A stretch of 64,000 nt of DNA from Isurus oxyrinchus. Its lineage: Eukaryota. The notes under the pieces are model-generated. The model did no database searches. It was given only the letters and a program-made list of their open reading frames with translations, and was not told the origin of the DNA. This document shows, piece after piece, positions 1-64,000 of this stretch (position 1 is its first letter; each line of letters opens with the position of its first letter). The position numbers and the translations under genes were made by a program. The DNA lies in NCBI GenBank assembly GCA_026770705.1, contig JANJGN010000210.1, positions 744,001 to 808,000 of the forward strand. The letters run 5' to 3'.

Positions 1-859
1 AAGGAGAAATATTATCTGAATGTATTTCAATCAGCATTTGTTTGGAAAAAAAACATAATTTCTTCTTTCAATAGGTTTAATTTTTCTCCAATTCCATTTA
101 TTTTGATATATTTACATTTAGTTTCATTTTATTTCTCCATTTCCTTTGTGCAGTTTGTGCTTCTTGCATGGAAACAGAGCTATCGTGGGAACTTGCCCCA
201 AAGTCTCTCAGTTGTCTGTTGGGTTCAGTCTGTTCCGTTTCCGCAGTGGTTTTACTGTTATTCACTGGCAACTGCATCTTCCCCCTCTCTGACAATTTCA
301 AATTTGTTCCGTCCATTTACTGATTGACTGGTTGAAGTTTTATCAAAGTTTTACTTTACACAGTATCTGCCAGAAGAGGAATATTCCATTCTGTACAAAT
401 GATTTATGCTTGTGTATTTACTGCAGACCAGCCTCCATCCGCCCGAAATCTAATTGACCATTTCCAGTCAGCTCCCTGAGTCAGTCTGTTCCGTTCTCCC
501 TCCTTTATTTTCAAGTCTTCCCATAAATGTATCAAACCTCACTGCCCCAACCACTCCCTACGGCAGCAAGTTCCACATTCTGACCTGCCTGTTTTTACAC
601 TTCTTCTTCTTAATGTCATTATTTGTTCTGTTAGTGACTGTCTTATTCTAATGGCTCTAGGCTCACCCCCAAATAAGCAGCTTTTCCACAAGTACCCCAA
701 TGAACCCGTTCATAATTTAAACGATTTCCATGAATTCTCCTTTTCTTTCCCTGCTCTCCAGAGACAAGAGGCCCGGCCTGTTCAACCTCTCCACAGAGAT
801 GCAGATTATTCCTGATTTATTTTCTCAGGAGTGTAACAGATCAAAGCAGTTAATGTAAC

Positions 860-1395
860 AGATAGAAGCAGGAGCGGCCATATTACCTTTCAAACCTTTT
901 CTGCCATTCAATAATATCCTAACTCATCTCCTCGCTCAACATCACTTTGCCGCAATGTCCCCATATCCCTTGATTCTCTTAGCATCCTGAAATCCATTGT
1001 ACACTTCCTTTAATACACCCAACCACTGAGCATCCACAGCTCTCTGAGGAAGAGAATGTCAGAGATTCACAACAATGGCTTCACTGAAGAAATTTCTCTT
1101 CTTCTCATTCCTCATGGTCGAGTCCTTATTCTGAAACTGTGACCCCTAGTTATAAGCTCATCAGCCTGGGGAGACACCCACTGGCAATCTATCATGTCCT
1201 GAATATTAGGTGTTCTAATGAAATTACATCTCATTCATCTAAGCTCTCGGGAACATAGGCCCAGACGATTCAATCTCTTCTTTACGACAATCCCTTTATC
1301 TCAGGGATCAGCCTGATGAACGTTTGCTGCACGCCTTCCAAGGCATGTAGATCCTTCCTTAAGTAAGGAGACCAAAACTTTACACAGCATTTCAG
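860..1395 (-). mobile_element. CR1-type LINE, decayed 3' fragment
   Basis: Resembles the 3' end of the clearer CR1 copies in this window (e.g. 19260-20950); boundaries approximate. Confidence 0.7.
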
Positions 1396-2284
1396 ACTGG
1401 AGCCCATTTCAGTCCTTCCTTCCATAGACCTCACCAACCCCCCTGTGCTCAGATTGTACTTTGAATGGGCCAGAGATCCTCCAATCCTCTCCTTTTCGAT
1501 GAATTATTTATTGCTGCTTCTAAATGAACATTCCCCCCATTTACAACTTACAATTGTTTCCTTATGTTCCCTGTTCTCCTTTATAAGATTAATGCATCAT
1601 CCTCACTTTCTCACTGCACTGTGTTGTTCCACACACAGTAATCAGGGATACAGATAAATTACAGCAATCACATCTCTCAAACATCTACATTCAATATAGA
1701 GAAGTATCTGCAGTTCCAAACCTTCATATTTCAGTCTGAGGGCGGAAAAGTAGGAAATTGTTTGGTTATATGAAAGAAATGGCGGGGACAATGTCGTTAA
1801 TTTCAGTCACTGATTGTCCAATAATAAAATTCTATCTGGGCCCACATCAGGATCTCTTATATCTGAAGCCCGTTTTGTCACTCTCCCGTTTTTCTCCCGG
1901 GTGAGGTATTGAACTGGCCGCAGTTGTTTGAGTTTATTCACCAGGTGCCTCATTCACATTGCGCGGCTCGGACTGCAATCTGCTGACCAGGAGAGAGCTC
2001 TGCGACTCCGCTCCCGGAATCGAAAGGGACAGACCGTGCTCCCTCAGTCACAGGTAACACCGGGAGTGGAGTCCGGATTGTCGACAATCTGCGCTCATTA
2101 AAAGTGATTCAGAGTGTAAGAGTCCGTGATGTTCATGGTGTCCCCGATGTGCCCGTTACACTAATGGTGCTCCAGATTCCGTCAACTCCCACATCCCACC
2201 CAAATTCTACTGATATCAATAATAAACTGTCGGTGAACGTTACCCGGGACAGGCTGTAAGCTGGTGGGGTTTGCAGTCACTTAC

Positions 2285-2337
2285 CGGCTGTGACAGTCAC
2301 CACTGTCCCGGATCCATCCGCATAATCAGTAAACCAT
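2285..2337 (-). other. NAR-type (NAR-TCR-like) J gene segment, WFTDYADGSGTVVTVTA
   Basis: Minus strand reads a tgg ttt act gat tat gcg gat gga tcc ggg aca gtg gtg act gtc aca gcc g|gtaagt: G-x-G-T-x-V-T-V motif, phase-1 GT donor and an upstream 23-RSS. Confidence 0.9.
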
Positions 2338-2376
2338 CACAGTGACACCGCTCTCAGTCTCCCCGGTACAACAACC
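2338..2376 (-). promoter_or_regulatory. J recombination signal sequence, 23-bp spacer
   Basis: Minus strand: GGTTGTTGT + 23 nt (accggggagactgagagcggtgt) + CACTGTG, abutting the J. Confidence 0.9.
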
Positions 2377-2694
2377 ACCGACACCTCAACCTGCCGGGAA
2401 CTCATCATCACCAGACAGTAGAAACTGCACAAATATTCAGTGGATTTAAATAAATAAACAATATTCAATGTTTCAAAGTCTCTGTCGGTTCAAACTGTTC
2501 TTTGTGAGGCCCTGAGATCTGAGTAAATGGTCCCGGAAACGAGATGTTCGCTTCATATAAACAGACAAAATTATTAAAGTAAGAGAACTGAATGGTGGAA
2601 ATTACAATGAAATGTAACCATATCACAGCGATAATAACATCAGCCCAACAATTCACTATCCGGACCCGCAGAATTTATATTGTGACCGGACAGA

Positions 2695-2722
2695 GGTATT
2701 TGCTCAGGTCTCCCCCACTGTG
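2695..2722 (-). promoter_or_regulatory. RSS with 12-bp spacer 3' of the NAR-type V
   Basis: Minus strand: CACAGTG + ggggagacctga (12 nt) + GCAAATACC. Confidence 0.85.
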
Positions 2723-3055
2723 ACTTCCCCATACTCCCATCTGTCGTACTGGTACTGAGCTTTACAGTAATAGGTGGCGGTGTCTTCAACTCTCACAACC
2801 CGATATTCCAGCGAAAATGTCTTTTCTGCTTTGTTCACCGACACAACAAACCCCCCCCCCCCCCCCCCCCCACCCCACCCCCTCGCTGGAGATCCGCTCC
2901 CACTCTGTCCCGGTCTGGGTTTGTCTGAAGAAAGCCCCGCCCGTCAAAGGACGAGCGTAAAAACCACCATAGAAAACGCAGGTATTGAATAGGGACTGAC
3001 ACTCCTTCCTGGTCACCGCTGCCGGGGTCTGTACCACTGACTGACTGAAAGATAC
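2723..3055 (-). pseudogene. NAR-type V exon (NAR-TCR V-like), frameshifted, with long D-like tail
   Basis: QSVVQTPAAVTRKECQSLFNTCVF...FFRQTQTGTEWERISS-(G run)-FVVSVNKAEKTFSLEYRVVRVEDTATYYCKAQYQYDRWEYGE. This is VNAR architecture (no CDR2) with an extra FR1 Cys (KEC), as described for NAR-TCR V. There is a +1 shift in the G run at 2851-2882, and the exon start is out of frame with a phase-1 leader. Confidence 0.85.
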
Positions 3056-3174
3056 CTGGAAATTAAACAAAGAGAGTTTAATGGACCATCAGAACCGAAC
3101 TACAGAACGGGGTTAAAACTCGAGCAGCTTTATATTAAATCCACACAATGTCGGTTTGTTTGATCGGTACTCAC

Positions 3175-3217
3175 GGGGTAAACAGACACACAGGGTGAAA
3201 ACAAGGAGGATTCCCAT
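3175..3217 (-). pseudogene. Leader exon of the NAR-type V (MGILLVFTLCVCLP)
   Basis: ATG at 3217, 43-nt hydrophobic exon, phase-1 GTGAGT donor; acceptor ttccag at 3056-3061. Confidence 0.85.
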
Positions 3218-3239
3218 CGCTCTGCTGCCTGGAGCTGAG

Positions 3240-3345
3240 GGTTTATATGACGGGGAGCTGGAGACTGCAGCCCTAGACTGCACTGGGAGACCGGACCTCA
3301 GAGCTGGACTGAAATATTTTAGGGGGATCGAGTTGATTTGCACAG
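3240..3345 (-). promoter_or_regulatory. Putative V promoter (TATA-like and octamer-like motifs)
   Basis: CATATAAA about 25-30 nt upstream of the leader ATG; GTGCAAAT (one mismatch to ATGCAAAT) at 3336-3343. Confidence 0.4.
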
Positions 3346-4334
3346 GGCGGTTCCGCTGAGATCATTGATTTGCCGCACGGTTCTCGGGTCGCTGGCTAAG
3401 TGTTGTGTGAATAAGCGACAGGTTTATGAGAGGAGGCTGCAATTTTCTGGCTCTACATTTGGATTGTGATCTGGATGTGAAAGCCCCTCCCACAATACTC
3501 TGGTGTACAGGGGTGGGGGAGGGGAGCTTTTCTTACTGCCAGTTGTGCTGCCGCCTTCCTTTCCCCGCAGTGATGAACTAGGAGGGCGGTGCATGTGTTT
3601 GTATTGGTGGTGTTTGTTTAAGGTGGAATGTGGGCCCAGGACACCTAGAATCCCCCGGCCCCGCTCTTTTCCCAATATTCCGGAGATTGTTTAACATCGC
3701 CCTGAACGGGCTGGCGGGACCTCAGTTAGACTTCTGATCTGAAGGTCGGCGCCTCAGGTTCGGCACCTACCCCGGAGCAGCAACTGGGGACAGGTTATAA
3801 TATGAAGTAGTCCAGTGGCATTACCAATATCCTGGCAGGTCTGCACAACATGCATATAAACTAATTATGGCTGATTAGTTCAATTCGCTGGATTGCGAGC
3901 TCGTGGTTCGGAATAATGCCAACAGTACGGGTTCTATTCGCATTGTGGCTGAGATAGGCTGGTGACCTGCCTGCGCCTGCGCGTGGAAGGCGATGGTAAA
4001 GCACCACAAACAAAGCTACCAAGAAAACAGCTCAGGTCGAAGCAACTGCAGAAAATCGGCCATCGGCAGGGCACACCTGAATAAATACAAGGAACAAACT
4101 CCCCTCCTCATTTAACAAATGATTCCCGCACCAGTCCTGCTTTGGGGTACATATAAAATGATGTTCCATTTCAGCCATGTTTGATTTCCAGGCTGGGAAT
4201 ATTCAGAATTTCCGTTTGAACGGACACAGATTGAATCGACACTCGGACGGGCAATGGACTTTGAGGAAACATTGTGCTTGGAGCTTGCTTTAAAATTCAC
4301 AGTCACCGCTTTCTGTTCTGAAAAATGTTTTTTT

Positions 4335-4565
4335 TTTCATTCGTTCACGGGATGTGGACTCTGTTGGCTGGGCCAGCATTTATTGCCCATCCCTAGTTGC
4401 CTTGAGAAGGTGGTGGTGAGCTGCCTTCTTGAACCGCTGCAGTCCATGTGATGTAAGTACACCCACAGTGCTGTTAGGGAGGGAGTTCCAAGATTTTGAC
4501 CCAGAGACAGTGAAGGAACGACGATATATTTCGAAGTCACGACAGTGAGTGACTTGGAGGTGTTC
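4335..4565 (-). mobile_element. 3' tail fragment of a non-LTR retroelement
   Basis: Similar to 11250-11720 and 56265-56720 (gacagtgaaggaacg...ttccaagtcagg motif). Confidence 0.6.
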
Positions 4566-5097
4566 AGAATTATCTCTTACCCAGCAACGTCCAAATGAAC
4601 CCTCTGACAAGGAGGAGGTCAAAGTTTTCACAAACCTGACAACAGAGTTAGGGGAAATACTGCGCAGCATTGCGGGCAGGGACGAAAAGACCATTAAAGG
4701 GCGAAAGGGACATTGAAACAGCAGCACATCACAGAAATACGGCCTACAGCACGTCACATAGACATGGCGATGATTTGGCCCACAGTGGAGAAAAGCACAT
4801 TTTGTCTGCATGATCGTCCAATTCCTGACAGTATTTTTAATGTAAATCAAAAATGCAGCTTTGAGGCTACTACAGAATTTAAAATAAACATATACATGTG
4901 TAGTGCAGTGTAAGTTTATTTAATATAAATACGGATATGGCCTGGAATAGTAGTAACAAAAACATGGCCTAGTGTGATATAAATAGAGACAGGGGATATT
5001 TCAGTAATCACTGAGGCAAGGCCTGGATTAAAGCAACTAGAGATGGCGTCGAGTGCAAAAAGGACCTGGTTTAGAGTAGTTAGAACAAAGACAGGAT

Positions 5098-6600
5098 CTA
5101 TTGAAATCTAAACAAACTCAAGAGTAGTGTTTTAAGTTCCTCCTTCCAGTTCACCTCTTGATTTTCAAGTATCTTTGGAAAGTTTTCTAAGTGTTCCACA
5201 GTGAAGATAGACACAAAATACCTGTTTAACGCCTCTGCCACTTCCTTGTTTTCTCTTATCAATTCCCCAAGTACACTACCCAGAAGACCAACATTAGCTT
5301 TAATCACTATTTTATCCTTTAAATGCTAGTAGAAACTCTTGCCATCTCTTTTTAATATTACTATCTAGCTTTCTCTCATGACTTTTTCTCTTTTTTAGTA
5401 ATTCTTTTCTAGTTCTTAAGATTTGTCCAATCTCCTTACCTACCACTAATCTTTGTATATTTGTACAGTGTTTCTTTAATTTGATACTGTCCTTAAATTT
5501 CTTATTCAGTCACGGATGATGCATCCATCTTCCTTCTTTCTCAATGAGATAAATATTCGCTGAGAGTTATTAAATTTCTCCTTAAAAGCCTGCCACTGAA
5601 ACTCAACTGTCCTAACTTTTAACTTAGTTTCCAAATTCACTTCCTCTACATCTGCTTTCATACCCTTATAATTACTTTTATCCAGGTTTACAACTTTAGT
5701 CTTCGATCCACTTATCTACCCTTTAAACTGACCATGAAATTCTATTGTGCTGTGATCGCTATCACTTAGAGTCTCCTTTACAATGAGGTTATTGATTAAT
5801 CCTGTCTTATTGCTCATTACCAGGTCCAAAATAGCCTTCTTCCTGATTGGATCTGGAATGTACTGCATTAAGATATTGTCCTGAATACACTCTATGAGCT
5901 AATGCTCCAGGCTTCCTCTGCTAATCTGGTTCACCCAAACTGCGTGCAGATTAAAGTCACCCATGAGCATTGCTGTACCTTTCTTGCATGTCCCATTCTT
6001 CATTCCTCTATTTTTAGTCATTTTTTCCTGGTTCTTAAAATTTGAATATTCTTCTGACCTAACACTAATCTTTCCAGATTTGTACAGTATTTCTTTCAAA
6101 TTGATGCTATCTTTAACTCCCTTATTCAGCCATAGATGATGCATCCATCTCAAAGAGTCCTTCTTTCTAACTGTGATAATAATTCTGATTCCTGATTCTA
6201 CGTGTTGCTTTTTTTTTGAGCCCAGGTCATCCTTCACCACTGTACCAAGGAGACCTTGAATTAACCGAGCTACTCTACCACCTGTTCCCAGCTTCCTGTC
6301 TTTTCCAAATGGCAAAAACCCTTCAATGTTTAGGTCCCAGCCTTGGTCACCCTGCAACAATGTCTCTGTAGTGGCTCTCGGGTCGTTCATAGTTATTTCT
6401 ATCCATTTTGTTAGGAATGCTGCGCGCATTCAGATACTCAAACTCTCTCTTTTTACTCTTTCTGGCCTCACCTGCTGGTGCAGCCTTAAATGTGTACTCT
6501 CTGACCCTTCCTGCCACAGGCTGGTTTTCATTACTCAAATAGTTATTCTGCCCTATTATCTCTTTGTTGCCTTTTGATTTGCTACGTCTCTCCTCACATG
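5098..6600 (-). mobile_element. CR1-type LINE fragment (endonuclease region of ORF2), decayed
   Basis: Minus-strand peptides YLNARSIPNK, LMGDFNL and ENKEVAEALNRYFVSIFTVE are typical of CR1 ORF2. Confidence 0.8.
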
Positions 6601-8486
6601 ACCCCTTTCCCCCGGTATTTATTGTAAATTCCTCTCTATCACCCTGGTTATATGACTCTCCAAGACATTGGATATAGTCACAAGTGAGGCAAGCTCTAGT
6701 TTAATATAAATCGAGGAATTTACACAATGCAGCAATAAATCAATATTGCTTAATTCTTGAATCACTGGGTACAGCCAGGCACTGGGTTGATGCACCGAGG
6801 GGGGCGTCACTCACCTGTACAGTAAAGTTGCTCAGATTATCTTCTCATTCAATCACATCCATTTTCCTGCACCATAAGTGTATTTGCTTTATTTTGACCT
6901 GCTGTTTGTTTTTATGTTATCACACTGTTCATTTTACCTGTTTCCCATTATTTTCCCCAGCGTTCATCATCCTTTTCCTCATTAAAATCCACAGGATTCG
7001 CCAATTCACATGTTCACTGGTGACACCGAGCAGTCCACAGTCTGTATGTGCGCCCCTCAACTTCACTCAGTGTTCGTCTGTTTTCTGCATTCTTTTTACA
7101 CAAAGCAGTACTGATCCCTTTACCGCACTTCACGCACCAAGGATCATTCAAATGGGAGAATAGCCAAGATCAACCGTTCACTTCCTGTGTCTTTATATTT
7201 ATAGATACATATCCGCATCAATAGCCTTTTGCTGTTCTCCCTCTGTATCACTAGCTATCCTCAGTCTCAGATTTATCTATTTCACTCTTTATGCCTTTCT
7301 CGACACTCGGTGTATTCAATATTACCTTTATCTATGTCCGTCTGTTAGTGCCTCTCTGCCTACTGAGTACTGAGTACCGAATCTCATCTTTATCAAACTC
7401 CCTATGTTGGTGTCTCTCTGTCTCGCACTTATTCTCAACTTTATCTACATTCTACATTGCGTAGTTGTCTCAAAGTGTCCAGACAGAAACTGAGACAATA
7501 CATGGACGAGATACTAATTCACATACCACAGCTCCTTTGATCAAATCCATAATTGTGAGAGCAGATGGCAATGAATGTATTCACCGTGAGGGCCTCATTC
7601 GCCCATCTTCACAAATTACTTGGGTCTTAAATCATTGAGACCAGACAGGAAAATGACTGATTCACTGAGGAGAGTCTCACTCTTCCATACAGGCAAGGAT
7701 CTCAGGTCTTTAACTATTGAGACCAGATAGGCACTAAGCTGCTGTATCGACGTCAGTGATTCTGGAGCCGGCGGCGGTGGCGTAAGGAAACAGCTCACTC
7801 ACTACCATAGGAATATTGTTGAGGTTTTAATCATTGAGTACATACAGGGGTAGGACTGATCCGCCGTAAGGAAGAAATCACTCGCTTGCAAAAGTACATT
7901 ATTCAGGTCTTCCTTACAATAACCGCTTTGCAGAATTCAATAATTTAAACTCACTGTTCCCTTTTTTTGCTTCCTGCCTGGGTGTTTTAAATTTATATTT
8001 ATCTACTTCTTTTCTGCTTTTATTTCTGCTTCTTTTTTCTCCGTCTCCACTATCCCCTTTACAATCTAGAGCTCCCCTATTGCCATTGTGTGGGAAATTC
8101 TGCATGCATTCACGAACATGGCTGGACTTCATGAGGAGCCGGATATGGGCGGTTGGGAATTATTATATAGAACAGGAGTAAATGAGGCCGGAAGACCTAA
8201 ATGTATACATTTATGTGTTAATATTGGGGACAGGGGGGTGAGAAGGGACAAAGGTGCACAGAAAAGGCATCAAAGTAAAAGCGGAAGTTAAGGCGCCAGA
8301 GTTGAACTTGGGACTTTTTTTATTGTTAGTGCGAATTCAAATCATCCACAAATATAATTACGCAAGTTAAACTCAAGAGTTGTCTTGAATTTTTGCTCCT
8401 TTAAGCATGCTCCCTCTGAATCTTGCATAGGAGGGTGATAACTTGTCTCTTTTTTTGGCTGAGAATTAACTGAACATCACAATGTG

Positions 8487-9010
8487 GAATATTGTCTGGG
8501 ATTCACTGCATCTCTGCCGCAGGGTGGGATTCATGTCACAGAAATACTCGGCAGTGCGGCAGATCAGGGCCTCAGCTCCAATGTACTGATGGTTTCTATC
8601 AAATGTAGAAAAGAATCAGACAATGATGTCGGTCTCCTTGTTTATATTTATACGAATAAGGGTGAATCAGCAGTTATGGATGTTGTCCGGGTTTCTGAAT
8701 ATACCAGAACATATAATGGTTCAGAAGATTTGTTTTCAAGATGCAGGTTATTGTGATGGCTTTTCACTCTTTGACCAAAGTTTCAGTTCCCGACTCGGCC
8801 TCTGTGCCTTGTCGCACATAAATATAACGTAAAGTAGCTGGGATAGATGTCACTATTATCGGGATCGTCATCACCATCATCTCAAGCAACATAATCATCA
8901 ACAGCAGCACTTCACGGTTAATAACATCTGGGTTACAGCAGTCAGGGGGAGAACGGACAGTTTTCTGGGAAGGAAATACTAAGAAATGATATAATGGAGA
9001 CGAACGGTAT
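8487..9010 (-). pseudogene. TCR V(alpha/delta)-like pseudogene with decayed leader and RSS
   Basis: Exon 8527-8807: GTEAESGTETLVKE*KAITITCILKTNLLNHYMFWYIQKPGQHP*LLI...TAEYFC. RSS CACCCTG-24 nt-ACAATATTC at 8487-8526. A 46-nt leader-like exon at 8965-9010 (ATA PFVSIISFLSISFP G) has lost its start codon and donor. Confidence 0.8.
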
Positions 9011-9655
9011 GATGCAATTCCTCTTGAGGATGTCTGAGTCTGTAACTCTGCAGTCCGTCAAATCTTCTGTCGGAACTGAAATGTAGATTCCAGCCCCTGT
9101 GCTTCTGATTCAATCAACGCCAAACGGAACAGCGGCAACCATCTCTCCAATAAAACAGGAAATGAAAGAAAGGTCAGAGCGAGAGAAACAAACGGAATTT
9201 GTGGGCAAGGCAATGATAATTCGCCCAGCAGAAATTATTTACCTTTGCCTCTCTGTACGGACTGCGTTACATTCACATTTATTTCAAATCTATGGCAAAC
9301 AGACTAACGACATGAATTAGATATACGGATTAATTTATAGTTACCAATAACTTCATAGTTTAAGTCGCTCAATGCAGGAAGCTGAACCTCTCAGTGGGGA
9401 ACACAAAACTGGGCAACCCATCCCAATGTACTGGAGCCAAACTGTTCATTAACACTGAACTAACCTTCTCAATGATGGGTCTGTTAGGAAGAGTTACAGT
9501 AATGAGCATGTGAGATCAAAAGCATTTCACCTGAAGTAACATTCAAAAAATTGTCTATCAGTATTGAAATGTAACAGGCGCTGGGAATCCACTGCCTGAT
9601 GAGCTACCTGGTAGTTAGTTTAATGACTCTCATTTTAACTGATTTCAGAGAATAC

Positions 9656-9800
9656 GGTCATGGTACAAGTTATGCAGAAGCCATTCTCACTAGGACTCAG
9701 CACACAGTTATACATGGCGCTGTCAGGGAGCTGCAGCACAGTCAAGGCGAAATCAGCTATATTATTGGGTGTTTCGAGAATTTTCCAGTTAACCGTGGAA
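9656..9800 (-). pseudogene. 3' part of a TCR V(alpha/delta)-like pseudogene with degenerate 23-RSS
   Basis: LETPNNIADFALTVLQLPDSAMYNCVLS resembles FR3 (LQLxDSAxYxC); followed by CCTAGTG-23 nt-ACCATGACC at 9656-9694. The 5' part is lost or lies in the gap. Confidence 0.7.
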
Positions 9801-9828
9801 ACAGAATGAACAACAGGAAACAAAATGA

Positions 9829-10060
9829 NNNNNNNNNNNNNNNNNNNNNNNNNNNNNNNNNNNNNNNNNNNNNNNNNNNNNNNNNNNNNNNNNNNNNNNN
9901 NNNNNNNNNNNNNNNNNNNNNNNNNNNNNNNNNNNNNNNNNNNNNNNNNNNNNNNNNNNNNNNNNNNNNNNNNNNNNNNNNNNNNNNNNNNNNNNNNNNN
10001 NNNNNNNNNNNNNNNNNNNNNNNNNNNNNNNNNNNNNNNNNNNNNNNNNNNNNNNNNNNT
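9829..10060. other. Assembly gap (232 N)
   Basis: Run of n. Confidence 1.
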
Positions 10061-10215
10061 AGATCGATAAATTGATAGGTAGATATTCATGTTTACTTGG
10101 ATAGAGCAATGATAGAATGAATGGATAGTTGGATAAATTAATGTTCTTTCTAAGGACCAGTGATTGGATAGATGGATGGATGGATGGATGGACAGATCGA
10201 CGGACTGATGGATGG
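10061..10215. repeat. Degenerate (GATA/GATG)n microsatellite
   Basis: gatggatggatggatgg and gatag runs. Confidence 0.75.
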
Positions 10216-10699
10216 GCCGATCTGAAAAATGCTGTTCCACATTTTCAGCTTTACGATTGATTACCTCATAACTTGCAAGAGGCCCTTTATTCAATTTGTA
10301 TCGGTCTGGCACTTTCAGCCCTTCCTGATTTCCTGGATCATTTCAATCCCTTGGCTGTCGAGAACTGGTGAGCTGAAGGTCACCAAGTGCAATCTGGAGG
10401 TATCCCTGTGGTACTCATGATCCTTCTCCAGAGATGGTGAATCTTGATCTGAAATATAAAACACGTTTTCATGACTGGGATGAGAAAGGAGGATTGTAAT
10501 ATTTGCAACGTGCAATTGTTTCAGGTGCAACAAACCACAAGACGGATCCTCGGCCAAATTACTTCAATCACAACAGAAACATAGCAGATCATTGGATAGT
10601 ATTTCCCCCCTTTGTATGGTAATTCATTGTCACTGTGACACTGGTGAAGTCGCGCCATTCTAAACAGCACGGGGTGGGGGTGGGGTGGTGGGGTGGGGG

Positions 10700-10969
10700 T
10701 AGTGGGTGTGCATGAAATGTGACATTTTTCCGGCAATATATTCATTGAAAATCATTGTCACAATGGACTATATCCGATGGATATTGCACATTGTTGTCTC
10801 AAGTTCAAAAGCTTTTAACTCCTTCAGACACACTCCCCAGAAGCTTTCCTTTCAGTGCATTCATGCAGAGAATCGAATCTTCACATGTTGGATGGGTAAG
10901 GTCAGTGATTCAATGAGATGTGCTCAGGGTCACCGTGCTGGAGATTTCTGGTTACAGTGGACATCAGCC
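10700..10969 (+). pseudogene. Decayed V-like segment with 23-RSS
   Basis: VCMKCDI...RWILHI...NRIFT...KVSDSMRCAQG followed by CACCGTG-23 nt-ACATCAGCC at 10931-10969. Confidence 0.5.
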
Positions 10970-11249
10970 AGACAGAACTGAGCCGTTGAAGTAGCTTAAG
11001 TGATTTGAATCACAGTTTCCAACATCAATACCTGGTCAATGCTCTTTGGAATAATACTAATCCAAACATCTCCTTTTCACACGGTTGCACTTGTGTTATG
11101 AGACTTGTTTAGGGAGGGGGAGATCTGATGTGATGATGTAAAGTCTCCAACAAGAAGTCAATGTGGGAATATTCAATAAATACCTTTCCACACAATTTTC
11201 TGCTCTGAATTTATACCTCGAACCCACTTCCGAATGTTTGAAGGGTTTT

Positions 11250-11720
11250 TGCAGCCATTCCTGGGATGTGGGCGTCGCTGGATAGGCCAGAATTTATTGT
11301 GCACCCCTAGTTGCTCTTCGAAGGCAGTGGTGAGCTGTCTTCTTGAACTGCTGCGTTCCATGTCATGTAGTTACATCCACAGCGTTGTTAGAGATGGAGT
11401 ACCAGGATTTTGACCCTGCAACATTGAAGGAGCGGCGACATATTTCCAAGTCAGGATGGTGAGTGGCTTGGAGGGGAACATCCAGCTGGTGGTGTTCCCA
11501 TCTATCTGCGGTCCCTGTCCTTCTAGATGGCAGTCATCGTAGGTTTGGAAGGTGCTGTCTGAGGTGACCTGGTGAATCCCTGCAGTATATCTTGTGCACA
11601 CTGCTGTTGCTGTGTATCGGTGGTGGAGGGAGTGAATGTTTGTGGATGGGTGCCAATCAGGCGGACTGCTTTGTCCTGGATGGTAGAAAGCTTCTTGAGT
11701 GTTGTTGGAGCTGCACCAAC
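11250..11720 (-). mobile_element. Non-LTR retrotransposon 3' fragment
   Basis: Minus peptides APTTLKKLSTIQDKAVRLIG and NIHSLHHR, shared with the copy at 56265-56720. Confidence 0.7.
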
Positions 11721-12584
11721 AATTGCAGCAAAATGAATTATTAATATTGTCATTAATATAACTATTAACATTATATTGGTGAAACATTTTTCGGTAAACG
11801 GCGCTAAGTTACTGGGTACATGATTGATCTTTCTTTATTGTGCATTAGGATCTCTCCCACTATTCACGACTATTAAGCTGGTCGCTGCATGCTGCCATTC
11901 ATGTTCAATGCATCACTATCAGGAGTAATCCTCTGTGCTATAGCTAACTGAAACGGTGGCAGATGAATGGAGAGACAGTTACAGATACATAGGTATTCCC
12001 AGGCTGTCATATTGCAAAACAAATGATATTTATCAACATTTTCTGCCTTTGATCGTTTTTAAGAAACTTTAGATGTGTCTCATTGCAATAATGATTTGAT
12101 ATATCGATAGTTCCATACCTTCAACTTTCCCATACAACCAATTGCTTGCGACCGAATGATGTCTCCTACCCTATGAAAGACTCTCAACCGATTCACCACT
12201 CCTAAGCGATTGATGTTTCACAATCTGTCAATGATCGCCTATTGTATAACGATTCAAAGTCCAATGAGTATTCTTCTGTTTAAGGAAATGACCTAATTTG
12301 TCCAGAAATCCTCTCAATGACTGTGAAGTTCAGGCTAACCTTGGTTCTTAGAGTACAATTCACACAATAGCTGAGCTATTCTGTTGTCAGGTTCAAGGTC
12401 ACACCCACCGTCAGTGCCTCTGCTCCCGGCGGGACTCTACAATAGGTTTTGGGGTACAGGAGAGGCCCGGATTCACTCTGGTTTAACAATGTATCTATAT
12501 TGAAGGCTGAGCCATTGAATGTCTGGATTTCTATATATTGGTGTCCTCTTGATCTATATATTCATTCATTCACAATGAACCCTG

Positions 12585-12935
12585 GCTGTCAGCTTTGGTT
12601 CAGTTGGTAGCACTTCCCCCTTTTACATTAAATTGAGGCTGTCTGCCCTCTCAAGTCGATGTAAAAGATCCCATAGTACTATCCTGGCTGGAAGTGCAGG
12701 GGAGTTGTCCCAGGTTTCTTCGCAAATATTTAGCAACCAATAAACATGACAAAATATTAACTGGTCATTATCGCATTGCTGCTTTTGGGAGCTTGCTGTG
12801 CGCAAATTGGCTGCCGCCCTTCTGACAAGACAACAGTGAATACATTTCAGAAGTGCGTTTTTGGCTGTAAAACACTCAGAGATGTCCGGTGATGGTGAAA
12901 AGCGCTATAATACATTTTTCCTTTTTCTCCTTTTT
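12585..12935 (+). mobile_element. Deu-domain SINE (SacSINE1-like)
   Basis: tRNA-like head, then gatgtaaaagatcccatagtactat...ctggtcattatcgcattgct...gtgcgcaaattggctgcc...gcgctataa and a T-rich tail; matches recalled consensus. Confidence 0.7.
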
Positions 12936-14209
12936 TGAACTCTAGGTGTAAAATGAAAAGTGTTGGATTGAGGCAGGGAATCATAGCCTTCTAGGATGCG
13001 TTTACACACCAGGCTGGGAAGAAGGTCATTCAGCCACTCAGGACTGTACCAGCATTAAAAGAAACTATCGAATTTATCTCATGCACTCTCACCCCCACCC
13101 CCCACCCACCCCATGCTGTTCCTCCATAGCCCTGCATTTTATTTCATTAGGGACCATGTCTCTGCTGATAATGGATTACATCCTGTCCAGTTGCCCCACT
13201 TACATTACTCTAGAGCATGACACCATTTAAATTATGTAAAACTGTTTTTCAACTACTACTTCAAAAGGTGATACCTGAGGATCTGAAAGAGGTTAGGACG
13301 GAAATGATGAACGTAAGAGGGTAAAAAGGAATAACGTGGCAACATAAATAGGGGGAAACTTGCTGGAGATCAGCAAGTGTTTCATTCCTTTCCAAGCAAG
13401 GGGAATAATACATCAGGATTTTAAGACGAAGTAAGTTCAGGTCAGATATAGGTAGATTTATTTTTTGCAATCAGTTGCCCGAATTATCACACTCTTGACG
13501 TTTATATCAGGAGTTTCTGTTTAATGCTGAGCTGATCACATAACAACGAAACGCAAAGAATAATTGGAATAATTTAGCCCCAGTTCAAACTGAATATTGG
13601 GGACATGGGTGCTTTCTTCTGATGGAATGCTCAATGTCTTCTCAATCAATGTTAATGATATTAAATGAACAGCAATTACGTTTCGCATAAAATAAAATCT
13701 TGAACATAATGTGTGAAAATAATTATTTATCTTGGTGGATATAATTTGTAAACAGCATGATTTGTTGATACACATGTACACACGCCAATACGCGGACACA
13801 CACAGACACGCACACACAGACACGTAGACACATGCACATACAAACACACATTTCAACTTGAGACCCTACCTTGGCTCCCTCGGAGGCTCTGTAGCATCTG
13901 AAGAAACTGCAAAAATCACCAACATCATATTTCAGGTGGTACAATGATCTAATAATATCTATCCACGTCGCATATGTTGAGTTGGACATTAAAACGCCCA
14001 TAGCCCCAACACTGTGTCCTGGTCCACATTGCTCGCTTCCACCAAGACCATCAAGAATTAATTAATAGGATTGAGACACTTTGCTCTTTTCCTGACCTAA
14101 GAGTGCGTAAATCAGCCACGTTAATCAGCAATAGTTGCACCTTAAATATTGGAACTTTCCACAGGAGTTAATGAGCTGATACATCAGTAGAAGTGGTTTC
14201 TTGACACAT

Positions 14210-15485
14210 TAAGCCAGCATGGACTGGTAAAGGTCAAATCATGTTTAACTAACTTGCTTGAGTTTTTTTCTTGACACAGCAGGTGTCACACAGGTGGATG
14301 AGTCCAATGCTGTTGACATGGTTTATATGGACTTCCAAATGTAATTTGATGAAGTGCCGCACAGCAGGCTTGTGAGTAAAACTGGGGCTCACTGGAATAA
14401 AATGGACGGTAGCATCATGGATAGGGAATAATCTGAGTGCCAGGGAACAACGAGTAGTTTTGAACGGTTGATATTCAGACTCGGGGAAGGATTACAATGA
14501 AGTACCCCAGGGATCAGTGCTAGGATGCCTGCTTTTCATGATATTTATTAATGAACTGGGCATTGGTGTACAGGACACAATTTCAAAATATACAGACGAT
14601 GCGAAATGTGGAAGCATTGCGGGCGATGAGGAGGATAGTGGAGGATCTCAAAAAGACATAGAGAGGTTGGTGAAGAGGGCGGACAAGTGACAAATGAAAT
14701 TTAAGGCAGAGAATATGAGAAGTGGTTCATTTTGGTGGGAAAAACGCAGAGAGACAATATAAAAGAAAGAGTACGAATCCAAAGAGGCTGCAGGAGCAGA
14801 GGCTGTTTATATGTATAAATCATTGAAGGTGGCAGGACAAGTAGAGAGAGGGGTTAATAAAGCATACATCATCCTGGATTTTATCAATAGGGGAAAAGAG
14901 GGTAAAAGCACGGAGGTTATGTTAAACTTGTGTGGCACACTGGTTAGGCGTCAACTGGAGAATTACATCCAATTGTGAGCTTTAGGAAGAATTTGAAGGC
15001 ATGAGAGAGGGCACAGATTTATGGAAAATGTTCCAGGGATAAGGAGCTCCAGTTATGTATAAAGAGTGGAGAAGTTGGCTTTAATCTCCTTGGTGAAGAG
15101 AAAGTGTAGAGGAGATTTGATATGGGGTACTAAAAACCATGAGTGGTCTGGACAGGCTAGATAGGAGGGATTGTTCCCATTGGTGAAAGGATCAAAAACC
15201 AGTGGGCACAGGTTTACAGTAACCTGGAGAAGAAGCAGTGGAGAAGCAAGGGAAAAAACCGTCTTCACACAGTGAGTGGTAAGGATCTGGAATGCATTGC
15301 TTGACAGTGTGGTGTAGTGAGGGACATTTGATGTTTTCAAATGGAAATTGTATCATTACCTGAAAAGGGGGAAAAAACGCTGGAGTATGGGAAAATCAGT
15401 GCCACTAGGACAATTGCTGCTTCAGAGTTCAGCACGGACAGGACCAGCAGAAAGGTATCCTTCTGTGCTGTAAGAATTCAACGAT
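14210..15485 (+). mobile_element. CR1-type LINE, RT and 3' region, decayed
   Basis: Codons for VYMDF, PQGSVLG, IFINEL and SKYTDD-type RT motifs, plus a CR1 3' end. Confidence 0.85.
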
Positions 15486-15769
15486 TCTATCATTAATATC
15501 AGAAGCAGCAATTGAAATCCACATTTTCACAGCATCAACAGTAGCAGAGTCTGTCCAGTGGATGGCAGTGAAACAGTGAAGACTGACACGATATGAGCCA
15601 CGCACACTGTCTCAGTCATTTCTGTTAAACCTGACCCTCTGTCTGTATATATTACACAAAGTCATGTCTCTGATCATTTTACAACAGGTTGTGTCTCAGT
15701 TGTTTCTGTAATAGGCCCAATCTCAGTTGTTAATGAACTGGACAAAGGCCATATTACACTAGACATTAG

Positions 15770-16420
15770 AGTCATAGAGGTCTACAGTACAGAAAAAGGC
15801 CCTTCGGCCCAAGAAGTCTGCACCGGTCAGACAAGTACCTAACTATTCTAATCCCATATTCCAGCACTAGGCCCAGAGACATGTATGCCACGGCATCGCA
15901 AGCGCACATCCAAATGCTTCTTAAATGTTATGAGGGTTTCTGCCTCTACCACCCTTTCAGGCAGTGAGTTCCAGATTCCCACCACCCTCTGGGCAAAAGA
16001 AATATTCCTCGCATCTCCTCTAAGCCTCCTGCCCCTTAACTTAAATCTATGCCCCCAGGTTATTGATTCCTCCACCAAAGGGAAAAGTTCCTTCCTGCCG
16101 ACCCTATCTATGCCCCTCATAATTTTATACACCGCAGTCTTGTCCCCCCTCAATCTCCTCTGCCTCAGGGAAAATAACCCCAGTTTATCCAGCCCTTCCT
16201 CACAACTAAAACTCTCCAGCCCAGGCAACACCCTGGTAAATCTCCTCTGCACTGTCTCTTGTGCAATCACACCCTTCCTATCATTCGGATTCCAGAACTG
16301 CACGCAATATTCTAACTGTGAACTAACTAGCGTTTCATACAGTTCCAGCATAAGCTCCCTGCTCTCACATTCTATGCCTTGGCTAATAAAGGCAAGTGTC
16401 CCATGTGCCTTTTTATAAAT
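15770..16420 (-). mobile_element. CR1-type LINE 3' fragment
   Basis: ORF 15848-16447: LYETLVSSQLEYCVQFW...QRRFTR...LGLFSLRQRRLRGD...WNSLP. Confidence 0.9.
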
Positions 16421-16439
16421 ATACATTCTCTCAGTTATT

Positions 16440-17930
16440 ATGTTCATTAAAGCATGCCTTGGCTACTATAGTAATAGTCTATGTTTCAGTTGTTACTGCG
16501 CTAGTATTTGACTCTGCTTAATAGAAACCAGAACATTTTCTTGTTTGCACGGCATGAGGCTCTTTCTCAGTTATTACACTACTAAACCCTGCCACGTTTA
16601 TACTAAGCTAGGGGATGTCTCGGCCAATGCTGCACCAGTCCATGTCTCTGTTTAGATCATACGATGCCCTGTCACTGTTATTATTGCACAATACTGTGTG
16701 TCTCTCTATTATTGCTGCACTTGCCCATATCTCTGTTTATATTAATCCAGGCCCTGTGTTTGTAATTACTGTGACAGGCTCTTTCTCCGTTTATATTGGA
16801 CAAGGTCCTGTATCAGATAAAACTGCAGTAGACCCCGTGACAGTTTCCTTTCACTAGATCCTGCCTCAGTTATTACTGAACTAGATCAAGTCACAGTTCA
16901 TACTACACAAGGTCCTATTTCAATTATTAGTGCACTCGGCACTGCCCCAATTTCTATTCCATTAGATTATGTCCCTGTTTATATGGCACTAAATCGCATC
17001 TTTGCTGATATTCTGTTCGACCCTATCTCTGTTTATATTATACTGGACGCTGTCTCAGTTTTATATTGCATTAGATCTGGTCTCAGTTTATATTACACTG
17101 CAGCCCGTCTCTGTTAATATTACACTAGACCCTGTCTCAGTTTATATTACATTAGACCTTGTCTCAGTGTATATTACACTATACCCTGTCTCAGTTTATG
17201 TTACACTAGACATTATCTCTGCTGATGTTAAAATAGACACTGTCTTTGTTATTTCTGTGTAGACCATGTCTCTGCTTATATTACACAAGACAAAGTCTGT
17301 TATTACTGCACTAAAGGCTGGCTCAGTAACTGCTGATACTAGGCCCAGTCTTGGTTTATATTACTGTAGGTGCTGCATCAATAATTGGTCCACACGGCCC
17401 TGTCTCAGTATTACTGCATCAGACTCTGACTTTGTTTCTATTGAAATAGATTCTGTCTGTGATAATATTACACCAGTTCCTGCCTCAGTTATTTCAGTGC
17501 TCGGTATTGTCTCAGCTGTTTTCGAATTCGGCCGTGGCTCTGGTTGTATTACATACAGTAAAGTCTCAGTTATTACTGCTCTGAACCCAGTGTCCGCATA
17601 TGCAACGTTAAATCCTGTATTAGTTGTTGTTGCACCAGTCCATACATCTTATATTACACTCGCCTTGTCTCTGTTTTTACTTCAACTAGATCATGTCTTT
17701 TGTTTATCTTACATTGGAGGCAACCTCAGTTATAATTGCACCAGACCCTGTCTAGGGTATTATCAATCCATGTGCCAGATCAATCATTACTGTTCTAGCC
17801 CCGAGAGAGGATTGATATTAATTGATATTAACCCAGGTCCTTATTCAATGATCACTGCACTAACCCTGCCTCAGTTATTACCACACTAGGCAATGCCTCT
17901 ATTATTGCTGCAAGGGTCTATGTCTCTGTG
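16440..17930 (-). repeat. Inverted, older array of the 27-bp satellite
   Basis: Units tagaccctgtctcagtttatattacac, the reverse complement of the main array subunits. Confidence 0.85.
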
Positions 17931-19259
17931 AGTTGGAGACATAATGTTACACACAAAGATGTTGAGGTGGGAATTTTTCTCTGGCGTTGTCCAAAAACGG
18001 GCGGTATTTGATGGCCCGTTCCTTGCAACACCTGACAGTTAGTTTCATTTAGTTTCTGTCAAATAAATTATATATCCGATATTGTCAGTTATGTGTGTTG
18101 TGTGCAAAAAAAACATGCCTCTTGCCTATGCCGCCATTTCTCAAAGATGAATAATGATCTTCACCAGAATGTTTCAGTATTTATTTTGATTTTACTCAAA
18201 CTGTAACTGCGGATGATTTAATACTGCAAATATTTATTGATAACATCTTTCGTTGTGTACTTGTGTTTAGAACGTGATGTCATATTCACCATTTCGTTAT
18301 CAAGACAAACATGTCTATCAGCAAAATCATTGAATGTCTCTTATCTCTTTGTCTGAGGCAGAGCCTAACTCACTGAACGTCTTCCCTTTATCTCTCTCTC
18401 TCTCCATCCACCATCTTAACTCCGTCCCTCACACCCTCTCTCTTTCTCTCTCTCTCTCTCTCTGTCTCTGAGAGTTCCTTATTTATTATGAATCTCCTAT
18501 TATATAATAACACTATTTGGAGAAAATATATTTTTAGTAATTCCCCTTCATTTCTCCCAATGATAACCTTCAACCCATTCACGCCTTCAGTGATTACATT
18601 CAAATCCAAAACTATGCATTTACTTTAATTGTAAATTGTTTAACAACGTAACTATTTATTGATAACCAATTTTTTGTATGTATTTGTTTATAAAATGATG
18701 TCAGACTGACTATTTCGTTCCTAAGGTGGCTTATCTAAGGTGATGATCAGCTGGAAAGCGAATGATCTCACATTGAGAATAACCTGCAGTTTATTAACAA
18801 ATGAGCATCTCAACATTTCACAGAAGCTCATGATAATCTAGAATGTGTGATGATTTGTGCAAGTGATGGCAAAAAATAAAACTTGACCAATACCTGCACA
18901 TGTAATTCTCCAATGTGTTACCCCTGTTGATGGGAAGGATTGAAACTCCTGCTGCTCTCCAGAGAACTTTCACTATTTCTGTTTCCCCTTTTTTAACTTT
19001 TACCTTCACAAACTCCACCACAGCCATTCGAATTAATTTTGGACTGACTGGTTTATCTGTAGGTTGTATATTCAATGTAATCTTATCGAAAATAAACCAG
19101 GATCTAGTGGACCATAAGCAGACACCGGACCTGGTAATAGAAGCAGATATATTGGTTGATGCAGTAATAACAGAGACAAGATCTGGTGTTATATGGTGGG
19201 GTATGGGCAGGTGCCATAACAACAGTTACATGGTCTGGTGTAATAAAATCAGAGAAAGA

Positions 19260-20955
19260 AGCATAGAAACAGAGAAACATAGAAACTAGGAGCAGGAGTA
19301 GGCCATTCGACCCTTCGAGCCTGCTCCGCCATTCATTATGATCATGGCTCATCATTCAACTCAATAGCCTGCTCCCACTTTCTCCCCATACCCTTTCATC
19401 CCTTTCGCCCAAGAGCTTTATCTAACTCCATCTTGAAAACATGCAATGCTTTGGTCTCAACTACTTTCTGTGATAACGAATTCCACTGGCTCACCACTCT
19501 CTGGGTGAAGAAATTTCTCCTCATCTGAGTCCTAAATGGTCTACCCCATATCCCCGGACTGTGACACCTGGTTCTGGACTCCCCCACCATCAAGGTCTTC
19601 CTTCCTGCATCTACCCTGTCTAGTCCTGTTAGAATTTTATAGGTTTCTAACAGATCCCCCCCTCATTCTTCTGAACTCCAGCGAATATAATCCTAATCGA
19701 CTCAACCTCTCCTCATATGTCAGTCCTGCCATCCCAGGAATTAGTCGGGTAAACATTCGCTGCACTCCCTCGATAGCAAGAATATCTTTCCTCAGATAAG
19801 GAGACCAAAAACTGCACACAATATTCCAGGTGTGGTCTCACCAAGGCCCTGTACAATTGCAGCACGACATCCACATTCCTTTACACGAATCCTCTGGCTA
19901 TGAAGGTAAACATACCATTTGCCTTCTTAACCACCTGCTGCATCTGCATGCTTACCTTCAGCGACTGGTGTACAAGGACACCCAGGTCTCGTTGCACATT
20001 CCCCTCTCTCAATTTATAGCCATTCAGATAATAATCTGCCTTCTTGTTTTTGCTACCAAAATGGATAACCTCACATTTATCGACATTATACTACATCTGC
20101 CATGCATTTGCCCACTCACTCAGCTTGTCCAAATCACACTGAAGCATCTCTGCATCCTCCTCACAGCTGACCCTCCCAAACAGCTTTGTGTCATCTGCAA
20201 AGTTGGAGATGTTACATTTAATTCCCTCACCTAAATCATTAGTATATATTGTGAATAACTGGGGTCCTAGCACCGATCACTGCGGTACCCCAGTAGTTAC
20301 TGCTCGCCATTCGGGAAAAGACCCGTTTATTCCTACAATTTGTTTCCTGTCTGCCAACCAGTTTTCTATCCAACTCAATACACTACCCCCAATCCAATGC
20401 GCTTTCATTTTACATGCTTACTCTGATGTGGGACTTCGTCGAAAGCCTGCTAAAAGTCCAAATAAACCACATCCACTGGCTCTGCCTCATCAACTCTACT
20501 AGTTACATCCTCGAAAAATTACAGTAGATTCGTCAAGCATTGTTTCCCTTTCATAAATCCATGCTGACTCTGTCCGATTCTTCCACTGTTTTCCACGTGC
20601 TCAGCTACTAAATCTTTTATAATGGACTCTAGAATTTTCCACACTACCGACGTCAGGCTAACTGGTCCATAATTCGCTGTTTTCTCCCTGCCTCCTTTTT
20701 TAAATAGTGGGGTTACATTAGCTAAGCTCCAATCTGTAGGAACTGTTTCAGAGTCGATAGAATCTTGGAAGCTGAACACCAATACATCCACTATTTCTGG
20801 GGCCACTTCCTTAAGTACTCTGGGATATAGATTATCAGGCGCCGGGGATTTATCGGCCTTCAATTTCTCCAATACCATTTCCCTACCAATATTGATTTCT
20901 TTCAGTTCCTCCCGCTCACTAAACCCCGTGTTCCCCAATATTTCTGGCATGATAT
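19260..20955 (-). mobile_element. CR1-type LINE (RT domain to 3' end)
   Basis: Peptides GPQLFTIYTNDL...FADDTKL, ANVTPLFKKG, QHGFMKGKQCLTNL; tandem (catagaaa)-like tail. Confidence 0.9.
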
Positions 20956-22385
20956 GGGCTAGTGTAGTGATAACAGGCACAATACCTAGTCCAATACAAA
21001 CAGGGATATGCGCTACTGCAGTGATAACACAAATTGACCCAAGGAGTAATATAAGCAGAGAAATGCGTTATTTCTGGAATATAAGAGAGGGAGGTCTCGC
21101 TATAACATTGAATGAACTGGCATTTGTGTGATCATAATAACAAAACTGCTTTGTATAAAATAACAACTGAAAAAGGTCAAAGTGAAACACTAATAGAAAC
21201 AGGGTCACCGTTAACAATATCAGAAACAGATTCCTATTGAAAACTGTTAGGCACAAGGCTTTCAGAAATAATGAGAGAGGTTTGCATTAGAATTTGAATG
21301 ACAGACAAGCTCTGAGCGCAACTGTTACAGAGGCAGCATTTTATACAACGAGTTTGGAGACACAGGTCAGGTTAAAAACCGGAAAGTTGTGTGTAAAAAA
21401 ATACAATGTTTGATGAAAGCGAGGGTCAGCATGTTGCAGCGCATCACTGAATACTCACTGGATCCAGTGTGATGACGGCACAGTCAGGATCTAGTCCACC
21501 CAAATCGAAGTTGGGTCTGATATAATAGTGTGTGTGAGACAGCGCCAATTGATACAATAGCAAATGCTTTACCTAATGTCTAATAATAGTCAAGCACCAC
21601 TGCAATATGAATGGGATGGAGTTGGTGTAATAACACTGACACGGTATAGTGTTATAGCAAATAAAACATAACATTCTGGAATTACTCTGCAGGTCGGCAG
21701 AATCTGTGGTGATAAACAGAGTGAACGTTTCATGGCGATGACCCTTCAGCGGAACCGGGGCCATCGATTTAACTCTGCTTCTCTCCACAGCCACTGCACT
21801 CCCGAGTGCTACAGTTGGTCGCACTTCTGCTTTTGAGCTGCAAGACTTGGTTTTAAATTCCACCCCAGGCTCCGTTGACCACGGGAAGAGTGCTCGTCTG
21901 ACAGGGCGCCGGTTTTTAATCAACCTCCAAAATCCTCCCGCCTCTCCACACTTTTCCCAAGGCTGCAAAGTATATGACGATCCGGAAAACAGACTCGACA
22001 CCTGCTGTCTGACCTGTGGTGGATTTCCAGCACATTCGGTTTCTGGTTTCGATTTCTAGCATCTGTAATATGTTGCCGTTGTAGTAATGTAATGGGAACT
22101 GGGAATATATCAAGTCAACATTGACGAATTAACGGCACTCTCATCCCTCAAGGTTTTGGGTTTAAGCCTCAGTCCAGACAGTTGACCACTTAATATCGGC
22201 CAAGGCTCACGGTGATAGTTCATATGGACGTTTTTCTGTTCTTTTATCCATTAGTTTCTTAGACTCAGCAAGAGTGAGAGAGAAACTGCGCAGTTCCTCC
22301 ATGCAGCGAAGGGCGGGTTCCTAGAACATTGTTGCTGATTTGACTTTCCCGCCTTCTCATACGAAACAAACAACTTCTCTATTCT

Positions 22386-22739
22386 TGGATTTGCGAAGGG
22401 AGTTCTGACTGCGGGGCACGGGCCAGACTGGGGCTGATCTAATAATCACAGAGGCCGGTTCCAGTTTTTCAGTAACAGAGGCTGCTGGTAATCTTACATA
22501 AAGGGGGGCAGGGGGCGAATGAACATCTGATTGTAATGTAATGGAGTGAACGTGTAAGGAAGTAATGATGTTTAAGGGCCTTAGCGCAGGCTGTGTTATG
22601 GTGAGTGACACAGGGATTTGTGTGGTAAAAACGGAGTCTAAACATCATGACAGAGGCCCGTGTGACTGACTCCACCTGACTAAGAGCCGTTATACCCGAG
22701 GGGACGACAATCATGGCGGTCTCCAGAGATTTCTGATAC
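22386..22739 (-). pseudogene. Possible highly decayed V segment
   Basis: Donor gtaaga at ~22787 and acceptor atgcag at 22740. Peptides ITALSQVESVT (FR1-like) and KLEPASVII (FR3-like), then GCCCGTG-22 nt-GCAAATCCA. Confidence 0.35.
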
Positions 22740-24719
22740 CTGCATCTCTCAGAGAAACAAAAAATAACCTGCTCCTTCTCATTCTTACCGACAGTTCTCT
22801 ATTTACACAGACACACAAGGGCCGGACCCGGCAGCTTGTAGAAACCAATGCTTAAATCCTCAGCTTGAGGCCGATGATCGCTGAAAATATTAAACACCAA
22901 AACTTCCCCAGACTCAATGCCACAAATGTTAAGGGTAATCGTGCTTTTTACTAAACAAGTTCCATCCAGTGTAATTTTGCTCAATATAATGATTTGTAAA
23001 TAGTAATGAACTTCTGAGGGATGCCTCGTAATTATCGACACACACACTGTGGCGCTGTCAAAAGACAGGATTAGCACAAGACGAAAGCTGCATAATTATT
23101 GCATTTTATTCGGTCTCATGCAAGGACAGAGGAAGATACAGAAAACGTGCTGGGACAATTATATCGACGAATGATCCAGTTGATCTCTTCAAGTATTTAT
23201 CTGATTCACTTTACAAACTTACTATTAAGCCGATTCCATCACGCTTTCAAGCTGTGCATTCCAGTTCATAACAACTCGCCGTGTAAAAAAATAAACAATT
23301 ATCCTCCTGCCTTCCTGTTCAATAAAGTAAATCTGTCGCCTCCTGCCAGTTGAAATATTTTCTCTTTATTTACTCTATTAATGCATTTCAATACTTTTAT
23401 TTAATAGACTCACAGAGAGGTGGATAGAGATAGACAGAGATAAAACTGAGCGAAGAAGACTTCAAATGGAAAAGGGAGACGGAGTGTTGCAGAGAAACAG
23501 GGGAAACAAGCTTCGAGAGAGAGTGCATGCCCAGGGAGTGTGTGTGTGAGTGGCGGGTAAGAGTGGGGGTGTGGGGGTGTGTGGAGGGGGGCTTTAGAGT
23601 GGGGAGCGGGTGATGGAGCATGATAACGAAAAATGAAAGGTAGCAAGCTCTCATTTCCCCGCTTCAGGGACCCGGGGAACCTCAGTGATTGATCCATTGA
23701 CCACTTAGTTATCTCCTGGAAGCTCGAAACAGATCAGGAGAGGCTCATTTGTAAATGTCACCGCAATGTGATCTGTGTGACTCTGCCCTGACTCTGTGGC
23801 CAGATATAAGCCGCTTTGACACATGTTCTCACCAGATTGTGGCCCCTGGATTTATTTTCTGCTCAGAAGTGAGATGTGCGGTTTGGAACCGGCAGCAGAG
23901 AAACAGGAAGTTGTGTTACCTGAGAATGAAACAGCAGGAGTCGGTTTCATGTTATCACCGTGAACAGTCTTCCTGCCTGTGAGGGTGAACTCACTCTGAC
24001 AGCATCAAGAACAACCACACAGATTGCTGCCGGTCTCAGCATTGCATTCAGCTCCATTTCCAATTTAAAGAATTAAATAAATGAGATTGTTTTGGTTATA
24101 GCATATTAACTGAAGGGGGGATGAACTAAACGTAATCACTGGGAGAAAAGAGCAGAAATTCAAACAATAATTTCTCTCACAGAGGGTTATTGTAAAATAG
24201 AAAGTTTTAAGAGGGTTTGGTGTTTTCTGAGAGAAAGAGAGGGAAGAGGTGAAGTGGGTGAGCTGGTGTCTTTCTGGCGCTGAATTTTCCTTTGATGAGG
24301 TTTTGGCCCTTATCGTTTCAGTGATAATGTGCCTCAAGCAAAAGATTTAAACGTTGGTTCCTCGTAGCTGCCAGATCTGGCCCTTGTGAGTCTGTGTTAG
24401 TGAGTTAAGTGAAGTCTGAGAGAAAGGAGAGGTTAACTGATTTAGCTGTAGTCTGAGACAGAGGAAGAGAGGGAAGAAGTTCAGTGAGTCATTTGAACAA
24501 TGTATTTGCCGTGACAATGGAATTTCCAGCTTGACACTACTTTATGGATCACGCATGACAATACATTGCTGATAAATATTAACAGTAGCATAGGATCTGT
24601 AAGTATATTCTCAATAAGCTATCATAACGTGCTGAAAAATAATTGTAATGTATTTTGCAAGCAATGGAAAATTATGTGTGCCAGATGTACCCGCCTCCAC
24701 AGCCATACATACAGCTGCA

Positions 24720-24755
24720 AACACCCATATACACACCCACACACCGACAGACACA

Positions 24756-24796
<41 letters not shown>

Positions 24797-24950
24797 TCAC
24801 ATACACAGGCACACAGACACCGACTGACAGGCACACACACTGACACACACCGACAGACACACACGCAGCCACACACACACAGAGAGACCGACACACACCG
24901 ACACACACACACACACACTGACACACACACACACACAGCCCCTGACACAC
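24720..24950. repeat. (CA)n-rich microsatellite
   Basis: Direct inspection. Confidence 0.95.
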
Positions 24951-25569
24951 AGGAACATGGGTCATTTGGACGCTACAGCCACCCATTCGCCTGATGATAC
25001 GGTTTCAGACTCTGCCTCTCACAATCGGTGGCCACGCCAAAAGCAAACAGAAAGTCCTATTGGAAAAGTGGGAAAAAAAACTTAAAATGAAAGATAACTG
25101 TGAGCAGTTACCACAGATCAACTCAAGCATGAATTAGTCATCTCGAACACAATGCAGTGTGTGACTAAGTTGTGCAATGTGCAGTCCAATGTTGTTCACC
25201 TTTATTTCTGTTCCTCAATCTCATTGATGAAGGGAATGTTACAAGATTCATCCCAACCTTTCAACACAAACATTACACACATTACACCAGAGCAATTAGA
25301 AATTGCACCCAACGCCTAATAGTTATTAACAAGACTAAACGTATTCTTTCAATCACTTATCACCAACAGGGTATTATAACATTCTTAAAGTTAATACCCA
25401 CCTATCCATGTGGCTCGCTCTCTCCATCTCTAGTCAGCAGAAACCTTTTATAATGCAGTAAGAACTGAGACTTGGTCCAGTTTATCAATAAATGAGATAG
25501 GACCTCTACAATATAAGGTGAGACATAGGAGAGCACAGTAATGAATGAAGCTGTCTAATACAGTAATAT

Positions 25570-26730
25570 CACAGAATCAACAAATCTTAATGGCACAGAT
25601 GGGGGCCATTCGGCCCATCGTGCATGCACCGGCTCTCCAAATGAGCTTTATGACCTAGCGCCATTGCCCTGTCATTTCCCCATATCCTTGCACGTTGGTT
25701 CTATTCAAAAACTCATTTAATTCCGTCTTGAATGCTTCAGTTGAACCTGCCTCCACTGCACTTCCAAGCAGTGCATTCCAGACTCGAACCACTCGTTGTG
25801 TGAAAAAGCTTTTTCTCACGTCACATTTGTTTCTTTAGCAAATCACTTCAAATCGGTGTCCTCTTGCTTTTGATCCTTTTACGAATGAGAACAGTTTCTC
25901 CTTATCTGCTTTGTCCAGCCCCCTCATGATTTTGAAAACTTCAGCAAGTCTCCTCTCAGCCTTCTCCTCTCCATGGAAATAGTCACAACTTTTCCAATCT
26001 ATCCTCATAGCTGAAGTTCCTCATCCCTGGGAGCATTCTTGTAAACCTCTTCTGCACTCTCTTCAATATCTTCACATCCTTCCTATAATATAGTACCCAG
26101 GGCGGTACACAATATTCCAGTTGAGGTCGAAGGAGGGTCTTATATAAATTCAGCATAACCTCCCTGCTCTTGCACTCTATGCCCTTATTAACAGAGCCCA
26201 GGATACTATATGCATTATTAACTGCCATCTCCATCTGTCCGACCACCTTCATTGGTCTATGAACAAATACATCCAAGTATTTCTGCTCCTGCACACCTTC
26301 AAAATTCCAGCCCTTATTTTATATTGTCTGTCCATGTTCTCCCTTCCAAAATGCATCACCTCACATTTCTCTGCGTTGAACTTCATCTGCCATCTAACTG
26401 CCCACTCCACTAACTTGTCTGTGTCCTCTTAAAGTTCCACACCGTTCTCATCACAGTTCACAACACTCCCAAGCTTCGCATCAATCGCAAACTTCGAAAT
26501 TGTCCCCTGCACACCAAGATCTACATCGTTAATATATATCAGGAAAAGCAAAGGCCCCCAATGCCGACCCATGGGGAACTCCACTACAAATCTTTCTCCA
26601 GCCCAAAAAGCATCGATTGACCATTACTCCCTGCTTCCTATTTTTCAGCAAATTTTGTATCCATACTGCTACTGTCCCTTTTATTCCATGAGCAATAACT
26701 TTTTTCACAAGTTGGTTGTGAGATAAATCC
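25570..26730 (-). mobile_element. CR1-type LINE fragment
   Basis: ORF 25983-26294 LYKTLLRPQLEYC...VQKRFTRM; RT-region sequence to ~26730. Confidence 0.85.
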
Positions 26731-26984
26731 TAATATAATACCAAAAGAGATTTTGTGCAATGCAACAGCAGCTCAGGAATTGTCACTTGCAGTATATCTG
26801 GAGGCACGGCTATGTGCATTAATAAATGAAGCGGTATATAATGTAACGTAAACAGAGACATAGTCCCGTGCAGTAATAACTGAGAAAGAGTCAATTGTAG
26901 TGTATATTGAGGCATGGTCCAGTGCATTAATAAACTAAACTGCAGATAGCGTTATATACACAGATGCATTGCTGAGAGAAAGAT

Positions 26985-27655
26985 AAAAGGAGAAATGGTA
27001 AGCAATTGGGAAAGCTAATCGAATGTTCTCATTTCTTGCGAGGGGAACAGTAGGGAAGTTCTGCTTCAGTTGTACCAGGCACTAGTGAGATCACGTTTGG
27101 AGTACTGTGTGCAGCATTGGTCACCTTATTTAAGGAAGGACATGAATGCGTGAGAAGCAGTTCAGAGAAGGATTACTAGACTAATACCTGGAATGGTTGG
27201 GTTGCTTAATGAGATTGGACAGGCTAGACTTATATCTGCTGGGGTTTAGAAGAGTAAGAGGCGACTTGACTGAAACATATACGATCCTGAGGGGCCTTGA
27301 CAGGGTGGATGTGGAGAGGATGCCTTCACTTGTGGGAGAATCTAGAACTAGGGGTTACTGTTTAAAATAAGGGGTCGCCCATGTAAAACGGAGATGAGGT
27401 GAATTTTTTTCACTCTCAGGGTCGTGAGTCTTTGGGACAATCTTCTTAAAAAGGCAGTGGAAGCAGAGCCTTTGGATATTTTTAAGGCAGAGGTGGATAG
27501 ATTCTTGGTAAACAAGGGGGTGATAGGTTATTGGTGGTAGGTGGGGTCCAAGATTTCAGGTTACTATCAGATCAACTATGATTTTATTAAAAGGCGGAAC
27601 AGCTCCGGGGGGCTGAAAGGCCTACTCCTGCTCTTTGTTCGTATGCTCGTATGTC
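26985..27655 (+). mobile_element. CR1-type LINE 3' fragment
   Basis: LEYCVQHWSPYLRKD codons and a CR1 3' UTR. Confidence 0.8.
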
Positions 27656-28214
27656 CGTCTGGTCTAGTACAGTTATAACTGAGACAAGGTCATCAGGCCA
27701 AGGGTAGTGATAACTGAAGCATGGTGCAGTGTAAAATAATGAAACACAAGGTGCAGCGAAATATAAGTTCAGACATGGTTGTACTACAGTACGAAATGAA
27801 AAAGGGTAATTGAAGTGTCCGCAGAAGCAGGGCATAATATAGTAACAAATGACACAAGATCTAATAATATAAACTTCGGCAGGGTTAGATGCAGTGATAA
27901 CTGGGAAAGGACCAGTTACAGCACAAGTAGAGATATGGACGACTGCAGTAATAGATAAGATAGGACACATTGAACTAGAGTTCAACAATAGTGCAACAAT
28001 AACTAAAGCAGAGTGTAGTATAGCATTTACAGCTGCAGGTGAGGTGCGAAATAAATTGAACCAGGGATGTATGGGGATTACTAAAACGGGGCCTTGATTG
28101 ACATAAACTGAGACAAGACTTAGTGCAGTGATTACTGATACAGGGCCTGGATTATTATCAACCGAGACAGGGTCTAATGCAATGTTTACTGATACAGGGT
28201 CTAGATTAATATAA

Positions 28215-29615
28215 AAACAGAAAATTCTGGAAAAACGCCATCCCATCCTCTCAGTTGCTTTGTCACCTTCACATCTGGTCCGATGATGCCATTTTCCAAA
28301 CCATCGCTTCTGACATGTCTTCCTTCTTCCTAAACTGAGGTTTCCCCTCCACCACCCCCCCCCCCCACCACCACCCTCCACCCCCCCCCCCCTCCCCCCC
28401 CCCCCCCCCCCCCCCAACCTGTGGATGACAGGGCCGTTAATTGTGTGTGACCCATCTTCCGAGCCTCTGTTCACACTTTCCCCTCCCACCCAGAGCCATG
28501 ATAGGATCCTCCTTGTCCTCACATTTCACCCCACAGCGTCCACATTCAAATGGCCATCCTCCGCCATTTCTGCTAACTCCAGCATGATGCCACCACCAAA
28601 CACATCTTGTCCTCACCACCCCTACCCCCTCGACTACTATCAGTGTTCTGTAATGGCCATTCCCTTCAGGACACCCTGGCCTACTCCTCCATCAACCTCA
28701 ATACCTCATTCATTTCACATGACACTTTCCTATGCAATCGCAGAAGATGCCACATCTGCCTCTTTACCTCCTTCTTCTTCACCATCCAAGGGCCCAAACA
28801 CTCCTTTCAGGTGAAGTACCGCTTCATTGCACCTCCTTCAATTTGACCCACTGCATTCGCTGCTCCCAATGCTGTCTCCTCTAGACTGGGGACACCAATC
28901 ACAGACTGGGTGAGTGCTTTGTGGAACACCTTTGGTTTGTCTGCAAGCATGATCAAGGCCTTCTTGTCGCTTGCTATTTCAACACACCACCCTGCTCTCA
29001 TGCCCACATGTCCATCATTGGCCTGCTGCAATGTTCCAGTGAAGCCCAACACAAACTGGAAGAACAGCACCTCATCTTCTGATGATGCACTTTAAAGCCT
29101 TATTCATTTATTAATTGTTTCAGCCCCATTTTACCCTCTTTTCTTGTTCCTTTTCATATAGTTTTTCCCCAACCACCGCTCCCTCCACCAACCACACCTC
29201 CCAAAAGGCCCATCTGTTACTTGTTCCATGTTGTTCTTTCACAGTGTGTTGACTCTGGTTCTGCTATTAACACATTCTGCTTTCTTACCTTTATGCCACT
29301 ATCACTATCAGCACCTTGTTTAGCCTTACCACTACCATTAACTCTCCCTTAGCCTTTTTGCCCATGATATGTTTGTCAGCATCACCTTACCCCCAACTAT
29401 CGCCTGCCTTCTATCCAGCCTCACCTGATCCACCCCGCTAAAACAGTATTAAGGTTGTCACATTTCCATTGTTCTTTAGCTCTGAGGAAGAGTCATAGGG
29501 TCTTTAAATGTTAACTCTGCTTCTCTCCCCACAGGTGCTGTCAGACGTGCTGAGTTTTGCCATCATTTTGTGTTTTCCTTTCAGACTTCCAGCATCTGCA
29601 GTATTTTGCTTTTAT
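28215..29615 (+). mobile_element. Older, decayed Penelope-like element (3' half)
   Basis: Colinear with 37240-38557 (GIY-YIG region, 3' UTR, decayed hammerhead-like motif at ~29480-29520). Confidence 0.85.
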
Positions 29616-29639
29616 CCCTTTTGATATAAATTAAGAAAA

Positions 29640-32600
29640 TGCCTTTTGCAGTGATTACTGATACAGGGTCTAGGGTAATATAAACTAAGACAGGGGCAAG
29701 TGCAGTGATTACTCATACAGGTCTAGATTGATATAAACTGAGGCAGGGCGAAGTGCAGTGTTTACTGATATAGGGTCTAGATTGATACAAACTGAGGCAG
29801 GGCATAGTGCAGTGATTGCTGATACAGGACTGAGATTAATATAAATCAGGACAAGTGATGAGGCAGTGATTCCTGAAACAAGATGTAGAGCATATAAGCT
29901 GAGACAGTGTCCATTGCTGTGAAAACTGTTACAGGGTCTATATCAATATGAGCTGAGATAGTGTCTAGTGTAGTGATTGCTGATACAAGGTCTGGATTAA
30001 GATTAACTGAGACAAGGCCTAATACAGTGATTACTGATACAATGTCTAGATTAAAATAAACTGAGACAGGGTCAAGTGCAGTGATAACTGATAGAGGGTA
30101 TAGGTTGATATAATCTGAGGCAGGCCATAGTACAGTGATTACTGATACAGGGTGTCAATCAATAAAAACTGAGACAGTGTCCATTGCAGTGATTACTGAT
30201 ACAGCATCTAGACCAATTTAACCTGAGGCAAGGTATAGTGCAGTGTTTACTGGTACACGATTAGCAATAATATAAACTGAGACAACGTCTAGTGCAGTGA
30301 TTACTGATACAGGGCCTATATCAATTTACACTGAGATGGAGTCTAATGCACTGATTATTGATACAGGGTCAAAATTAATATAATTGAGACAGGGTCTTGT
30401 GCAGTGATTACTGATACAGGATCTAGATCAATATAAACAGAGAGAGTCAAGTGCAGAAATTATTAATATAGGGTCTCAATTGATATAAACTGACACAGAG
30501 CATTTAGCATTAATTACTGATACAGGGCCTAGATTAATATAAACTGAGAGAGCGTCTAGTGCAGTGATTACTGATACAGAGTCTTTAATAATATAAACTG
30601 AGTCAGTCTCTCATGCTGTCATTCCTGGAACAGGGTCTGGACTAATAAAAGCTGAGACGGGGCCCAGCGCAGTGATTACTGTTGAAGGGTCGAGGCTAAT
30701 ATGAACGGAGGCAGGGCCAACTGCAGTGATTACTGATAAAGAGTTTAGATTAATATAAATTGATTCAGCACCTAGTGAAGTGATTTCTGACACAGACTCT
30801 AGATTAGTATGAAGTGAGACAGGCTCTTCTGCAGCGATTATTGCTACCAGCTCTAGATTGATAAAAATTGAGGCAGGGCCAAGTGCAGTGATTACTGGTA
30901 CAGGCTCTAGATTAATACAACTGATACAAGGTCTAGTGCAGTGATAACACATACAGGAGAGAGACCAATATAAGCCAAGTTAAGGTGTAGTGCAGTGATT
31001 ACTGATACAGTGGCTAAATCAATATAAACTGAGACAGGGCCACGTACAGTGATTACTGATGCAGTGTCTAGGTTGATATAATCTGAGGCAGTCCATACTG
31101 CAGTAATTACTGATACAGGATCTATATCAAAATAAGCTGAGTTAGGTCTAAAGCAGTGTTTACTGATACAGGGTCTTGATAAATATAAAAGGATAGAGGG
31201 TCTACCTCACTGATTACTGATACAGGGCCCAGACAAATATAAAATAAGACAGGGGCTAATGCAGTGATGACTGATACATGATTGAACTTAACATAAAATG
31301 AGACAGGGTCCATTGCAGTGATTATTGAAACCCGGTCTAAATTAATACAAAATTAAATAGGGTCTATTGCTATGGTTAATGATACAGGGTCTAGATCAAT
31401 TTAAACTGAGACAGGGTCTAGTGCACTGATTACTGATACAGGGTCAAAATTAACATAAGTGAGATAGGGTCTAGTGTGGTGATTACTGATAGTGTCTAGA
31501 TTAACATAAACTGAGGCAGGTTCTAGTGCAGTAATTAGTGATACAAGGACTAGATTAATATAAACTGAGACAGGCTCTGGTACAGAGATAAATGATACAG
31601 GGTCATGATCAACATTAACCGAGACAGGGTCTAGTGCACTGATTACTGATACAGGGTCTAGATTGATTTAAAACCAATAACTGAGGCAGGGTCTAGTGCA
31701 GTGATTACTGATACAGGATCTAGATCAATGCAAACTGATACAGTGTCTATTGCAGTGATTACTGATACAGGATCTAGATCAATGCAAACTGATACAGTGT
31801 CTATTGCAGTGATTACTGATACATGGTCTAGGTTGATATAAATGAGGCAGGGCCTACTGCCATGATTACTGATACAAGATCTAGACTAATATAAACTGAG
31901 ACAGGCTTGAGTGAAGAGATAACTGATACAGGACCTAGATCAATATTAACTGAGATAGGGTCTCGTGGACTGAATACTCATGCAGGGTTTAAGCTAATAT
32001 GAACTGAGACAGGGCATTGTACAGTGATTACTGATAGTGGGCCTGTATAAATATAAACTAGAACAGGGCTAGTGCAGTGATTACTGATACAGGGTCTGGA
32101 CTAATATAAACTGAGATGGGGCCCAAAGCAATGATTACTGATACAGGCTCTAAATTAATATAAACTGAGGCAGGGCCTAGTGCAGTGATTACTAATACAG
32201 GGGCTAGATCAATATAAACTGAGATAGTGTCTTGTGCAGTTCTTACTTACACAGGGCCCAGATAAATATAAGCCAGGACAGGGGCTAGTGCAGTGATTAC
32301 TGATACAGGGGCTAAATCAATATAAACTGAGACAGGGCCTAGATCAATGATTATTATACAGGGTCTTGATTAATATAAAATGAAAGACGGTCTTCTGCAG
32401 TGATTACTGATACAGGGTCTAGATTGAAACAAACTAAGGCAGGCAATAGTGAAGTGGTTACTGATTCAGGGCCCAGATAAATATACACTAGGACATGGGC
32501 TAGCGTGGTAATTACTGATACAGGGTCTAGATCAACATAAATTGAGACAGTGTCCATTGCTGTGATTATTTTTACAGGGCCTAGATCAATGCAAACTGAT

Positions 32601-35600
32601 ACAGTGTCTATTGCAGTGATTACTGATACAGGGTCTAGATTAATATAAACTGAGACAGGCCCTAGTGCCGTATTTAATGATACAGGATCTTGACGAATAT
32701 AAACTAAGACAGGCTCAAGTGAAGAGATAACTGATATAGAGCCTAGATCAATATTAACTGAGACAGGGCCTAATGCACCAATTACTGATATAAGGTCTAG
32801 ATTAACATAAACTGAGAGAGGTACTGGTGCAGTGATTGCTAACATAGGGCCTAGATTGATATAAACTGATATAGAGCATAGAGCAGTGATTACTGATAAA
32901 GGCTCTAGATTAATAGAAACTGAGACAGGGCCTGGTGCAGTGATTACTAAGACAGTGTGTTCATTAATATAAACTGAGACAGGCTCTATTTCAATGATTA
33001 CTGATACAGGTCATGTCCAGTGCAGTGCTTACTGACACAGGGTCTAGATCAAAATAAACTGAGACAGTATCCAGTGAAATGATTCCTGATGCAGGATGTA
33101 GATGATAAAAACTGAGGCAGGGCATAGTGCAATGATTACTGATACAGGGTCTAGTTTAATATAGCCTAGACAGGGTCCAGTGCAGTGATTACTGACACAA
33201 GATCTTGATTAATATAAACTGATACAGGGCAAAGCACAGTGATTAATGATACAGGGTCTCGATTTATATAAACTGAGGCAGGGCATAGTGCAGCGATTAC
33301 CAATACAGGGCCTAGATTAATAGAGACTGAGACAGGGCAAAGTGCAATGATTTCTGATACAGGGTCTAGATTTCTATAGACTGGGGCAGGTCATAGCGCA
33401 GTGAATACTGATTCATACAAACTGGGACAGGATCTGGGGCAGTGATTACTGATACAGGGACTAGATAAAAATAAACTGACACTGTGTCCAGGGCGGTGAT
33501 TACTGATACACGACCTGAACTAATATAAACTAAGACAGGGCCAAGTGCAGTGATTATTGATACATGGTCTTGACTAATACAAACTGAGATGGGGCCTGGT
33601 GCAGTGATTACTGATGTAGGGTGTAGGTTAATATGAACTGAGAACTGAGACAGAGTATATTGCAGAGCTTACTGATGCATGGTGTGGACTACTATAAACT
33701 GAGTCTGGGTCTAGTACAGAGAAATATGATGCAGCTGATGTCAATATTAACTGAAACAGGGTCCAGTGCAATGGTTACTGATAATGTACTTTGATTAATA
33801 TAAACTGAAACTGTGTCCAGTGCAGTGATTAGTGACACAGGTTCTAGGTTAATGTAAACTGAGTCAGGGCCTAGTGCAGTGATTACCGATACAGGGTCTG
33901 GATTAATATAAACTGAGACAGGGTCTAGTGCAGTGTTTACTGATACAGGGTCTAGATTAATAGAAAATGAGACAGGGCCAAGTTCAGTGATTACTGATAC
34001 AGGGTCTAGGTTAAGATAACCAGGGACAGGGCCTCAGGCAGTGATTACTGATACAGGGCCTTCAGTAATATAAACTGAGACAGGTTCTATTGCAGAGATA
34101 ACTGATACAGGGTCTAGAACAACATTAACTGAGACAGGGTCTAGTGCAGTGATTACTGATACAGTCTAGATTAAGGTAATCTGAGACAGGACCTAGAGCA
34201 GTGATTACTTATACAGGGTCTTGATTAATGTAAAACGAAAGAGGGTCTCCTGCAGTGATTAATGATACAGGGTCTAGTTTGAAATAAACTGAGGCAGGCC
34301 ATTGTGCAGTAATTACTGACACAGGATCTCGATTAATATAAACTGAGGTAGGGCCAAGCGCAGCGATTATCAATCCAGGGTCTAGATTAATAGAAACTGA
34401 GGCAAATGCAGTGACTACTGATAAAGGGTCTAGATTTATATAAACTGGGGCAGGGCATAGCACAGTGAATACTGATACAGGGATGAGATTAATACAAACT
34501 GAGACAGGATCTGGGGTAATGATTACTGATACAGGGACTAGATCACAATAAACTGACACCATGTCAAGGGCGGTGATTACTAATAAATGGCCTGAACTAG
34601 TGTAAACTGAGACAGGGCCAAGTGCAGTGACTACTGATACAGGGTCTTGTCTAATACAAACTGAGACAGGTCCTAGTGCAGTGATTACCGATTCAGGGCC
34701 TAGATTAATATGAACTGAGAACTGAGACAAAGTATATTGCAGAGATTACTGATGCATGATGTGGACTACTATAAACTGAGTCTGGGTCTAGTGCATAGAA
34801 ATATGATGCAGGGCCGACGTCAACATTAACTGAGACAAGGTCCAGTGCAGATGTTACTGATACAGGGCCTTGATCAATATACACTGAGACAGTGTCCAGT
34901 GCAGTGATTAGAGACTTAGGACCTAGATTAATATAAACGGAGTCAGGGCCTCATGCAATCATTACTGATATAGGGTCTAGATTGATATAAACTGCAGGAG
35001 GGCATTGTGCAGTGATTATGGAGACAGGGCCTGGATTAATATAAACTGAGACAGGGTCTAGTGCAGTGATGACTGATACAGTCTCGAGATTGCTATAAAC
35101 TGAGGTAGTGCATTCTGCAGTGATTACTGACACTGGCTTTAGATTAAGATAGATATAAATCAATATAAATGGAGACAGTCTCTACTGCAGTGATTACTGA
35201 TACAGAGTCTAGATTGATATAAACAGTAACAGGGTGTAGTATAGTGATTACTGATACAGGGCCAAGATTAATATAAGCTGAGACAGGATCTAGTGAGTTA
35301 TTACTGATAAAGGGACTATATTATTTTTTAATGAGAAAGGGTCTAGTCTCTGATTACTAATGCAGCATCTAGATTTTTATAAGCTGAGACAGCATCCAGT
35401 GCAGTGATTATTGACATAGGGCTTAGATTAATATAAACGGAGGCAGTGCATATTGCAGTGCTTACTGATACAAGGTTGAGATTAATAGAAACTGAGAAAG
35501 GGCCAAGTGCAATGATTACTGATACAGGCTCTAGGTTAAGATAAACAGAGACAGGGCCTAAGGCAGTGATTACTGATACAGGGCCTTCACTAATAGAAAC

Positions 35601-35624
35601 TGAGACAGGTTCTATCGCAGAGAT
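29640..35624 (+). repeat. 54-bp satellite (alternating 27-bp subunits), left block
   Basis: Subunit A gtgcagtgattactgatacagggtcta and subunit B gattaatataaactgagacagggtcta, e.g. 33901-33954. Confidence 0.95.
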
Positions 35625-36262
35625 GGAAATAGGTGGGAAAAGAAAAATCTATATAATTTATAGGGAAAAGAAAGGGAAAAAGGGGGAAACAGAAAGGGGG
35701 TGGGGATGGGGGAGGGAGCTCACGACCTAAAGTTGTTGAACTCAATATTCAGACCGGAAGGCTGTAAGGTGCCTAGTCGGAAGATGAGGTGTTGTTCCTC
35801 CAGTTTGCGTTGGGCTTCACTGGAACAATGCAGCAAGCCAAGGACAGACATGTGGGCAAGAGAGCAGGGTGGAGTGTTAAAATGGCAAGCGACAGGGAGG
35901 TTTGGATCATTCTTGCGGACAGACCGCAGGTGTTCTGCAAAGCGGTCGCCCAGTTTACGTTTGGTCTCTCCAATGTAGAGGAGACCACATTGGGAGCAAC
36001 GAATGCAGTAGACTAAGTTGGGGGAAATGCAAGTGAAATGCTGCTTCACTTGAAAGGAATGTTTGGGCCCTTGGACGGTGAGGAGAGAGGAAGTGAAGGG
36101 GCAGGTGTTACATCTTTTGCGTGGGCATGGGGTGGTGCCATAGGACGGGGTTGAGGAGTAGGGGGTGATGGAGGAGTGGACCAGGGTGTCCCGGAGGGAG
36201 CGATCCCTACGGAATGCCGATAAGGGGGGTGAAGGGGGATAAGGGGGGTGAAGGGTGAAGGT

Positions 36263-38037
36263 TTTGTCTGGCGCACTGACCTCTACCTCGTGGAGGCTGA
36301 GCGTCAACTCGCAGACACTTCCTCCTACCTCTCCCTGGACCATGACCCCACCACTGAACATCAAGCCATTGTTTCCAGGACTGTCACTGACCTCATCTCC
36401 TCTGGGGATCTCCCTCCCACAGCTTCCAACCTGATAGTCGCCCAACCTCGGACGGCCCGCTTCTATCTCCTACCCAAAATCCACAAACAGAACTGCCCCG
36501 GTAGACCGATCGTCTCAGCTTGCTCCTGCCCCACAGAACTCATCTCTCGTTATCTTGACTCCCTTCTCTCTCCCCTTGTCCAGTCCCTTCCCACCTACAT
36601 CCGTGATTCCTCTGACACCTTACGTCACATCAACAATTTCCAGTTCCCTGGCTCCAACCGCTTCCTCTTCACCATGGACGTCCAATCCCTCTACACCTCC
36701 ATCCCCCACCAGGATGGTCTGAGGGCCCTTAGCTTCTTCCTCGAACAGAGGCCCGAACAATCCCCATCCACCACTACTCTCCTCCGTCTGGCTGAACTTG
36801 TTCTCACGTTGAACAATTTCTCCTTCAACTCCTCTCACTTTCTCCAAATAAAAGGTGTGGCTATGGGTACCCGCATGGGCCCCAGCTATGCCTGTCTCTT
36901 TATGGGGTATGTGGAACATTCCTTTTGCAGTCCTACTCCGGCCCCCTTCCACAACTTTTTCTCCGGTACATCGATGATTACTTCGGTGCCGCTTCATGCT
37001 CTCGTCGGGACTTGGAAAAATTTATTAATTTTGCTTCCAATCTCCACCCCTCCATCATTTTCACGTGGTCCATCTCTGACACTTCCCTTCCCTTCCTTGA
37101 CCTCTCTGTCTCAATCTCTGGTGATAGACTGTCCACCAATATCCATTACAAACCCACCGACTCCCACAGCTACCTCGACTACAGCTCCTCACACCCCGCT
37201 TCCTGTAAGGACTCCATCCCATTCTTCCAGTTCCTTCGCCTTCGTCGCATCTGTTCCGATGATGCTACCTTCAAAAACAGTTCCTCTGACATGTCCTCCT
37301 TCTTCCTTAACCGAGGTTTTCCACCCACGGTCGTTGACAGGGCCCTCAACCGTGTCTGGCCCATCTCCCGCGCATCCGCCCTCACGCCTCCTCCTCCCTC
37401 CCAGAAACATGATAGGGTCCCCCTTGTCCTCACTTATCACCCCACCAGCCTCCGCATTCAAAGGATCATCCTCCGCCATTTCCGCCAACTCCAGCATGAT
37501 GCCACCACCAAACACATCTTCCCTTCACCCCCCTTATCGGCATTCCGTAGGGATCGCTCCCTCCGGGACACCCTGGTCCACTCCTCCATCACCCCCTACT
37601 CCTCAACCCCCTCCTATGGCACCACCCCATGCCCACGCAAAAGATGTAACATCTGCCCCTTCACTTCCTCTCTCCTCACCGTCCAAGGGCCCAAACATTC
37701 CTTTCAAGTGAAGCAGCATTTCACTTGCATTTCCCCCAACTTAGTCTACTGCATTCGTTGCTCCCAATGTGGTCTCCTCTACATTGGAGAGACCAAACGT
37801 AAACTGGGCGACCGCTTTGCAGAACACCTGCGGTCTGTCCGCAAGAATGATCCAAACCTCCCTGTCGCTTGCCATTTTAACACTCCACCCTGCTCTCTTG
37901 CCCACATGTCTGTCCTTGGCTTGCTGCATTGTTCCAGTGAAGCCCAACGCAAACTGGAGGAACAACACCTCATCTTCCGACTAGGCACCTTACAGCCTTC
38001 CGGTCTGAATATTGAGTTCAACAACTTTAGGTCATGA
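36263..38037 (+). pseudogene. Penelope-like RT/GIY-YIG ORF, 5'-truncated with one frameshift
   Basis: LPKIHK...PGRPIVS, TMDVQSLYTSI, GVAMGTRMGP; frameshift at ~36925; then LRYIDD and LVYCIRCSQCGLLYIGETKR...RFAEH...GLN. Confidence 0.9.
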
Positions 38038-38419
38038 GCTCCCTCCCCCATCCCCACCCCCTTTCTGTTTCCCCCTTTTTCCTTTTTTTTTCCCTATAAA
38101 TTATATAGATTTTTCTTTTCCCACCTATTTCCATTATTTTTAAATATTTTAAAATCTTTTATGCTCCCTCCACCCCCACTAGAGCTGTACCTTGAGTGCC
38201 CTACCATCTATTCTTAATTAGCACATTCGTTTAGATAATATCACCAACTTTAACTTTAACACCTATGTGTTCTTTTGTACCATTGTCACTGACATCTTTT
38301 GATGATCTGCTTCTATCACGGCTTGTTTGTCTACACAACCACCTCTCTCTCTCCCTATCTCTCCACCCCACACACACACCTTAAACCAGCTTATATTTCA
38401 ACTCTTGGACTCGAAATCA

Positions 38420-38458
38420 AGTTCTGTCGAAGGGTTATGAGGACTCGAAACGTCAACT
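38420..38458 (+). ncRNA. Minimal hammerhead-ribozyme-like motif in the PLE 3' region
   Basis: agtt-CTGTCGA-a-gggt(tatgagg)actc-GAAA-cgtc-aact: stem I agtt/aact, stem II gggt/actc, palindromic ACGT. The core differs from CUGANGA at one position. Confidence 0.6.
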
Positions 38459-38557
38459 CTTTTCTTCTCCGCCGATGCTGCCAGACCTGCTGAGTTATTC
38501 CAGGTAATTCTGTTTTTGTTTTGGATTTCCAGCATCCGCAGTTTTGTTTTGTTTTTA

Positions 38558-39965
38558 TCTATCGCAGAGATAACTGATACAGTGTCATTAACTGATATGG
38601 GGCCTAGTGCAGTGATTACTGATACCAGCCTAGATTAATATAAACTGAGACAGGGCCTAGAGCAGTGGTTAATTACACAGGGTCTTGATTAATATAAAAT
38701 GAAAGAGGGTCTTCTGCAGTGATTAATGATACAGGGTCTAGGTTGAAATAAACTGAGGCAAGCCATTGTGCAGTGGTTACTGATGCAAGACCCATATAAA
38801 TGTATTCTAGAACATGGGCTAGTGCAGTGATTACTGACACAGGATCTAGATCAATATAAACTGACACAGTGTCCATTGCAGTGATTATTGATACAGGGTC
38901 TCAATCAATGCAAACTGATACATTGTCTATTGCAGTGATTACTGATACATAGCCTTGATTAATGGAAACTGAGACAGGTTCCAGTGCCGTATTTAGTGAT
39001 AGAGGATCTAGACTAATATAAACTGAGACAGGCTCAAGTTCAGAGATAACTGATGCAGGGCCTAGATAAATATTACCGGAAACAGGACCTACTACACTGA
39101 TTACTTATCCAGAGCCTGGGTTAATATTAACTGAGACAGGGCCTAGTGCAGTGATTACTAATACAGAGTCTAGATTGATAAATATTGAGACAGAGCATAG
39201 TACAATGATTACTGATACAGCATCTAGATTAATAAAAACTGAAAGAGGACCAGGTCCATTGATTACTGATACAGGGTCTCGAGATATTAACTGAGACAAG
39301 GTCTAGTGCAGTGATTACTTACACAGGATCTAGATTAATATAATCTGATATAGGGCCAAGTGCAGCAATTACCGAAACAGGATCTGGATTAATAGAAACT
39401 GCAGCAGGGCATTGTACAATGATTACTGATACAGAGTCTAGATTAATAGAACCTGAGACAAAGTTCAGTGCTGTGTTTACTGATACATGGTCCTGATCAA
39501 TATAAACTCAGACAATGACCAGTGGAGTGATGACTGATACAGGGTCTAAATTGATATAAACTGAGGCAGTACATAGTGCAGTGATTACTGATACAGGTCT
39601 AGGTTAGTATAACCTGGACAGGCTCTACTGCAGTGATTACTGATATAGGGCCAAAATTAATATAAACTAACAGGATCTAGTGAGTTATTACTGATGAAGG
39701 GACTATATTAATTTTTAATGAGAAAGGGTCTGGTGCACTCATTACTAATGCAACATCTAGATTTTTATCAGCTGAGACAGGATCCAATGCAGTGATTACT
39801 GATATAGTGTTTAGATTAATAGAAACTAATAAAAATAGAAAAGGGCCAAGTGCATTGATTACTGATACAGGCTCTAGGTTAAGATAAGCTGAGACAGGGT
39901 GTGGTGCAGTGATTACTGATCAATTATCTGGACTAATATAAAGTGAGACAGGGCCAAGTGCAAGA
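38558..39965 (+). repeat. 54-bp satellite, right block
   Basis: Same subunits resume in register after the TSD. Confidence 0.95.
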
Positions 39966-41134
39966 ATTATTTCATCAGTGGCGCCCATATCCCAAGAATG
40001 AATTAAAGTGATGCAAAATACTGTAGATTCTGGAAATCTAAAGCAAAACAAAAAAAAAAAACACACTTAGCAGGCCTGTGAGCATCAGTTCGGAGAGAAA
40101 CAGATCAAATTTTCAGGTCGATGGCAGGTGCAAAATCTCCTTTGGTACCATCCTTGAGAGCAGAACTGTTCGCCCCACTATCCCATACCAATATTCATTC
40201 TTTAAATAAAATCAAATATTATCTGGTCATTTTTCACAGCTCTATTCGTGGGATCTTGCTGTGTACAGATCACCCGATGCGTTTCCAACATTACAGCTGT
40301 GTATAAACTACTACAAAACTACGTTGACAAGTTTTAAGGGTCGTGAGCATCATTCTATAAATGCACATTATTTCTAAATGTTAACATTTTAAAATGATAG
40401 CTGCAATATGTTGAAAACCCAGAGATTAATATGATTGTAGGTCAGTCCTCTGGCTGCCGTTTTAACTTGTCCAGTTTAAAGGGGTTAAATCTTCAATCAA
40501 ATTGACATTCAATGGAATCCCAACCTGTTCAAAGATTGTGATAGTAGATCTTTTGGAATTAAATCCTTAATTTAAATGTATTTTTATTTATTTGAAATAA
40601 ATAACATGTGTTCTTATGGATGTTAAAGAAGTTTCCATTCATTTTGTACCAACTGTCAATATTCTTAAAATAAAACCTTGTTTTGAGTTAAAACCAATCA
40701 ATAAGTGTCTGTGTTTATCTGGTTTTGCTGCAATGAACACTTCATTGAAACCAGTGAGGCGTTTATGTAAATAAACACAGAAATAGAAGTCCCAGATTAG
40801 ATTCTGGAGGGACAAAAACACAACAAATATTTCCCCACCAACACAGAAATAGAGCCAAACATGCAAATACATCAACCGATTGCAGTAGCAATTTTTTTGG
40901 GCAATTTTTTAAATTAGTTATATGAGCATTATGTCACGATGATATCTATGTTCAGAATTAAGATAGACTCCCACTTATCATGAAATATAATGGCATGGCA
41001 AATGTGTTTGTAGAGATTTCCTGTACCCTCTCCCTCTCTGTCTCTTTCTCTTATTTGGTTCTTTGTTTTGTCTCTCCACCATGGGTCACCAGTAGCGAGG
41101 ATTTGATGCCGCAATGAAATGCCGAAGGATCTTT

Positions 41135-41480
41135 CCCTGTATCTAACCTGTGCTGTCTCGGCCTTTGGAGTATTTGATGGGACAGTGTAGACTGGGACAA
41201 TTTTACTCAATCTAACCCGTGCTATACCTGCCTTACGAGTTTTCCATGTGGCAATGTAGAGGGAGCTTTATATTATTAATGTAGTCCCATGCTACACCTG
41301 ACCTGGGAGTGTTTGATGGAGCCGCAGGCCCTGTCTCTGCATTACACTAGACCGTTTCTAACCGCATATAACCAGTGCTGGGAGTATTTAATGCGGCAAT
41401 GTAGAGGGAGCTTTAAATTCTGTGCCTCGCCCCATGCTGCACCTGCCCTGGGAGTGTTTGATGGGACTGTAGGCCCGGTG
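41135..41480. repeat. Degenerate tandem repeat (tctaacccgtgct...ctgggagtgtttgatgggacagtgtagagggagc)
   Basis: About five decayed copies; a related patch lies at 56740-56950. Confidence 0.6.
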
Positions 41481-41915
41481 TCAATATTGCACTCGACCGT
41501 GACCCTGCCCATGTTAATATTACACTAGACCCCGTCAGTGTTTGCATTACACTAGACCCTGTCTCAGTTTATATCGAACTCATATGTTTCTGTTTATATT
41601 ATACTTGACATATCTCTGTTTATATTATACTCGATATGTCTCTGTTTATATTGCACTCGATGCTGTCTCTGTTTATAATACACTAGACGCTGCCTCTGTT
41701 TATATTACATTGGACCCTGCTTCTGTTTATATTACTCTAGATCCTGTTTTTGCTTCTATTAAACAAGGCCTTGTCTCTTTATATTACATTTGACATGTCT
41801 CTGTATATATTCATCTAGACCTGTCTCTGTATTGAAATATGCATTGTCTCAGTTCTGCGCTAGATCATGTTTGCAGTAATTCCATTAGAACCGGCCTCAG
41901 TTATTACTGCACTGC
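41480..41915 (-). repeat. Inverted array of the 27-bp satellite
   Basis: tagaccctgtctcagtttatat-type units. Confidence 0.8.
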
Positions 41916-42059
41916 ACAAGTCCAATAATGTGGACATTGGTTGGGATGGAAATGGTGATGATCAGACATCAAGATGGTGGGAACGTTAATGATGCAAAAA
42001 AATCTTTCGAAAACAATTATCATGGGTGCCTATTTAGACGTTGTGACTTGCACTTTGTT

Positions 42060-42830
42060 GGAAGAATAGAGGCAAAGAGTATTTTCTAAATGGGAAGATA
42101 ATTCAGAAACCTGGAGTGCAATGGGACTTTGGAGTCCTAGTCCAGGATTCTCTTAAGGTTAACTTGCAGGTTGAGTCGGTAGTTAGGAAGGCAAATGCAA
42201 TGTTGGAATTTATTTCGAAAGGACTAGAATATAAAAGCAGGGATGTGCTGCTGAGGCTTTATAAGCTCTGGTCAGACCACATTTAGATTATTGTGAGCAA
42301 TTTTGGGCCCCGTATCTCAGGAAGGATGTACTGGCCCTGGAGAGGGTCCAGAGGAGGTTCACGAGAATGATCCCAAGAATGAAAGGCTTAACATATGAGG
42401 AAGGTTTGAGGACTCCGGGTCTATACTCGATGGAGTTTAGAAGGATGAGGGGGATCTGATTGAAACTTACAGAATATTGAAAGACCTGGATAGAGTGGAC
42501 GTGGGGAAGATGTTTCCTTTCGTAGGTGAGACTAGGCACAGCCTCGGAGTAAAAGGAAGGCCTTTTAGAACAGAGTTGAGGAGAAACTTTTTTAGCCAGA
42601 GAATGATGAATCTATGGAACTCATTGCCACAGAAGGCTGTGGAGGCCAGGTGATTGAGTGTTTTTGAGGCCGAGGTAGATAGGTTTTTGATTGGTAAGGG
42701 GATCAAAGGTTACAGGGAGAAGGTGGGAGAATGGGGTTGAGAAACTTATCAGCCATGATTGAACGGTGGAGCAGATTCGATGGGCTGAATGGCCTAATTT
42801 CTGCTCCTATGTCTTATGGTCTTATGGTCT
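42060..42830 (+). mobile_element. CR1-type LINE 3' fragment
   Basis: LVRPHLDYCEQFWAPYLRKDVLALERVQRRFTRMIP codons; (tcttatgg)n tail. Confidence 0.9.
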
Positions 42831-43229
42831 TGTTCTCCCGCATCCCAGATTTGTGTTCATAAGCCACAGATCTCTCCTTTCTTGCAGCTGTTTAAATTAA
42901 AGCATTTAACGCCTATTTCCAAGGTCTACAGCAATAAAGCAAGGGAATGCACTAATATAACATAAACAAAGGACAATAACATAAATAACAGACAGGGTCT
43001 AGTATTACAGAAACATGGACCAAAGCAGGAATAATGAGACAGGCACAGTGTAATATGATCAGAGACATGGTGGGGTGCAGCAATATTGACTCCAGATGAC
43101 CTGAAGCTGCACAGCACCAGATAAGATAGGAGTGGAGATATCTCCTGGTCATTAACACCTATTGCCCTCCTTCAGCTGATAATTGCATTCAATCACAACC
43201 TGTAATCTCATGGACTAGAATATATCCCT

Positions 43230-43660
43230 CACTGACTCCTTGGTGTGCACATCCACGGAGCCTGAAAGTAGCAGAACAAGTAGATGACGTGGTTAAGAAG
43301 GCATATTGGACACATAGAATGCAGGAGCAAGGAGGTTATGCTGGAACTGTATAAAACGTTGGTTAGGCCAAAACTGGAGCACTGCATGCAGTTCTGGTCA
43401 CCACATTATAAGAAGGATGTGAATACACTGAAGAGAGTGCAAAGGAGATATACCAGAATGCTGCCGGGCTGGAGGGCCTGAGCCATGATGAAAGATTGGA
43501 TAGGCTGGGGCTGTTTTCCTTGGAGCAATGAAGGCTGAAAGGGGACGTGATAGAGGCGTAAAAGATTATGAGGGGCATAGATAGAGTGGATAGGAAGGCA
43601 CTTTTTGACCGGCGCGGAAACGGTGGGCCGAATGGCCTCCTTCTATGTTGTAAACGTCCA
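43230..43660 (+). mobile_element. CR1-type LINE 3' fragment
   Basis: ORF 43284-43481 LYKTLVRPKLEHCMQFWSP. Confidence 0.85.
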
Positions 43661-44061
43661 TGAGTTTAACATTCAGCCCTGGGACAATGAGGAATGTAGA
43701 ACCGCAGGTCAAAAACAACGCCTTCCATACCTGTGACCTCCACCTCCCAGAATAACAAGGGCAATAAGCACACGGGAACACAATGCCCTGCATCCTCCTA
43801 CACATACATCTCTATAGGGGAGAAATTGGCCTTGGGCACTTGCAAAGAAGAAGCGATATCTGAAATCTCATTCTGCTGACTGCGCTGAAGGTGAATATCA
43901 AGTGCTGCGTAGCACGTACGGCCGTTACTATACTGCCCGTTTCAGGCTACTGCCAGATGCCAATGTCCAGGCCAAGATCTTTATTTTTAATATTATCTCT
44001 CCTTCTCATAGACACATGGGGTAATGCAGCTATAATTTAAACGCAGGCATAGATTAAAGCA

Positions 44062-44187
44062 AAGCACTGCTGATGCTGGAAATCTCAATTAAAAACAAAA
44101 AATGCTGGAAAAACGCAGCAGGTCTGACAGCATCTGTGGGGAGAAAAACAGAGCTAATGTTTCGAGTCCGTATGACTCTTCTTCAGT
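44062..44187 (-). mobile_element. PLE 3' tail with a hammerhead-like motif
   Basis: Minus strand CTGAAGA-a-gagtc(atacg)gactc-GAAA-catt at 44152-44186, followed by the same tail as 38460-38557. Confidence 0.65.
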
Positions 44188-44469
44188 GGCATTGTAGTTA
44201 CAATGACCAGGTCTGGTATAATATAGACATAGTCAAAATCGAATATAATATAAACAGAGACAGGGTCTATTTTAATATAAACAGTGACAGGGCCTAATGT
44301 AACATAAATGGAGACAGGGTCCAGTGCAATGCAAACTGAGATGGCTTCCATTGGAACATTAAGGAGATAGGGTCTATTTTAATACAAACAGAGGCCTGAT
44401 CCAGCATAATAGAAATAAAGCAGTTCCCAGGACATTAATAATCGAACCAGGATCCTGTATAACATGGGA

Positions 44470-45365
44470 GGGACAATCGTGCAGTGGGAACGTCACTTGG
44501 TTAGTAACCAGAGATCCAGGCCTTTTCCCTGGGAATAGAGGTTTGAATCCCATTATGGCAGCATGAAGAATCGAAATTCAATTAATAAATCTGGAATTGA
44601 AAGCTCATCTCAATAATGGTGACCATGAAACTATAATCGATTATCATAAGCATCCAGTCTGTCAGCATCGGCGGAGAAGAAAAGAGTTGATGTTTCGAGT
44701 CCTCATGACCCTTCAGCAGAACTGGGTGAATCCAAGGAGAAAGATGCAAAACTTTAGATCTTGATCTCCCTCCTCCATTCCCACCCTCTTTCTGTTTCTT
44801 CCCCCTTCCTTTTGTTTTTTCCAATAATTTATATAGATTTTTCTTTTCCCACCTATTTCCATTATTTTTCCATCTTTTATGCCCCCCACTCCCACTAGAG
44901 CTATACCTTGAGTGCCCTACCATCCATTCTTAATTAGCACATTCGTTTCGATAATATCACCAACTTTAACACCTATGTGTTCTTTTGTTCTTTTGTCTGT
45001 GACATCTTTTGATTATCTGCTCCTTTCACTGCTTGCTTGTCCCTACAACCACACCACCTCCCTCCACTTCTCTCCCCCCACTCCCACCCGCCCCCCACCC
45101 CTCCCCACCCCACCTTAAACCAGTTTATATTTCACCCCTCTCCTTGGATTCACCCAGTTCTGCTGAAGGGTCATGAGGACTCGAAACATCAACTCTTTTC
45201 ATCTCTGCCAATGCTGCCAGACCTGCTGAGTTTTTCCAGATAATTCTGTTTTTGTTTTGGATTTCCATCATCCGCAGTTTTTTGTTTTTATCATAAACAT
45301 CCATCTGGTTCACCGATGCCCTTTAGAGAAGGAAATCTGCTGTCCTTACCAAGTCTGGCCTACAT
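44470..45365 (+). mobile_element. tRNA-derived SINE interrupted by a PLE 3' fragment with 5' inversion (44662-45290)
   Basis: SINE halves match the intact copy at 49240-49620. 44662-44750 is an inverted copy of ~45130-45220. Imperfect TSD ttatcataa(g/a)catcca(g)tctg at 44641-44661 and 45288-45307. Confidence 0.75.
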
Positions 45366-46499
45366 TTATTTTCTTCATTCATGGAAATGTGAGTGGCACT
45401 GGCTTGGCCAGCATTTGTTGCCCATCCCTAATTGCCCTTGAGAACAGTGTGGCTTATTAGGCTATTTATTGCTGTGGGTCTGCAGTCACATGCAGTCCAG
45501 ACCAGGTGGCATTAGTGTGAACCACATGGTTTTTACGACAATGGTTTCATGGTCATCATTAGATTTTTGAATTCAAATTTCATCATCTGCCGTAGGGGGA
45601 TTCAAACACAGATCCCAAGCGAATTACGGGCCAGGTGAGAATACCATTACACCACCTCCTCTCATACATATAGCTCCAGACCCACAATTTTGTGCAGCCC
45701 CATTCTCTGGCTATTTGATTAATTGCCCACCACCATTAATGACTGGATGTGACAGGACTTCAGAGGTAAAATCCAATCCGTTTGATGTGGGATCTTCCAG
45801 ACTATGTGACTATGTGATATAAATATTGGTATTGACTGGTGCAGTATTAATTAAAACAGGGTACAGTGACATATAAACAGAAACAGTGTTTGGTCTAACA
45901 TAATAATAGATGAAGTCCAACTTAAAAAGTCAGAGACAGGGACAAGTGCAGCGTTAATTTAGACAATGCGTGCTTCGTAGAATGGATCCTTCAAGATTTC
46001 AAATCCATCTGCTGGCCAAACTTCGCAATTGCAGCTCCTGTGAAAATGTCGCTGTTCGGTTCGATCTTTGACATTATTGTGTCAAGAGTCCACTTCCTCA
46101 GATGTGATAACACATCACCTTCTGCGGGAGGTGTCAAAATTTAACACAATTCAACTAATTGCAGATGAACGTGGTTGATTAGCGCACGTTAAAGTCAGCA
46201 CCAGAGTAAAGCGGCCCAATTCCTGGTAATGTAACTTTGTTCATCTTGATTATAGGGAGGGATGTTGACCAGGGAGCTCTATTGAGATCATGGGAACTTT
46301 AATGTCCACCTCAACAAACATAGTGTTGGGGAGAGTTATTGGTTCATGATACCACCTGATAGTTAGGGTAATTTTCTTCAATAGCTACGTGCTCCGGAGC
46401 CTCCCAGGAAGTCAAGGTGCTATCTTAATTTGAAGCAGAAGATGCCATTTTGGTTTGTGTGTGAGGGAGAGAGGCGGAGACGCACATCAAATTGTTTGC

Positions 46500-48060
46500 A
46501 ACTGAATTTCACGAAGATCGTGGACAACCTTCCATCGATGAAAGGTCACAGACACACAATGGAAACAAACCCATTTCAGATGTGCTGATGGCTGAGGAGG
46601 CCAATTGTGAGGCAGGTTCTGCTGGAAGTGCTGCACATGAAGCTACAAATGTCGTTGTGGGGTTTTTTTTCCGGTGATGACCTCGATTGCCAAGCTGCTG
46701 TAGCCACTGGTCATTGTGCTGGTTCACGCCAACTCACAGGAGGTGTCGCCATTTTCCTCATTCATCAGTTTGTTACACTCAGTTGTGATAATCGATATTT
46801 AGGGCCTTCACTTCAAGCATCCTTGAAGTGGAGCTTTGGGTGTCCCACTGGTTGTCTGCCTCCGGCTACCTCACCATACGGAAAGTCCTTGTGCATGTGA
46901 CCATCTTCCATCCTATGTACGTTGCCAAGCCACTAGCACCATCTCTGTTGCATGAGCTCTACCATCTTAGGAGCTCCGCCTTTGAGAGTACTACTGCATT
47001 TGTGACTTTATCCTGCCAGTACATAACCATAATGCGCATCAGGTAGTGAAAATGGAAATTGTAGAGCTTCTTTTCTTGATAACTGTGAGTGGTCCATGTT
47101 TCACAGCCATAAAGCAAGGTGCTGAGAGCACAGGCCTTATAAACCATCAGCTTGGCCCTAAGGGTCAGTTTGATGTTATTCCAGGGGCATTTCAGAGTCA
47201 GCCATGAATAGCAGCTGCTTTCCCCATGCGGGTATCAAGTTCTGCAGCAAGAAACAGGCTTCCTGTCACCGTGGAACCCAGTGAGCAGAATTTACTTCCA
47301 TCTGAGTGGTAATTAGTGTGATCAATGGCGTAAATGCAAAACCTTGTCCCATGACCAGGGTTTCCTTCATGCTTATAGTCAGGGAGAACTAGTTACAGAC
47401 ATGGGAGAGTCAGTTCATCAGACTTTGTGGATGAGTTTCCTTTTTGATGACCAAGTTATCAGCTTCGAGCAATTCTTTGATCAGGATTCAATGTGTTTTT
47501 GTCTTCGCTTTCAGTCTTCTAGATTGTGGGGCTTGCAGTCTGACTGGGTGTGTGAGTAGACTCCTTGTATATCTACAAGGAAGGCAAAGATCAGCAGCGT
47601 GGAGAAGAAGATGCTAAACAGAATGGGGGCTAGGACACAGGCCTGTTTCATTCCATTCTTCACTCCGAATCTGTCAGAAGTGGAATCCTTAATCTGCACA
47701 GTGCAATGCATGTTGTCATGGAAGGAGTGAATGAGACTGAGGAGCTTTGGATGGCAGCCAATTTTCCACAAAATCTTGTAGGGTCCTGTTCTGCTGGTGG
47801 TGTCGAGCGTATGGAGCAGATCATTTCCAGGGTATACCTTCCGACACAAACACTACACTGTGCTTCGGCCTACACGTAGATGAAGTCTTTAAAGTCTGAT
47901 CCGAGCAAAGGCCTTCCCCGTGACTCAATGAGTGAGATATTCCTGTAGTTGTTGCAGTCTCACCTGTTGGTTTTGTTTTCAGATAGTGCAATGATTATGA
48001 TGTTCTTCATCTCCTTCAGAACGGATCTTAACTTTCAGCAGAGGAGGAGAAGGTCGTAAA
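46500..48060 (-). mobile_element. RTE-clade LINE, decayed
   Basis: Minus peptides VYKACALSTLLYGCETWT...WQDKVTN and GCHPKLLSLIHSFHDNM...NGMKQACVLAPILFSIFFS. Confidence 0.85.
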
Positions 48061-48072
48061 GGCTGAGAAACA

Positions 48073-48378
48073 TACATAATTATATATACCAATTATTATC
48101 AATTCACGAAGGTAAATAATTATATTGACGAATTACCATCAATTCACAAAGATAAATAATTATATTCACCAATTATTATCCATGCACAAAAATAAATAAT
48201 TATATTCAACAACTATCATCAATTCACAAAGATAAATAGTTACATTCACCAATTATCATCAACTCACAAAGATAAATAGTTACATTCACCAATTATCATC
48301 AACTCACAAAGATAAATAATTATATTCATCAATTATCATCCATTCACAAAAATAAATAATTGCATTAACCAATTATTT
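48073..48378. repeat. 40-bp AT-rich minisatellite, about 7.5 copies
   Basis: Unit gataaataattatattcaccaattatcatcaattcacaaa; period 40 (48151, 48191, 48231, 48271, 48311). Confidence 0.9.
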
Positions 48379-49239
48379 TCAGTATTTTATTTCATATAAA
48401 ATGTAATTGCAGTTCATGTAATATCATTGACATTGATTGAGATCACATTGACCATTCTGTCAACAAGGAATCACATCTCTCCCAGAATTCAGTAAGAAAT
48501 GAAATTAAATCAGACTGAGGATAATGAGCAGCTACCCAGCAGCCTCTGCGCTTTATTGACAAGTAATCACCTCATCATCACACAGAAACTCCTGATATAT
48601 AACTGGAGTGTGTGAGCATTTGGAAAGTGATGGTATGAAAAAGGCTACCTGGTCCTGACGTTAGTTGATAAATATTTAAATCCAGATTTGTCATTTCCCT
48701 CGTCTGGAAGGTAAGGAAACATTTGCGGCACTCCATTGCGTTTCACACTATTTCTCTTTCCACAGTAATAGTGTTTAGTTTGTTACATTCATTAATTTGG
48801 GTGAGGATATGTTGAATGTTTTGTTGTACATGAAAGGACCACATGTTGCAAATATTACAATCCTCCACCCTAATCCATATCATGTACCCACTTTCTGTGT
48901 TAAAGATGATGATTGCCCATCAGCAGGGAAGAATCACCAGTGCCACAGGGACGTCTCCAGTCTTCTGTTGGTGACGTTCAGCTCGTTAGTTCCCGATAGG
49001 CAGGGGATGGAATTCATCCAGAAAATCTGAAAGGACTGAAGATATTAGACTGACACAAATTAAATACAAGACCAGCTTCAAGATATGAAGTGGTCAAGCA
49101 CAAAGATGAGAAAGTAGGACAACATCTTTCAGGTGCATCTATGGATACATCGATCAATTCACTCACTGATTCCTTCATGAAAATATTCAGGCATCCAACC
49201 ACCTGCACACTGCAGTCATCCCTCTATTTTTGGTAGACG

Positions 49240-49620
49240 GTTGTGTTGCATTAACGTCACTGGACTCGTAACCCAGACCCAAGCTATTCACGAATTCAAA
49301 TCCCATTATGGCAGCTGGTGGAATTTAAATTCAGTTAGAAATCTGGGATTGAAAACTGGTCCCAGAGAAGGGCACCATGAAACTATCATCGATTGTGGAA
49401 AAAAGTCATCTGATTCACTAATGTCCTTTAGGAAAGGAAATCTGCCACTGTACCTAATCTGGCCTAAATGCGAGTCCAGATCCACAGCAATATGGTAGAC
49501 TCTAGCTGCCCTCTGAAATGGTTTCGCAAGACACTAAGCTCAAGAGCAATTAGGGAAAGGCAACAAATGCTGGCCTTGCTAGTGACTCTCCCATCCCGTG
49601 AAAGGGTAAAAGGGCAAAAA
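49240..49620 (+). mobile_element. tRNA-derived SINE
   Basis: Box-B-like ttcaaatccc; body shared with 44470-45365; 3' tail similar to the LINE tail at 11250-11350. Confidence 0.7.
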
Positions 49621-51339
49621 AATCACACAAACACACCTAATTTTCTATTTCCAAATTTTCATCTCTCTGAGTCCTATCTGATAGTCCGCCTGTAATTCTT
49701 TCTATCTATCCATCCATCCATCACAATATTATGATGTGTTGGAGAGGTCCTCCAATAAGCTTTTAATGCTAACAGGGTGTCAGAGAAGCTGGATAAGTTT
49801 TCTTTCCTAGGAGATGGAATAGTTCACATAGGTTCACAACTTAAAAAAATAAAACTGACTTCAGTGCTGTTGCTGGGTAGATTTGTTATAAATAGGCCTT
49901 ATTGACAATGTTAAGTGCTTGCAGTTGGCTTGCAACCAAGCGGTCAGTACTGAGGAAACAGATCTTTCATTGACTGCACAAACCCCCCAGATGCTTCCTG
50001 TAAATAACATTGGACATTCGAGCCTCCCTGACTGCAGCCGACTGGCTTGCTGCCAAATACTCTGTGGGGCAGATTAGCCTGGATATGAATCAACAAAATG
50101 GGATTTAGCAATTCAAATAATATTGCTTTCAGTCACACACGGAATACACATTTTAACTGGCATTTCATCCAAGGAAATATTTTAATGAATGCCGTGTTCA
50201 CTGAGATTAAACGCAATCAAAAAATATTAAATTGACCATATACTAATTAATTTATATTATTTCGAAGTAAAGGGCATTCCAGTTATTAAAGCATGTTCAT
50301 TAAGAACTTCGTGAAGTGCGAGAGGGCGATGTTGATGGTCACAATGTCCCAGTCCAATGAGACGAGTGCAATAGCAAAAATTAAAAAGAAAGTAAATTAA
50401 AATAAACTTGCTGAATTGCCTTAAAGCCGCAGGAATTCGTGAATATTCTCAGAGTTGTGCGCCTCATTTTATCTGAGGCGCCTCTTATTCCTGATTAGCA
50501 CCGTGTACTGTACAGTTTAATTTGTGCTGATTTCTATTATTTAACAGTGCCTCTCATAGCTGCCAATGAATGGAGAAATGACCAGTTCATGACCCGCTTC
50601 AGTGGAAGATAAAACATTTATTCTTGTGATATTGTGTAATATGCCGCAAAGTCCTAATATCCTGTGTTCCCCATACCAGTGAATGATAGACAGCCGGTGG
50701 CCAATAGAATTACCTATAATGATTTGGATGCTGATCGGATTTGCTGATCTCCGTGTCCATTCTATTCATTAGCTTCTCTGTCAAAAGTTGATGTAAATTT
50801 TATGTTTCTCTGTAAACGTACTGTTTAAATATCAGGGTGGCGGTCTTCTTTTTCCGCTAATTTTCACAGGGCTATCTTAGGTCAGGGGTTATTCGAGGAA
50901 TGTAAGGAGAGACATTGCGTAATATGAGCAGATTCGTCTTATCTCTGGACCCAAACTGTATGGCGATAGCCACCCATTTTGAAAATAATATCACTTTGTT
51001 CATCCCCCGCATTTAGCTACATAAATCAATAATAATTCCTCTGACTAATGATACTTTATTACTGTAATGAGACAGAGACCCGGAGTTGCTGCAAAACAGA
51101 CTGACAGCCCTGATAATATAACTTATTTTTTTAGATTCAACCCGCTGTGAAGTAGTGTAGAAATAAATGGGCTTATTTTACATTTGAATTAGTCATTTTT
51201 ATGAACTGATTCTAAGCTACAATTCCACCATTAGAGCCAATGGAGACATTACAATAAATCCATTCAGTCAAATATCCCGATACAGATAAAATGTCCACTT
51301 TTAACAATAATCTATTGTAAATATCTGAGTCCATTCTGT

Positions 51340-51445
51340 TGGGGATGTGGAAGGTGGGGCGTGGATCCAGTCGCCGCCTCCACCAGGGAATCAACAGGCG
51401 GCGCCTGGAAACCCGCCCCCTTCTGCCGGGTATTTAAATGCCGCT
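51340..51445 (+). promoter_or_regulatory. Putative VH promoter (GC boxes plus TATA-like element)
   Basis: GGGGCGTGG at 51356, CCCGCCCC at 51412, TATTTAAA at 51431-51438. No octamer is seen, consistent with shark IgH promoters. Confidence 0.6.
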
Positions 51446-51529
51446 CACTGGGGCCAGAATTCAACAATCCGGGAGTTGGTTTGTTCACTGAGTTCTGGAC
51501 AGAACCATTTTCACCAAATGACCAGAAGG

Positions 51530-51575
51530 ATGAGGTCGGCGATTTCTCTCAGTTTGTTGCTGACTTTCTTATCCG
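51530..51575 (+). CDS. IGHV: IgM VH leader exon (MRSAISLSLLLTFLS-G)
   Basis: 46-nt hydrophobic exon with phase-1 GTGAGT donor; an in-frame upstream ATG is present at 51518. Confidence 0.93.
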
Positions 51576-51703
51576 GTGAGTAGTTTTTATTGTCCAAGTC
51601 TCTCACTGTTACTGTCTCAGTGTTAGTCTCTCTCTGGAATGTTACAGAGTCAAGAATTATTTCACCAGAATTAACCCTCGGGGTTTTTGATATATTTTTA
51701 CAG

Positions 51704-52008
51704 GTGTCCAGTCGGAGATTGTGTTGACTCAGCCAGAGGCAGAGACCGGGCGTCCCGGAGGCACCCTGACACTGACCTGTAAAACCAGCGGCTTCAATCT
51801 TGGCAGCTATTGGATGAACTGGGTCCGACAGGTTCCTGGACAGGGGCTGGAATGGCTCCTTGAGTACTATAGTTCATCCAACAACAACTACGCCCCAGGA
51901 ATTAAGAATCGATTTACTGCGTCCAAAGACACTTCAAGGAGCATCTTCTCCTTGGACATGACGAGCCTGAAGACTGAAGACACCGCCATCTATTACTGTG
52001 CAAGAGAC
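51704..52008 (+). CDS. IGHV: IgM VH exon, intact
   Basis: tttacag acceptor; [51 protein letters not shown]...[11 protein letters not shown]; open frame with conserved C, W, C. Confidence 0.97.
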
Positions 52009-52047
52009 CACAGCGAGAGGAACCAGGGCTGGACCCGAACAAAAACA
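52009..52047 (+). promoter_or_regulatory. VH 23-RSS
   Basis: CACAGCG + 23 nt + ACAAAAACA. Confidence 0.95.
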
Positions 52048-52415
52048 GATCGAGAGGGATTCAACAACTTCCATCGTAACCTGACGGTCAGTACTTGTTT
52101 TAAATGTAATATTAACTGTAATGATCAGAACCAGACAACAAGCCGCTTCTGACAAAAATAAAACAGCAAATTTAACAGTAAAACATAACAAACCAATTGA
52201 TATAATGGGCTGAGCTTTTGCTGTGTTTATATTTACTGTTAACAGTTTCCACAATTACAGTCCTGGATATAATGTTCATTTTAATATGTCTGATACTTGG
52301 AGGAGGGTCTCTGTTCATTGAGTTTTGTAAATTGCTGCATGAATTCTAAAGAAGATCAGAAGTAAACGTCTATTTGAAGTGAATATTAAGAAGCAGCATT
52401 GAACAGAGTGGGTGC

Positions 52416-52495
52416 AGTTTTTGTGCGGGTGTATTTCACTGTGATACTACAGCGGGTCACAGTGCTGTGCATAGCGACATCCTCATACAAAAACC
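52416..52495 (+). other. IGHD: DH1 segment (coding 52444-52457, ATACTACAGCGGGT) with 12/22 RSS
   Basis: AGTTTTTGT-12-CACTGTG / CACAGTG-22-ACAAAAACC. Confidence 0.95.
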
Positions 52496-52788
52496 TCAGA
52501 GAAGGAGTTTGTTTAAATTCGTGATCTCTAACACAGCAGGAACGACAAAGAAAATGATAGTTAAATAACATAATGGGTCGAGGTTTGCAAAAAGGTATTC
52601 CACTTTGTTCGTAGTGACGGACATGCCAAATCTGCAGAGATTTTGAAAGTATTCCAATCACATTTATAAATATAATGACCAGCACAGGCTGGAATATCTC
52701 ACTGATTCATTCTTAAGCGAGTCGGAATCGGGTTTTTGAGAAGGCAGTGAACTTAAATCTCTATATTTTACAGTGAACAGTCTGCCGC

Positions 52789-52857
52789 AGTATTTGACAT
52801 GGTGTGTCTCACTGTGATATACTGGATGGCACAGCAGTTACTGTCAATACAAAAACA
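52789..52857 (+). other. IGHD: DH2 segment (coding 52817-52829, ATATACTGGATGG) with 12/12 RSS
   Basis: AGTATTTGA-12-CACTGTG / CACAGCA-12-ACAAAAACA. Confidence 0.93.
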
Positions 52858-53187
52858 CCTCAGCACTAATTGAGTCTGCCTGGATCAGTGCTCGCTTTTA
52901 CAATCCAACTATATTTACAATGAAGTATTATTTTTGTTCAGCATTGACCAAAGCAACGTGATTTAAGATGGAAAAGTTGTGATAATTATCCATTCATCAG
53001 TTGGTGATTTCAATAACATCTTCATGTGCTACTCTGTGAATTATAAAAAATGAGGGTCATTGATGAATAGCGAAAGATATCCACAAACGCAAATATAATT
53101 TTGTGAGGATTCATCGTGATCTTCCTTTGCATCTGACTTATGAATATTTAGAATAATGGTGGATTTCTGTCTTTTTCGTGCAGGGAC

Positions 53188-53274
53188 GGTTATTGTATGT
53201 CACAGCCCAGGGAATGTAACACTGTGACGCTATGGACTACTGGGGACAAGGGACCATGGTGACGGTGACTGCAG
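53188..53274 (+). other. IGHJ: JH segment (coding 53227-53274, AMDYWGQGTMVTVTA) with 23-RSS
   Basis: GGTTATTGT-23-CACTGTG, WGxG motif, phase-1 GTAAGA donor. Confidence 0.97.
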
Positions 53275-56264
53275 GTAAGAACCATGCACTTTTTAAAAAC
53301 TGTACTATTTAAGTCTTTGCTTTACATTTTTGTCTATTTTAATAATTCACTCGTTCACTGAAATGTGGGTTTGGTGGATTCTGTGTGCAGATTTTTTTAC
53401 AATGCTTCATGCGATTCTGCTGAAATTGAGTTATATAATTCCGCTGTGTCTTGACAAAAAAGTGTTACTGAGGGATTGAGTCCCTGGTTGTTGTGATTTG
53501 GTGTTTATCTGCTGAGGATACTGTGTGACCGGGCTACTTGAAATGTCTAACGTTTGTTAAAACAGTTTGACGTTTCTGCAATGTTTAATCTCGGTGACAT
53601 CTAATGGCTGCGGGTTTTACCATCTGTTACACAGGGTTTAAATATGTCTGAAATCAAGCCTAATTTAAACAAAATGTGCTTAAGTTTCAATGTTAATTTA
53701 TTGAACATGTTCCGCCTACTCACAATGCTGGTGCCATTATTCCATATTTCTGTTTAGTTTAATTATTCATTCATTTGGTGACGATCGAGTTGTCTGGATT
53801 CGTTGTTGAGTTTTTCTTGCAATGTGACATTGAATTCTGTTGGAAGTATTTGTTCAATTGAGCTGCTTCTCCATGAAACAGGTTTCAGCCCCTCAGTGAT
53901 GTGATTCTGGTGTATTTTCTGCTGAGGAGATTGTGTGTCTGGGTGACTTTGAATTAGTAGAATTTGTGAAACGGTTTGGCGGTTCTGCATTGTTTCTGCT
54001 TTGTTTAAACTCGGTGACATTGAGCGGTTACACGTTTTGTGGTTGAATGGAAACAGTCTACGCGTTTGTATCTGCTTGAAGCGCGATTGTAGGCAGAAAA
54101 CAGGTTTCAGAAATGGGGAAAAAGCGTTTAACGATGCCTTAGAACATTTTGTTTTTATTTTAAGTGATAATTGCAAATTAAACTAAATCATGGATAATGA
54201 CGCTCATTCAGAACATAACTCGGTACTGCAATCAGAAACTATATAATTAACAAGTTTTCAAATTGTAAAGTAAAATGAATATAATTCAAACAATTATAAT
54301 ATGGTAATATTTCTCCATATTGACGGAACAACTTTCATATTAACATAATTGCTCATTAATCGTCTTTCACAATTCTGCTGTGCACTGCGCACTATTAAGA
54401 TGATAGGAAAAGTTTTTAGGCTGGAAACATTTTGTGATTATGTATTAAAAAAATCAATAAGAATATACTGATTCTACAGAATTGTTCAGATTCACAAGAG
54501 ATTTTGAATTATTTTTTTAGATCCCTGATAACCTTTATCTTAAAATCTTAAAACCTTATCTTAAAGACTTAAAGAGGAGTTTGACATTGCAGTTTGGCAA
54601 TATGTGTATCCGTTTATTACAACCTTTCTGTGCAACCAGAGCCGCATTATTCCTTCAATGTCATTGGGATTTGGATAGCGAGATAATTGTCACTAGTTTA
54701 ATCTTAAACAGTTTTTTGGGGGTAGAATTTGCTGGCAGTAAATGAATTGTTCTTACATTTTCTTGAAATGTAGGAAGGTGCAGACTGCATATGAATAGAG
54801 ATTGACAAGTAAAAGCTTGAAATTCGAACAGATTAATTTAATTGCAAACATTAATATTAGTTTTGAGCTTAATAACAATACCTCCCATAGTTGTGCTGGA
54901 CACAGAATAGAATTATAGGGGAAGAACAGATTATATCTGAGATTCATGCTTAATTCTTATTAAATGTTAAATTGAAGAACAAAATCTCGAATCCTTTTGC
55001 TGGTTATATTTCAGTGGCGCAGATGATCTGAATGAATTGTTCTCATCAAGTTTTATACTGATCAATTTGGATCTTCTTTCAATGAACAACATATTTAACC
55101 ATTAAATTATAGGGATTGTTATCTAGGAAGCACTTTTATTGTTAAGTAACTGCTAGGAACATTTTTTACATATAGCTTGGAATTAAGACAAGTTTGCTTT
55201 AACCAACAGATGGTGTTACAGCCCATCGACAGTTAATGTGATGTGACCCCCGGCCATATTTGAAAATATTTAAAATATTCCACTCATAAAGTCATCGTGT
55301 GAATTACTCGATGAGAATAGATGGAATTTATGATTTCTCAATGCGTTCAGAAACACGCATAGTTTACAATTTTGTACGTTAAAACAGAGCAGTGGAAGTA
55401 AAAGTAAAATAGTAAATAATGATTAGATTTAAGTAAAATTGATATACTTCTCTGAATGTTACCATCCGGTAATTTCAAGTTTATTGTTCAACATTGTTTC
55501 AGTGTCAGGTTGATTTAAATAAACCCCAATTATTTCACAAAGTACCAGGGAGAAACAAGTTTTCAATTATTGAAAACCATTTTTAATATTATAGAGTAGA
55601 AATCAGCTAACAAGAAAATGAATTGACAATAACAAGATAATTAACTTACAAGATAATATTAGTGAAAATTAATTCAACATAAATAAACTCCAACAATTAA
55701 GTAGTCATTATAATGAATGCAAAATCTCAAAGGGTGGAGAGAATTTTTAATTGTATCCAAAATGAATTTAGAAAAGAATACTTCCTTACTCAGCTGTGCT
55801 CAGCTCGATAAGGTGTTTCGCCTTGATGATTTTCTTGATTATATTTATATCTACAATCACATCAAATCAGTGGGTAATCGATTTTCAATGTGACTATTTC
55901 CTGATTTGTTTAATTCTTACCTTGTCATTGAGTTTCTGTTACGGACATGAAATTACCCTGAATCTGTCATATTTAATGTGCTCATTTTCAGGGTAACTTA
56001 AATCTTACATTGTTTGGAGATTTGAGGCAGACAGGGAGAATTAAATGGAGTTCAAAGGGAGTTTTAAAATGAAAATCAGATTAATTTCAAAGAAGTTATA
56101 GAATAATTGTAGTAAATTGACCATTGATCAATTAGAATCAAACAGCTTGAATAAAATGGACAGATTGAACAGATCTATCTGCTGGGAACTCACTTGTTGC
56201 ATCATTTATGTCTGTTCTGTGCCTGTGCGCGTGGTCACTATGCTGGGACCAGGATTCTGACATA

Positions 56265-56720
56265 TTGACAGTGAAGGAACGGCGATATAATTCCAAGTCA
56301 GAATAGTGGGTGCCTTGGAGGGGAACGTACAGGTGACAGTGTTTCCAAGCACCTGCTGCCCTTGTCCTTCTAGTTAGCAGAGATTGTGGGTTTTAAGGGT
56401 GCTCCTGAAGGAGCCTTGGCGAGTTGCTGCAGTGCATCTTGTATATGGTACACACTGCTGTCACTGTGCATCGGTGGGGGAGGGAGTAAATGTTTAAGGT
56501 GGTGGATGGGGTACCAATTCTGTGGGCTGCTTTGTCCCGGATAGTATCGAGTTTCTTGGGGTTTTTTGAAGTTTCACTCATTGAGGCAAGTGGAAACTAT
56601 TCAATCCCAGTCCTGACTTGTGCCTTGTAGATGGTCAGTTGTCTTTGGGCAATAGGAGTTGAATTGCTCGCCACAGAATTCCCAGCCTCTGACCGGCTCT
56701 TGCAGCCACAGCATTTATAT
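56265..56720 (-). mobile_element. Non-LTR retrotransposon 3' fragment
   Basis: ORF 56393-56581 KLDTIRDKAAHRIGTPSTTLNIYSLPHRCTVTAVCTIYKMHC. Confidence 0.7.
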
Positions 56721-57479
56721 CAAAACTGGATTGAACCCTCTCGTGGGCATATTTGATGGAACAATGTAGAGAGAGTTTTATTTTATGTCAAACCAGTGCT
56801 GTACCTGACCCGGAGTGTTTGACAGTTCAGTGGAGAATTGGCTTTCTGTTGAATCCCATCCTTGCAGCTGATGACAGGAGTGTAGCGGAGGAGGAGTGGG
56901 GGCTTTAATCCATGTCTTAACTTGTCCTGTTCCTGACTTGAGAGCCTTTTCCCTGCAGAGGTCAAACAAACTGAATCAGCATCGAACTAACTGGCTGTGA
57001 GTCCTAGACCAGATCTGTGAAAATAAATAGTTCCATTGCTCGGTTGAAATGACGCACATTAATTGTTTTTAACAATATTTCTGGAGAGAACATGTATGCA
57101 TTTTAAATGAATTAATTATGTTTAAGCATTTTGAGTATCAGAAAATCATTGAATGTGAGTGACCTGAACTTGAGCACAATTTCAGAACAAACAGAATCAG
57201 GGAGTAACAGTGAGGCTCCAGAGAGCAGCACCTGTTCTGATCTGATCAGAGGCTGCAAGTTATTTAAATGATTGAAATGGACAATGACCAGACTCCCACT
57301 CCAAATAACCAGTCGTGGGGAATTTGGGGAAAAGAAGCCGCCATCAAATACTGAGTTATTGAATTGCCGCCTGCAGGAGGAGGAATGAATGACAGAAATA
57401 AGAGCATGAGGAGGACATTCGGCCCTTCGATCCTGCCCTCCATTCAGTAAGATCATGGTTCATCTACCTGGACACTCAG

Positions 57480-57955
57480 TCTCTTTACCACACACCCCCA
57501 CTCGCTCACTCTCTGCGTCACACACGCTCTCTCTCTCACACACACGTTCACTCTCTCTCTCTCTCTCACGCATTTTCTCTGACAGACACACACTGTCTCT
57601 TTCTCTCTCTGTCTCACACACACACACACAAACATACTCTCACATTCTCTCTTTCACACACACAACCTCTCTTTAACACGCCCACACTCTGTCTCACACA
57701 TTGCCTCTCTTTCACACACACTCTCACACATACTGTCTCAACTACACACACTCTCATGCACGTGCACACTGTCTCTCCAACACACACATGCACTATTTCT
57801 CACACATGCACTCTCACACACTCATTCTCTCTCACACACACACACACACACTTTCTGTCTCTGTCTCTCTCTCTCTTTCCCTCTCAAAAACACACATACA
57901 CTTGCATGCACTCTCTCTCTCTCTTTCTCACGCACACACACACATTCTCACATAC
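57480..57955. repeat. Mixed (CA)n/(CT)n microsatellite
   Basis: Direct inspection. Confidence 0.9.
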
Positions 57956-58527
57956 ATATGTGGGCTGAAAATACTAATTTCAGAATGAAAATCCGTTAAA
58001 CTGCATGCATGTTCATTGTTCCATTTCTGAAGTCCTTTTATGTAAAATGCAATTACACACGTGACATCACTATATATGTGGAGAATTTCCAAGTGTTGAA
58101 CTAAACACAAAGAAACAAGAAAATGGGAGGGATGTGATGGAGACCACGGCCGACTGGATCCCCAATACTGGTGCACACTTGGTGCAAGATACCTGCACGG
58201 CCCATCCTGGTTTTGCTGTAACCTTCCCCTCCAGCCCCTCAGTCTGCCTATTCGTGCACTGACACGGATTTCTCAAAGAAAGGCATCAGCATTAAAGCAG
58301 CTGGCCAGTGCTCTACACTGCTGCCTGACTTTACACAGCCGGTGTTCCTGAAAGCTGATCAATCTGGAGAATCGGGACAGGGTCGATGGAGAGGAAGAGG
58401 AGGAGGTGGAGCTGGTGGAGCTGAATGGAGGAGCCCCCAGCTCGGCAACAGGCAATGGAAAGCTGAGCCAGAGCAGAAAATCATCTGAAGAAACATCACC
58501 TTGATGAGCCTGCAGCACCTGGGCACC

Positions 58528-59340
58528 CTCACTACCCACAATCACTCACCCTCATTCTCTCACTCACCCTCACTACCCATAATCACTCATCCTCACTCAA
58601 TCTCACTCACTCAGCCTCACTCACTCGCCATCACTCATCCTCACTCCCTCACCCACCCTCACTCACTCACCCTCACTCACTCGCCCTCACTCCCTCCATC
58701 ACTCATCCGCCCTCCCTCACCCACCCATGCTCACTCACCCTCACTCACTCACTCACACTCACTCACCCATCACTCACTCTCTCTCACTCACCCTCACTCA
58801 CCCAGTCTCATTCTCACTCACTTACTCACCCTAACTCACTCACTCTCACTCACCCTCACTCACCTTTCCCTACCGAGCCTCATTCTCACTCAATTACCCA
58901 CCCTAACTCACACTCACTCACTCTCACTCACCCACAGTCACTCACCCAGCCTCATTCACACTCATTCACCCACCCTCACTTATCCACCCTTACTCATCCA
59001 CCCTCACTCATCCTTACTCAAACTCACTCATCCACCCATCCTTATTCACCTACCTGCACTCACAGTCAATAACTCATCCTCCCCACCCTCACACACTCAA
59101 TCACCCTCACTTACATACCCACCCTCACACACCCAGCAACTCTCACTCACCCACTCATCCACCCTCAGTCAATCACCCACCCTCACTCACTCATCCATTC
59201 TCACTCACCCACATTCAGGCACCCACCCACGCTCACTCATCACTCACCCACGCACCCTCACTCACTCAGCCACCTGCCCTCGCTCTGTCACTCAGCCCCC
59301 TCACTTTGTCAACCATGCACAGGCTCACTCACTCGATCAC
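58528..59340. repeat. C-rich low-complexity repeat (CACT/CACC-based)
   Basis: ctcactcacc-type units; G almost absent from the + strand. Confidence 0.9.
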
Positions 59341-59439
59341 TTTTCCTAAATCGGCGTGTGGGAGGGCGGGAACTGCGGGAACGAGAGACCTGGAAGCGAG
59401 GCCTGAGGCCTAGCAGTGCCAGAAAGTGGAGGATGGCCG

Positions 59440-60915
59440 AAGGGAGCGATGAGCGTCGGTCGAAAGGGCAGAGAGGCGAGGAGAAAGTGCAGAGAGCCTG
59501 GGGGAAAAGGCAGAGAGCCGAGGGGGTTGGGGTGGAAGGGTAAAGAGCCGGGGGGTTTGGGGGGAAGGGAAGAGAGTCGGGGAAAAGGGCAGGGATCCAG
59601 CAAAAAGTGCATAGAGATTGGGCAAGGGTCAGCGAGCCCGAGAACGGTCAGCGATCCAGTGGAAAAGGTCAGAGAGCCGAGCGAAAGCGCAGAGACCCGT
59701 GGAGTAAGTGCAGAGAGCTGGGGGAGAAAGCACAGAGAGGCGGGGGGTGGGGTGAAGTGCAGAGAGGCAGGAGGGGGAAAGGGCAAAGAGGCGGCGGGGG
59801 AAAGGGAAACAGCAAAGAGGTGGGGTGGAGGGTTGAGAGGCAGGGGGGGCAGTGTGGAAAGGGCAATAAAGCGGGGGGCAAAGGGCAGAGAGGCGGGAGG
59901 GGGAAAGGGCAGAGAGGCGGGAGGGGGAAAGGGCAGAGAGGCAGGAGGGAAAAAGGACAGAGAGGCAGGAAGGAGAAACGGCAGAGAGGCAGGAGGGGGA
60001 AAGGGCAGAGAGGCTGGAGGGAAAAAGGACAGAGAGGAGAGGAGGAAAGGGCAGGGAGGCCGGAGGAGGAAAGGGCAGAGAGGCCGGAGGGAAAAAGGGC
60101 AGAGAGGCGGGAGGGGGAAAGGGCAGAGAGGTGGGAGGGGAAATGGGCAGAGAGGAGAGGAGGAAAGGGTAGAGAGGCGGGAGGGGGCAAAGGGCAGAGA
60201 GGTGGGAGGGTGAAGGGCAGGGAGGCGGGAGGGGGAAAGGGCAGGGAGGCGGGAGGGGAAAAGGGCAGAGAGGCCAGAGGGAAAAAGGGCAGAGAGGCAG
60301 AAGGGTGAAAGGGCAGAGAGGCTGGCGAGAAAGGGAAGAGAGGCGAGGGGTAAAGGGCAATGAGGCAGGAGGGGCAAAGGGCAGAGAGGCGGGTGGGGCA
60401 AAGGGCAGAGAGGCAGGTGGGGGGAAAGGGCAGAGAGGCGGGAGGGCAAAGGGTAGAAGGGCCAGAGGGGGAAAGGGCAGAGAGACGGGAGGGGGAAAGG
60501 GCAGAGAGACGGGAGGGGGAAAGAGCAGAGAGGTGGGAGGAGGAAAGGGCAGAGAGGCGGAGGGAGGAAAGGGCAGAGAGGCAGGAGGGGGAAAGGGCAG
60601 AGAGGCGGGAGGGGGCAAGTGCAGAGAGGAGGGTGGGGGTAAAGGGCAGAGAGGTGGAGGGAGGAAAGGGCGGAGAGGCAGGAGGGGGCAAGTGCAGACA
60701 GGAGGGTGGGGGTAAAGGGCAGAGAGGCTGCAAGGGAAAGGGCAGAGAGGCAGGAGCAGGCAAGAGCAGAGAGGTGGGGGGGGGGAAGGGCATAGAGGTG
60801 GAGGGAGGAAAGGGCAAAAAGGCGGAGGGAAAGAGCAGCGAAGCGGGCAGGGGGGAAGGGCTGAGAGGTGGGGGAATGGGGAAGGGCAGCGAGGTGGGCA
60901 AAAGTGCAGAGAGCC
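59440..60915 (+). repeat. G-rich 24-bp tandem repeat (aaagggcagagaggcgggaggggg)
   Basis: Period 24 at 59881, 59905, 59929; nearly all purine on the + strand. Confidence 0.95.
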
Positions 60916-61379
60916 GGAATACGGTGGGGACATCCGGGCGAAAGCATTTGTGAGCCGAGGCTCCAGGCACCCTGGGCCCCATTCTCTCTCTCTCTCTCTC
61001 TCTCCCTCATTGCATCTCCTCCTCCTGAAATCCTTTCCTTTCCTGGGGAAAGGTGATAAGTGCCTAGGAGAGAAAGGAGACAATGTCTCAGTGCGCTCCC
61101 CCCCCCTCACCCCGGTCCCACCGGCTTCCTACACCTTCCTCCAGTGGGTGTTCACTGCCCCTCCAATCACAACCTGTTTGTCTCCCACTTTTCCTGCTGA
61201 TAGGCCCACTAGTCAGGCTATCAGCAGCTAACGGGGTAGGGGGCCCGCCTGAGACTGGGGGAGCATCTCCTTACAGATATCTTCAACTCCACTTACCTGC
61301 CTTACTAGCATTTTGAACAACGGCTCCGGGGGCCAGACAGAGGGACTTCGGGGGCCACAATCCAGTGAAGGGACATGGA

Positions 61380-62985
61380 TTGGACAAGCCCATAATAAAG
61401 GAAAATAAGGAAATGGGCAGAGAAGTTGGCCAAATACTTTGGCCTTAACGAGGTGGTTACTAAAATGGCAGAGGCATTGGTTTTAATTTTCCAAACTTCC
61501 CGAGATTCTGGCACAGTCTAATCAGGTTGGAAAATAGAGAATGAGGCTTTCTCTTAAAGAAAGGAGGGAAAGGGAAAGCAAGAAACTACAGGCCAGTTAG
61601 CTTAACATCTGTCAGAGCAAAAATGTTTTAATCTTTTCTTAAAGAGTATATCACGGGTCACCAAGAAAATCCAAATGCAAATATGGAGATCCATCATAGT
61701 TTTGTGAAAGGGAAATCAATCACGTTTGGCTGATTTATTTGAGGCCTTTGAAGTAAGAAGGAACATGAATAAAGGAGAACCTGTGGGTGTGCTATACTTG
61801 GACTTCAAGAAGGCATTTGACAAAGTGGCACGTCAAGGTTATTACACAAAATAGTGGTGTCAGCAGTAACATTTCAGCATGGATAGAAGTTTGGTTAGCT
61901 AACAGAAAACAGAGAGCAGGGATAAATTGGTTATTTTAGATTGGCAAGATGTGACAAGTGGAGTGCCACAGGGATCAATGCTGCGGCCTCAACTATTTAC
62001 AATTTATAACAATGACTTGAATGAAAGGACTGAATGAATTTGCTAAATTTGCTGATAACACAAAAATAGATAGTAAAGTAAATGGTGAAGAGAGGGTAAA
62101 GATCAGCAAAGGGATATCGATAGGTTAATTGAGGGCAAAAAAATGACAGATGGAGTATAATCTGGGAAAATATAAACTTGTCCACTTTGGCAGGAAGAAT
62201 ACAAAAGCAGCGTATTATTGAAAGGGAGAGAGATGGCAGAACCCTGAGGTACAGAGGGATGTGGATCCCTTGGTGCATGAATCACAAAAAGTTATAATAC
62301 AGGAACAGCAAGTGATGAGGAAGGCAAAGGGAATGTTGGCATTTATCACAAGGGGAACAGAATATAATGGAAGGATATTTTGCTACAGTTTAACGGGGTG
62401 GCGATGAGACCTCGTCTGAATTACTGTGTACAGATTTGGTCTCGTTTAAGAAAGGATATAAAAGCATTAGAAGCTGTTCAGAGAATGTTCGTTCAAATGA
62501 TACTGGGAGGTGTCGTCAGTTATCTTATGAGGAAAGTTTGGATAGGCTGGGCCTGTATCCATCGGAGTTTAGAAGAATAAGAGCTCATTTTATTCAAACA
62601 TATAAAATCCTGAGGGGAATTAACAGGGTGGATGCTGAAAGGATGTTTCCTCTTGTGAGAGAGACTAACGATAGGGAACACGGTTTAAAAATAAGAGGTC
62701 TCCCGTTTCAGACAGAAATGAGGGGATTTTATTTTTTCTTTCAATGACTCGTGAAACTTTGGAACTCTTCCCCAGAGACCGATGGAGGAGGAGTCATTAA
62801 TATTTCAAGGCAGAGGTAGAGAGATTCTTCATTGACAAGGGAGTCAAAGGTTAGCCGAGAGGAGGCGGGAATGTAGAGTTCACGCCACAATCGGATCAGC
62901 TATGATCGGTAGTGAATGGTGGAGGAGGCCCCAGAGGCCGAATGGCCTACTCCTGCTACTGATCCGCATGTTCACATGTACATAC
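61380..62985 (+). mobile_element. CR1-type LINE, decayed RT and 3' end
   Basis: NYRPVSLT, YLDFKKAFDKV, SGVPQGS and KFADNT codons; CR1 3' end. Confidence 0.88.
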
Positions 62986-63526
62986 GATTGGAAAATATCG
63001 TACTAACAGTCACTGGTATTCAGTTTAGAGTTCTATGGTTATTATATAGGTACCATTACAAAGGTACTTTCGAAGGGTTATTGCTGTTTTGGGGGGGACG
63101 TGGAGAGGGGAGGGGGCATCAGTCAATTTGAACAGAGCCAATTTTCAAAGCTGCAATGATATAAATGACGAGATAAATTCTCTATCACCAAGTGCTGTTG
63201 ATTGAGAAATAAATGGTGCCAAAATAATGGGGAAGATGCTCTGCTCTTCCATTTTAATCCACTGAAAGGTACGTCATTCAGATGACATCAAAATGTTCTC
63301 TTTTAGTAATGGGATAGAGGCGGAAAAAGAGGTGTGGGTTTCTAAAGAGGGAACCGACAAGTGAGGGTCACCAAATAATGGAAATAATAAATGATCAAAT
63401 GTGGATGTGGGCTTTAGTTGGAATATATTTGGATATGTTTATAGTTCTAGTCTAATTTCGAGTTGTTTGGTTACTTAATGATCACAAATCAGAGGCTAAC
63501 TTGTTCGATCGGCCATTCTTTCCCAG

Positions 63527-63826
63527 CGACACCGTCTTCGCCCACTCTCTACAGCCTGGTCTCCTCCTGTCAGCAACACAACCCCGACGGCTCCTTCACC
63601 TACGGCTGTTTGGCAATGGACTACTCCCCAGAAATCACCAGCCTGACCTGGAAGAAAGATGGGCAGCCGATCGCTACTGGATTTAAGACTTACCCGTCGG
63701 TGAGAAACCAGAAGGGAACTTTCACCCTGAGCAGCCAGTTAACCATCACCGAGTCAGATGGAGAATGCAGCAAAATCAAGTGTGAGGTTCGATACAGCGG
63801 CTCAGACAAGAGCATTGAAATGCACT
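63527..63826 (+). CDS. IGHM: IgM heavy-chain constant exon 1 (Cmu1)
   Basis: ttcccag acceptor, 300 nt, phase 1/1, GTAAGT donor. [46 protein letters not shown]...LSSQLTITE...CEVR matches recalled shark Cmu1. Confidence 0.93.
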
Positions 63827-64000
63827 GTAAGTATTGGGGAACCTGTGAGAAACAGAAAGACAGTGATTGACCTGTATAGGGCCTTGGCTGTAACGCATTT
63901 ATAGTGCTCTGCATAGTTCTGATCCCTGGAAATTCCAAGTTCGTGTCCATCGACCGCAAAGAGCCTGTTAAAATATAAGAACTTATTGTATCTGTTATCA

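What the first reader, a model, noticed from the sequence alone, without database searches (positions are those of the whole stretch)
2695..2766. NAR-type V ends in a 12-RSS with a 41-nt germline CDR3 tail: apparent germline-joined V-D
Seen: 41 nt follow the YYC cysteine codon (KAQYQYDRWEYGE), including a CAGTAC-CAGTAC duplication and a G-rich D-like end. These are followed by a 12-spacer RSS. The J about 350 bp away has a 23-RSS, and I find no RSS-flanked D between them. Known: shark IgH, IgNAR and TCR V segments normally carry a 23-RSS and need 12-RSS D segments, and germline-joined VD/VDJ genes occur in shark Ig clusters. Inference: a V-D join was fixed in the germline so that the D's 3' 12-RSS now follows the V, giving a one-step V(D)-to-J cassette. 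I do not recall germline joining being described for NAR-TCR cassettes.
Basis: partly seen in the sequence, partly recalled or inferred. Interest (0 to 1): 0.8.

Follow-up and report, generated by a model that had tools for sequence, protein, structure and literature searches.

The report
Germline V-D fused shark NAR-TCR cassette
In this shark T-cell-receptor region, an antibody-like "NAR" V gene already has its D piece fused on in inherited DNA, and a related shark still has that same D piece free; this is a clean trace of gene-joining in germ cells, but this copy looks dead.

Summary
On the minus strand a NAR-TCR-type V (leader 3217-3175, V exon 3055-2723) carries 41 nt after the Cys codon. 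A perfect 12-RSS follows (2722-2695). It faces a J with a 23-RSS, 371 nt away heptamer to heptamer. There is no RSS-flanked D between them.

The germline V-D fusion reading is supported by three results:
- **Free D in a relative.** Contigs from two runs of a related shark (organism A) match the RSS, 77-79 nt of its flank and the last 17 nt of the tail. They then continue into a second 12-RSS. This is a free 12-D-12 segment.
- **Normal V end.** NAR-TCR V genes of other sharks end 7-8 codons after the Cys and are directly followed by a heptamer. Two of them show an inferred 22-23-nt spacer.
- **Flush junction.** The tail is therefore V (24 nt) plus D (17 nt), with no apparent loss or addition. 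That is what cutting at heptamer borders would give.

An independent run (organism B) bridges the fused junction exactly, at single-copy depth, so the arrangement is germline.

This copy is probably a pseudogene. It has two frameshifts, one inside a 21-G run, and I found no supporting delta V in the remaining 2.3 kb.

The scan has already reported at least eight D-less NAR-TCR cassettes elsewhere in this genome. The new points here are the free-D counterpart and the flush junction.

The parts
3175..3217 (-). Leader exon (MGILLVFTLCVCLP plus 1 nt), followed by a GTGAGT donor
   Evidence: It is identical to the leader of the basking shark model P0004.
2723..3055 (-). NAR-TCR-type V exon with the fused D at its 3' end. 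As assembled, the leader, the N-terminal half and the C-terminal half lie in three different frames.
   Evidence: The C-terminal half matches Pfam V-set. Identity to shark NAR-TCR V proteins is 66-91%.
2851..2885 (-). G-rich expansion (GAGGGGGTGGGGTG followed by 21 G) in place of the conserved GGR codons of ..ISSGGRFVV... It adds about 25 nt and shifts the frame.
   Evidence: Read contigs break here, so its true length is not verified.
2740..2763 (-). V-derived part of the tail, 24 nt (KAQYQYDR)
   Evidence: It has the same length as the 8 codons before the heptamer in P0011, P0045, P0046, P0048, P0051, P0053, P0057 and P0062. P0003 ends at 22 nt.
2723..2739 (-). D-derived part of the tail, 17 nt: TGGGAGTATGGGGAAGT
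   Evidence: In organism A contigs this piece is bounded by a heptamer on both sides, so it is a free D there.
2695..2722 (-). 12-RSS (CACAGTG / 12 / GCAAATACC). This is the former 3' RSS of the D.
   Evidence: It is shared with the free-D contigs of organism A.
2377..2694 (-). D-J intervening DNA, with no RSS-like site
   Evidence: Organism A contigs cover parts of it with about 1-3% differences.
2338..2376 (-). 23-RSS of the J (GGTTGTTGT / 23 / CACTGTG)
2285..2337 (-). J segment (..YADGSGTVVTVTA) ending in phase 1, with a GTAAGT donor at 2284-2279
   Evidence: The J peptide is the same as in P0004, where it is spliced to a supporting delta V.

Best explanation
This is a NAR-TCR cassette in which V and its single D were joined in the germline.

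Proposed history (inferred):
- The ancestral layout was V-23RSS ... 12RSS-D-12RSS ... 23RSS-J.
- RAG-type cleavage at the two heptamer borders removed the V 23-RSS, the spacer DNA and the D 5' 12-RSS.
- The two coding ends were sealed flush. This left V (24 nt after the Cys) plus D (17 nt), followed by the D's own 3' 12-RSS.

Expected working of an intact copy (inferred):
- The 12-RSS faces the J 23-RSS, so the NAR domain could be completed in a T cell by one deletional V(D)-to-J join.
- A flush join is in frame and gives CKAQYQYDRWEYGEVWFTDYADGSGTVVTVTA.
- The CDR3 would therefore be largely germline-fixed, with a single junction.
- The J donor would then splice to the next V-type exon.

This particular copy is most likely a pseudogene. 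It has two frameshifts in the V, and no recognisable supporting delta V lies within 2.3 kb.

Shown: the anatomy, the free-D counterpart in a related shark, and the germline status. Inferred: RAG as the agent, the timing, and any use in T cells.
For: - **Anatomy:**
- **Free D:**, table 8 records 8 and 14, and the loose end at 2739 (CACAGTGTTACAAGTCAGTATAAAATC). A 31-mer assembly cannot bridge 17 nt plus a heptamer unless real reads carry both RSSs.
- **Depth in organism A:** in X1 the bin 2652-2715 has mean depth 30.0, the same as the free-D contig's depth of 30. In X3 the values are 113.1 and 107.3. I see no fused copy with this flank in organism A.
- **Germline status:** X4 contigs 19-21 (2649-2719, 2708-2771, 2768-2838) have 0 differences at depth 24-46 and bridge the fusion.
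- **Normal V end:** 7-8 codons plus a heptamer in 9 RefSeq models from Cetorhinus, Hemiscyllium, Chiloscyllium and Amblyraja, and in the V-only ORFs P0002 and P0003.
- **V-side spacer in other sharks:** 22 nt inferred in P0053 and 23 nt in P0059.
- **NAR-TCR hallmarks named in PMC1845163:** leader, Cys in the a-b loop (RKECQS), and no Trp in the WYRK position (FFRQ). All three are present.
- **Precedent:** partly joined VD-J clusters attributed to RAG in germ cells are established for shark Ig (PMC4279169; PMC2193156).
Against: - The organism A contig could come from a close paralogue rather than the orthologue. It shows 3 differences in about 101-103 nt, which is within the 0-4% spread of other organism A contigs here.
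- All runs were Logan contigs, not raw reads.
- Flush joints with no trimming are a minority among RAG coding joints.
- Use of such cassettes in T cells is not shown. The one RNA-like run laid gave nothing (X18).
Confidence: 0.8

Rival explanations
1. This is a natively D-less V-J cassette. The V always had a long coding end and a 12-RSS, and no fusion ever took place.
For: Many cassettes of this genome share the V-12RSS / 23RSS-J layout, according to the scan's earlier notes. P0001 and P0023 (Mustelus-like) also show a long tail with an inferred 12-RSS.
Against: The last 17 nt of the tail, its RSS and its flank exist as a free 12-D-12 element in organism A. The first 24 nt equal the full V end seen before a heptamer in many species. 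A long native V would not split exactly at those two borders.
Confidence: 0.07
2. The fused form is older, and the split form in organism A arose by insertion of an RSS-ended fragment (RAG transposition or reintegration) into a long V.
For: The direction of change between organisms A and B is not polarised by an outgroup at this exact locus.
Against: The split V (8 codons plus heptamer, 22-23 spacer) is spread across sharks and a skate, so split is the ancestral state of the family. Germline reintegration is far rarer than germline joining, which is documented in sharks (PMC2193156).
Confidence: 0.03
3. The fusion is a somatic lymphocyte rearrangement or an assembly artefact captured in the reference.
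For: The tissue of origin is unknown. The region is multi-copy, and the V contains a suspicious homopolymer.
Against: Independent run X4 bridges the junction with 0 differences at single-copy depth. A D-to-J join normally precedes V-to-D in somatic order. The scan reports many similar cassettes.
Confidence: 0.03

Closest known systems
Partly germline-joined (VD-J, VD-DJ) IgH clusters of sharks and skates
   Same: V and D are contiguous in inherited DNA, and the D's 3' RSS is kept and faces the J. The joining is attributed to RAG activity in germ cells (PMC4279169, PMC5192425, PMC2193156).
   Different: This case lies in a NAR-TCR cassette of the TCR delta region, not in an Ig cluster. The junction is flush, and a split counterpart is visible in a closely related species.
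Canonical NAR-TCR (Criscitiello et al. 2006, nurse shark; elephant shark in PMC1845163)
   Same: It has the same V hallmarks (leader, a-b loop Cys, no WYRK Trp), and its own J with a splice donor towards a supporting delta V.
   Different: The described receptor builds the NAR domain by a separate V-D-J rearrangement (PMC1845163, PMC5931798). Here only a V(D)-to-J step is left.
Marsupial TCR-mu germline-joined V and platypus D-less supporting V
   Same: It is a three-domain TCR chain in which one V domain has lost somatic steps through germline joining or D loss (PMC3457774).
   Different: In TCR-mu the membrane-proximal supporting V is pre-joined, by retrotransposition. Here the distal, antigen-binding NAR V is only partly joined, and in place.
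Germline-rearranged TCR genes of channel catfish
   Same: Rearranged TCR V(D)J sequence is present in the germline (PMC6170632).
   Different: Those are fully joined alpha and beta genes in a teleost. This is a partial VD join in a shark delta-linked cassette.

Membership tests
NAR-TCR V (NAR-TcRV) | Typical leader peptide on its own exon | tested here: met
   MGILLVFTLCVCLP at 3217-3175 with a GT donor. It is identical to P0004.
NAR-TCR V (NAR-TcRV) | Cysteine in the a-b loop and no Trp in the WYRK motif (criteria from PMC1845163) | tested here: met
   ..AAVTRKECQSL.. and ..GAFFRQTQ...
NAR-TCR V (NAR-TcRV) | Own J whose donor splices to a leaderless supporting delta V with a CDR1 Cys | tested here: inconclusive
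   The J and donor are present and match the J of P0004, which is spliced to such a delta V. No supporting V was detectable at window 1-2300 by tblastn or Pfam. The window ends 2.3 kb after the J.
Germline-joined (VD-J) antigen-receptor cluster | V and D coding sequence contiguous with no RSS between them; D 3' RSS retained and compatible with the J RSS | tested here: met
   24 nt + 17 nt tail, 12-RSS facing 23-RSS, no other RSS in between.
Germline-joined (VD-J) antigen-receptor cluster | A split counterpart exists (free RSS-D-RSS; V with its own RSS) | tested here: met
   A free 12-D-12 is present in organism A contigs from two studies. The V-plus-heptamer ends, and the 22-23 spacers, are inferred from protein read-through only.
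Germline-joined (VD-J) antigen-receptor cluster | Present in germline (non-lymphoid) DNA | tested here: inconclusive
   The junction is bridged exactly at single-copy depth in independent run X4, which argues for germline. The tissue of the runs is not known, and only contigs were laid, not raw reads.
Functional V gene segment | Open reading frame from the leader through the V | tested here: not met
   The leader (via the standard acceptor), the N-terminal half and the C-terminal half lie in three frames. The length of the 21-G run is unverified. The extra base at 3053 is not in a homopolymer.

The most novel reading that the evidence does not exclude
Germline V(D)J recombination has been acting recently and repeatedly on NAR-TCR cassettes in lamnid sharks. 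At this locus one species still has the free D and its relative has the flush VD join. A fully VDJ-joined NAR exon sits a few kb away, and VDJ-joined classes are shared by white and basking sharks. If so, these sharks would carry a graded series of cassettes (split, VD-J, VDJ) and a partly innate, pre-set gamma-delta-type receptor repertoire. The joining events could be dated between living species.
Probability: 0.3. Interest if true: 0.7.

Novelty: new member of a known kind. Interest (0 to 1): 0.5.

Why it matters
Germline joining of antigen-receptor genes is a textbook oddity of shark antibodies. How and when it happens has been hard to dissect, because H-chain junctions are very varied (PMC2193156).

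Here the split and joined states of what looks like the same locus are both visible in close relatives. The junction falls exactly at the two heptamer borders, which is about as direct a sequence trace of RAG-type cutting in the germline as one can get.

The case also extends the phenomenon to the NAR domain of a T-cell receptor. There it would reduce CDR3 diversity to one junction and fix a D reading frame. That bears on whether some NAR-TCRs are pre-set, innate-like receptors.

The weight of this copy is limited, because it appears to be a pseudogene.

Tried and rejected
- **Other NAR V copies in the window:** tblastn found none.
- **Supporting delta V downstream of the J:** nothing was found by tblastn with the P0004 delta V, even at very loose settings, or by Pfam on all open pieces. 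The V-like look of 2080-1640 and the heptamer near 1640 could not be substantiated.
- **An alternative splice acceptor to rescue the first frameshift:** my first idea (acceptor before 3044) was wrong. Only an acceptor before 3036, which would delete SFSQSV, restores the frame.
- **Word searches with the two V ORFs:** they gave only three short ENA proteins.
- **Expression:** the RNA-like run X18 laid nothing.
- **Literature:** Criscitiello 2006, Roux 1998 and Ott 2021 are not held. No held paper that names NAR-TCR describes its RSSs or a germline-joined form.
- **The big representative search:** not used. The family was not in doubt, and the claim does not rest on an absence of relatives.
- **The CAGTAC duplication as a junctional feature:** rejected; it is a family V-end motif.

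Full report
**What is there.** The feature lies on the minus strand.
- A leader exon (3217-3175, MGILLVFTLCVCLP, GTGAGT donor) is followed by an intron and a V exon (3055-2723).
- The V translation shows the NAR-TCR V hallmarks listed for nurse shark and elephant shark in PMC1845163: a leader, a Cys in the a-b loop (RKECQSL), and no Trp at the WYRK position (FFRQTQ).
- The V halves are 66-91% identical to shark NAR-TCR V proteins.
- The leader and the J peptide equal those of a basking shark RefSeq model, P0004, in which the J is spliced to a leaderless delta V with a CDR1 Cys.

**The observation.**
- After the Cys codon (2766-2764) come 41 nt (2763-2723).
- Next is CACAGTG (2722-2716), a 12-nt spacer and the nonamer GCAAATACC (2703-2695).
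- The J (2337-2285..WFTDYADGSGTVVTVTA, GTAAGT donor) is preceded by GGTTGTTGT, a 23-nt spacer and CACTGTG (2376-2338).
- The 318 nt between the nonamers contain no RSS-like site. Perfect-heptamer RSSs number 5 in the window against 0.05 in shuffles.

**Evidence for a V-D fusion.**

*1. A free D in a related shark.* I laid Logan contigs of four runs on 1500-3400.
- In two runs of organism A, from different studies, one contig matches 2637/2639-2739 with 3 differences.
- The match covers 77-79 nt of flank, the whole 12-RSS and the last 17 nt of the tail.
- Each contig then runs on for 27 nt; for X3 these are printed as CACAGTG TTACAAGTCAGT ATAAAATC.
- That is a second 12-RSS on the other side of the 17-nt piece TGGGAGTATGGGGAAGT, so the piece is a free 12-D-12 segment there.
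- The contigs were built from 31-nt words. Words that span a 17-nt D must contain parts of both RSSs, so this is not a graph chimera.
- In X1 the mean depth of bin 2652-2715 is 30.0, the same as that contig's depth of 30. In X3 the values are 113.1 and 107.3.
- So I see no copy with this flank in fused form in organism A. Contigs cannot prove absence.

*2. Where NAR-TCR V genes normally end.*
- A word search with P0004 returned 62 NAR-TCR gene models from a dozen sharks, a sawfish and a skate.
- Such models are predicted on unrearranged DNA, so many read into the RSS.
- Eight models show exactly 8 codons after the Cys and then HSD or HRD (CAC AGT GAx): KAQYRYDK|HSD, KAQYKYKT|HSD, KARYWDGT|HSD and others. 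A ninth shows 7 codons.
- Two short ORFs end in xQ-stop (xCA CAG TGA) 16-22 nt after the Cys.
- In P0053 the read-through HSD RPRLPV AQKL implies a 22-nt spacer and the nonamer ACAAAAACT. In P0059 a 23-nt spacer is implied.
- The family's normal V therefore ends about 24 nt after the Cys, and where readable it has a 23-type RSS. This part is inferred from protein, not seen as DNA.

*3. The tail decomposes exactly.*
- 24 nt (AAAGCTCAGTACCAGTACGACAGA, KAQYQYDR) is a full-length V end.
- 17 nt is the full-length free D.
- Nothing appears lost or added.
- The deletion therefore ran from heptamer border to heptamer border. This is the signature of RAG-type cleavage followed by a flush coding joint.

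**Germline or somatic.** Run X4 (organism B) holds three contigs with no differences (2649-2719, 2708-2771, 2768-2838) at depth 24-46. The second bridges the V-D junction. An independent data set at single-copy depth argues against a somatic clone or an assembly slip. The tissue is unknown, and no raw reads were available.

**Function.**
- The 12/23 pair allows a single deletional V(D)-to-J join. A flush join is in frame.
- This copy, however, is broken.
- With the standard acceptor the V exon starts GTATCT where relatives imply GTTCT. This puts the leader and the V N-terminal half in different frames.
- The near-invariant ISSGGRFVV is replaced by a G-rich stretch about 25 nt longer, which includes 21 G. 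This shifts the frame again.
- Read contigs break at the G run, so its length is unverified. The first shift is not in a homopolymer.
- No supporting delta V is detectable in the 2.3 kb left in the window.
I could not examine it.

**Context and knowledge.**
- Partly (VD-J) and fully joined Ig clusters, ascribed to RAG in germ cells, are established in cartilaginous fish (PMC4279169, PMC5192425, PMC2193156).
- Pre-joined or D-less V domains occur in mammalian TCR-mu (PMC3457774), and rearranged TCR genes occur in the catfish germline (PMC6170632).
- NAR-TCR is described as two separate VDJ rearrangements (PMC1845163, PMC5931798).
- The scan's own earlier notes list at least eight D-less NAR-TCR cassettes in this genome, all read as probable old VD fusions. 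So the class is not new to the scan.

**Limits.**
- Read laying gave contigs only.
- Orthology of the organism A contig is likely but not proven. It shows 3 differences in about 101-103 nt, which is within the spread of other organism A contigs here.

Noticed in passing
window 51531-53277, + strand: A complete, unjoined IgH-type cluster. It has a leader, then a VH ending ..YYCAR with a 23-RSS (heptamer at 52009). D1 is ATACTACAGCGGGT with 12 and 22 spacers, and D2 is ATATACTGGATGG with 12 and 12 spacers. The JH (AMDYWGQGTMVTVTA) has a 23-RSS and a splice donor. It is a useful in-window comparator for the split state.
   Followed up: partly
window 2715-2704 and 2364-2354, minus strand: The 12-nt spacer of the V(D) RSS (GGGGAGACCTGA) recurs with one deletion inside the 23-nt spacer of the J RSS. 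Only 3 of 5000 shuffles give such a match. I have no explanation.
   Followed up: partly
proteins P0013 (white shark) and P0017 (basking shark): Two RefSeq NAR-TCR models from different species share the identical CDR3 KAQYRYRCGSTVSKDAYED with no heptamer read-through. This implies a fully germline-joined VDJ NAR-TCR class older than the split of the two species.
   Followed up: partly
proteins P0005 (white shark) and P0006 (horn shark): These gene models string two NAR V-D-J domains before the supporting delta V. They could be stacked NAR exons or read-through between neighbouring cassettes.
   Followed up: no
window 2744, run X4 (loose ends): A contig follows the V up to ..TACGA and then reads AGAACACGGCGACGGGTCTCGG.., so there is another paralogue with a different continuation. 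P0001 and P0023 tails (..THGT..AHGT) carry a similar CAC GGC motif, followed by an inferred 12-RSS.
   Followed up: no
window 8653-8757 and 9695-9778, minus strand: Two TCR-V-like fragments (..ITITC..WYIQKPGQ.. with a stop, and ..LQLPDSAMYNCVLS) lie next to the N gap at 9829-10059.
   Followed up: no
window 33235 and 34461, + strand: Two similar sites of the form CACAGTG / 24 / ATAxAAACT lie 1.2 kb apart. They are probably copies of a repeat rather than gene segments.
   Followed up: no
window 2851-2871: A run of 21 G (C on the + strand) lies inside the V exon. Read contigs of all runs break at 2839-2888, so its length in the assembly is unverified.
   Followed up: partly
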